Virus record (IMG/VR): IMGVR_UViG_3300022741_000065
Coordinates: 1 to 35,194 of that record
DNA length: 35,194 nt
DNA from: a virus
Lineage: Duplodnaviria; Caudoviricetes
Reading direction: 5' to 3' (one strand)
The notes beneath the pieces are model-generated. The model did no database searches and had not been told where the DNA came from. It worked only from the letters and a program-made list of their open reading frames with translations. Numbering within the stretch: position 1 is the first letter of the stretch; every line of letters begins with the position of its first letter. Shown here one piece after another: positions 1 through 35,194 of this stretch. A program made the position numbers and the translations under genes.

Positions 1-1197
1 CTACCCATTCACCACGCGCAGCTTGGGCGTCTGCTGCTGGCGCTCGCGGATCACTGCTGCTTGCGCAACCACCTTGAGTATCGTGCGCGTGCCCTGGCGG
101 TCGCTGGCGTGGTTGGCCAACTCCACCAGGCGGCCGAGGTCTGCCGATGCGTAGTGCTCCGGCATGGACGCCCCACCGTGGCCCATCAGCGCGTTGCGGT
201 CCTCAGCCTCGACGCCAGCCAGCCGGAGCCGGCTGGCGAAGGTATGCCGAAGGTCATGCACCCGTACCTGCGGCAGGCCCGCGCGGGCTCGCGCGCCCTG
301 GAAGCCGGTGTTGTTGATGGTGTCCAGCCGGTCGGTGATCGGGCGCCCCCCGCGCATGATCGTGTAGGGAAAGACCCAGGCGGCGTCCTTTCCGCGCTGC
401 TGCTCGACCACGCTCCACGCCACATCGTTAAGGATTACGACGTGGGGCACGCCGGTCTTGTAGTGCTCTGGAGGCACCACGAAAACACTCCGTCCGATCT
501 CGCGCACGCGCTGTTCCCATCCCCACCGCAGGCCGACCACGTTCTCATCGCGCAGCCCGGTGTTGAGGGCAAGCAGGACGGGATTCACCAGGTGGGCGGG
601 CAGCTCGGCCATGAGGCTGTCTTGCTCGGTCCAGCTCAGGGGGTAGGGCATGCGCGGGTTTTCTTCCAGCATCGTGATGAGAGGGGGAGCCAGCTGCAGC
701 AGGGGCATTCCGGCCTTGTCGCGCCATGCGCGGGCGGCCCGGTTGAGGATGGTGCGGACTACCTCAAGGGTCCGATTCACCGTTGTGGCTGATACCGGCC
801 TGGGCTTGCGCTGGGGGTTGAGCGCCTCGGCCTGGAGGTGCCCGGCCAGGCGGTCGGCCACGAAGTCTTCCAAGGTGCCGTCGTGGATCTGGTCCAGCGG
901 CAGGCGGCCGATATAGGGCAGCAGCATCTTGATGTGCCATGCAATGACCTCGGCGGATTTCTTGCGCTGCGCCTCGATCAGGTATCGAGCCGCCCCATCT
1001 GCAAACAGCGCCCGAGAACTTCCTCGAAGATCCCTGGCGGCGCCGCGGCTTGCGATTTCCGCGGCGAGCCAGCGCTCTGCCTCTTCTTGCGTGACGTGGC
1101 CGAGGCGGGCGCGGATGCGTTCTCCGCGCCAGACCTTGTCGACGGATCGGGTTCCGTCGGCTTCGAGCGAGATTCCGCTCGTTCGTGTGCGTCCCAT
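1..1197 (-). CDS. int: Tyrosine recombinase / phage integrase
   Basis: Catalytic motifs TGLR, HYKT, HDLRHT, LMGH, EHYA; 398 aa. Confidence 0.95.
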   Translation of the reverse strand: MGRTRTSGISLEADGTRSVDKVWRGERIRARLGHVTQEEAERWLAAEIASRGAARDLRGSSRALFADGAARYLIEAQRKKSAEVIAWHIKMLLPYIGRLPLDQIHDGTLEDFVADRLAGHLQAEALNPQRKPRPVSATTVNRTLEVVRTILNRAARAWRDKAGMPLLQLAPPLITMLEENPRMPYPLSWTEQDSLMAELPAHLVNPVLLALNTGLRDENVVGLRWGWEQRVREIGRSVFVVPPEHYKTGVPHVVILNDVAWSVVEQQRGKDAAWVFPYTIMRGGRPITDRLDTINNTGFQGARARAGLPQVRVHDLRHTFASRLRLAGVEAEDRNALMGHGGASMPEHYASADLGRLVELANHASDRQGTRTILKVVAQAAVIRERQQQTPKLRVVNG

Positions 1198-1400
1198 GTT
1201 GTTGCTCCTTTTCCCTTGGGGCGCCCGTTGCGGGATTTATAGTCGTCGGCCCAGCTGTCCAGGTCAATCCGGTCGAAGGCGATGCCGGTCTTGCCGATGG
1301 GGATTTCGGTGATGTGAGGGCGGACTTCACGTTCGAAGAAAGTCACGCCCATCCCCAGGTAGGCGGCCGCCTCGGCGAGTCGGAGAAACCTGGGCTGCAT
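978..1400 (-). CDS. Excisionase/AlpA-like DNA-binding protein with a C-terminal extension overlapping int
   Basis: N-terminus PRFLRLAEAAAYLGMG...FDRIDLDSWAD is typical of Xis-like winged HTH proteins; lies immediately upstream of int. Confidence 0.75.
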   Translation of the reverse strand: MQPRFLRLAEAAAYLGMGVTFFEREVRPHITEIPIGKTGIAFDRIDLDSWADDYKSRNGRPKGKGATTWDAHERAESRSKPTEPDPSTRSGAENASAPASATSRKKRQSAGSPRKSQAAAPPGIFEEVLGRCLQMGRLDT

Positions 1401-1402
1401 GG

Positions 1403-2500
1403 CTATTGGTCGCAGAGCCCGTAGGCCGAGCTGCAGGCGGTTGGTTCGATCAGGCCCGCCAGCATGTCGAGCTGCCGGCCGCCGCGACTGGTGTGCGCCC
1501 AGCGGATCACGTTCTCGATGCGGTTGGCCTCATGCACCCGGCGGTCGTTCCAGTTCCCCGCGTGCAACTCCTTATTGAAGAAGGTGGAGAAGCCGCGCTT
1601 GCTGGCAAGAGAAACGCGGGCTTCCCACTCGGCCTTCTCCTGCAGGCTTTCCGGGAATCGGGCGTTGGTCTGGCGGATCTGCTCCTTGTCGCAGTTGATG
1701 CAGGGCATGCAGCCGACCCGCGTCTGCCCCTGGCGGTACAAGGGATTCGGCTGGATGCCGTGAGCGTGGCAGTAGGCGAACACATCCGCCGCCGTTGCAT
1801 CCACCCACGGCCGGTAGGCGTACATGCCCGGCCCGATCAACTCGAAGCGCTTCGCGTCGCGCCGATTAACCGATTCATCCCGCCGCACGCCCTGCCAACT
1901 CACCACCGTGTAGCCGGCATCCACCAGGTCGAGCTGGTAGGCAACAGCCACGTTCCGCTTCAGCTCCTCGGTGCAAAACTGCGCTGTCCGCGACGGAAAG
2001 TGCCCCTTCCAGATGCACAGATCGAGGAAAGGGTTGCCGGTAGGCACCAGCGCCGCCAGCGCCCGCCGCTTCGCCTTGTTCGTCCAGCGCACCCGTCGGC
2101 CGCCGCCGACCTTGCGGGTTTTCTGCACCGGCTCCTGCACGCGCTCGCCGTTGCGGGTGACGGTGCGCATCACGATATTGCCGCGGCAGTCCCGCTTCGG
2201 AACGGGCTTGTCGGCGGCGTCGAACACAGGCGCGGTGTCGTACTCCCTGCGGGTGCGCACGTCGCGGGCGACGAAGCGGCGCTTGGCGGCGATTTCGGCG
2301 TCGAAGTTGGCGCGAAGCCGAACAATGCGCACACCCAGGGCCTCTTCGAGATAGTCGAGGTAGCGGTGCACCTCATCGTGCTCGTTGCCCGTGTCGCAGA
2401 AAATGCCGATGACACGGCGGGCGCCAAAGCGCCGGACGGCCAGCAGCAGGGTGGCTGCGCTGTCCTTGCCGCCGGAGACTGAGACGACGTGGAGGATCAC
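1403..2500 (-). CDS. Phage PAPS-reductase-family (PP-loop, DndC/CysH-like) protein
   Basis: SVSGGKDS PP-loop, DTGNEH, FCTEELK, GVRRDES, RVGCMPC; GTG start at 2500 overlaps the upstream TGA (GTGA). Confidence 0.9.
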   Translation of the reverse strand: MILHVVSVSGGKDSAATLLLAVRRFGARRVIGIFCDTGNEHDEVHRYLDYLEEALGVRIVRLRANFDAEIAAKRRFVARDVRTRREYDTAPVFDAADKPVPKRDCRGNIVMRTVTRNGERVQEPVQKTRKVGGGRRVRWTNKAKRRALAALVPTGNPFLDLCIWKGHFPSRTAQFCTEELKRNVAVAYQLDLVDAGYTVVSWQGVRRDESVNRRDAKRFELIGPGMYAYRPWVDATAADVFAYCHAHGIQPNPLYRQGQTRVGCMPCINCDKEQIRQTNARFPESLQEKAEWEARVSLASKRGFSTFFNKELHAGNWNDRRVHEANRIENVIRWAHTSRGGRQLDMLAGLIEPTACSSAYGLCDQ

Positions 2501-3123
2501 GCTTCCAGCCTCCGGAACTCGATCACCCACACCCACGGGTTCAAATCCCACGATCCGCGTCCGTTGATCTCCTGCCAGACGTGCTGGAAGTGCTCCTGCG
2601 GGGTGGCGTTGTAGGGGTAGCCGTGAATGGAGTTGTGCCCGCCTGGCGCGCCCTCGGCGACCGCATCGGCCGAGTTGATGTCCTGCAGACGCTCAACGCG
2701 TACTGCGGTGATCTCAAGCACGATGCGGCAGGCCGCCCGGGGCATGTGGATCGACGGCCGCCACGTCCGGTACCTGCCCTCCGGCGACCGTTCGCCGTCC
2801 GGGCCGTGCGGATCGTCGAGGTAGTCCGCCCGGTAGAACACGCCGCAGGACGCTTCGTAGGGGCCGCTCGGGTGGTTCGAGTGCTGCCACGTTTCGCGCA
2901 CCCACAGCCGGTCGCCGGGCCGACCGAACGGGCAAGCCTTCCAGCTGCGGAGCCCGGAATACGTGTTCTCGATCTCGAGCAGGCCCGCTTCCGCGTCGAA
3001 GTCGCAGGCCACCACGACGTCGGGGCGCGAGGTTCTCACGGCCCCACGCCTGGTCTGCGTCTTCCGCCCGGCAAGAATCGCGCGGATCATCGGCCCGCTG
3101 AAAAGGATCGGGTGCTCTTTCAC
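2497..3123 (-). CDS. ASCH/PUA-like phage protein
   Basis: PILFSGPMIRAILAGRKTQTRR...PGDRLWVRETW...WRPSIHMPR...NPWVWVIEF motif set. Confidence 0.75.
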   Translation of the reverse strand: MKEHPILFSGPMIRAILAGRKTQTRRGAVRTSRPDVVVACDFDAEAGLLEIENTYSGLRSWKACPFGRPGDRLWVRETWQHSNHPSGPYEASCGVFYRADYLDDPHGPDGERSPEGRYRTWRPSIHMPRAACRIVLEITAVRVERLQDINSADAVAEGAPGGHNSIHGYPYNATPQEHFQHVWQEINGRGSWDLNPWVWVIEFRRLEA

Positions 3124-3458
3124 GGTTGCACCTCGCTGGCGCTATCCGCGAGGGCATACACATTCACCCGGTGGCGGCCGGTGCTGCATGTGCCGGGAGT
3201 GACGATGCGGCCGCGCTTGATCAGCGCGCCGAGGGCGGAGCTGACGTCGTTGCCGGTGCTGCCGGGCAGCTTTGCGACCAGCTCCGGGCGGGTGGCGCTA
3301 CCGGCGGCGAGCACGTCGAGGATGCGGGCGGTCAGGGGGCGGCCGTCGGCGCCTTCCTCCGCGTCGTCGGGGCACTCGAAGGTGATCCGGCGCCCGGTGC
3401 CTGCCGGGGTGGGGTAGGGCTTGGCGTGACCGAGCAGCATGGCGAAGTTGGCGCTCAT
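3120..3458 (-). CDS. Hypothetical protein, possible winged-helix
   Basis: ATGA coupling and GGAGG RBS; RILDVL...TRPELVAKL...VSSALGALIKRGRI pattern. Confidence 0.6.
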   Translation of the reverse strand: MSANFAMLLGHAKPYPTPAGTGRRITFECPDDAEEGADGRPLTARILDVLAAGSATRPELVAKLPGSTGNDVSSALGALIKRGRIVTPGTCSTGRHRVNVYALADSASEVQP

Positions 3459-4117
3459 GGCTGGGCCTCCGGGGTGTTTTCGGTGGGCGTGGTTGCCTGG
3501 GCTTCCTGCTCCTTGATGCGTTCGCTGAGCTGCTCGATGTCGCGTTCCGCTTCCCACTTCTTGATTTCGACCAGGTCAGGCGTGGGCGTCCAGAGCTGGT
3601 GCTCCATCGCCATGGAGAAGCGAGTGCCCTCGGCCTTGTCGCGGCGGTACTGTTCCACCCCCTTGGGGTCGGCGTCCTTCCATGGCACGCGCACGATGAG
3701 CAGGCCCAGCGCGGCGGAGCCGCCAATCGTCGCGCTATAGCCGCGGCCCTCGTCGATCAACACGGGGAAGTAAGAGTGCAACTGGATGTGGGGCAGGAGG
3801 CTGGAGAGCGGGAGCACGGCGGGGAGGTCGGCGACGCGCTTGCGCAGCTCGGATGTGGCCTTTGTTCTTTTGCTCGGGCAGTACAGGCCGTCTTTTCGAT
3901 TCCGCTTCCACAGGGTGGAGTCAGGAGGGAGGGCAAAGCTGACGCCCGCGAAGCTGCCATCGCGGTTGGCGTAGATATCCAGGGCGCCGACTTCCTGGGC
4001 GAAGGAGAGCAGGGTTGCCCGCCTCGCCTTGTTGTCCTCTTCGAGCTGCTTCGCCGCCTCCAGCAGCGGGCCGGAGGTGACGCGGAAATAGCGGGAGTAA
4101 ATGCTGGACATGGTCAT
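3455..4117 (-). CDS. Phage hypothetical protein (possibly P22 Eac/DUF5420-like)
   Basis: Translationally coupled ORF of 220 aa; family resemblance is from memory only. Confidence 0.55.
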   Translation of the reverse strand: MTMSSIYSRYFRVTSGPLLEAAKQLEEDNKARRATLLSFAQEVGALDIYANRDGSFAGVSFALPPDSTLWKRNRKDGLYCPSKRTKATSELRKRVADLPAVLPLSSLLPHIQLHSYFPVLIDEGRGYSATIGGSAALGLLIVRVPWKDADPKGVEQYRRDKAEGTRFSMAMEHQLWTPTPDLVEIKKWEAERDIEQLSERIKEQEAQATTPTENTPEAQP

Positions 4118-4302
4118 GCCCTCAGATAGGTTTTGTTCAGATCGATGGGGGCGATGCGGCCGTTCTCGCGGACGGGGATCACCAGCGGTCGGGGGAAGGT
4201 GGAGCGCAGGGGCTTCATCGGCGGGGCTTCGATCGTGGTGAGCACGATGGGCTTGGGGCGCGACGAGTCGTGGGGCTTGCGTTTGGTCTGCTTCGTGCTC
4301 AC
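4114..4302 (-). CDS. Small hypothetical protein
   Basis: GTGA/ATGA overlaps on both sides, GGAGG RBS. Confidence 0.55.
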   Translation of the reverse strand: MSTKQTKRKPHDSSRPKPIVLTTIEAPPMKPLRSTFPRPLVIPVRENGRIAPIDLNKTYLRA

Positions 4303-4610
4303 GGCTGGGCCTCCTGCAGGGGGATGTCGGCATCGCGGCGAACAAGGGCTGTCATGTGGACCTGGCCGTTGGCAATCTCGACATTGCCGAGGCAGTGGGA
4401 GTAGCTGCCAGTCAAGGGGGAGTGCATCGGACTGGTGAGCATGACGATGCGGCCGAGGAGGTCGGCGAGGTCTTCGAAGCCTTGCACTTCGTCGGCGAAC
4501 TGCAGCGCCGCGTGGTACGTGTCGTCATCTTCGCCGGCGAAGCGCTCGGGGTAGATGGCCTGCAGGAGGTCGAACATTTCGAGCTCGTCGAGGGGCTTGA
4601 TGGTCTTCAT
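4299..4610 (-). CDS. Hypothetical phage protein
   Basis: 103-aa acidic ORF coupled to its neighbours. Confidence 0.7.
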   Translation of the reverse strand: MKTIKPLDELEMFDLLQAIYPERFAGEDDDTYHAALQFADEVQGFEDLADLLGRIVMLTSPMHSPLTGSYSHCLGNVEIANGQVHMTALVRRDADIPLQEAQP

Positions 4611-5002
4611 GCGGCCACCTCGGTGATACGCGGGTTGTCGTCAAGGAACAGTTCGCTCCAGCAATCGACGATGCGGATGCCGTAGCTGCCGTCCATGTCG
4701 GGCCAGCCTTCCTGGCCGTTCTTACGGTTGCCTTGTCGGTCCTTCCAGGCGAAGTCACGGATAAGGCTGGCGACGCTTACGCCGAAGTTCGATTCGGCGG
4801 CCATGAACTGCACGTGGTTGAAGAGCATCTTCAGAACGGCGTTGAGGACGGAATCGCTCTCGGCGATCCGTTCTTCGGCGCCTGTCCAGAAGCGGTTGAT
4901 TTCGAGCAGCTTGTCTTCGGTGAGGATGGCGTGGTCTATCTCGACACTTATCTCGAAGTTCTCGCCGCCGAGGTGGTAACGCTTTGTGGTGTTCGGATTC
5001 AC
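4607..5002 (-). CDS. DUF2528-like phage protein
   Basis: EIDHAILTEDKLLEINRFW...VLNAVLKML...EGWPDMDGSYGIRI motif; GTG start overlapping the upstream TGA. Confidence 0.65.
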   Translation of the reverse strand: MNPNTTKRYHLGGENFEISVEIDHAILTEDKLLEINRFWTGAEERIAESDSVLNAVLKMLFNHVQFMAAESNFGVSVASLIRDFAWKDRQGNRKNGQEGWPDMDGSYGIRIVDCWSELFLDDNPRITEVAA

Positions 5003-5220
5003 AGCAGTGCTCCTAATTTGAGTTGCCGCTCGATGTCGCGGCGGATGTCCTGGGCGTTGATCAGGGGCACGGGCACGCCCCTCTTGTTGAGCTGCTCGGC
5101 CAGGTCGTTGATGTGGTTGCGGCGGTCGGCCAGGGTGGGCAGCGCGATGCGCTGGAGGGTTTCGAGGTCGGCCACGTTGGCGCGGTAGCGCCACAGCAGG
5201 AGGCGGGTGCGGAAGCTCAT
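4999..5220 (-). CDS. Small hypothetical protein
   Basis: ATGA-coupled ORF MSFRTRLLLW..., 73 aa. Confidence 0.55.
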   Translation of the reverse strand: MSFRTRLLLWRYRANVADLETLQRIALPTLADRRNHINDLAEQLNKRGVPVPLINAQDIRRDIERQLKLGALL

Positions 5221-5489
5221 GCCGGCACCCCGGAGGTTTCGTGCTGCAGGGTGTGGAGGGCCTCGACGCGCTCCAGGTCGATCAGGCTGGCGCCGACGAG
5301 GGGCGAGGCCAGCGCGAGCAGGATCTCGACTTCGGCGATTGCGGTGGACAGCGCGGCCTTGTCGGCGGGGCGCATGGCGGCCATGGGGATCAGCTCGGCC
5401 TTGAGGTGGTCGCAGGCGACCATCAGGCGGGTGGCGATCTGGTGCCCGCCCATGGCGAGGCGGGCGTCTTGCAGGGTGCGGTTGCACAT
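5217..5489 (-). CDS. Hypothetical protein
   Basis: 90-aa helical ORF with AAGGAGG RBS. Confidence 0.65.
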   Translation of the reverse strand: MCNRTLQDARLAMGGHQIATRLMVACDHLKAELIPMAAMRPADKAALSTAIAEVEILLALASPLVGASLIDLERVEALHTLQHETSGVPA

Positions 5490-5502
5490 GTGGGCGGCCT
5501 CC

Positions 5503-5973
5503 TTACTCGAACAGTTCGGGGTGGTCGCGGTGCAGGATTTCGCGCGCGAGGTCCATGAAATCGGGGTCGTTCTCGCCGTGCTTGGCGTAGCTGTCGAGCA
5601 GCTCCAGGGCGATGGCGACGTGGTGCTCGTCGGCGTTTGCCAGGAGGCTGGTGAGGTCCAGCGTCCATTGGTTGCCGTTGTAGAGATGGAGCACCAGGGA
5701 CGAGAGGCGCAGGGCGGTGCTGTAGCCGCCTTTGATTTCCGCCCGGTAGCGGGCGAAGGGGGAATCTATTGCCGCGTCCGCGATGGCGTCTGCGGCCTCG
5801 TTGGCGCTGAGGCGCGCCGCTTCGAAGCGCTCGATGGTGGCGACGGCTTTCTCGCGCTTGTCGGTGTCGCCGTCGTAGCCGGCGAAAAGCTCGCCGCTCT
5901 CTATCGACGCGCTCAAGGCGTTGGCGGCCTGGAGCAACTCGCCGAACGCTGTGGCTTGGTGCTGGGTGGTCAT
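5503..5973 (-). CDS. Hypothetical phage protein
   Basis: 156-aa ORF with TAAGGAGG RBS. Confidence 0.75.
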   Translation of the reverse strand: MTTQHQATAFGELLQAANALSASIESGELFAGYDGDTDKREKAVATIERFEAARLSANEAADAIADAAIDSPFARYRAEIKGGYSTALRLSSLVLHLYNGNQWTLDLTSLLANADEHHVAIALELLDSYAKHGENDPDFMDLAREILHRDHPELFE

Positions 5974-5986
5974 GATGTGTGCCTCC

Positions 5987-6223
5987 TTAAGGACGGTGGT
6001 TGGTGCTGCTGGTGTTGCTGTGATCGGGGTGGCTGCGCTCGATGCCGGCGCCGGCCGCGCTGGTGGCCTGGCGGGCGCGGCGGCGGCGCTGGCGGGCTAC
6101 GCCCAGCTCCAGGCAGGCGCGCAGGCAGGGGTTGCCGATTGCGGTTTCGAAGCTGATGCCGCGGGCTTCGAGTCGGGCCAGGCGGTAGGCCCAGCGCAGT
6201 TCGGGTTCGGTGGCGGGGGTCAT
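5987..6223 (-). CDS. Small hypothetical protein
   Basis: ATGA-coupled ORF in the early operon. Confidence 0.45.
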   Translation of the reverse strand: MTPATEPELRWAYRLARLEARGISFETAIGNPCLRACLELGVARQRRRRARQATSAAGAGIERSHPDHSNTSSTNHRP

Positions 6224-6441
6224 TGCGGTGTCCACCTCAGGCAGCTGGAAAACTTGCGAGTGGGGAAGGCGGCAAGGCCGCAGTGCCAGTAGGCGTCGCT
6301 GTGGGGCAGGGTGTAGAGGTGCGAGCAGGTGGCGCAGGGTTGCGCGCCTGCCGCCCGGCGCTGGGCCGGGGTCATCCAGCCTTGCTGTGCGCGGGCTTTC
6401 GCTTGCCGTCCGGTGGGGTGAGCGAAGAGGGCCATGCTCAT
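6220..6441 (-). CDS. Small Cys-rich (CxxC...C...C) protein
   Basis: ATG overlaps the primase stop; CATC...HCG...SC. Confidence 0.55.
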   Translation of the reverse strand: MSMALFAHPTGRQAKARAQQGWMTPAQRRAAGAQPCATCSHLYTLPHSDAYWHCGLAAFPTRKFSSCLRWTPQ

Positions 6442-9119
6442 ACCCGCCTGAAAACCCAGCACTTCACGGTGACGGCGCGCTGTGCGCTTTCGTCCGCCCG
6501 GTTGTTGAACTGCCGGTTGATGACGGACGCGACGGCCTTGATGTCCTCGAACTTGGGTTCCACGCTGTTGCGCAGCGCGGTCTTCAGTTCTGAGAGCAGG
6601 GGAACCTGCTGGCGCCGCTCGGAGGCCACTTGCATGAAGTGGTTGAGATTGACGGCGATCAGCTCGGGGTCGGCCGAGTGATTGAGGCGGGAATGCCCCA
6701 TGCCGTCTTCGTCGGTGTTGTCGAGGTAGTCGAAGGCTTCCCAGAAGGCCTCGACGATCTTCGGGTTCTTGCGCAGGCGCTGCTCACGATCCTTCGCGGC
6801 TTCGACCAGCCAGCTCTTCGCCTCGGCTTTCTGGGCGTCGGTGATGGGGCAGACAAGCCTGAGCGCATCGACCATCACCATGAGCTGGGCGTGGTTCTTC
6901 TGTATCCGCTGGTTCTGAGCGCCGACGGTGGCGATGTGACGCTCGTACCCCCGTACCCGGTCATGCATCAGCGAAAGCACTTCGGCTTCCTTGCTGGTGG
7001 CGCGAATGAGGAAGGAGGAATAGTCCTTGGTGGGCAGGTGGCGCAGCTCAAGAGCTGCGTCACGGCCCGCCTCGGTCAAATGGCTCTTGTCGAACCACAG
7101 CTGGACGATGCGTTCCAGGATGGCCGGGGAGGCCTGCACCTCTTCGTTTTGGCTGATGACAAGCGCGCCGCGGAATTGCGGGTCATAAGTGTCATTGCCG
7201 CTGCTCTTGACGCCAGTGGTGCGCAGGGAGCCGCCGTTGTAGAGGCTCTTCAGACTGTCCCAATGGAACTGCTGCTTGGGGCGGCCCTTGCCGCTATCGC
7301 TCCCCTCGTCGGAGCGGTCGGATTCGAGCAGCACGATGGGCAGGTTGGATACCTGGGCCATCGTCCGCATGAAGCCCACCATGGAGCCTTTCTCAGGGTC
7401 GAAGCCCTCATAGCCGGCGCGGCCCATCAGCCGCCAGAGGGTTTCCAGCAGGGTGGATTTGCCCGAGCCGGGTTTGCCCACGATCTCCAGAAACGGGAAG
7501 CTTTCGAAGTGCTCGCGGATCTGCTCGGCGAAGAGGGAGCCGAGCCAGGCGGCCAGCGCGACAACGCCGCGAGTGCCGAAGCACAGGTAGAAGCGCTCGA
7601 ACCAGATGACGGGCGCTTTCGTGTCGGTGTTGAGGTCCAGCTTCAGCGAGCGGGACAGGCTCTTGATGGCCAGGCGGTCGAGGTCGAAGTAGTCCTCGTC
7701 GTTGATCTCATAAACGCGCCCGGCCTTTACCGCGACGTCGCTATACACATAGGCGCCGTGCACTGCGGAGTAGCCGATGTAATCGACGGTTTCGACCGTC
7801 TTGATGTTGTAGGTCCAGCGGGATAGGAGGCGGTCCAACTGGCCGGCCGATCCGGTCCAGATGGCGCCAGCGGCGGAGTGCAGCAGGCGCTTTTTGAACT
7901 CAGCGGCGGCGGAGAGCTGGCCGGCGCTGAAGGTGTTCTTCACCGGCCGCCCTTCGTGCGGGAAGCTGATGCGGAAGTAGTACCAGGCCTCGTCCGTTAC
8001 CTCGTTCTTCAGGTAGTAGAGGGGCTGGGGCAGGCAGTTGCAGATTTCGACGACGGTATTGCTCTGCAGCAGTGCCTGCTCGCGGATCTCATCGACCGAG
8101 CGGTCCGGGTTCGCCTTCTCCAGGGACTCTTCGGTCTTGGTCAGCTTTTCCAGATCCAGCTTCCACCAGTACAGGCGGCAGTCGAACTCGAAGGGGAAGC
8201 TCGACCAGCCGTGCTTGCTATAGACGAGGTTGCCTTTCTCGGAGGGCGTTTTCGCCAGCAGCAGGCTTCCGAAGTAGCGGTAGTCTTCCAGGTGCTTGGA
8301 GGTCAGCCGGTCGAGCTGCAGCAGCTCGTTCCAGTCCAGCTTCTTCCGCCCGGCTGGCGGTTGTGCGGCGGTGGCCTTCCAGCCGTCCTTGATGGCCCGC
8401 GCCACGAATGCACGCGTAAAGTCCTCGCCCGCCTTGCCTGTGTCGTAGGCGAAAACCAGCGCGGGGCGGCCGAGGGGCTTCTGTTCAGCCAGCGCCTGCA
8501 GCGCCGCCGCGGGGTAGTTGTTGCAAGAGAGCGTGGAAACCGCCGAGATGCCCGCGTGCAGTAGGGCGATGGCGTCGAAGATTCCCTCGGTGATCCAGAT
8601 TTCTGCCTGCTCGGCCAGCGCCAGTCCGGGCGGTTGCCACCAGGTGCCCTGATAAGCCCCGCTGAAGGTGGCCTTGCGCTTTCCGAAGCGGTGCGGGCGG
8701 TCGATGATCCGTTCCCAGTAGCCCACGCCCGGAAGCGGAAAGCGCACCGTTGCGCTGCCGATGTTCAGCTCCGCGTTCCAGTAGCTTTCCTGGCTGTACC
8801 AGCCTTTGACCTTGGAGAGGTCGAAGCCGCGGCCATCGCGCAGATAAGCGTCCGCCGCGGCGGTCGGGTCTTGGGCGGTAACCGGGTAGTGCTTGCTCCA
8901 GTCCTCGAACAGATCCGGGTAAAGCTCCTTGATGTGGCCTTCCCAGCCGCACTTGTCGAGGCGGCCGCAGCGCAGCACCCAGGGCTTGGCCGCGCGGGTG
9001 TAAAGCTCCTTCTTCCCGCAGCTGGGGCACACCCCGCGGCGTAGGTCGCCGTTCTTCTCCTTGAACTCGTAATCGTTCAGGAGGCGGGTCGTGACTGTGT
9101 TGTGAAGGCTTGGATTCAT
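6438..9119 (-). CDS. Replication protein: Zn-finger + TOPRIM primase + P-loop helicase (phiCTX-type)
   Basis: CPSCGK...CGRLDKC Zn finger, ITEGIFDAIAL and FAYD TOPRIM motifs, Walker A GKPGSGKST; 893 aa. Confidence 0.92.
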   Translation of the reverse strand: MNPSLHNTVTTRLLNDYEFKEKNGDLRRGVCPSCGKKELYTRAAKPWVLRCGRLDKCGWEGHIKELYPDLFEDWSKHYPVTAQDPTAAADAYLRDGRGFDLSKVKGWYSQESYWNAELNIGSATVRFPLPGVGYWERIIDRPHRFGKRKATFSGAYQGTWWQPPGLALAEQAEIWITEGIFDAIALLHAGISAVSTLSCNNYPAAALQALAEQKPLGRPALVFAYDTGKAGEDFTRAFVARAIKDGWKATAAQPPAGRKKLDWNELLQLDRLTSKHLEDYRYFGSLLLAKTPSEKGNLVYSKHGWSSFPFEFDCRLYWWKLDLEKLTKTEESLEKANPDRSVDEIREQALLQSNTVVEICNCLPQPLYYLKNEVTDEAWYYFRISFPHEGRPVKNTFSAGQLSAAAEFKKRLLHSAAGAIWTGSAGQLDRLLSRWTYNIKTVETVDYIGYSAVHGAYVYSDVAVKAGRVYEINDEDYFDLDRLAIKSLSRSLKLDLNTDTKAPVIWFERFYLCFGTRGVVALAAWLGSLFAEQIREHFESFPFLEIVGKPGSGKSTLLETLWRLMGRAGYEGFDPEKGSMVGFMRTMAQVSNLPIVLLESDRSDEGSDSGKGRPKQQFHWDSLKSLYNGGSLRTTGVKSSGNDTYDPQFRGALVISQNEEVQASPAILERIVQLWFDKSHLTEAGRDAALELRHLPTKDYSSFLIRATSKEAEVLSLMHDRVRGYERHIATVGAQNQRIQKNHAQLMVMVDALRLVCPITDAQKAEAKSWLVEAAKDREQRLRKNPKIVEAFWEAFDYLDNTDEDGMGHSRLNHSADPELIAVNLNHFMQVASERRQQVPLLSELKTALRNSVEPKFEDIKAVASVINRQFNNRADESAQRAVTVKCWVFRRV

Positions 9120-9208
9120 CAGATTTCAGGCAAAGCGAATCCCTCGCGCCTGAAAACAGGCACGAAGGCGGGTTAACGAGTTGTGGGGGTGTTACGCGCG
9201 GGGGCGCG

Positions 9209-9544
9209 TCAGCCGGTGTTGGCGAACATGTCTAGCTGGTCGCGGGTGCTCAGCTCGGCGGCGACGAAGGCGTCGATGGCCTCCTGTCGGTCCAGGCGGG
9301 GCAGGGTGACGCGCGGGTTGGGCAGCAGGGAGGGGGAAACCTCCACGTCCCACGCCGCGTGGGCCTTGCCGGTGAAGCCGCAGCCGGTGCAGATGGCCCA
9401 GGCCTCGCGGTAGGTTTCGGTGATGCTGCGCGAGGTGCGGATGTAGGCGCGCTTGCCACAATGCGGGCAGGTGAGCGCCAGGCCATGGGGCGTACCGGAC
9501 TTCTCGCGCACCGGGGCGTCGTCGGGGGGCAGGGGCGTGGTCAC
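9209..9544 (-). CDS. ogr: Ogr/Delta-like Zn-finger late-gene activator
   Basis: CPHCGKRAYIRTSR...C..CGFT...SPS motif. Confidence 0.88.
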   Translation of the reverse strand: MTTPLPPDDAPVREKSGTPHGLALTCPHCGKRAYIRTSRSITETYREAWAICTGCGFTGKAHAAWDVEVSPSLLPNPRVTLPRLDRQEAIDAFVAAELSTRDQLDMFANTG

Positions 9545-9759
9545 AGGGAGCCCTCGCGCATCACGCCTCGTTCCGAGGCAAAGCGCAGTGCCGAATACTC
9601 ATCCACTTGCACCGCGCCACCAGCGATGCACGTCGGGGCGTCGAGGCAGCCCAGCCAGCTTTGGTCCTCGTACCCAAGCTGGCCGCCAAATTCCTCGCGG
9701 AGTTCCCAGACGAGCTGATGCCCGGTGTGGCGGGAGTAGATGCGGAGCGGCTTAGCCAT
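9541..9759 (-). CDS. Small hypothetical protein
   Basis: Coupled ORF between the cII-like gene and ogr. Confidence 0.55.
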   Translation of the reverse strand: MAKPLRIYSRHTGHQLVWELREEFGGQLGYEDQSWLGCLDAPTCIAGGAVQVDEYSALRFASERGVMREGSL

Positions 9760-10220
9760 TACCGGGCCTCCTCGGGGGCGGGCTCCGCCATCTCTTCCAG
9801 GCGGGCCAGCAGGCTGAACATGGCTTGCTGGGTGCGGTAGATCGCACCGCGCACATGCTTCAGCTCATGCCGTTCCACCCGGTGGTCGGCAAGGGTGTTT
9901 TCCACCGCCGTGCCCACGTTGCCGTGTGCGCTCCACACCTGGGCAATCAGCTCCAGCACCGCCATATCGCTGGCGCTGCCCTCGGCCTCCACCTTGATGG
10001 CCACATGGCCGTGGTTGGCGCACAGGGCGTGCAGGACGAGGTAGCTGCCGGTGAGGGCGATGGCGCGGTCGGCATCTTCCAAGCTGGGGATGTTGGCCCG
10101 GCTGTTGGGGTTGGCCTTGTTGCGCAGCACCGCGGCGGTGAGGCCCATGCGGGGGGCGAGGGCTTCGCAGCCGCCGGGGGCGTCGTGGACCGTGCGGTAG
10201 AAGGCGTCTAGCAGGTTCAT
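9759..10220 (-). CDS. Phage regulatory protein, 186-type CII family
   Basis: HDAPGGCEALAPRMG...VLRNKANPN motif; lies downstream of cro. Confidence 0.82.
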   Translation of the reverse strand: MNLLDAFYRTVHDAPGGCEALAPRMGLTAAVLRNKANPNSRANIPSLEDADRAIALTGSYLVLHALCANHGHVAIKVEAEGSASDMAVLELIAQVWSAHGNVGTAVENTLADHRVERHELKHVRGAIYRTQQAMFSLLARLEEMAEPAPEEAR

Positions 10221-10259
10221 TCGTGCGCCCCGGAATCAAATGATGTGATCATTTCCCGC

Positions 10260-10796
10260 TCACTCCACAATTGCGGCATCAACGTTCCGCGCCTTCTTGC
10301 CATGCCCAAGCGCAGTGCCAGCCTTCCGCCGCAACCCATCCTGCTGGGCGATTCCGCCGCGGCGCTTGAGATTGCCTTCCTGCTCTTGCTGGACGCCGTT
10401 GCTATCGGCTATCCGCCGATTGCTGCAGGGCTGGTCGATGAGCTGGACAGGATGCTGGCCCACCGCCTTCCCACTCCCGGCATTCAGGCCCGGCTGGCCG
10501 AGCTGCGCGAGCACCTCGCCGGGCTCATCCACATCAGTGGAAACGGATTGCCCAACTAGGGACGGAGGGAGTCCGTCGGTCGGGTTGGGGTAGAGGTCCG
10601 GCCGGGTGTCGTAGGGGCGCACCGCGTAGTTGGTCGCCTTGGAGAGCGGCAGCACGCGCCCGCTGGGAACCTGCCGCGTGCCATTCGCATAATGGCGAAC
10701 TGCGATCTCTGTCACGTCGAGCGCGAGCGCAATCTGCGTCCGCAGGGCGTGGCGTTGGCGTTTTGGCACGCAGCTGATAAAGGTCTGTAGCTTCAT
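10260..10796 (-). CDS. Cro/YdaS-like HTH regulator with an unusual 3' extension
   Basis: HTH followed by RPDLYPNPTDGLP; divergent from the cI-like gene. Confidence 0.8.
   Translation of the reverse strand: MKLQTFISCVPKRQRHALRTQIALALDVTEIAVRHYANGTRQVPSGRVLPLSKATNYAVRPYDTRPDLYPNPTDGLPPSLVGQSVSTDVDEPGEVLAQLGQPGLNAGSGKAVGQHPVQLIDQPCSNRRIADSNGVQQEQEGNLKRRGGIAQQDGLRRKAGTALGHGKKARNVDAAIVE
10302..10559 (+). CDS. Candidate small protein antisense to the cro extension
   Basis: 85-aa ORF with natural-looking amphipathic/hydrophobic helices; ends where the Cro domain ends. Confidence 0.45.
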   Translation: MPKRSASLPPQPILLGDSAAALEIAFLLLLDAVAIGYPPIAAGLVDELDRMLAHRLPTPGIQARLAELREHLAGLIHISGNGLPN

Positions 10797-10801
10797 GGGA
10801 G

Positions 10802-10875
10802 GATACAATATGTATCCAACGCGGCGCTGTCAAGATACAAAACGTGGCGTTGTTGAAAAAGATACGGCTTGTATC
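10802..10875. promoter_or_regulatory. Three operators of the lysis/lysogeny switch, GATAC-N5-GTATC
   Basis: GATACaatatGTATC 10802-10816, degenerate GATACaaaacGTGGC 10834-10848, GATACggcttGTATC 10861-10875. Confidence 0.8.
10805..10833 (-). promoter_or_regulatory. Early lytic (cro) sigma70 promoter
   Basis: Minus strand TTGACA (10833-10828), 17-bp spacer, TATTGT (10810-10805); the -10 lies inside operator 1. Confidence 0.8.
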
Positions 10876-10884
10876 ATCCGCACG

Positions 10885-11409
10885 ATGCAAACGAGCCTTC
10901 CGTGGTGGGAGCGCGCCAGCGCCCGGATATCCGAACTAGGCCTCAAGCAGCAGGATCTGCTGGAGACGTTCGAGGTCAACACGCGCGGAGCAATCGGCCA
11001 TTACCTCTCGGGGCGGCGTGAGCCGTCCCTCGCGCAGTTTCAGCGCCTGGCGGTTCGGCTGGGCATGACGATGGACGAGCTGCTCAGCGGGGCTGTGTCT
11101 GAGCCGCTCGCTCGCCCCCCGGCGCTGGTTGTGGCATCCGAACCCCTCAATTCCTACCTGGCGATTCGGCAGGATGCGGACTTGGTCCGCGAGCTGCTCG
11201 CGGGCGTATTGCGTCCGCTGGGGCTGCGGCTGGCTGCTTTTGAGATAGACGGGGAGCAGGGCTTGCGGCTTTCCGCGGAGTGGTCGCCGCCGGGCGAGCA
11301 CAGGCGTGGCTTGGATGCTGTGGATGAGGCGCCGCGGGGGGCTGGCGGCGCCTTACCGGGTGAGATTACGCGGAGTGTGGGCGGGCGGTCGATCCGCCGG
11401 CGGGGCTAG
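10885..11409 (+). CDS. CI-like XRE-family repressor lacking an S24 peptidase domain
   Basis: GLKQQDL...TRGAIGHYLSGRREPS...LGMTMDELL HTH; divergent from cro across the operators. Confidence 0.82.
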   Translation: MQTSLPWWERASARISELGLKQQDLLETFEVNTRGAIGHYLSGRREPSLAQFQRLAVRLGMTMDELLSGAVSEPLARPPALVVASEPLNSYLAIRQDADLVRELLAGVLRPLGLRLAAFEIDGEQGLRLSAEWSPPGEHRRGLDAVDEAPRGAGGALPGEITRSVGGRSIRRRG

Positions 11410-11717
11410 TGCTGGTCTTCTGGCCAAAGCAGCAGATGTGCAAGGCGTGATGCGCCGTAGTGCGCCAGCGTCTGATTGCTTCGAGCTGCGCCGAGCAGGC
11501 CTTCGCGCGTGCGGCCTTGGGAGTCGATCGCAGTGTATGCGGCGCCGATGATTTCGCCGCGGGCTGCAGCCTCGGCGAGCCGCAAGAGCCCGGTTTCAGT
11601 GTCGCGCTGGTTGGGGCTGGGGAAGGCGACGACGACGGGCGGGGGTGGTGACACGATGCGCTCCAAGTGTAGGGACACCGGATCATCGCATGGGGCAAGG
11701 GGTTGCCTGTCTCGCAT
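11406..11717 (-). CDS. Hypothetical protein
   Basis: C-terminal 70 aa look globular (RGEIIGAAYTAID); start codon uncertain. Confidence 0.5.
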   Translation of the reverse strand: MRDRQPLAPCDDPVSLHLERIVSPPPPVVVAFPSPNQRDTETGLLRLAEAAARGEIIGAAYTAIDSQGRTREGLLGAARSNQTLAHYGASRLAHLLLWPEDQH

Positions 11718-11786
11718 AAGCGCAAGGAATGCGCACTATTCCCGCTCAATACCCATTTTTTGAAATGAGATGCTAAGGGGCAAAAG

Positions 11787-12182
11787 ATGAAGGTTTTGCA
11801 GGGCGTAGTTTTTGCCATGGGGCTGGCCGCGATAGGAGCTCAGGCCGCAGACCCGAAAGTACCGGAGGCGACGCATAAGGCCCTGCAGCCGTGGAAGCCG
11901 GTGTCAGTTACGGCGACGGTGGATCAGCTGCAAGTGATCCTTCCGCAAGATCGAGTGACCGAGCAGACCTTTGCAAGCGTGGTGAGTGCGCTTTGTGATT
12001 CCGTTCGCGGTGCGAAGCCACACTGGCCGGCGCTGGCGCGGAAAGAGGCGGTAGTGCTCAACCGCCACCGCAAGCAAGGGTATGTGCTGGATGGCGGGCT
12101 GGTGGAGACATGCGCCGAGGAAGGGGAGGTTACGGCGGGCGACCGGCCCCTGTTCCTTGCCGCCCGCACGCGACTCTTTTGA
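11787..12182 (+). CDS. Secreted/periplasmic hypothetical protein
   Basis: Sec signal MKVLQGVVFAMGLAAIGAQA-A, AAGGGG RBS, two Cys. Confidence 0.75.
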   Translation: MKVLQGVVFAMGLAAIGAQAADPKVPEATHKALQPWKPVSVTATVDQLQVILPQDRVTEQTFASVVSALCDSVRGAKPHWPALARKEAVVLNRHRKQGYVLDGGLVETCAEEGEVTAGDRPLFLAARTRLF

Positions 12183-12198
12183 CGTGAGAGGGCAAAAC

Positions 12199-12498
12199 AT
12201 GAGGTTGTGGGCAGGGATCTGCTCCGCGGTGGTGCTGGCGGTGGGGTGTGGCAGCGGTACGGACAGCGCGGTGGTGACGGCGGCGGAGTACGGCGAGAGC
12301 TGGCCGCTGTCGGTGCCGGAGGCCAAGCTGTATTGCAATGCCGCTGGGGAGCGCTACCTCGCGGTGGACGGCGTTACCTACGCCCTCAACGGCAAGGCCC
12401 TGGCCGCCGGCATGCAACGGCCCGATGCCGTGCTCAAGCAGGGGGCGCCCTTCACCCTTGGGGTTCTGATTGACCGGGCAGGGATGCTTTGCCCATAG
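12199..12498 (+). CDS. YebY/DUF2511-like lipoprotein
   Basis: Lipobox AVGC; YGESWPLSV...L.C...TYALNGKA...LC motif. Confidence 0.75.
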   Translation: MRLWAGICSAVVLAVGCGSGTDSAVVTAAEYGESWPLSVPEAKLYCNAAGERYLAVDGVTYALNGKALAAGMQRPDAVLKQGAPFTLGVLIDRAGMLCP

Positions 12499-12850
12499 GA
12501 GAGCCGTGCCCATAGTGCTGGTGGAACTGCGGCCCGCTCTCATTGCCGCGCGGCTTGGTGAGGCTGCATTCCCATTCCTGCATGACCGCCGCCCCTGCGT
12601 CATTGTCGTCGCGCAGGTAGCGGCGGTCCTCTTCGTAGCCCCGTAGGTAGAAGGTGGGGCCGTCCATGCCCAGCAGCTCGGCGCAGTAGAGCTTGGCAAG
12701 CGGCTCTGCGCCGCCTTGTGTTGCCTGGCCGAAGTGATACAGCTTGTATTCCCGCCAGTTGCCCCGCAGTTCGCCGCGCAGCACTTGGGGTTCCTCGCTT
12801 TTCGAGACGCGGCGGCCCCGCACGCGCATCACTCTGATTTCAACGTCCAT
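12452..12850 (-). CDS. SOS-regulated hypothetical protein (candidate antirepressor)
   Basis: 132-aa ORF whose start lies 18 nt downstream of a LexA box. Confidence 0.65.
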   Translation of the reverse strand: MDVEIRVMRVRGRRVSKSEEPQVLRGELRGNWREYKLYHFGQATQGGAEPLAKLYCAELLGMDGPTFYLRGYEEDRRYLRDDNDAGAAVMQEWECSLTKPRGNESGPQFHQHYGHGSPMGKASLPGQSEPQG

Positions 12851-12868
12851 GGTTCGAAGGGTTTGATG

Positions 12869-12884
12869 CTGTATTTGTATACAG
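12869..12884. promoter_or_regulatory. LexA (SOS) box
   Basis: CTGTATTTGTATACAG = CTGT-N8-ACAG; overlaps the -10 of a minus-strand promoter TTGAAG(12909-12904)-17-TACTGT(12886-12881). Confidence 0.88.
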
Positions 12885-13028
12885 TATCCTGCGCAGGAGG
12901 TGCCTTCAATTCCTTCTCTCCTGCGGCCGATCCGGCTGGGATATCGAGAATGTGAATTCGCCCACCGGCGTGCCTTTGGCTGCTCGCCCGCCGTTCGTCG
13001 GCACGGTTCCTGGCTGCTGGAAAATTGG

Positions 13029-13253
13029 CTATTCGGCTTTCCGTGTGGGAGCAGATTTTTGGTGGTGTGGTGCAGCCCCGTCTATGGCCGCTCCGTCAAT
13101 CTGGTTGCGTACCCATCCCCCTCCGCCAAGGAGGGCGAGTTTGTCCCGTTGCGCCAGGGTCATGCGCAGGGAAACCGTTACCGTCTTCTCCCCTTCTCTG
13201 ACCGGCTTACGGCCCTGTCCTCGACCGGCACCGCCGCGCTTTGTTTCAGTCAT
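13029..13253 (-). CDS. Small DNA-binding protein (GGAGRGQGRKP hook + RHH-like), candidate Aca regulator
   Basis: 74 aa; TGATG-coupled to the acrIF11-like gene; basic hook, then beta-strand TVSLRM and helices. Confidence 0.65.
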   Translation of the reverse strand: MTETKRGGAGRGQGRKPVREGEKTVTVSLRMTLAQRDKLALLGGGGWVRNQIDGAAIDGAAPHHQKSAPTRKAE

Positions 13254-13681
13254 CAGGCCCGTTCCAGTTCGGGCTCGCGGCCCAGCATGTCGATCATGTA
13301 GCAAGTGCCTTGTTCGTCACGCATCGAAACCCCGCGATAGCCCAGAATCTTGGCAGCCTGAGCGGTCATGGCTTGGATGTCCCAGCTCATCTCGGCCTCG
13401 CCGCAGTCATCCTTCTGAGAAAGCATGGCTTCGGCGGTTTCTTCGTCGCAGCCGAGCATTTCCATGATCTTGGCAACCAGTCCGTCCAGCTTCGAAGCGT
13501 CAGCATGGTAGAAAAGCCGGCTGGCTTCGATGATCAGATCTTCCGGAACTCCAATCTTGTAAGTGACGTAGCTGCCGGCGGTCATTACGTATTCGTTTTC
13601 GGCGAAGCACAGGAACTCACCGAACCGTCCAGACTGATCAATCTCGGTGATTTCTATTGGGCTGCTGTGGAACAGTTCCAT
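13253..13681 (-). CDS. acrIF11: AcrIF11-family anti-CRISPR ADP-ribosyltransferase
   Basis: MELFHSSPIEITEIDQSGRFG and WDIQ...LGYRGVSMRDEQGT match the recalled AcrIF11 segments MELFHGSYEEISEIRDSGVFG and WELQ...LGYTSVEMEDEHGT; alternative start at 13693. Confidence 0.85.
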   Translation of the reverse strand: MELFHSSPIEITEIDQSGRFGEFLCFAENEYVMTAGSYVTYKIGVPEDLIIEASRLFYHADASKLDGLVAKIMEMLGCDEETAEAMLSQKDDCGEAEMSWDIQAMTAQAAKILGYRGVSMRDEQGTCYMIDMLGREPELERA

Positions 13682-13712
13682 GGTTGCTCTCATGCTTGGC
13701 TATGTCTATGTT

Positions 13713-13768
13713 TGTTATTGTAGTGCAAAATCAAAAAATGTCAAGATGTTATTGTAGTGCGAAATCAA
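13713..13768. repeat. 22-bp direct repeat pair across the acrIF11 promoter
   Basis: TGTTATTGTAGTGCAAAATCAA (13713-13734) and TGTTATTGTAGTGCGAAATCAA (13747-13768), one mismatch. Confidence 0.9.
13717..13744 (-). promoter_or_regulatory. Strong sigma70 promoter of the acrIF11 operon
   Basis: Minus strand TTGACA (13744-13739), 16-bp spacer, TACAAT (13722-13717). Confidence 0.78.
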
Positions 13769-13779
13769 TGCCAGTCGCT

Positions 13780-13807
13780 GCGATGTGAAATGCCGATTTC
13801 ACATCGC
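13780..13807. repeat. Perfect 12-bp inverted repeat between the divergent acr promoters
   Basis: GCGATGTGAAAT-GCCG-ATTTCACATCGC. Confidence 0.85.
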
Positions 13808-13829
13808 TTTCCGGGTAGGGAGAAAACTA

Positions 13830-13858
13830 TTGATTATACGTTTCTAAACACGTATGAT
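13830..13858 (+). promoter_or_regulatory. Sigma70 promoter of the aca4-like operon with an internal palindromic operator
   Basis: TTGATT-17-TATGAT; ATACGT-N8-ACGTAT (13836-13855) spans the spacer and -10. Confidence 0.8.
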
Positions 13859-13906
13859 CTGTTTCGTGGATGCGGTTAGCATTCACCCGGCCCGGCGGCT
13901 CCGGAG

Positions 13907-13938
13907 GTCGCGCCCCCAGCGGGCGAGGGGAATCAGAA
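13907..13938 (+). ncRNA. Solitary type I-C CRISPR-repeat-like unit (candidate Racr or Cas5-responsive leader)
   Basis: GTCGCGCCCCCAGCGGGCGAGGGGAATCAGAA versus the recalled I-C repeat GTCGCGCCCnnnnnGGGCGCGTGGATTGAAAC; CGCCC/GGGCG stem retained. Confidence 0.5.
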
Positions 13939-14250
13939 ATGGTCAAGATCATCAGCAGTCAGCACTTCCTTGATGACGAGATAGTGCAGTCCAAGGTGGA
14001 TGCGGCTGATTTCGTAGTGACGTTGTCGCCTGTGTTCGAGGTGGAAGGGGTTGTGGTTCAGGTTGTTCTGGATGGACACCATTCCTTCGCCGCTGCGCAG
14101 CGCGTGGGTGTAGAGCCGGAGTACGAAGTTGCTACCGTGCAGACCAATGACGCCATCAACCTCATTGCAGCAGATCCGGTTTCTTTCCTTGAAGCGGTCT
14201 GGGTGGATGGCGATTACTACGACGTGATCAACGGAGGTGATGTGTGGTGA
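13939..14250 (+). CDS. Small acidic ParB/Srx-like protein, candidate anti-defence gene
   Basis: VLDGHHSFAAA ParB-like motif; 103 aa; first gene of the operon ending in the aca4-like gene. Confidence 0.75.
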   Translation: MVKIISSQHFLDDEIVQSKVDAADFVVTLSPVFEVEGVVVQVVLDGHHSFAAAQRVGVEPEYEVATVQTNDAINLIAADPVSFLEAVWVDGDYYDVINGGDVW

Positions 14251-14579
14251 CTGACTACAGCGAAGAGCAACTCGGGGATATCCGGGTTCAGCCGCTCAAT
14301 TCGAAAACCAAAGGGCGTTTCAGCTTGGTGGTGGTTCAGCCGTCGAGCAATGAGCAGTTGCTGTTGCTTGAGCCTTGCGACTGGGACGTAGGCCGAGCGC
14401 GGGTTGTCTCGATGGTACGTGCTGGCGTAGATCCGGCGGACATCCGCTTTTCGTGGCGGGGTGATGGTCAGCTGAATACAGACGGCCTCCCGCTTCGCCC
14501 GTGCATGGAAGCGTTGTGGTGGACCGAGCGCGACCAGCGGCTGTTGGACAAGGAGCGGGAGGCTGAAAATGTCGGCTAG
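14244..14579 (+). CDS. Hypothetical protein, candidate Acr
   Basis: GGAGG RBS, overlaps the upstream stop; start at 14244 or 14247. Confidence 0.7.
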   Translation: MVTDYSEEQLGDIRVQPLNSKTKGRFSLVVVQPSSNEQLLLLEPCDWDVGRARVVSMVRAGVDPADIRFSWRGDGQLNTDGLPLRPCMEALWWTERDQRLLDKEREAENVG

Positions 14580-14859
14580 GTCGCTCACCATCAATCAGCG
14601 GCTGGGGAAAGCCAAGTCGTCAGCAGTCCGGCAGGAAATAGCCCAGGACTGGACGCGTAATTGGCACCAGGACCAGCGCCAGGCGGTGGAACTGCTTCTC
14701 CGCGCCATTGCCGTGCAGGATTGGCGCGAGGCGAGGTTCGCGGCGGATCAACTCGCAGGCATTACAGAGAAGAGGTTTTCTGCTCTGCCGCGAGTATTCG
14801 CCCAGGTAGGTGAAGTGCTGCCGCCTCCTGGAGCGCGGGCGGATGCCGATGACAGCTGA
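14569..14859 (+). CDS. Hypothetical helical protein, candidate Acr
   Basis: GGAGG RBS; 96 aa; directly upstream of the aca4-like gene. Confidence 0.7.
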   Translation: MSARSLTINQRLGKAKSSAVRQEIAQDWTRNWHQDQRQAVELLLRAIAVQDWREARFAADQLAGITEKRFSALPRVFAQVGEVLPPPGARADADDS

Positions 14860-15055
14860 GCAATTCGCTGCGTTGGCGACGCTGCTGCGCATGCGTGGCC
14901 CCTCACGGGAAGGGGCACGGCTTGTTCTCGTGGATGGGGTAGCGCCGTCTGCCGCGGCGAGGCAGGCGGGGGCCTTGCCCCAATCGGTCAGCGATGCGGT
15001 ACGCCGATGCCGCCGGGGACTTGATCTTGCGAGGCAGGCTGCGGGCTGCGGCTAG
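14843..15055 (+). CDS. aca4: Anti-CRISPR-associated HTH protein, Aca4-like (TrfB/KorA-type)
   Basis: MTAEQFAALATLLRMRGPSREGARLVLVDG...AAARQAG...QSVSDAVRRCRRGLDLA matches the recalled Aca4 MTEEQFSALAELMRLRGGPGEDAARLVLVNG...CRRGIELA. Confidence 0.85.
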   Translation: MPMTAEQFAALATLLRMRGPSREGARLVLVDGVAPSAAARQAGALPQSVSDAVRRCRRGLDLARQAAGCG

Positions 15056-15405
15056 GGGAGGTGCCCGAAGGGGAGGTCTTTGAAAATCTCGGCCTCCCCG
15101 ACGCCCCGCCGCTTTCCCTGCGCATTCTTTGTACTGCGGTTCATCTGGGGCGAAGGTGCAGGCTTGGGCTTCCTTGGTGTGAGGGCCTTGCGTAATTTCA
15201 CCAGCCGCGCAATTGCCTTGGCCTCGGGAAGTGTTGCAAGCAGCAGCAGCTCAAGAACAGATTCAGGTATCCGCCGGCCTTCTCTCTCGAAGCGGCTCCC
15301 ACCGCTCTGCGTGATCTTGAGTGCTTCCCAAAACTCAGCCTGAGTCAGATTCCGTGCGAGACGGATTTCTTTCGCTCGTGATCCCGTCAGACGTTCAACT
15401 TTCAT
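15052..15405 (-). CDS. XRE-family HTH regulator
   Basis: IRLARNLTQAEFWEALKITQSGGSRFE motif; 117 aa. Confidence 0.8.
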   Translation of the reverse strand: MKVERLTGSRAKEIRLARNLTQAEFWEALKITQSGGSRFEREGRRIPESVLELLLLATLPEAKAIARLVKLRKALTPRKPKPAPSPQMNRSTKNAQGKRRGVGEAEIFKDLPFGHLP

Positions 15406-15473
15406 GATGTATGAGTTCTGAAATATGACGCCGACCGCAATGGTAGCGTGCGGCCGAGCTGACGGGTAGGGCT

Positions 15474-16757
15474 TCAATCCGGCAATTCGCGCACCAGCAC
15501 TTCCAGCTCCATCGTAGTGGTGAGGCCCTGGCCATTGAGGCGGTGGGTGAGGCGGGCGATGATCCATTCCGCGCTGTCGATCTGGGGCTTCCAGCCGCTG
15601 GCCTTCACGGGTAGCTCGGGGATCAACTCCGGGCGCCCCTCGGCCAGGGTGATCTCGAAGCTGGCGACGCCGCGCTGCAGGCGTTGCCACTCGGCGCGGG
15701 CGGCGCGCTCGGCGTTGGCTTTGGTGGCGTAAGTGTGGCGCAGCACCTTGAGCCCGGTGGCGCTGGGCTCGGTGACGGCGGGCGGCTCGGGCAGCTTGTC
15801 GCTGCCGGCCAGCTCTGTGCCGCTCTTGCCGCCTTTCTTCTCCTTCCAGCTGACGCGCACGCCGGTGTGGGCGCGCTTATTGCCCTCGCGCTGGATCTTC
15901 TCCCACTCGTTGCGGGCACGTCGCGCGGCGGCCTTCTGGGTCGTGTAGACGTGGGTGATGACGCGCACGCCGCCGCTGCCGGGGGCCGGAGTGGGGTCTT
16001 CGTTGATGCCTTCGCCGACGAGCACGCTTTCGCGCGTGCCCTTTTTGGTGTCATGCCAGTAGGCGCGCACGCCGGTGTAGCTGTTGCGGTCTGCCACGGA
16101 GAAGGTGTGGCTGTCGCCGCTGGCGCGGGTGATGGTGACCGACTCCAGGGCCTTGCCGCTGGCGGTGATGGCATGGCCGATGGGGGTGAGCAGCAGCTTG
16201 GCGGCCTTGACGGCGGCGAGGCTGTCGAAGTCCCGCGCAAGGCGCGTGAGGAAGCTGATATCGCTCTCGTCGGTCTGGTCGATATGGGGCACGGCCACAT
16301 CGTCCAGGGCCTTGGCGATGACGGCGGCCAAGGCGTTGCGGCTGGCGATGGCGCGGACGATGGCGCCCAGGGTGGTGTCATGCCAGCTCTGCTCACGCTT
16401 GGCGGTGAGAGTGTCGCGTAGATCCGCCGAGGTGGCGCGGATTGTGAGCTGGTCAGGCGGGCCGGTGTGGGTGGTTTCGGCTACGGTGTAGCGGCCTTTG
16501 TCTTCCAGCGGCAGGCCATCCCAGCCCAGAGCGATGCGGATTTCGGCGCCGCGCGGGGGCAGGTCCAGCGAGCCGTCTGTGTCGTCGAGGGTGATATCCA
16601 GCTGATCCGCCTCTCCGCCGCGGTTGTCGGTGAGGGTGAGGTCGATGAGGCGGTTGTCCACCAGGTGGGTGATGTCGCGGCCGGCGACGCTGAGGCGGAA
16701 GGCGGGGCGGCGGGGCAGGGTGATCTGCCCGATGGCGCTGGCGGCGGGCTGGATCAT
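15474..16757 (-). CDS. D: Baseplate hub / late control protein D
   Basis: LTLTDNRGGEADQLDITLDD, KREQSWH, HIDQTDESD motifs; P2 gene order. Confidence 0.93.
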   Translation of the reverse strand: MIQPAASAIGQITLPRRPAFRLSVAGRDITHLVDNRLIDLTLTDNRGGEADQLDITLDDTDGSLDLPPRGAEIRIALGWDGLPLEDKGRYTVAETTHTGPPDQLTIRATSADLRDTLTAKREQSWHDTTLGAIVRAIASRNALAAVIAKALDDVAVPHIDQTDESDISFLTRLARDFDSLAAVKAAKLLLTPIGHAITASGKALESVTITRASGDSHTFSVADRNSYTGVRAYWHDTKKGTRESVLVGEGINEDPTPAPGSGGVRVITHVYTTQKAAARRARNEWEKIQREGNKRAHTGVRVSWKEKKGGKSGTELAGSDKLPEPPAVTEPSATGLKVLRHTYATKANAERAARAEWQRLQRGVASFEITLAEGRPELIPELPVKASGWKPQIDSAEWIIARLTHRLNGQGLTTTMELEVLVRELPD

Positions 16758-17194
16758 AGGTAGCTGCGAATCTTGCGCGAGATGGCGCCCAGAGTGTCGT
16801 TGCGGCTCTCGTCGATGCGCTTGAGTTCGAGCGTGAAGTCGATGCGGCGGGCGGCGCCGTCGGGGAAAAAGATGCTGCGGTTGGTCTGCAGGCTGGTGGC
16901 GACGTAGTTGCCGTAGTAATAGCCGGTGCCCTCGATGAGCGGCCATGCCTTGCCCTGCTCAGCCATCTCTTCCACGAGGGCGAGGGAGATGCGGCCGCCG
17001 GTGATCTCGGGCAGCAGCACGCCGGTGAGGCTGATTGTTTCTTCGTCCCGCCCGACGTACTGGCTTGCCGGAGGGGCGCCGACTCGGGCATTCGAGGGAT
17101 GGCGCCAGGCCATGCGGCGCTGAAACTCTTGGTACGGCAGGGTATCCAGCCCGAAAACGAAGAGCCCGTAGGTCATCATCGCGCTGATGCTCAT
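16754..17194 (-). CDS. U: Tail protein U
   Basis: MMTYGLFVFGLDTLPYQEFQR...WRH...ITGG...ARRIDFTLELKR. Confidence 0.93.
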   Translation of the reverse strand: MSISAMMTYGLFVFGLDTLPYQEFQRRMAWRHPSNARVGAPPASQYVGRDEETISLTGVLLPEITGGRISLALVEEMAEQGKAWPLIEGTGYYYGNYVATSLQTNRSIFFPDGAARRIDFTLELKRIDESRNDTLGAISRKIRSYL

Positions 17195-17373
17195 TGCTGG
17201 GCGAACTCCCAATCTTCCCGGCACTCGGCGTCGCACCAGCGCAGGCCAGCGGGCAGGGGGTGCTCGCAGGCCAGGCACTGGCCGGTGGCGGTGGGGCCGG
17301 CGGGGCGGCGGTACTGCAGGGAGCGGTCGCGGTCTTGCTCTTCGCGCTCGGTGGCGCGGTCGAAGATATCCAT
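17191..17373 (-). CDS. Small C4 Zn-finger protein (TraR/DksA-like)
   Basis: MDIFDRATEREE...CLAC...WCDAECREDWE; 60 aa; fills the T-U gap and overlaps the U start. Confidence 0.75.
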   Translation of the reverse strand: MDIFDRATEREEQDRDRSLQYRRPAGPTATGQCLACEHPLPAGLRWCDAECREDWEFAQQ

Positions 17374-17375
17374 CG

Positions 17376-19937
17376 TCAGTCTCGGTCGGAAAGTCGGGCG
17401 CGGCCGCGGGCGGCTTTCTCGCGGTCGCGGCGGTCCAGTTCGGCGGCGACCGCGCGGGCAATGGCTTCGGTGTCCATGCCCGGCGCCGCGTGGATGTGGA
17501 TCTCGATGTGATCGCCGCCGGCGGCCACCGGCGCGGCAGCACGGGCGGACAGCGGCGGGCGGTTGTCGATGGCGACGCCGGCGCCTGCGGGGCCGATTGC
17601 TGCGAGCCCCAGCGCGGTGGTGGCGGTGAGCTGGCGGGCCAGGGTGTTGATGGCGCCCAGCGGCCCGCCCTGGCCGCGCTCCAGGCCCTGGGCGAGGCCC
17701 GCCATCGTGAAGCCGCCCAGTTCGGCAAACACGCGGGAGGGTGAGTGGATGCCGAGCTTGTCTTTGAACCAGCCGACGACGCTGTCGCCCACGTTGCTGA
17801 TGGCCTCGCGGGTGGCGCCCAGGCGGCTGGTGATGCCGCGAATCATGCCGTCGAGCAGGTTGGCGCCGAAGTCGGTGAACTTGGCCGGCAGCTCGACGCC
17901 GAAGTAGCTCATCACGCCAGCGAAGGAGCGATAGAAGTGCCCCAGCAGGCTCCAGTCGAGGATGAGCCGGGCGACGCCGACCAGCCCGCCGCTGAAAGCG
18001 GTGGTGATCTCGCCCCAGGCGGCGCGCAGCCAGCCGGCCACGGTGTCCCAGTTCTGCCATACCAGGAAAGCGGCGCCGGCCAGGATTGCGATGGCGGCGC
18101 CGATGGGGTTGGCGACGAGTAGGCCCAGCACCAGGCGCAGGCCGCCCAGCAAGGCGGGGATTGCGCCGCGGGCGAGCGCCCACAGCGCAGTGCCGACGCG
18201 CGCGCCCTGGATGCCGAACAGGGCCATGCCATAGCGCAGCACGGCGAAGGGGCCGAGCATGGCGGCGAGTGCAAGCGCCAGCCCACCGAAGCCGGCCACT
18301 ACAAAGGCGGTGATGATGGCGACCTTTGAAAGGGCGGATACCAGGCCGGGGTTGGCGCTTGCCCACTGGCCAATGCCGCCGACGATCTCGGTAAGCCACT
18401 TGACCGTGTCGCGCATCGCCCCTTCGTTGGTCTCGAAAAGGGTGATGCGCAAGTCATCGGTGGCGCTGCTCAGCTCGTCGAGGTCGCCGGTGAGGTTGTC
18501 GGCCATGGTCTTGCCGACCTTGCGCGCCTCGCCATCGGCTGCGCGCAGGGTGGTGACCAGTTCCTGCAGTTTGCCGGAGCCCGCCTGATTGACCAGCACT
18601 TCCAGCCCGGCGAAGGCTTCCTCGCCGGCGATGGCCTTGAAGAAACCCGCTCGATCCGCGGTGCCCAGTTTGGCCGTGCGGCTGTGGATCTCGGTGAGCA
18701 GATCCGCGATTGGACGCATGTTGCCGGCGGCGTCCTTGGTCTTGATGTTCAGCTCATCGAGCGCGTCTCGCGCCATCTTCGGAGGGGCTGCGAGGCGGCC
18801 CATGATGGCGCGCATGGCGGTGCCGGCCATGGAGCCCTGAATACCGGCGTCGCCCAGCTTGCCGGCCATGGCCGCGGCCGTTTCCAGGTCGGTTCCCATG
18901 CTGGCCGCAATCGGGCCGACGTACTTCATCGTTTCGCCCAGCATCTCCATATCCACGTTTGCGCGGGTGAAGGTGCCGACGAGCACGTCGGAAACACGGG
19001 CCATCTTCGCCGGGTCCAGCTTGAACCCGGTGAGGATGTTGGAGGCAATGTCAGCTGCTCGTCCAAGCTCCAGTTTGCCAGCCAGAGCGGTATCAAGGAG
19101 GCCGGGCATTGCCGCCCGAATTGCTTCGGGGGTGAAGCCGGCCATGGCAAGGAAGGCCATACCCTGGGCGGCTTCCGGGGCGCTGAACATCGTTTCTGCG
19201 CCGAGTTGCCGGGCCTGGGCTCGAAGTGCAGCAAGGGCCGGATCATTCTTTTCAAGCCGCGTCAGCGCCTGCACGCGGCTCATTGTGCTGTCGAACTCGA
19301 TGCCGGGCTGAATGGCTTGCATGCCGGCGTACAGGACGCCCCCGCCTGCAGCCAGGGACGACGCGCCTGCGCCGGCGATGCGGTCGCGGCTGGCTATCGT
19401 CTTGTCGTAGGTGCTGCGGGCTGCGTTCAGCTTCTTGAGGTGGGCTCCCTGCGCTTTGAGCGCGGCGGTTTGCCGCTCAAGCTCTGTCGTCGCGGCAGCG
19501 GTGCGCAGGCGCAGTTCGGCCTGATGGTTGGCGAGTCCTTTGAGGGGTACGCCCGCGGCCTGCAGCTCAGTGCGCAGGCGCTGCTGTTGGGCGGTGAGTG
19601 CGGCATGCCGGTCCTTGAGTTGCGCGGCTTCCCGGCGGGCGGCTTCGAAGCTGCGCGTAAGCGCCTTGCTCGGCGCTTCGCTTGCCTGCATCTCCTGAGC
19701 CAATGCCCGCACTTTCGCGCGGGCTTGGTCCAGGGTGTTGCCAGTGACGGCGATGTCGCGGGCGCCCTGGCGGAAAGCGCTGATGCGCTTGCTCTGAGAT
19801 TCCAGGTCGCGCAGGGTGTCGCGGGCGGCTTTGACCGCAGCCGCCGCGCCTTTGCTGCTGCCGGTGATGGCTTTCAGCGGCCCGGAAGCCTTGTCGATGG
19901 CGGCGAGGATGACTTCGAGGCGGAGGCGACGGTCCAT
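17376..19937 (-). CDS. T: Tail tape measure protein (TP901-family core)
   Basis: 853 aa, Ala-rich helical, GIQGSMAGTAMR core, LGIHSPSRVF motif. Confidence 0.95.
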   Translation of the reverse strand: MDRRLRLEVILAAIDKASGPLKAITGSSKGAAAAVKAARDTLRDLESQSKRISAFRQGARDIAVTGNTLDQARAKVRALAQEMQASEAPSKALTRSFEAARREAAQLKDRHAALTAQQQRLRTELQAAGVPLKGLANHQAELRLRTAAATTELERQTAALKAQGAHLKKLNAARSTYDKTIASRDRIAGAGASSLAAGGGVLYAGMQAIQPGIEFDSTMSRVQALTRLEKNDPALAALRAQARQLGAETMFSAPEAAQGMAFLAMAGFTPEAIRAAMPGLLDTALAGKLELGRAADIASNILTGFKLDPAKMARVSDVLVGTFTRANVDMEMLGETMKYVGPIAASMGTDLETAAAMAGKLGDAGIQGSMAGTAMRAIMGRLAAPPKMARDALDELNIKTKDAAGNMRPIADLLTEIHSRTAKLGTADRAGFFKAIAGEEAFAGLEVLVNQAGSGKLQELVTTLRAADGEARKVGKTMADNLTGDLDELSSATDDLRITLFETNEGAMRDTVKWLTEIVGGIGQWASANPGLVSALSKVAIITAFVVAGFGGLALALAAMLGPFAVLRYGMALFGIQGARVGTALWALARGAIPALLGGLRLVLGLLVANPIGAAIAILAGAAFLVWQNWDTVAGWLRAAWGEITTAFSGGLVGVARLILDWSLLGHFYRSFAGVMSYFGVELPAKFTDFGANLLDGMIRGITSRLGATREAISNVGDSVVGWFKDKLGIHSPSRVFAELGGFTMAGLAQGLERGQGGPLGAINTLARQLTATTALGLAAIGPAGAGVAIDNRPPLSARAAAPVAAGGDHIEIHIHAAPGMDTEAIARAVAAELDRRDREKAARGRARLSDRD

Positions 19938-19938
19938 C

Positions 19939-20055
19939 TCAATCCTCGCCGCTGTAGCGGACGCGCGCGCGTTCGCGCCATGCCATCAGCTCAGGCAGGG
20001 GCATGGTGTCCATGACCGTAGGCGGCCAGTGGAAAACGAGCGCGATATCGGCCAT
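19939..20055 (-). CDS. Tail chaperone frameshift extension E'
   Basis: MADIALVFHWPP...ELMAWRERAR, lying in the -1 frame of E. Confidence 0.85.
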   Translation of the reverse strand: MADIALVFHWPPTVMDTMPLPELMAWRERARVRYSGED

Positions 20056-20066
20056 TGCGTCATCGA

Positions 20067-20420
20067 CTATTCGAGGGAGTGTTCCCGCCGCGTCGCCTTG
20101 CTCAGCAAAAAACTGGCGATCTCACTCCCCAGGGCCAAGAGGTCTGCCGGATCGAGAGCCGCGGCTTCGTGCTTGGTCAGCGTGGGGGTGGTGATGCGGG
20201 GCAGCACGGTGATGACCGCGCTTGTGTCGATCCGCAGGAGGTCGGACAGGGCGACGCCGCGCAGCTCGCCGGAGTTGGGTTTGCGCAGCGTGATGGCGGT
20301 GATTTCTTTGTCGCCGCGCTTGATGGGGGTGTCGAGCGGGATGGGCTGCGGGCCGGTGGGCTTCGCCTCGGCGGGGGTATCGAGCGGGGTTTCAGTCGCG
20401 GCGGTTTCGGCGGTGCTCAT
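20067..20420 (-). CDS. E: Tail assembly chaperone E
   Basis: LDTPIKRG...LRKPNSGELRGV.L...VLPRIT.P. Confidence 0.92.
   Translation of the reverse strand: MSTAETAATETPLDTPAEAKPTGPQPIPLDTPIKRGDKEITAITLRKPNSGELRGVALSDLLRIDTSAVITVLPRITTPTLTKHEAAALDPADLLALGSEIASFLLSKATRREHSLE
20106..20112 (-). other. Programmed -1 frameshift site TTTTTTG (E to E+E')
   Basis: T6G near the end of E; the -1 frame is open into E' (FFAEQGDAAGTLPRIVDDAMADIA). Confidence 0.85.
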
Positions 20421-20451
20421 GGGTGGCTCCTTGGGTTGGTGTAGTCCCGAG

Positions 20452-20510
20452 GATGCCGTGCGCGCGCGATGCGCTGGGGTGCGGGGGGTTGTGGCGGGGC
20501 GCGCGACAAC
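20452..20510 (-). promoter_or_regulatory. Ogr-type late promoter upstream of E
   Basis: GTTGT-N13-ACAAC at 20488-20510, with GATGCC starting 36 bp to its left as in the other two copies. Confidence 0.8.
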
Positions 20511-20531
20511 CGCGCCCCGCCGGCGGGGCCG

Positions 20532-22103
20532 TCAGAGGTTCCAGACGGCGTCGCGGATGGCGGCGGCGGCCACGGCCGCGCCCAGGGTGGTGTAGTGGAT
20601 GCCGTCCGCGGCGAAGTAGGTGGTATTGGCGTTGTCGGCGAGCTGGGGGTAGTCGGACAGGGTGACGATGGCGTCGGCCACGCCGGCCTTGTTGGCCTTC
20701 CACCAGCTGCAGAGGTTGGCGCTGTGGGTGGCGTAGGCGGCGTTGGCGTTGGCGACGCCGTCGCCGGCGATGTTGCCGCGGAAGACGATGATCTTCTTCA
20801 CGCCGGCGGGCAGCTTGGCGAGGTATTGCGCGAGCAGGGCGCCGTGCGCGGCCACCGATGTGCCGTTGACGGCGTGCTCGTTGCGATCCTCATACAGCAC
20901 CAGGATGCCGGAGGTGGCGGCCGGGGCGATTTGGCTGTCGAAGTCCGCCAGCATCTGGGTGATGGTCTGCCCGGACACGCCGAAGTTGCTGATGGTGAGG
21001 CCCGCCGCGAGGGCTTCCGGAAGCACCTGGAACTGCGCCGGCCAGCCGCCGCCGGGGCCTGCCGCGGCGGTCAGGGAGTTGCCATCCGCCACCATCTTGG
21101 CGAGGGATTGCCGCAGAGCGTAGGTGGTGCCGCGATACACCAGCGGGCGCACCAGGGTGTAGGGCACGCTGCTGACGTGGGCGGCATAGAGATGGATGTA
21201 GAGGCGGCCGGTGTAGGCGGTGGGGTAGGTGTGGGCCACCGCCCAGCTGGCGCCGGTGTCGGTACTGGTTTCCAGGGTGACGACGCCGGCCAGCCGGCGC
21301 AGGCGCAGGCGGGCGGCGGCGGATTTGGCGAAGGTGCCGATCTGGGCGGGCGTGGCCTTTTCGCTGGCGTAGAGGATGGCGCCGCCGGCGGCGTTGCCGC
21401 AGCGGGCAAGGTAGTTGTGCCCGGTGATGGTCTGGGTGAGGGCCTGGGCCTCGCTGAGCGCGATTACCGAGTCGGTGCCCTCGATGTTGTCGACGCTGAT
21501 CCAGCCATCGCCTTCCAACGATTCGGCCATGACCGCGCGGGCGCCGTAGGTGTTGCCGCTGCCGGCGGCGGAGGCGGTCCAGACGATGCGGCCGGCGTCG
21601 AATGTGATGTTGGTGCTGGTCATGCGCAGGGCATTGACTGCGGCGCGCGCCCGCTCGGGCTCGGTGACGGGCGGGGCGGGTTCCTCGATGGCGGTGGGCA
21701 CCGCCTGCTGCGACCAGGCGTAGCGGCGGGCGATGCCGTCATGCCAGCACTCCAGGCGGTTGGGCACGCCGGTGGTGTTGAGGTAGCCGCGGGAGCTGTC
21801 CCACTCGTCGGCGCCGGTGATGGTGGGCACGTTGATGCCGTCGGCGATCACCATCATCACGCCCTGGGCGCCGAGAAGATCGCCGGTGAGGGGGATGGTG
21901 GTGGGGCCGGTGATCTGCAGCGGCAGGCGGCGGGTGACGACGAGGGCGGATAGATCCAGCCCGGTGCTTGGGGCGACCGGAGCGGGGTCAAGCCGGCCCT
22001 TTGCCGGGCGGGGTGTGTGGCCGGGCGCGACCCAGCCGGCGGCGGGGTCGTACCAGCTGGGGGTGCCGGCGGCCATCGGCACGCGGTCGCGGGAGGTGCT
22101 CAT
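20532..22103 (-). CDS. SGNH/GDSL hydrolase-domain protein with N-terminal beta-rich domains
   Basis: ADGNSLT (block I), NFGVSGQT (block II), DRNE (block III), DGIHY (block V); 523 aa. Confidence 0.82.
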   Translation of the reverse strand: MSTSRDRVPMAAGTPSWYDPAAGWVAPGHTPRPAKGRLDPAPVAPSTGLDLSALVVTRRLPLQITGPTTIPLTGDLLGAQGVMMVIADGINVPTITGADEWDSSRGYLNTTGVPNRLECWHDGIARRYAWSQQAVPTAIEEPAPPVTEPERARAAVNALRMTSTNITFDAGRIVWTASAAGSGNTYGARAVMAESLEGDGWISVDNIEGTDSVIALSEAQALTQTITGHNYLARCGNAAGGAILYASEKATPAQIGTFAKSAAARLRLRRLAGVVTLETSTDTGASWAVAHTYPTAYTGRLYIHLYAAHVSSVPYTLVRPLVYRGTTYALRQSLAKMVADGNSLTAAAGPGGGWPAQFQVLPEALAAGLTISNFGVSGQTITQMLADFDSQIAPAATSGILVLYEDRNEHAVNGTSVAAHGALLAQYLAKLPAGVKKIIVFRGNIAGDGVANANAAYATHSANLCSWWKANKAGVADAIVTLSDYPQLADNANTTYFAADGIHYTTLGAAVAAAAIRDAVWNL

Positions 22104-22105
22104 GC

Positions 22106-22615
22106 TTAGAGCCCGATTGCCGCGCGCTGCTCGGCGAGGCGGTCAACGCCATCCACGATCTCGATCATGTTGAGCACGTCGATTTCGATGAGTACTTCCC
22201 CATCCCAGGTGAGCTTGTAGTAGCTGAGGGAGCTGGTGACGTTGAATTCTGTGTCGTCGCCCGCCTTGCTGCTGCCGGGGTCGATTTCGGTGTGGCGGCC
22301 GCGCATCACGACTTCCACGGCCGCCACTTCTTCGGTGTCGTCGCGCTGGTAGGCGCCCGCGAAGCGCAGCAGCACGCCGTCCACTTTAGCGATGCCGAAC
22401 TGCGCGTAGATCTCGCGCATGATGCCGCCGTACTTGTGTTCAGCGGTCAGCTTCTCCATGCCGAGATCGGAATCCACCGGGGCGTTCATGCCGCCGCCGC
22501 GGAATTCCTCGGTCTTGCGGGTGAGCTTGGGCAGGGTGATTTCGTCGGCGACGCCGGCGAAGCTGACGCCATCCACGAACAGGTTGAAGTTCTTGAGTTT
22601 GCGGGGCAGTGCCAT
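22106..22615 (-). CDS. FII: Major tail tube protein FII
   Basis: MALPRKLKNFNLF...LPKLTRK.EEFRGGGM. Confidence 0.96.
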   Translation of the reverse strand: MALPRKLKNFNLFVDGVSFAGVADEITLPKLTRKTEEFRGGGMNAPVDSDLGMEKLTAEHKYGGIMREIYAQFGIAKVDGVLLRFAGAYQRDDTEEVAAVEVVMRGRHTEIDPGSSKAGDDTEFNVTSSLSYYKLTWDGEVLIEIDVLNMIEIVDGVDRLAEQRAAIGL

Positions 22616-22640
22616 TGCTGTGTCCTCTCAGTTGCGCGGC

Positions 22641-23831
22641 TCAGGCCTTGATGCGGTCGGCGAAGTCGAGCAGGTATTGATCGGTGATGCGCTGCTGGAA
22701 GACGAGGTTTTCGAGCGGGGGCACCGGGGTGTAGTCGTAGTCCAGGTAGAGCTTGCCGCTGTAGAGCGTGGTGGAGCTGTTGAGGTCGGCGTCATACCAG
22801 CACTTGCCGTCGATGATGTAGCCCAGCGCCTTCAGCTCGCGGAACTTGGCATTGACGCCCTCGATGATGTCGCGGACGAGGCTGGGGTGCATCGGCTTGT
22901 CGACCGCCCACATGTGCGCGTCGGCGATGGTGTCCGCCAGCACGTGGGCGGTACGGGTGTAGTTTTCAAAGGCGAAGAGGGGATCGTCGCTGCAGGTACG
23001 GGAGCCCCAGAAGCGGTAGCCGCTTTCCTGGATCAGGCAGGTCACGTCGTTGCTGTTGAGGTAGCCGGCGTCGGTGTTGGGGTTCTGCAGCGCCCAGAAC
23101 ACGTCCTTGGTGATGCCGGTGACGCCGTTGACGGCGACGTTGGATAGGGTCTTGTGCCAGCCGGTTTCCTCGTCGATCTTCGCGCGCAGGCCGACGGCGC
23201 GGGCGGTGGCGTAGGCGGCCACGCTGGTGCTGCTGGTGGTGTCCCAGCTGACGAAGTCCGGCCAGATCAGCATGAGTTCGCGGGCGCCGAAGTTGTCGCG
23301 GTAGGCGACCACGTCTTCCTTGGTTTCGCACTCCCAGGCCGAGCAGTAGGCGAAGGCGCGCAGTTCCTGGGCGATGGTTACCAGCTCGGTGGTGACTTGC
23401 AGGGAGTCCAGGCCCGGCACGGCGAGGATTCGGGGCGTAACGCCCAGCTTGGCTTTGGCGGCGAGCAGGGCCTTCATGCCGGTCATCTGGCCGCTGGGGA
23501 GCGTGGTGCCGATGATCTTGCTGGCCTGGTCGGCGGCCTTGGCGGTGGCGTCTTCGCCCTCGCCGTCGGCCACGCGCACCACGACAATCATGGGGCTGGT
23601 CTGGTCGGCGATGGCATCCAGCGTGGGGGCCAGGGTGCCGAGCACGCCGGCCTTGCCGATGGCGGCGCGGACGGACGTGACGAGCACTGGGGTGTTCAGC
23701 GGGAAGGCGGCGGCGTCGGCGTCGCTGCCGGTGCAGACGATGCCGATGATGGCGGTTGCGATGGTGCGGCTGGCGCGCACGCCCTCGTTGATTTCGATGA
23801 CGCGCACGCCATGGTGGTAATCGGTTGCCAT
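22641..23831 (-). CDS. FI: Tail sheath protein FI
   Basis: MATDYHHGVRVIEINEG...GWHKTLSNV...FWGSRTCS...YDYTPVPPLENL. Confidence 0.96.
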   Translation of the reverse strand: MATDYHHGVRVIEINEGVRASRTIATAIIGIVCTGSDADAAAFPLNTPVLVTSVRAAIGKAGVLGTLAPTLDAIADQTSPMIVVVRVADGEGEDATAKAADQASKIIGTTLPSGQMTGMKALLAAKAKLGVTPRILAVPGLDSLQVTTELVTIAQELRAFAYCSAWECETKEDVVAYRDNFGARELMLIWPDFVSWDTTSSTSVAAYATARAVGLRAKIDEETGWHKTLSNVAVNGVTGITKDVFWALQNPNTDAGYLNSNDVTCLIQESGYRFWGSRTCSDDPLFAFENYTRTAHVLADTIADAHMWAVDKPMHPSLVRDIIEGVNAKFRELKALGYIIDGKCWYDADLNSSTTLYSGKLYLDYDYTPVPPLENLVFQQRITDQYLLDFADRIKA

Positions 23832-23862
23832 TGGGGCATCTCCGGCGGTTTGACGCTCCGAT

Positions 23863-23921
23863 GATGCCCCGCGCGCGCATAAGCACAGCGGCCCGGCGGT
23901 TGTGGCCGGGCCGCTGACAAC
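23863..23921 (-). promoter_or_regulatory. Ogr-type late promoter pF
   Basis: GTTGT-N13-ACAAC at 23899-23921, GATGCC at 23863. Confidence 0.82.
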
Positions 23922-23950
23922 AAGGGCCGAGAGAGGGCTGCGGGCGGCCG

Positions 23951-24247
23951 CTACAAGCGGGCGCGCTGGCGCGGCCGGGGCCGGGGGATGAGCACCCGCA
24001 GCCGGCGCTCGCAGAGCATGAGCACGGCGACGCCAGCGGCAAGCACCACCGCCGGCCAGGCGGGCGGGTTGCCGAGCAGGATATCGAGGATCTGCACCGA
24101 GGCGCCGACGAGCAGCAGGAAGAGCGCCAGCCGCACGGTGAGCAGGGTGTTGCAGCTCATGCGGTTGAGCGCGGGTTCCACGCGCCGAAGGATGACGATG
24201 CAGGCCACCAGGGAGAGGGCCGAGGGCAGGAGTTCGGGGGCGCTCAT
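23951..24247 (-). CDS. Small multi-TM membrane protein (holin/antiholin-like)
   Basis: Three hydrophobic segments and a very basic C-terminus. Confidence 0.65.
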   Translation of the reverse strand: MSAPELLPSALSLVACIVILRRVEPALNRMSCNTLLTVRLALFLLLVGASVQILDILLGNPPAWPAVVLAAGVAVLMLCERRLRVLIPRPRPRQRARL

Positions 24248-24612
24248 TCGGATAGCTCCTTCGCACGCCGGGCGCCGATGCGCAGCACGCCGCGGCCGAT
24301 CACATCCACCGCCAGCAGGCCAATGCCCAGCGCAGTGGGGTACTGCAGCAGCTCGATGGGCAGGGTGCCGGGCATCCATTCCCGCGAGGCCACCCAGGCG
24401 GCGGCGAGCGGCGCGCACCAGGCGGCGGCGAGCGCCGAGATGGCAACGCGGCTGAGGCGGTCCAGCGTGCCCAGCGGGGGCTGGTAGGTCATGGCCCACC
24501 AGCCGCCCCAGGCGCCCGCGAGCAGCAGCACGGGGTGCAGGCCGGTGACAAAGCCGAGCACGACGATGCCGCAGGCGCTGGCGCCGCAGGCGGCGGGGGA
24601 GATGGGTTCCAT
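24244..24612 (-). CDS. Multi-TM membrane protein (putative holin)
   Basis: Three hydrophobic segments, LLAGAWGG motif, charged C-terminus. Confidence 0.65.
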   Translation of the reverse strand: MEPISPAACGASACGIVVLGFVTGLHPVLLLAGAWGGWWAMTYQPPLGTLDRLSRVAISALAAAWCAPLAAAWVASREWMPGTLPIELLQYPTALGIGLLAVDVIGRGVLRIGARRAKELSE

Positions 24613-25160
24613 CAGGCCTCCACCTCTTCCGGCCAGCCGACGACGTAGGCCTGCAGGGCCTCGGCCGTTTGCAGCTCGGCCACCTCGGCTTTCATCTGCC
24701 GCTGGCGGGTGTGGATGTCCCAGCCATAAGCGACGATGGCGGCTTCGTGAGCGGCGTTGAGGTCGCAGACGGCGGCGTAGTCCATTGGCACGTCTTCGTT
24801 GGCCGCGTCGGTCCAGAAAAAACCCGGCGGCAGCGCGGCCATGGCGACCACCGGCTGCAGGCGCGTGCGCACCACCAAGCCGCCATCCCACTCGCGGCCG
24901 GCGTGGTCGAACAGGATGGGGCTGTTTTCCTGCTGGTCGCGCCAGGTGTTGATGTCGGTGGTGAGCTGCTCGCGCAGGGCGGCCGCGGTGGGAAGTGGCC
25001 GCTCTGTTAGCTCGGGATAGCCTTCCGCGTTGGCGGTAATCAGGAGACCTTCCGCCTGGCCTGTGAGCAGATCCCGGTATTGCTCGGGAGTGATCTCTAC
25101 GCCTGCGGGGTAAGGTGGGGTCGCGTGGAATGCAGGTGGATGTGCGGTGAAGATAATCAT
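24612..25160 (-). CDS. Tail fibre assembly-like protein (DUF4376-like C-terminus)
   Basis: VEITPEQYRDLLTGQAEG..ITANAEGYP.L; FFWTDAANEDVPM; follows the tail fibre gene; start may be GTG at 25169. Confidence 0.8.
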   Translation of the reverse strand: MIIFTAHPPAFHATPPYPAGVEITPEQYRDLLTGQAEGLLITANAEGYPELTERPLPTAAALREQLTTDINTWRDQQENSPILFDHAGREWDGGLVVRTRLQPVVAMAALPPGFFWTDAANEDVPMDYAAVCDLNAAHEAAIVAYGWDIHTRQRQMKAEVAELQTAEALQAYVVGWPEEVEA

Positions 25161-25165
25161 GACGA

Positions 25166-26704
25166 TCACTTGCCGAAGGCTTGGTAGTAGCAGCGGAGGT
25201 TGGCGAGGGACGCCCGGCCGTTGAAACCAGCGAGGGCAGGCGTATCGCACCAGCCGTAGGCGCCGGAGGTGTTGCTATTGTTGCCGCCGAAGGTCAGGGA
25301 ATAGATTTCGCTCTTGAATGCAGTAGAGAAGAGGACAGGGGTAACGGCGGCGGCGGAAGCCGGGCCGATCCAGGTGCCCCACTGCACGATAAGACCGCTG
25401 GGGAGCATCTGATACCCGGCAGTGGCGAGCGATGAGCCGAACGCGCCGGAAGTGAGGCTTGCCTGTAGCAGCGGCGTACCGGACATGACGAGCCAGGTAT
25501 CCGTGCCATTGAAGTTTGTGATGTAGCACCAGTCGCCCGCGCCGAGGACAACCGAGGTGAGCGAGTTTTGGTAGCCGACGGAGATGGCGTTGGTTCCACC
25601 GCGGGTGACGGTGACGGTGGCCGACTGGGCGACGATGAGCAGGCCAGACCCGGCCGGGCAGGCGTTGGCGAAGGGCAGCACCACCGAGTAGGGGCCGGCG
25701 CCGCCGCAGACGATGCCGCGGCCGACGTGCGACGCATCCAGCGTGGCGCCGGCGGTGAGGTGAGTCATGCCCGGCAGACTGCCCAGGGCGCCTCGGACGA
25801 ACTCGGTGGAGGCCCGCTTGCGGGAGTTGTCGAAGCGGTCGGGCGTGGGGCCGTTGAGGCCGCCGGCCCACTGAAATTCGATGCCGATGGCGCCCATGAT
25901 GATGGCGGTATCGGTCTTGACCATCCACAGGGTGTCGGCATTGACGGTGCCGGCCTCGACCGGCACTACCGCGCCGGGGGTGAGGTTGGCGCCGCTGTTG
26001 GCGTCCGCCGAGCGTGCCCAGGCGCCGGCCGCCGCAACATAGATGCCATTCGCGGTGGTGGCGGTCTGGTCTTTGACCAGCACCCGGTCTCCGGCGACCA
26101 GCTGCACGCCGTCCACCGTGAGCAGACCGGAGAGGGCGGCGAGGTTGGCGGTGGTGGCCGCGCGAACGGAATCCTTGTGATCGCGCTTGTTCAGTTCGAC
26201 GGTGACCGCGGTCATGACCTGGGCCGTGATGGTGATGACAGAGTCATCAACATACGAGCGGGTGGCGAGGATCACCGAGGGGTCAATCTTGAGTTGCACG
26301 GCGCTGGTACTGCTGACGATGAGCACCATGCGGATAACCTGGGTGCGGCCGCTGCCCTCGGACAGCACCGGCTTGTAGGTGTCCGGGCAGTTGCCGACGG
26401 CGATCAGGTTGCCGTCGGCGTCGTACAGGCCTAGCTCCCGGATGTACCAGCCGCCCTCGCTTTCAGGGATGACCTGTTCGGCGATGATCTGGTTTGCGTT
26501 GGCGGGGTCCGTCTTCAGCGTATTGAGCGAGGCGCGGCGGCGCTCGTTCTTCAGCCCGGTGAGGATCTGCTCGGGCGTGACGGCGGCGCCGTTGCCGTCG
26601 CCCACGCCCAGCTGGGTAATGCTCAGCGGGATATCGAGGGCCGCCGCGTTGGCGAGCTTGGCCTCGCCGATGGGGGTGAGCTTTGCGTAGTAGGTCTGGG
26701 CCAT
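25166..26704 (-). CDS. H: Tail fibre protein H
   Basis: LTPIGEAKLANA...GDGNG...EQVIPESEGGWYIRE...EGSGRTQ; C-terminal GYQMLPSGLIVQWG. Confidence 0.94.
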   Translation of the reverse strand: MAQTYYAKLTPIGEAKLANAAALDIPLSITQLGVGDGNGAAVTPEQILTGLKNERRRASLNTLKTDPANANQIIAEQVIPESEGGWYIRELGLYDADGNLIAVGNCPDTYKPVLSEGSGRTQVIRMVLIVSSTSAVQLKIDPSVILATRSYVDDSVITITAQVMTAVTVELNKRDHKDSVRAATTANLAALSGLLTVDGVQLVAGDRVLVKDQTATTANGIYVAAAGAWARSADANSGANLTPGAVVPVEAGTVNADTLWMVKTDTAIIMGAIGIEFQWAGGLNGPTPDRFDNSRKRASTEFVRGALGSLPGMTHLTAGATLDASHVGRGIVCGGAGPYSVVLPFANACPAGSGLLIVAQSATVTVTRGGTNAISVGYQNSLTSVVLGAGDWCYITNFNGTDTWLVMSGTPLLQASLTSGAFGSSLATAGYQMLPSGLIVQWGTWIGPASAAAVTPVLFSTAFKSEIYSLTFGGNNSNTSGAYGWCDTPALAGFNGRASLANLRCYYQAFGK

Positions 26705-26706
26705 GG

Positions 26707-27324
26707 TCAGGGCTGCGGCTGGATTGTCAGGGTGTCGATGAGGTGCGGGCCGGCGGCGAATAGGGCGCCGCCGGTGATGACGATGTCTTCGCCGGTCCAG
26801 GGATACACAGTGAGTTCGTCGCCCAGAAAAGTGGCGGCACCCACATAGACGCCGCCGCGCGACTCCAGGGAAATGGCGAGCCCGGACATATGCCGGGTGA
26901 GGGGCTTGGCGTCGGCGATGAGGCGTTCCAGCTCGCCGTACATCTCATCCGTGATGCCGGTATCGAGCACGCCGACACGCAAGCGGAAGGTGCCCGGCGT
27001 GCCCTCGGGCGTTTCCTGCCACCACTCCACCACCTCGATGAGGTAGCCCAGCGGTTCCACTGCCCGGCGCAGGGCGCCGATGGTCCCTTTGTGCGCATGC
27101 ACGTACCAGCTGGCATTGATGACGGCGCGCTTTGTGGCCTCGGGCCAACTGGCGTCCCAGCGGTCCACCGAGCGCGCCCAGGCGAGGATGGGCAGCAGGG
27201 CGGCGGGGCAGGTGTCCGGCCGCCAGAGGTCGCGGATGGGGATGTCGATATCCACCAGATCCGCGCAGGCCTGGGCGGCTGCGCGCTCCAGATCGGTGGC
27301 GGAGGGCGGCAGCAGCTTACTCAT
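26707..27324 (-). CDS. I: Tail/baseplate protein I
   Basis: LLPPSAT.LE...LAWARSVDRWD...HKGTIGALRRAVEPLG. Confidence 0.95.
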   Translation of the reverse strand: MSKLLPPSATDLERAAAQACADLVDIDIPIRDLWRPDTCPAALLPILAWARSVDRWDASWPEATKRAVINASWYVHAHKGTIGALRRAVEPLGYLIEVVEWWQETPEGTPGTFRLRVGVLDTGITDEMYGELERLIADAKPLTRHMSGLAISLESRGGVYVGAATFLGDELTVYPWTGEDIVITGGALFAAGPHLIDTLTIQPQP

Positions 27325-28225
27325 CGTCCGCACCCTGCTCGATGCTGATGGCGGTGCAGTGGCTGGCCTGGGTGGCGCTCAACACGATGTCCGCCAGTGG
27401 GGCGAGCAGCTCCACCCGCTGCACGCCCTCGACGTGGAGCGCGGCGTAGATGGCGGAGAGGCGGATATCCCGGCCAATGCGCCGCTGGGTAGCGGCATAG
27501 GCGCTGGCGCGGGTCTGCGCTTCGGCGAGGATGGGCTCGGCCTCCGGGCCGGGGTAGAGGTGCAGCACGGCGGCGATGCTGTAATCGACGATGCTGGCGG
27601 ATTGCACGGTGAGGCGGTCGGCGACCGGGCGCACGTCCTCATCGTTGAGCGCGGCGGATACGGCGGCGAGCAGCTCGGCCGAGGCGGTGCCGTCGCCTTC
27701 GCGGGACAGCACGGTGACCAGGGCCTGGGCCGGGGCGGGGCTAGTGGCGCTGACGTCTGCCACCTGGCCATCGGCGGACAGGGCGTGATACTCGTAGGCG
27801 CCGCGCGGGCCTGCCACGCTCAGCCCTTCGAAGGCCTGCTGTACGCGGGCGCGCAGCTCGTCGTCGCTCTCGTAAGTGGGATCTACCGGCGGCACGGCGG
27901 TGCTATCGCCCTCGCTCAGCACCAAGCGCTCCACCTCGTAGTTGGCGGCGAGGTGATCCAGATCGGTGCCGCTGGCCCAGGCGAGCATGACGGCGCGGGC
28001 GGCCTCGTTGATGCGCTGGCGCAGCACCAGCTCCCGATAAGCCGACTCTTGCAGCAGCTTGACGATGGGCTCCGATTCCAGCTCCAACGCCGCGGCCATG
28101 GCCGCGCGCTCGGCGGCCGGCGTCAGCTCGATGAGGCGGGCTTTACGCTCGGCGAGGATGGCCTCGTAGTCCAGCGCCTCGACGACGTCGGGCGCGGAGA
28201 GGCGGGACAGATCCACGGTGCTCAT
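27317..28225 (-). CDS. J: Baseplate protein J
   Basis: DLSRL.APDVVE.LDYE...LSVAGPRGAYEYHA...VRPVADRLTVQSA. Confidence 0.96.
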   Translation of the reverse strand: MSTVDLSRLSAPDVVEALDYEAILAERKARLIELTPAAERAAMAAALELESEPIVKLLQESAYRELVLRQRINEAARAVMLAWASGTDLDHLAANYEVERLVLSEGDSTAVPPVDPTYESDDELRARVQQAFEGLSVAGPRGAYEYHALSADGQVADVSATSPAPAQALVTVLSREGDGTASAELLAAVSAALNDEDVRPVADRLTVQSASIVDYSIAAVLHLYPGPEAEPILAEAQTRASAYAATQRRIGRDIRLSAIYAALHVEGVQRVELLAPLADIVLSATQASHCTAISIEQGADDE

Positions 28226-28575
28226 GCATTGCCCCGCAGCGGGATGGACAGCGCGGCGGTGCCGGCGCTGACGCCGTCGATGCGCTCGGCTTCCAGGCTG
28301 ACGGTGAGCGCCGCGCCCTCGATGAGGTATTGCACCCGGGTGATGCGGATGCGCGGTTCCCAGCGCTGCAGGGCCATGACGGTGGCGGCGGCGCAGCGCA
28401 GCAGGGTGGCGTCGTTGAGCGGCTGGTCGATGAGGCGCGGGATTTCGCTGCCGTACTCCCGGCGGGCGATGCGTGAGCCCACGGGCGTGAGCAGGATGTC
28501 GCGCACGCTTTGGCGGATGTGGGCCAGCTCGCTGCAGGGGGCGCCGGTGTCGGCGTTCATGCCGGTCCAGTTCAT
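28222..28575 (-). CDS. W: Baseplate wedge protein W (gp25-like)
   Basis: HIRQSVRDILLTPVGSR..RREYGS...WEPRI. Confidence 0.95.
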   Translation of the reverse strand: MNWTGMNADTGAPCSELAHIRQSVRDILLTPVGSRIARREYGSEIPRLIDQPLNDATLLRCAAATVMALQRWEPRIRITRVQYLIEGAALTVSLEAERIDGVSAGTAALSIPLRGNA

Positions 28576-29210
28576 TGGGGCTGGCCCGTGCTGCCGCTGC
28601 CCGGTTGCACGCCGGTGTGGGTGTGGGTGTGCAGGACGATGCCGTTGCTGCTGAGGTTGCCTTGCTCGTGGATAAAGTCGTCGGTGATCCGGGTGCGGCC
28701 GCCGGCGCTGCCGCCGTAGCCGGTCATGCCGGAGAGGTAGGTCAGCAGCTTTTCAACGATGAGGGTGCCCTTGATCAGCACGTTGCCGGTGATGGTGCTT
28801 TCCGGGCAATCGACGGTGACGTGCTCGGAGGCCTCGACCAGCGCGGTCTTGATGCCGGTGGCGCTGAGGGCGCTGGTGGCGTGGTTGTAGGTGATGCGGG
28901 CGCCGTCCGGGTACTCGGTGACGTGTTCGTCCGCGCTGTTGCTGGGCTGGGGGTGGGCGGTGGTGTAGATGCCGCAGAGCACCAGGCCGGCGGCCAGTTC
29001 GCCGGAGGGGCAGAGCAGCAGCACTTGCTCGCCGGCGGTGGGCGGCGTCCAGCTGCGGGTGTTGCCGGCGCGCAGGGTGAGCCAGGGCAACCAGGTGGTG
29101 AGCAGGCCGCCTGCCTGCACCCGGCACCGGGCCGCGTCGTGATCGACGGCGGCGATGGTGCCGGGGCGGACGAGGTTGTCCAGGCGGCGGAGGATGTCTG
29201 CGAGGTCCAT
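28572..29210 (-). CDS. V: Baseplate spike protein V
   Basis: WLPWLTLRAG...GEQV...YPDGA.I.Y; C-terminal HTHTGV. Confidence 0.95.
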   Translation of the reverse strand: MDLADILRRLDNLVRPGTIAAVDHDAARCRVQAGGLLTTWLPWLTLRAGNTRSWTPPTAGEQVLLLCPSGELAAGLVLCGIYTTAHPQPSNSADEHVTEYPDGARITYNHATSALSATGIKTALVEASEHVTVDCPESTITGNVLIKGTLIVEKLLTYLSGMTGYGGSAGGRTRITDDFIHEQGNLSSNGIVLHTHTHTGVQPGSGSTGQPQ

Positions 29211-29219
29211 GCGGCAGAG

Positions 29220-29278
29220 GATGCCGCGCGCGCGGGGAGGCGCCGAGCGCCGGGGGTTGTGAGGCGGGGGCTTACAAC
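29220..29278 (-). promoter_or_regulatory. Ogr-type late promoter pV
   Basis: GTTGT-N13-ACAAC at 29256-29278, GATGCC at 29220. Confidence 0.82.
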
Positions 29279-29285
29279 CGGGGGC

Positions 29286-29732
29286 TTACAGCCGGCGCGC
29301 CAGGTGGGCGAGCAGGATCTCGCCGACGGTGTTTTCGTCGGCGTCGGAGAGGCCGAGGATTTGCCGCTGCGCATAGCGCACGCGGGGGCCGCGGGGGGAG
29401 ACGGCATCCTCGCGCCCCTCTTGGTGCACAAGGGCGATGCGGGCGGCCCGGCCGGTGATGCTGATGTAGGCGCCCTGGGCGTCGGACTCTGCCTGCAGGT
29501 ATCGCCCGCGCAGTTTGGCGAACATGCTGCGGCGGATGCGGCCCGCCTGGGCGCGCAGGCGGGGCTTGCGCGGGGCGTAGGGGGAGCCGTCCGGGTTGAG
29601 CTGGGCGGCGATGCGGCGGCGCTGCCCCTGCCGCAGGGCCTGGGCCAGCTCGCGGGCAGCGTTGCGGCGCTCGCCGGCGGTGAGCTGCTCCAGCAGGCCC
29701 TGCATCCAGGGTTCCAGGCGGTCGAAGCTCAT
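29286..29732 (-). CDS. S: Tail completion / virion morphogenesis protein S
   Basis: RIAAQLNPDGSPYAPRK...MFAKLR...RIALVHQEG. Confidence 0.92.
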   Translation of the reverse strand: MSFDRLEPWMQGLLEQLTAGERRNAARELAQALRQGQRRRIAAQLNPDGSPYAPRKPRLRAQAGRIRRSMFAKLRGRYLQAESDAQGAYISITGRAARIALVHQEGREDAVSPRGPRVRYAQRQILGLSDADENTVGEILLAHLARRL

Positions 29733-30187
29733 GGGGCGGGTATCTCCAGCGTCCAGGGCGCCTCATTGCGGCCCGCGTAGGGGTCGAGCGGCGGCTCGGG
29801 GGCGTGGGTGGCGGTGTAGCCGCCGGCTTCGGTCTTGCGGACGATGACGCGTTCGGTGAGGGTGATGCGCAGCTCGAGGTCCATCGTGCTGTGGTTGAGC
29901 AGCTCGGCCTCGAAGCGGATGCCGTCGCGTCGGCGGTCGGGGTTTGCGAGCAGCTCGGGCTGGTTGGTCGATACCCAGGCGAGCACGGGAATCAGCAGCG
30001 TGTCGGCGTGCTCGGCGTAGTCCAGCAGGATCACGCGCAGGGTGTAGCCGTATTCAAACGAGAGGCTGGGCGCGCCGGTGCATTGGATGCTGCCTTCCTC
30101 CACGAAGACAAGCAGCTTGTCCGGGTTGGCCTTGACGCTGGGGAGGGCGGCCTCGATGGCGGCCCGGAGGCTGGCGGGTTTCAGCAT
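29729..30187 (-). CDS. R: Tail completion protein R
   Basis: MLKPASLR...NPDKLLVFVEEG...SFEYGYTL...NQPELL...LTERVIV. Confidence 0.93.
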   Translation of the reverse strand: MLKPASLRAAIEAALPSVKANPDKLLVFVEEGSIQCTGAPSLSFEYGYTLRVILLDYAEHADTLLIPVLAWVSTNQPELLANPDRRRDGIRFEAELLNHSTMDLELRITLTERVIVRKTEAGGYTATHAPEPPLDPYAGRNEAPWTLEIPAP

Positions 30188-30390
30188 TGCGGGGGCTCCG
30201 GGTTGCGGTCCGCGTGGTTTTGGCATGCGGCTTTTGCCTCCTCGGCGTCGGGGAAGGCGCCGAGGAAGACAGTGGCCGCGTGAGCGTGATAGACCGGCTC
30301 CACGCCGGCGGCGCCGCGAACGTGGCTTTTCTCGATGCGGTAGGGGCCGCAGGCAAGGGTTTCGGCGGTGGTGCGGAGCCAGTCCATCAT
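30181..30390 (-). CDS. Small hypothetical protein
   Basis: ATGA-coupled to the methyltransferase gene; LGAFPDAEEAKAACQ. Confidence 0.6.
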   Translation of the reverse strand: MMDWLRTTAETLACGPYRIEKSHVRGAAGVEPVYHAHAATVFLGAFPDAEEAKAACQNHADRNPEPPQC

Positions 30391-31148
30391 GCGGCCGAGG
30401 GTAGGGCATCCCGCTCGCGGTGGGCGCGCTCGATGCGCTCGCAGGCGGTGCGAAAGTGGATGGGGCTGAGTTCGATGCCGACGAAGCGGCGGCCCTCGCG
30501 GATGGCGCCCACGCCGGTGGAGCCCGAGCCCATGAAGGGGTCGCGGATCTCGGCGCCAGGGGCGGGTATCCGGGCCAGCTCTTGCATGAGCGGCGTGGGC
30601 TTGCCCGTCATGTGCCATTTATCGGACCGGCGCACGGTGTGCCGATAGACGCCGGGGAAGGGGCCGGCATGGGTGGCAAGGGGAAGCGGGCCGGCACTGC
30701 CCCAGACGATGTACTCCGCCTGATGCCGCAGATAGCCCTTGTGCGGCGCGCGTGAGCCCGGCCCCTTATCCCAGGGGGCCACGCCGCGCCAGAGGTAGCC
30801 CGCCCACTGAATGGCATCGGTGAGAGCGGGGAGCTGGCGCCAGTCGATAAAGCTGAGCAGGTAGCCGCCAGGCTTGAGTTGCAGCAAGCCCATCCAGGCC
30901 GCGCACCAACTCGTCCACGAGCGTTGGTCCTTGGCGTCGTGGGCAAAGTCTTCGTACTCCCGCTTGACGCCGCCGTGGACATACTTGGTCAGCGGCGATG
31001 CCATTCGGTCGCCTCGGTGCAGTCCGCCGCTGGCATAGGGTGGATCGGTGATGACGGCATCGGCCGCGCCGAGGGTGGGCAGGATGTCGAAGGCGTTGCC
31101 GAGGTAAAGGGTGGCGTCGCCGATGGTGACGCGGTGAGGCTTGGACAT
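30387..31148 (-). CDS. Orphan N6-adenine/N4-cytosine DNA methyltransferase (beta class)
   Basis: ITDPPY before H.TGKP..L and DPFMGSGSTG. Confidence 0.93.
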   Translation of the reverse strand: MSKPHRVTIGDATLYLGNAFDILPTLGAADAVITDPPYASGGLHRGDRMASPLTKYVHGGVKREYEDFAHDAKDQRSWTSWCAAWMGLLQLKPGGYLLSFIDWRQLPALTDAIQWAGYLWRGVAPWDKGPGSRAPHKGYLRHQAEYIVWGSAGPLPLATHAGPFPGVYRHTVRRSDKWHMTGKPTPLMQELARIPAPGAEIRDPFMGSGSTGVGAIREGRRFVGIELSPIHFRTACERIERAHRERDALPSAA

Positions 31149-31420
31149 TACGGTGGTTCCTTGCTGTTGCGGGTATTACGGGTTGCCCAGTCCCTGCACT
31201 CGCGTTGCCGTGCCCGGCAGTCGGAGCCCCAATCCTGCAGCTCCTTGGCCGTCTGCAGCGGGTCCGGCGCCGTCGGCGGCATCTCCGGGCAGAGCACTGT
31301 GCAGAGCGCCGGCGGCGGTGCTGTTATCGGCTCCAGCGTAGGCCGCTCGGCGAGATTCGAGCAGGCTGAATTCAGCAGGGCTCCAAGCGCAATCAGGACG
31401 GGGCGCAGGGGTTTGGTCAC
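31148..31420 (-). CDS. o-spanin (Rz1-like lipoprotein)
   Basis: GTG start, signal and lipobox LLNSAC, Pro-rich; overlaps the i-spanin in another frame. Confidence 0.7.
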   Translation of the reverse strand: MTKPLRPVLIALGALLNSACSNLAERPTLEPITAPPPALCTVLCPEMPPTAPDPLQTAKELQDWGSDCRARQRECRDWATRNTRNSKEPP

Positions 31421-31652
31421 GGTCGATTTCCTTGAGGCGTTGGGCGAGGGCGTCGCGTTCGCGCTGGGCGGTCTGGGCGCGCTTGGCCTCGGCCTTGAGG
31501 TCGGCGGCGCCGGCCTTGTAGGCGATCTCAATATCGGCTTTGCGCTGCAGGGCAACTTCGCCCAGGGCGGCGTTGTGGCCCCAGCGGTAGCCACCGGCGG
31601 CGGTGGCGGCCAGGGCGGCTGCAAGGGCGAGCAGCAGCCAGGGGTTAGGCAT
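31176..31652 (-). CDS. i-spanin (Rz-like)
   Basis: N-terminal TM segment followed by a coiled coil; downstream of the endolysin. Confidence 0.75.
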   Translation of the reverse strand: MPNPWLLLALAAALAATAAGGYRWGHNAALGEVALQRKADIEIAYKAGAADLKAEAKRAQTAQRERDALAQRLKEIDRDQTPAPRPDCAWSPAEFSLLESRRAAYAGADNSTAAGALHSALPGDAADGAGPAADGQGAAGLGLRLPGTATRVQGLGNP

Positions 31653-32007
31653 GGGCGGGCCTCGGGAGGTTGGCGAGCACGCGGTCGAGGTCGATCTCCC
31701 ACCAGTCCAGCATGGGGCGGGCGGTGCGGCGCGTGGCCATGGGCAGGGAGTGGCCGGGCAGGCGCTCGGCGTAGATCCAGCGGTAGCCCTCGCCGTGCGC
31801 CCACCAGGCGATGAGCCGCAGTTGCGCGCGAGTGATGCCGTTGGCGGCCAGGGCGGTGATGACCAGCTCGGAGAGCGAGAGGTGCAGGAAGTTGGCGGCG
31901 CCGATGAATTCGGGGCGGGGGCCGGTGGCGCCATCGCGCAGCAGGCGGATCTTGCCGGCGAGGGGCTCGATGGCGATGGCGCCGTGGGCATCCCGGATGA
32001 TGTTCAT
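31645..32007 (-). CDS. Hypothetical protein inside the lysis cassette
   Basis: 120-aa ORF coupled to the endolysin stop. Confidence 0.65.
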   Translation of the reverse strand: MNIIRDAHGAIAIEPLAGKIRLLRDGATGPRPEFIGAANFLHLSLSELVITALAANGITRAQLRLIAWWAHGEGYRWIYAERLPGHSLPMATRRTARPMLDWWEIDLDRVLANLPRPAHA

Positions 32008-32807
32008 GCGGCGACCGCCTCCAGGGCGGAGTAGCGGGCGAAGGCGCGCTCAAGCTTGATGTCGTAGAGGTTGGCGGCGTAGTCCGGGCCGTTGTAGCCC
32101 TCCGCAAAGACCGCCCACTTGCCGGTGCGCAGGGCCTTGAGCAGCTTTCCGTCCGCGGCGACGAAGCGGACGAAGGCGTCGAGGTGCTCGCCCTCGCTGC
32201 GCTGCATGCGTGCGACGAAGTCGGCGATGCTGTCGTACCCCAGGCGATGCCAGTGATAGCCCATGATCTGGAAGGCGCCCCAGCTGCAGGACTCTTGCGC
32301 GCAGGCGACGTTGATGCTCATGGCATCCTTGAGCCGGCCGTGTTCGGCGGTGTCGCCGCGGTAGCCGCCGCGCTGGAGATTGACCAGGGCGGGGTACTTG
32401 GCGGCGAGCGTGTCGGCCTCGGCCTGGCCGAGGGTGGCGACGAGGCGGCGGTGCATGACGTGGCGTTCGAAGAGGATGACGGGGCGGCCGTCGGCCATGA
32501 AGCCGGCGCCTCGGGACTCCACTTCATTCACCGCGCGGATGGCTGCGAGCGGCACGTCCAGGGCGACGCGGGCGCGCTCCAGATCCGCGAGGCCGAGCAG
32601 GTGCTTGGGGCGGCCGCCAGCTTGCAGGGCGGCGAGGGTCTTGGGGCCGGCGACGCCGTCGGCGACCAGGCCGTAGCGGAGCTGGGCGGCGAGCACTGCC
32701 GCCGCGGTGGCCTCGCCGAACCAGCCGTCCACCGTAATCTTGGCGCCGCGCTGGTTGAGCAGGAGTTGGAGGTCGCGCACGTTGATGCCCTTGCTACCGA
32801 GTTTCAT
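32004..32807 (-). CDS. Endolysin: PG-binding domain + DUF3380-type N-acetylmuramidase
   Basis: DGWFG..T..AV...DGVAGPKT; VESRGAGF...ILFERH; SWGAFQIMG; YNGPDY. Confidence 0.93.
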   Translation of the reverse strand: MKLGSKGINVRDLQLLLNQRGAKITVDGWFGEATAAAVLAAQLRYGLVADGVAGPKTLAALQAGGRPKHLLGLADLERARVALDVPLAAIRAVNEVESRGAGFMADGRPVILFERHVMHRRLVATLGQAEADTLAAKYPALVNLQRGGYRGDTAEHGRLKDAMSINVACAQESCSWGAFQIMGYHWHRLGYDSIADFVARMQRSEGEHLDAFVRFVAADGKLLKALRTGKWAVFAEGYNGPDYAANLYDIKLERAFARYSALEAVAA

Positions 32808-32812
32808 GGCGG

Positions 32813-33016
32813 TCAGTCCCATAGCTGTAGCCGGGTGGTGGTCGGCTGGGTGGTTTGTTCGGGGAGTTCGACGGCGAGCCCCATGGGGAGCACGGGGCCG
32901 TGGTCGGCTATGCCGGGGTTGGCTTCGAGCACCGCTTCCACTACGCCGGCGGTGCGGCCGTAATGGCGCCAGCAGAGGGCATCGACGGTGTCTCCCTGCC
33001 GTGCGATGACTTGCAT
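32813..33016 (-). CDS. X: Tail protein X (LysM-like)
   Basis: QGDTVDALCWRHYGRT...VLEANPG...LQLWD. Confidence 0.95.
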   Translation of the reverse strand: MQVIARQGDTVDALCWRHYGRTAGVVEAVLEANPGIADHGPVLPMGLAVELPEQTTQPTTTRLQLWD

Positions 33017-33489
33017 CAGATCAACTCGACGGTGTTGCGGGCGCGGCCGGCGATGTCGCTGATCGCCCAGCGCGTGTCGCGGCGCAGCTCTTCAACGGTG
33101 GGGGTGAGCTTCTCTGCGTTGAGGTGGCCTTCGTTGGTGGTGTCGTAGTCGCGCATGCGCTCCACCAGCTCGGCCGAGGCCCAGCAGCGCACGGCGCGCA
33201 GGTAGCGGTGGACGTTGGCGGGGAGACCGTCGATTTCCTGCAGCCCGCGCACCGGCACCTCGGCCAGGGTGGTGTAGCCGGTGGCCTGCCAGCCTTCGAT
33301 GTGGTCGGCGAGCTGGTCGGCGACGTGGGCGATGCCTTCCACCAGCGCGGCGCGCAGGCGCTCGGGGGTGACGGTGCCGTCGATGCGCATCGCGGCGCGG
33401 GCGGCGGCCACGTCGATGGCCGGCAGGAAGGGGCCGGCGCTGATGGTGGCTTCAGTCGGCGAGGTGGGCGGGACGGCGATGAAGGACAT
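33016..33489 (-). CDS. L: Head completion protein L
   Basis: RIDGTVTPERLR...Y.RAV...YDTT.EG...RWAISDI.G...VELI. Confidence 0.93.
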   Translation of the reverse strand: MSFIAVPPTSPTEATISAGPFLPAIDVAAARAAMRIDGTVTPERLRAALVEGIAHVADQLADHIEGWQATGYTTLAEVPVRGLQEIDGLPANVHRYLRAVRCWASAELVERMRDYDTTNEGHLNAEKLTPTVEELRRDTRWAISDIAGRARNTVELI

Positions 33490-33599
33490 GGGCCGGCTTC
33501 CGGGTGTGGGTGGGCGGTGGGGGGGCTACGGTCCAGAGAGAAGGAGGGGACTCTCGGGACTTTCACCCCCGCCGCCCGGCGCTGGGGGGCGCTCGGTGG

Positions 33600-34292
33600 T
33601 CAGCCCTCGCCGCCGGCGGCGCCGGCGTCGGGGGCTGCGTTCTTGATGGCGCGTTCGAGCAGCTCGATATCTCGCTTGACGCCGGCTTTGGCGTTGAGGG
33701 CGAGGGCTCGCTGCAGGGCGGCGATGGCGCCGGGCTTGTCGTCGAGGGCGCGCAGGGTGTAGCCGATGGCCTTGTAGAGCTTGGCGCGGGCCTCGTCCGG
33801 CATGTCATGCTCGGCGGTGATCTCAGCGACGCGTTGCAGGGCGGCCAGGTCGGGCAGCTGCTCGGCGGTGATCTGCTTGAGCGCGGTTTCGGCGAACTGC
33901 TCGGCGACGACGCACGGCAAGCCGCGGTGGTACTGGTCGGGCATGACCAGGGCGTGGCGCAGGGCGTATTCCGCCAGCGGCAGGGCGCCGGCGAGGTCGC
34001 CCACATCGATGCGCCACACCAGCACGGTGACCAGCACCTCGTCCTGCTGGCCGGTGTCGCCCTGCAGCACGCCCTCCACCCAGGGGGTGTAGGTGCCGAG
34101 GAATTCCCGCTTGGCGGCGAGCTTGTTGTCCAGGGACATGATCTGCTTGAGGCGGCGCCGGTGCTCGGTGAGCTGCAGCAGCTGCAGCTCGTAGGCGTTG
34201 GCGTTGGCGGTGTCCCGCGCATCCCCGCCCGCCGCGGGCTGGGCCTGGGCGGCGAGGGTGCGCAGGTAGTGGCGGCGGGCGGGCGACGTCAT
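33600..34292 (-). CDS. M: Terminase small subunit M
   Basis: MTSPARRH...QDEVL..V.VWRID.G...DMPDEARAKL.KAIG...GVKRDIE.LER. Confidence 0.93.
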   Translation of the reverse strand: MTSPARRHYLRTLAAQAQPAAGGDARDTANANAYELQLLQLTEHRRRLKQIMSLDNKLAAKREFLGTYTPWVEGVLQGDTGQQDEVLVTVLVWRIDVGDLAGALPLAEYALRHALVMPDQYHRGLPCVVAEQFAETALKQITAEQLPDLAALQRVAEITAEHDMPDEARAKLYKAIGYTLRALDDKPGAIAALQRALALNAKAGVKRDIELLERAIKNAAPDAGAAGGEG

Positions 34293-35194
34293 TGCGCGAA
34301 CTCGATGTTTTCCAGCAGGCAGCCGCAGCCGTAGTCCTCGACGACGTAGGCGTCGTTGCTGGATTCGTAGTTCTCGATGCGGTCGCGCTTGGGGTTCTCC
34401 ATGACGTGACGGCGGCGGGAGCCCTCTTGCCAGTACAGCGAGAGGTTATCCAGGCGGGTAACGAGGATGGTGCCCGCGGGGAAGTAGGGCACGCGCACCG
34501 CCGGCAGGTTGCCCACGCGCTTCTGGCTGATGAGCACGTCGGCGGCCATCCGTTCGCTGGGGGCTTGGTCAGCGTTGATGATGGGGAAGTACTTATCCGC
34601 CAGCAGATCGCGGCCGAGGAGGGCGACCAGGTCGGTGTCTTCCTGATACCAGGGCTCGATGAGGGCGTTGACCGCGTCGAACACCAGGGCGTCGATGTTC
34701 TTGTAGTCGGTGCCGGCTCCGGCGCCGATGGTGATCTTGCCGGCGGTGTTGCCTTCGCTCATGACACGCGCCGCGGCGCCGAGGCGGTACTTTTCCAGCC
34801 AGCCGATATTGACGTCCTGCAGCAGGGGGTTGGCGACCGGGTTGGAGGTCGCCGCGCGGGACGTGCCGTTCCAGCCGATCATGATGCGGTCCAGCCCCTG
34901 GCGCTTGAGGATGGCGTCGCGGATGCGGTTCTGGAAGTCGGGGAACTTGGCCCACATGTCCAGCTTGCCGTAGGTGATGTGGGTATCGGAGTTGGTCTGG
35001 GTGCAGTGGTAGCCCTGCGTATCCAGCGTGGTCAGATCGCGGGTATTGCGGTCGGTGGTGGCGGTGTTGGTGGTGCTGGCGGCGGGGCCGGCGATACCCA
35101 GGCCCAGCTTGTCGCCTTGTTGCTCGGTGACGGGGACGATGTTGATGCGGCCAAGGAAGTCGCTGGATTCCTGCATCTTGCTTTCCAGCCGCTG
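34289..35194 (-). CDS. N: Major capsid protein N (5' end outside the window)
   Basis: QESSDFL..INIVPV...LDRIMIGWNG...NPLLQDVNIGWL...NLSLYWQ...YVVEDY. Confidence 0.96.
   Translation of the reverse strand, partial: QRLESKMQESSDFLGRINIVPVTEQQGDKLGLGIAGPAASTTNTATTDRNTRDLTTLDTQGYHCTQTNSDTHITYGKLDMWAKFPDFQNRIRDAILKRQGLDRIMIGWNGTSRAATSNPVANPLLQDVNIGWLEKYRLGAAARVMSEGNTAGKITIGAGAGTDYKNIDALVFDAVNALIEPWYQEDTDLVALLGRDLLADKYFPIINADQAPSERMAADVLISQKRVGNLPAVRVPYFPAGTILVTRLDNLSLYWQEGSRRRHVMENPKRDRIENYESSNDAYVVEDYGCGCLLENIEFAQ

Follow-up and report, generated by a model that had tools for sequence, protein, structure and literature searches.

Divergent regulator-terminated operons, one carrying acrIF11 and the other candidate anti-defence genes, between tail gene D and the immunity region of a P2-like prophage

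The closest described systems to the locus reported here are the acr-aca4 operons (Aca4 WP_071533911.1; PMC9410906), in which acrIF11, acrIF12, acrIC6 or acrIE9 shares an operon with a terminal gene for a KorA-like HTH protein, and in which the promoter carries an 18-bp inverted repeat and the leader a GC-rich element. AcrIF11_Pae2 (PDB 8DWQ) ADP-ribosylates Csy1/Cas8f (bioRxiv 10.1101/2024.08.26.609590). A small terminal gene of the ribbon-helix-helix (RHH) type has also been described in an acr operon, namely Aca14 of Pasteurella multocida (bioRxiv 10.64898/2026.07.27.740549; NAR PMC13551039); its main partners are AcrIF23, AcrIF6 and AcrVA3, and acrIF11 is unmentioned in the main text of the former paper. 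RacrIC1 and other solitary-repeat RNA anti-CRISPRs (Racrs; PMC10651486) are single stretches resembling a type I-C CRISPR repeat, which lie in an acr locus behind a promoter, those of the RacrIC1 type being downstream of an acr gene. DdrB-like ParB proteins are phage conflict proteins (PMC5512222), which occur alone and fused to head-region proteins.

The window analysed here is the whole of a 35,194-nucleotide stretch of viral DNA (IMG/VR record IMGVR_UViG_3300022741_000065). It represents a P2-like prophage, in which gene D (Phage_GPD) and a cI-like/CII-like region flank an island, as shown in Table 1. The GC content is 38% in the spacer at 13694-13860, 58% in the island and 67% in the remainder of the window. 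Two divergent sigma-70-like promoters leave the spacer, and they are the sole such pair in 11500-17000 (shuffle mean 0.9). Each is overlapped by a repeat, a 21-bp repeat on the left and an 18-bp imperfect inverted repeat on the right. The leftward operon consists of acrIF11 and a basic 74-residue gene; the rightward operon consists of three overlapping ORFs followed by an Aca4-like HTH gene, on which a third HTH gene converges from the right. The divergent promoters in an AT-rich spacer, the repeat over each, the third HTH gene and the site between gene D and the immunity region had all been put forward in the original prediction, and all are present. It had also ended each operon in a small DNA-binding gene, and such a gene is present at both ends; the one on the left looks RHH-like rather than like an HTH Aca. 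Unlike the acr-aca4 operons, the window has acrIF11 in the operon opposite to aca4, and its aca4 operon contains three uncharacterised genes.

We propose, with a probability of roughly 0.7, that the slot between gene D and the immunity region holds two back-to-back operons, one encoding an AcrIF11-family enzyme and the other three likely counter-defence proteins, each operon probably shutting itself off. On entry of the DNA, both near-consensus promoters would fire unrepressed. AcrIF11 would ADP-ribosylate Csy1/Cas8f, as the 60%-identical Pae2 does, and so disable the host type I-F complex. The RHH protein would build up and close the left promoter by binding two sites in phase with each other, one over it and one upstream, while Aca4 would bind the 18-bp repeat and close the right promoter.

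Table 1. Features of the island and its right border; positions are those of the window.
Feature	Position	Strand	Remarks
74-aa RHH-like candidate Aca repressor; Gly/Arg-rich N-terminal arm	13029..13253	-	translationally coupled to acrIF11
acrIF11, 142 aa, anti-type I-F CRISPR ADP-ribosyltransferase family	13253..13681	-	NCBIfam NF052490
Predicted RHH operator, proximal copy	13714..13734	-	covers spacer and -10
Leftward promoter, TTGACA-16-TACAAT	13717..13744	-	11/12 consensus
Predicted RHH operator, distal copy	13748..13768	-	34 bp upstream
Perfect 12-bp inverted repeat, 4-bp centre	13780..13807	.	between the two promoters
Rightward promoter, TTGATT-17-TATGAT	13830..13858	+	9/12 consensus
Predicted Aca4 operator, 18-bp imperfect inverted repeat	13837..13854	.	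ends in first two -10 bases
GC-rich leader element common to acr-aca4 leaders	13891..13904	+	published acrIC6/acrIE9-aca4 leaders; Aca4 locus L013
Degenerate type I-C CRISPR-repeat-like stretch	13907..13940	+	overlaps RBS and start codon of first rightward gene
103-aa acidic stand-alone ParB/sulfiredoxin-fold protein, DGHHS motif	13939..14250	+	candidate anti-defence; phrog_4807
111-aa acidic orphan, GTG start	14244..14579	+	no Pfam/NCBIfam/PHROG match
96-aa basic orphan	14569..14859	+	behind 111-aa gene in L188-190
aca4 homologue, 68 aa, KorA/TrfB-like HTH	14849..15055	+	
RsaL-like HTH gene	15052..15405	-	converges on aca4; same orientation as gene D
GC-rich hairpin just after aca4 stop, without T run	15070..15099	.	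z -1.74, not significant
Tail gene D, right border of island	15474..16757	-	Pfam Phage_GPD 67 bits; phrog_52

The acrIF11 product scored 152 bits against the NCBIfam model (cut-off 50), and matched 8DWQ (E 4e-54) and 6KYF (E 2.4e-9) in the PDB. It is approximately 60% identical to AcrIF11_Pae2 and keeps all six of the residues that were mutated in that protein: H5, S7, E10, Y31, D122 and E123, corresponding to H20, S22, E25, Y46, D146 and E147 of Pae2. Among these are the H/Y pair of the NAD site (H5, Y31) and the catalytic D/E pair (D122, E123), both of which Pae2 needs for activity. Judged by its sequence, the protein thus belongs to the AcrIF11 family, as had been predicted, with its catalytic residues intact. 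It differs from Pae2 and from AcrIF11_Pae1 (PDB 6KYF) in that the acidic loop of the helical region is 9 residues shorter; in addition, the next gene is RHH-like in the window and an HTH gene in both of the others. Within our set of 34 other viral acrIF11 loci, a gene matching the Aca4 profile directly follows acrIF11 in eight, and the RHH family is present in only one, L256 (HMM E 1.9e-5; hhalign 94%), where the promoter is cut off.

The AF2 model of the 74-residue protein contains helices at residues 33-42 and 45-54, with a pLDDT of 68. Structure comparison using VIA gave RHH-type chains in 19 of 19 rows, several of them so titled and the remainder being what we take to be RHH proteins, with Z scores of only 2.0-2.7. 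The nearest named Atlas clusters were RHH_1, CcdA, RHH_3 and NikA-like, at 0.86-0.88 (below 0.9). These faint similarities hint at a ribbon-helix-helix fold. A homodimer prediction reached 0.40 against a mark of 0.42 and carries no weight here. PDB searches with the sequence and with its profile matched no regulator, Foldseek with the model gave no match, and tblastn against annotated phages and plasmids found nothing. The leftward regulator looks RHH-like and unplaced among the described Acas; a first idea, that it might be Aca10, was dropped for want of support.

The position of the gene is that of the Aca class: it is terminal, its start overlaps the acrIF11 stop as TGATG, and L256 provides a second such pair. 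The family resembles that of Aca14 in having an operator over the -10 and variable cargo. Aca14, however, has a long helical extension, which is absent from the window's family as compared by eye only, and its operator, taken from oligos in the supplement, is an AT-rich 9-2-9 inverted repeat unlike the RHH family consensus, TTTGATtgCGCaCTACAATA. In the window's family, by contrast, the arm is Gly/Arg-rich (RGG.GRGQGRKP), the two helices are joined by a short GG turn, and the sites are imperfect TTG-N2-TGCGCA-N3-CAA pairs at a spacing of 34-36 or 44-46 bp. The Gly/Arg/Pro arm is invariant at the N-terminus of the family, and the model has no helix before residue 33, although its confidence is low there. 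With 236 homologues, and with 1056 representatives at E<=0.001 after clustering at 50% identity, the family is apparently widespread and so far undescribed; we found no literature tying ribbon-helix-helix proteins to acrIF11 within a coverage that mostly leaves out subscription papers. It is probably a new family of Aca-type autorepressors, distinct from Aca14.

The two 21-bp copies of the predicted operator are identical at 20/21 positions and lie 34 bp apart. The motif, scored at 15/19 or better with the -10 hexamer counted as part of it, is found upstream of the RHH gene in 52 of 69 loci, which are phylogenetically related rather than independent samples, and in one of 65 downstream controls. 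When the scan was started from the motif instead, an RHH gene lay downstream on the same strand in 19 of 23 matches. All 27 close double sites have a spacing of 34-36 bp (20 sites) or 44-46 bp (seven), two classes that differ by one helical turn. The RHH-like gene and the putative operator thus co-occur tightly across phages.

The genes upstream of the RHH gene are small and varied, at 62 ORFs in 44 families with a median length of 60 residues, and none was seen under another regulator among the loci compared. No Acr model matched them (0/70 for NCBIfam or Pfam, 0/59 for PHROGs and 0/2 for the PDB), AcrIF11 being the sole Acr model encountered in these libraries. This fits a different explanation, in which the RHH family serves small phage accessory genes in general as an autoregulator, with acrIF11 as an occasional passenger, and would then not mark anti-defence genes. 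Its mixed cargo charge (pI below 5.5 in 22/62 and above 9 in 21/62) and its rarity at other acrIF11 loci point the same way. However, the RHH gene twice stands behind a bona fide acrIF11, in the window and in L256; a strong promoter, an operator, tiny variable cargo and a terminal regulator make up the acr-aca layout (PMC9410906); and among Aca1- and Aca2-regulated genes too, fewer than half have an assigned function. We consider a general autoregulator unlikely, although it is the most serious of the alternatives. Under the anti-defence reading, the leftward regulator is the useful part of the island, Aca genes being the standard bait for anti-defence genes. The family combines many representatives with a sharp operator, and its 44 cargo families come from one modest sample. 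If some of this cargo inhibits defence, the operator and gene together would yield a testable list of candidates missed by HTH-based searches.

The terminal rightward protein is identical at 34 of 67 positions, by hand count, to the Aca4 reference in the supplement of PMC9410906, and 55-58% identical to Aca4-like genes adjoining acrIF11 in L015, L016, L019 and L023. Together with the eight acrIF11 loci noted above, this agrees with the predicted Aca4 identity and with the association of aca4 with acrIF11. The Pfam KORA match (E 4.9e-5) is below cut-off, at 23.9 bits against 26.7; a PDB sequence search gave no regulator, and tblastn in phages gave nothing. The predicted Aca4 operator is self-complementary at 14/18 positions and lies in the same register as that in the published aca4 promoters. 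A score of at least 14/18 is reached in four of seven Aca4 promoters and in none of 21 others. With a small PWM the operator scores 1.8, below six of the seven Aca4 promoters and two of the 21 non-Aca4 promoters. The seven include L254, which scored -13.8 on a shifted -10, and leave out L197, where no promoter was found. When sites were scored by plain identity, Aca4 loci and controls could not be told apart. Of the independent autoregulation that had been predicted for both operons, the case for the left half is strong, since operator and gene co-occur, and that for the right half is weaker. The window also shares the GC-rich leader element with the acr-aca4 operons.

For the first rightward protein, of 103 residues, VIA gave ParB/sulfiredoxin (Srx)-type chains in 10 of 10 rows, the best being a sulfiredoxin (Z 5.3, rmsd 3.4 over 70 residues), and the Atlas gave a TM of 0.81 to a ParB-named cluster. 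The DGHHS motif is present in all four aligned ParB-fold proteins, and the expected active-site arginine, which we take to belong where Ser follows DGHH, was not found. That arginine is conserved in ParB/Srx proteins (PMC5512222). Since it was not found, we do not call the protein an active CTPase or DNase; its likeliest ligand is a nucleotide or a partner with an acidic surface. It differs from DdrB-like ParB proteins in the Ser after DGHH, in being short and in standing in an Aca-type operon. A partnership with Aca4 resembling that of KorA and KorB was considered and dropped because the ParB-fold gene lacks a DNA-binding domain and has many other regulator partners. Homologues of the 111-residue orphan, at 54-70% identity, are found in L007, L188-190 and L239; the 96-residue orphan is found at 49% identity in L188-190 and is absent behind the 111-residue homologue in L007 and L239.

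Comparison of related loci bears out the cassette swapping anticipated for the slot between gene D and the immunity region. In L004 and L005 a Pae2-type acrIF11 lies directly behind gene D with an XRE-type HTH gene, and in L181 a ParB-fold gene lies behind gene D. A ParB-fold gene precedes an Aca1-like gene in L196 (assigned by eye against a list of Aca1 proteins, with an HTH match) and is less than 1 kb from acrIF11 in L159, and in L188-190 it occurs with both orphans, a different regulator and a different inverted repeat. The rightward cargo genes are thus reused under other regulators in other loci. A search with the island DNA itself gave no phage record and one plasmid (g4 only).

Searches of Pfam, NCBIfam and PHROGs linked no rightward cargo gene to a known Acr, so that this is a candidate anti-defence operon only, and the suggestion that the island targets several CRISPR types is not upheld. 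The operon could alternatively be phage-versus-phage or lysogenic-conversion cargo with a borrowed Aca4 switch. The missing Acr match would suit such cargo, as would the finding that 34 of 71 ParB-fold homologues extend a head-region protein at its C-terminus (HI1409 family in 3/3 tested, below cut-off, with the Mu F gene next in 4/4 tested) and the proposal that ParB/Srx domains act against rival elements (PMC5512222). The 51% identity to the Aca4 reference is also intermediate, acr-linked homologues averaging 72% and solo ones 42%. Against this, the stand-alone homologues occur in small regulator-terminated operons, by acrIF11 in L159 and by an Aca1-like gene in L196, and the leader GC element is common to the published acrIC6/acrIE9-aca4 operons. 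A borrowed switch seems distinctly unlikely. More likely, the three proteins act against host defence, with the ParB/Srx-fold gene as a concrete candidate to encode an inhibitor that is enzyme-like or binds nucleotides.

Type I-C inhibition by RNA had also been proposed, and the repeat-like stretch in question overlaps the first rightward start codon. The stretch matches at 22 of 28 non-loop positions, whereas 1.13 Mb of background reached 19 at most (one true repeat excepted), and 22 was reached in one of 200 shuffles, with a search pattern shaped after the candidate had been seen. It is the one match in the window, and like many Racrs it is solitary and lies just behind a promoter in an acr locus. 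These points would favour a working I-C mimic, either an RNA anti-CRISPR or a Cas5d site coupling translation to I-C status. However, its best match to seven array repeats is 24/32 ungapped or 26/34 gapped (75-76%), where the published SRUFinder rule asks that at least 90% of the length of a known repeat be covered at 90% identity or more, and five non-loop, non-terminal positions invariant in all seven arrays differ. The change C20A breaks the 7-bp stem (-9.7 against approximately -14 kcal/mol), the 3' handle is broken, and T22, T26, G28 and A30 differ; the pairing probability in context ranges from 0.02 to 0.66 with the choice of ends. The stretch lies in the 5' leader with its last bases over the start codon, unlike the RacrIC1 type. 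It is absent from 71 ParB-fold and 34 acrIF11 loci, with the exception of one true repeat in L204, and a viral scan gave 31 loci, every one a canonical or near-canonical repeat, with no example of the leader type seen in the window. Rfam over 12500-15600 gave three chance matches and no CRISPR repeat, and CRISPR-DR5 had no match in the window, the control genomes also all falling below cut-off. Given the identity, the broken stem, the start-codon overlap and the lack of conservation, the stretch is unlikely to be a Racr, and a working mimic of either kind is improbable; a decayed repeat or a leader hairpin is the likeliest reading.

To a specialist, the island overall is unsurprising, since acr-aca islands, AcrIF11, Aca4 and RHH-type Acas are already described. 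At somewhat less than even odds, its interest would lie in a new and widespread RHH Aca family, founded by the 74-residue protein, whose helically phased double operator is a handle for dozens of uncharacterised anti-defence proteins of 40-120 residues. The adjoining Aca4 operon would then contribute an arginine-less ParB/sulfiredoxin counter-defence protein, fused to head proteins in other phages, and the decayed I-C repeat over its start codon might allow tuning of the operon by host Cas5d.

Joint control of both promoters, by a factor on the perfect 12-bp inverted repeat (an RsaL-like one, for example) or by one Aca for both, is a long shot: the repeat is midway between the -35 boxes and outside both transcripts, the third HTH gene adjoins the island operons and neighbouring operons can share a single Aca, but the promoter motifs are unrelated (the left promoter scores -11.0 on the Aca4 PWM), in other phages each motif goes with its own regulator, and the 12-bp arm, searched at 11/12 or better, is nowhere else in the window or the related loci examined. 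The repeat is one of two such in the window and was no part of the original prediction. The RsaL-like gene matches Pfam HTH_92 at 62 bits (cut-off 27); no homologue was seen among the related loci compared.

The window is a complete provirus record of 35,194 bases. Its genes for an integrase and a primase, for regulators resembling CII and cI, and for tail protein D are laid out as in a P2-like phage. The best matches of the primase DNA are to Ralstonia phages, at 65–66% identity. A metagenome contig of 124 kb (L006) holds an identical copy, with 0 differences across 12,333 bases. The GC content is 58% in the island and 67% in the remainder, falling to 38% in the island core. Only two promoter-like sites occur within 11500–17000 (shuffle mean 0.9); they are divergent, and both start from this core. 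All of the genes and repeats named in the original prediction were found, and the island is a real acr island, made mostly of known parts.

Features of the island and its flanks, with positions in the window
Feature	Position	Strand	Remark
Small gene with signal-peptide-like N-terminus	11787-12182	+	between cI and island
Small gene with signal-peptide-like N-terminus	12199-12498	+	between cI and island
132-aa orphan ORF	12452-12850	-	
CTGT-N8-ACAG box	12869-12884		
Island	13029-15405		
74-aa RHH-like gene	13029-13253	-	candidate Aca repressor
acrIF11	13253-13681	-	
Perfect inverted repeat	13780-13807		between divergent promoters
Stretch resembling type I-C repeat	13907-13940		
ParB-fold gene	13939-14250	+	
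First orphan (g4)	14244-14579	+	
Second orphan	14569-14859	+	
Aca4 homologue	14849-15055	+	
RsaL-like gene	15052-15405	-	

On its database matches, the 142-aa ORF that opens the leftward operon belongs to the AcrIF11 family: NCBIfam NF052490 gives it 152 bits against a cut-off of 50, and it matches PDB entries 8DWQ (E 4e-54) and 6KYF (E 2.4e-9). 8DWQ is AcrIF11_Pae2, which ADP-ribosylates Csy1 and whose activity is lost in the H20A/Y46A and D146A/E147A mutants (bioRxiv 10.1101/2024.08.26.609590). The equivalents of the mutated residues are all kept in the island protein (H5, Y31, D122 and E123), as are S7 and E10, and we infer that it would be active as an anti-CRISPR enzyme. Among regulators linked to this gene, Aca7 acts on acrIF11-aca7 (PMC12658196). 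In loci L242-L246, L252 and L258-L263, acrIF11 is followed by various other small genes, which by eye look RHH-like and not HTH-like; those loci whose promoters were inspected have distinct repeats there. These genes are candidates for further Aca families.

The 74-aa product of the second leftward gene has no Pfam or PHROG match, and its NCBIfam matches are sub-threshold and attributable to chance. Of 241 candidates, 236 are close homologues, and 1056 cluster representatives match the family at E ≤ 0.001. The family alignment is marked by an RGG.GRGQGRKP arm that does not vary, by a TVTVSLR stretch with an alternating pattern, and by a pair of short helices. All 19 structural matches to the model at Z ≥ 2 are chains of ribbon-helix-helix (RHH) type, PutA52, Arc, ParG and NikR among them, and several of the titles state this type. 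Because these matches do not exceed Z 2.7, and the nearest named clusters in the Atlas (RHH families, at 0.86–0.88) are only a lead, the RHH fold of the modelled protein is likely rather than proven. A divergent, longer protein in L167 shares the N-terminus of this family.

The upstream regions of RHH loci were compared in 85 fetched loci (5 genome, 80 viral), from which 16 were dropped because the upstream stretch was shorter than 350 bases or identical to another. In the 69 loci kept, which are not phylogenetically independent, the predicted operator 19-mer of the window is present upstream at ≥15/19 in 52, as against 1 of 65 downstream controls; at the looser threshold of ≥13/19 the counts are 56 and 5. 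All 27 close double sites are spaced by either 34–36 bp (20 sites) or 44–46 bp (7 sites), two classes that differ by one helical turn; the -10 hexamer is missing from the distal copy. Both features argue for an operator, and against mere conservation of the promoter. When the viral collection was scanned for the exact motif, there were 23 matches, 19 of them with an RHH gene downstream; these 19 contigs were also recovered by protein, so the scan speaks for specificity and adds no new loci. The remaining four have neither an RHH gene nor a TTGAC-type -35, and look like chance. We propose that this is probably a new RHH-type Aca family, defined by the strong association between operator and gene.

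The cargo between operator and regulator comprises 62 small ORFs, which fall into 44 families and have a median length of 60 aa. What counts against the Aca reading is that no Acr model was matched by the ORFs upstream of the RHH gene, whether in NCBIfam/Pfam (0/70), PHROGs (0/59) or the PDB (0/2). One of 34 viral acrIF11 loci (L256) has a distant member of the family directly after acrIF11 (E 1.9e-5; hhalign 94.3%), with its promoter cut off from the sequence.

An RHH-type Aca, Aca14 (WP_005725436.1), has already been published, and has a long helical extension (bioRxiv 10.64898/2026.07.27.740549; PMC13551039); its operator, judged from the supplement oligos, is an AT-rich 9-2-9 inverted repeat (PMC13551039). 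The leftward family has neither the extension nor such a repeat, although the proteins were compared only by eye, and the family may overlap with the Aca14 PSI-BLAST set. No description of it was found in the literature on RHH proteins, anti-CRISPR-associated proteins and acrIF11; the Aca14 motif figures also bear on its novelty.

In the rightward operon, the last gene is identical to the Aca4 reference at 34 of 67 positions (hand count; reference printed in the supplement of PMC9410906). This falls between the mean identities given there, 72% for homologues linked to acr genes and 42% for solo ones (PMC9410906), and the Pfam KORA score is slightly below the cut-off. The known pairing of aca4 with acrIF11, which the original prediction had invoked, recurs in 8 of 34 viral acrIF11 loci, where an Aca4-profile gene directly follows acrIF11; in the island, however, the two sit in opposite operons. 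The rightward promoter carries an 18-bp imperfect inverted repeat that reaches into the -10 by two bases; published aca4 promoters show the same register. Symmetry of ≥14/18 in this register is seen in the island promoter, in 4/7 Aca4 promoters and in 0/21 others. By leave-one-out PWM the island repeat scores only 1.8, exceeding 19 of the 21 non-Aca4 promoters and falling under 6 of the 7 Aca4 ones. The repeat is a plausible, not a firm, prediction of an Aca4 operator. A transcript-start stretch, CATGGAAGGC.C.G, is common to some RHH-family promoters and aca4 promoters (leaders of L010, L059, L071 and L013), which suggests that promoters and leaders are swapped as modules.

The first rightward gene has a ParB/sulfiredoxin fold (10/10 structural matches, best Z 5.3; Atlas TM 0.81), but reads DGHHS at a position where the superfamily has an arginine. 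Homologues were compared in 71 non-identical loci out of 80 fetched: 34 stand alone, another 34 form the C-terminal end of a long ORF (L199, L206, L211, L221 and others) and 3 lie at contig edges. All three fusions tested match, below cut-off, the HI1409 family, which we take to be portal-like, and the following gene was Mu F-like in 4/4 tested, placing the fusions in the head region. This suggests that the ParB-fold extensions on long ORFs upstream of Mu F-like genes are delivered with the virion.

Stand-alone copies sit ahead of small regulators, such as an Aca1-like gene in L196 (by eye and HTH match). One such copy is <1 kb from acrIF11 (L159), and another immediately follows gene D in a different phage (L181). 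L188-190 carry the ParB-fold gene and both orphans together, with another regulator and another promoter repeat, and in L007 the gene is reduced to its last 19 codons, followed by a homologue of the first orphan. These arrangements indicate that the rightward cargo is shuffled among Aca-type switches. In the acr-like operon of L007, two copies of a ~50-bp GC hairpin unit lie between cassette remnants (~4050-4310). The homologue in L204 ends abruptly where the opposite strand carries a perfect type I-C repeat (28/28; ~2720-2755); a CRISPR array has recombined here, or else the assembly is chimeric. Two genes in ParB-fold operons (L167:2822-3319 and L002:4526-5044) look AcrVA3-like; neither had an NCBIfam match.

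An RNA anti-CRISPR (Racr) directed at type I-C had also been proposed, and this part did not hold. The stretch concerned matches a real array repeat at 22/28 non-loop positions. Nothing else in the window scores above 18, other loci totalling 1.13 Mb reach at most 19 if one true repeat is set apart, and 22 was attained in 1/200 shuffles, so the likeness is above chance, for an idea formed after the sequence had been seen. Its identity to seven array repeats is 24/32 ungapped or 26/34 gapped, below the 90% required by SRUFinder (PMC10651486). The stretch has a broken stem and an altered 3' handle and is not conserved in the related leaders compared, and we consider it unlikely to be a Racr. It contains the ribosome-binding site and start codon of the first rightward gene, and its pairing probability within the leader is 0.02–0.66; some Cas5d-dependent role is improbable. 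Many viral contigs among L129-L158 have a single canonical type I-C repeat inside the 1.2 kb fetched; these could be a mixture of genuine solitary repeat units and array ends.

The inverted repeat between the divergent promoters is a perfect 12-bp one with a 4-bp centre; a search for its arm at ≥11/12 found no second copy in the window or in the loci compared. The CTGT-N8-ACAG box, which we take to be a LexA-type motif, is the sole one in the window, and 27/100 shuffles also have one. It lies 19 bp ahead of the 132-aa orphan ORF, which the SOS response may induce, as it does the phage 186 antirepressor. The two small genes with signal-peptide-like N-termini match phrog_3807 and, above cut-off, DUF2511, and are likely to be lysogenic-conversion cargo.

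Follow-up and report, generated by a model that had tools for sequence, protein, structure and literature searches.

The question raised by this locus is whether a solitary sequence resembling a type I-C CRISPR repeat, placed directly before a start codon in an anti-CRISPR island, derives from such a repeat and, if so, which role it plays. The window analyzed is the whole 35,194-nt stretch of IMGVR_UViG_3300022741_000065, and its coordinates are numbered from its first letter. It has a GC content of 66.8% and reads as a P2-like prophage, with families for integrase, primase, Ogr, tail, and P2 capsid in scans against Pfam and similar collections. An accessory island separates the repressor region from the tail genes, and there a 32-nt element (13907-13938) abuts the ATG at 13939. 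A preliminary description took this element as a mimic of the whole type I-C repeat in the leader of an aca4 operon and proposed for it either a new RNA anti-CRISPR (Racr) of type I-C or a sensor of host Cas5.

The anti-CRISPR context of the island is real. The acrIF11 gene (13253..13693, minus strand) was recognized by NF052490 with an E-value of 2e-44 and 151.9 bits against a cut-off of 50, and it is divergent from an operon of four overlapping ORFs on the plus strand behind a promoter-like site. ORF1 (13939..14250) encodes 103 aa of PHROG 4807 with an invariant DGHH motif; a ParB/sulfiredoxin-like fold is predicted with weak scores (best E 0.038; best Z 5.8, rmsd 3.2 with 87 residues aligned), and the protein is considered a candidate anti-defense NTPase-like domain. 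No family was found for ORF2 (14244..14579, 111 aa) or ORF3 (14569..14859, 96 aa); distant relatives of ORF3 occur near ORF1 homologues in Blautia loci. The last gene of the operon (14843..15055) codes for an Aca4-like helix-turn-helix (HTH) protein of the KorA/TrfB type, which matches PF16509 (KORA) with an E-value of 5e-5 and 23.8 bits, below the Pfam cut-off of 26.7, and is 38-55% identical to TrfB-related plasmid proteins. The earlier label "aca4 operon", which would call for a KORA-type HTH protein of about 67 aa highly identical to the reference Aca4, expresses a sequence resemblance. In the part of PMC9410906 considered here, Aca4 proper is reported only in Pseudomonas; in acrIF11-aca4 loci, too, a single island combines a gene of the AcrIF11 family with an HTH protein of the KORA/TrfB type, about 70 aa long, whereas in the window the HTH gene ends the divergent operon and not that of acrIF11. 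In agreement with the earlier claim, none of the window's 46 ORF references searched against Pfam, or of the 10 searched against NCBIfam, gave a cas family.

Two 22-nt direct repeats, 95% identical, lie over the acrIF11 promoter (13713-13807), and a perfect 12-bp inverted repeat spans 13780-13807; both are candidate operators. A small ORF after acrIF11 (13029-13256, minus strand) has no Pfam match and looks by eye like a ribbon-helix-helix regulator; its relatives are divergent to ORF1 homologues in the loci L023, L085, and L133. With an E-value limit of 0.001, the ORF1 domain counts 302 representatives, of which many are fused within proteins of up to 1938 aa, and it is found again beside acrIF11 in L018 and L088.

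Transcription of the operon would start from a sigma-70-like promoter (13830..13858, plus strand), a consensus match at 9/12 positions with a 17-nt spacer, which lies 49 nt upstream of the element, in agreement with the earlier figure of about 50 nt; the predicted start site falls near 13864-13866. An inverted repeat over this promoter (13832..13859, 10-nt arms, 90% complementary) is a candidate operator for the HTH protein and has the layout of acr-aca promoters (PMC9410906). The transcript would open with H1, a 5′-terminal hairpin of 8 bp (13866..13886, plus strand), seven of whose eight pairs exceed a probability of 0.9 in the folding ensemble of the window. The inverted repeat over the promoter and the hairpin directly after the predicted start site would together constitute the Aca-type 5′ UTR layout. 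It has been reported that, in acr-aca operons, an operator over the promoter with hairpins right after the start site is common, that Aca2 binds two leader hairpins, thereby blocking the ribosome-binding site (RBS), and that Aca1 binds one (PMC13551039). The leaders bound by Aca2 and Aca1, and those predicted for Aca10 and Aca12, share with the window the operator, the hairpin after the start, a hairpin near the RBS, and the HTH gene in last position. Conversely, aca4 operons received no RNA motif in that study, and a repeat-derived hairpin is not described in the passages of it that are used here (PMC13551039).

After H1, a CCGG-flanked motif (13892..13904, plus strand) is similar to the core of a motif that recurs in leaders of ORF1 homologues. 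The folding z-scores of the leader range from -0.05 to 1.2, and an Rfam search over 13000-15600 gave nothing credible. The ORF1 start at 13939, and with it the position of the element against the ATG, is upheld by six homologues of 102-103 aa; the in-frame ATG at 13870 was rejected in view of these lengths and of a 1-nt deletion that breaks the frame in a related contig (X3, below). A pseudoknot in the window's own leader was also discarded: its match to the descriptor includes two G-U pairs and very short loops, and in X3 neither of the two helices is strong.

The resemblance to the repeat was measured against real arrays. Arrays of the type were present in 3/251 genomes, all three encoding cas5d, and the element matches their repeats at 24, 24, and 23 of 32 positions. 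A score of at least 24/32 occurred three times in 3e7 Markov-3 positions (1e-7 per position), and its probability is 3.4e-5 under a stricter null in which a random GC-rich 5-bp hairpin is joined to RBS tails taken from 81 actual ORF1 loci. In this comparison, proposed in the preliminary description, the element exceeds random hairpins. The next best 32-mer of the window reaches 21/32, inside the null range, and the earlier statement that no second full repeat exists is confirmed.

The likeness is concentrated in the 5′ part. The segment 13907..13925 (plus strand), with a 5-bp stem and a 5-nt loop, agrees with repeat positions 1-19 at 17/19, against 7/13 for the RBS and spacer (13926..13938, plus strand) that stand where the repeat has its 3′ 13 nt (Fisher p 0.038). 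Since 8/81 ordinary leader tails reach at least 7/13 in the same register, the extension of the match over 32 nt up to the ATG mostly reflects the composition of an RBS, and the claimed mimicry of the whole repeat stands for positions 1-19. Per RBS-adjacent hairpin, the null probability is 1e-4 for 17/19 and 5.5e-7 for 19/19, values based on three repeat types and applied after the fact; some chance matches are expected across the thousands of repeat types in a genome-wide scan.

All or part of the stretch is present in four runs. Two of these, X1 and X2, show no difference from the window and may be where it comes from, X4 supplies short pieces, and X3 contains a relative that shares about 90% identity with the window between 13830 and the end of the compared stretch. 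The element of X3 differs at loop bases 13917 and 13918 only, which makes its positions 1-19 identical to the array repeat of genome G244 (19/19 vs 7/13, Fisher p 0.002). It carries the same 3′ mismatches as the window, and since these are common to both, nothing pulls the handle back toward the repeat. Repeat-spacer-repeat contigs with the exact G244-type repeat are present in X1 and X3, with similar ones in X4 and none recovered from X2; the co-occurrence is at the level of the community, and the arrays of the first two runs may come from other organisms.

The 74-nt leader of X3 shows seven substitutions and one deletion. These 8 differences/74 nt correspond to the same rate as in the operon (128/1271), and this equal conservation gives no sign of selection on the hairpin. 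X4, which covers part of the leader, has six differences. No compensatory changes separate the window from X3, the one relative compared; changes fall in loops, linkers, and one wobble, and those in H1 affect a single loop base and convert one G-C pair into G-U. The homology of X3 begins exactly at the -35 box (13830), and for this reason the promoter, the leader, and the four ORFs may form one mobile cassette, while the link with acrIF11 may not be conserved. In a primase DNA search of 301 genomes, the best identities were 64-69%, in five of them, and no host was found; 1/401 genomes has a 33-nt match, outside the leader, and the 68 spacers of the reference arrays match the window over 12-16 nt only. 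BLAST of the locus or the leader against phages and plasmids returned nothing or short chance matches.

The preliminary description had suggested looking for conservation upstream of homologous operons. In all, 141 loci with an ORF1 homologue were collected, a figure that includes duplicates and a single copy of the window, and a repeat-like 32-mer (at least 22/32) was found in the leaders of 0/140 other loci. In L088, which has the closest island layout, acrIF11 and a KorA HTH gene are divergent from the ORF1 homologue, and the leader is without repeat-likeness. The ORF1 profile was positive in 1/251 and 5/199 genomes, all distant, with two genomes not scored. Two records of one contig (L039 and L120) carry a near-perfect repeat elsewhere than in the leader: it is a solitary I-C repeat of 31/32 (L039:4219-4250, minus strand), antisense inside the 3′ part of the ORF1 homologue and near the point where homology stops. 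This contig is absent from the table of solitary repeat units (SRUs) of the Racr paper as considered here (PMC10651486), and its repeat is a better SRU candidate than the present element.

A conserved leader upstream of ORF1 homologues consists of a 5′ hairpin and then a pseudoknot-like core before the RBS (e.g., L004:2525-2593, L020:3935-4003, L002:2930-3000, L091:922-999, and L092:563-642). One of its helices covaries, with six cells changed on both sides (0/500 shuffles); counted by pairs, only two covary (73/500 shuffles), and the sequences are related. The descriptor fits 10/102 other distinct leaders, and the model gives 18 matches of at least 32 bits in 82 loci, 15 of which are training sequences. 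An Rfam search of the homologue leaders returned only tRNAs and weak matches, and the structure is possibly an undescribed RNA motif. A second leader type, with the RBS in a hairpin loop, occurs about 60 nt before the ORF1 homologue in L001, L003, L008, L005, L009, and L010; the promoters of L001, L003, and L008 hold a palindrome, followed in L001 by a small HTH-like gene.

Against the model of the conserved leader, the window scores 7.5 bits (E 1.7), compared with 32-74 bits for members and 14.5 for a control leader, and nhmmer gives no match of the window leader to the motif. When the window is aligned to a covariance model from which it had been left out, an insertion comes to lie at about the 19-nt segment, and a matrix test yields 7.0 bits with a 19-nt insertion and 2.2 without, the null maximum being 7.9 in 5000 positions. 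The alignment and the matrix test are compatible with 19 nt inserted just before the RBS; the leader scores too low to be called a member. Among viral contigs, a pattern scan for the element or the neighboring motif gave no match, another gave 15 matches, none leader-like, and a third gave three, two of them degenerate arrays. Degenerate I-C mini-arrays were seen in the viral contigs L204 (1501-1532) and L205. The hairpin-RBS-ATG pattern occurred at one site in viral contigs and in 1/401 genomes, the latter with one control match, and neither site is a convincing leader. This rarity counts against easy chance and also against a widespread mechanism. In the literature searched, with most subscription papers outside its scope, neither a repeat-based UTR sensor nor such a pseudoknot was found.

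For two enzymes, recognition by Cas5c centers on the stem base and U22-G23-G24 and not on the loop or the 5′ overhang (PMC8524198, PMC5965381). Compared with the type I-C pre-crRNA repeat as presented in these papers, the element keeps positions 1-19, the 5-nt loop, G21, G23, and G24; it differs by C20A, which opens the stem, by U22G, by a handle of 6/11, by the lack of an array, and by an abnormal spacer length. The full hairpin described earlier is not kept: instead of a 7-bp stem with an intact base, C20A leaves 5 bp, and the basal pair has a probability of 0.00-0.23; in the ensembles of the window alone, the values are 0.05-0.23 for this pair and 0.37-0.82 for the top four pairs. Instead of U22-G23-G24 with the conserved 11-nt handle, G22 and the degraded handle are found. 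The upstream bases 13865-13871, earlier likened to a handle, match it at 5/11 and are held paired in H1, and the supposed pseudo-spacer of 29 nt departs from the 32-36 nt of 67/68 real spacers. As judged from the sequence, the conserved half is thus the part that Cas5c would ignore, and the diverged half (stem base, U22-G23-G24, and handle) is the part that it would read. It has been observed that U22G nearly abolished cleavage by BhaCas5c (PMC8524198), and recognition of the element is likely poor. It is still conceivable, since U22G only slightly reduced cleavage by SmuCas5c and C20G was tolerated (PMC8524198).

The best reading, which we favor tentatively, is that a repeat-derived stem-loop now serves as an ordinary UTR structure beside the RBS. 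The leader contains the 19-nt segment, has lost the stem-base pair and U22, and has an RBS in place of the handle. This arrangement may go back to recombination with an array that brought in either 19 nt immediately ahead of the RBS or a complete repeat, of which the 3′ end was later reshaped into the RBS. Transcription from 13830-13858 would produce a leader folding into H1 and the 5-bp hairpin. The latter could act in ORF1 translation or mRNA stability and, by analogy with Aca2 and Aca1 leaders, possibly offer a binding site to the HTH protein. The derivation from a repeat is supported by the confinement of the match to positions 1-19, by the loop bases of X3, which equal the G244 repeat exactly where the window departs from it, by the exact-repeat contigs that share runs X1 and X3 with the prophage or its relative, and by the covariance model, which puts the insertion at about that place. 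An ordinary structure is supported by the usual acr-aca layout of operator and start-site hairpins (PMC13551039) and by L088, whose leader is not repeat-like. Against this reading, X3 is the only informative relative, and the leader scores below the control. With the large number of repeat types and windows that a scan compares taken into account, we judge the origin of the element from a repeat to be probable.

The first alternative is chance, by which an ordinary GC-rich hairpin of a leader, with an RBS behind it, or a degraded copy of the ORF1-family leader motif came to resemble the I-C repeat. Indeed, in five genomes, a 14-base hairpin pattern was counted 0-3 times each, about the frequency of the reversed control. 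The 3′ match is ordinary, the z-scores and Rfam results single out nothing, the hairpin-RBS-ATG arrangement does not recur, and, within the leader, the core of the family motif finds its best local match in 13907-13925 too, at 3.3 bits only. Resemblance by chance is nevertheless unlikely in view of the null probabilities of 24/32, both per position and per RBS-adjacent hairpin, of the perfect 19/19 in X3, and of an acr gene 214 nt away.

An RNA decoy would be a second explanation: the leader, or a 63-nt piece of it (13865-13927) cut at 13927/13928, would bind Cas5c or Cas7c and drain type I-C Cascade. A precedent is RacrIC1, a published type I-C Racr on a transcript shared with an acr gene (PMC10651486, Camara-Wilpert et al. 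2023). As with RacrIC1 and other viral SRUs, a single I-C-like repeat lies in a prophage, solitary and with neither array nor cas genes nearby, behind a promoter within 250 bp upstream (here a consensus match), near acr genes (the acrIF11 start being 214 nt off), and on a transcript with protein genes (PMC10651486). The 63-nt piece approaches the length of a mature crRNA, which would be about 66 nt, one Cas5c tolerates the changes (PMC8524198), and matching arrays occur in the same communities. Conversely, RacrIC1 lies 11 nt downstream of acrIC5, whereas the present element is in a 5′ leader and is half a repeat with an RBS in place of the handle (PMC10651486). Measured against the three array repeats (the set of SRUFinder itself comprising 17,823), its identity is 75%, or 81% (26/32) in X3, below the SRUFinder rule of at least 90% identity and 90% coverage, and by such a rule half-repeat elements fall below SRU search thresholds. 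The 3′ variant is absent from the SRU table in file 3 of that paper (PMC10651486). The handle of 6/11, the 5-bp stem, an upstream region locked in H1, and a neighboring Acr family named for type I-F also speak against a decoy, which we regard as rather improbable. A half-repeat fused to an RBS is in this regard a variant of the known type I-C Racr theme.

A sensor is very doubtful. Host Cas5c would bind or cut the hairpin base within the RBS and thereby alter ORF1 translation according to the presence of a type I-C system. The expected cut, after repeat position 21 (13927/13928), does fall inside the RBS, 11 nt before the ATG, and the RBS is about half paired in the folding ensemble, hence shiftable. 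However, the same Cas5c determinants are lost, and the arrangement does not recur in the 140 other ORF1 loci or in the pattern scans. Moreover, with a cut the RBS would lose part of its sequence and Cas5c would stay bound to the remainder, so that an anti-defense gene would presumably be silenced just when CRISPR is present. We give equally little credence to a combined scheme, in which the phage captured a stem-loop arm of a host I-C repeat and rebuilt the handle as an RBS, so that Cas5c resets ORF1 translation and frees a crRNA-sized decoy. A guide RNA whose pseudo-spacer steers Cascade within the prophage was dismissed, as the best match flanked by TTC, the flanking motif used in this search, was 9/12 and nothing special. 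Overall, the link with the type I-C repeat and the anti-CRISPR context, with a divergent acrIF11 and 19/19 identity of X3 to an array repeat, fare better than the functional proposals of the preliminary description, which are weak given the loss of the bases read by Cas5c and the prior description of RacrIC1 (PMC10651486).

If Cas5c does act on the leader, phages could sense a CRISPR system through their own mRNA leader, by a switch fired by the very immune system that it reports on. If instead the reading of the element as a repeat-derived stem-loop turned ordinary UTR structure is true, the locus would be a small case of a phage recycling a CRISPR repeat as mRNA structure, and it would caution against taking every half-repeat next to an acr gene for a Racr.
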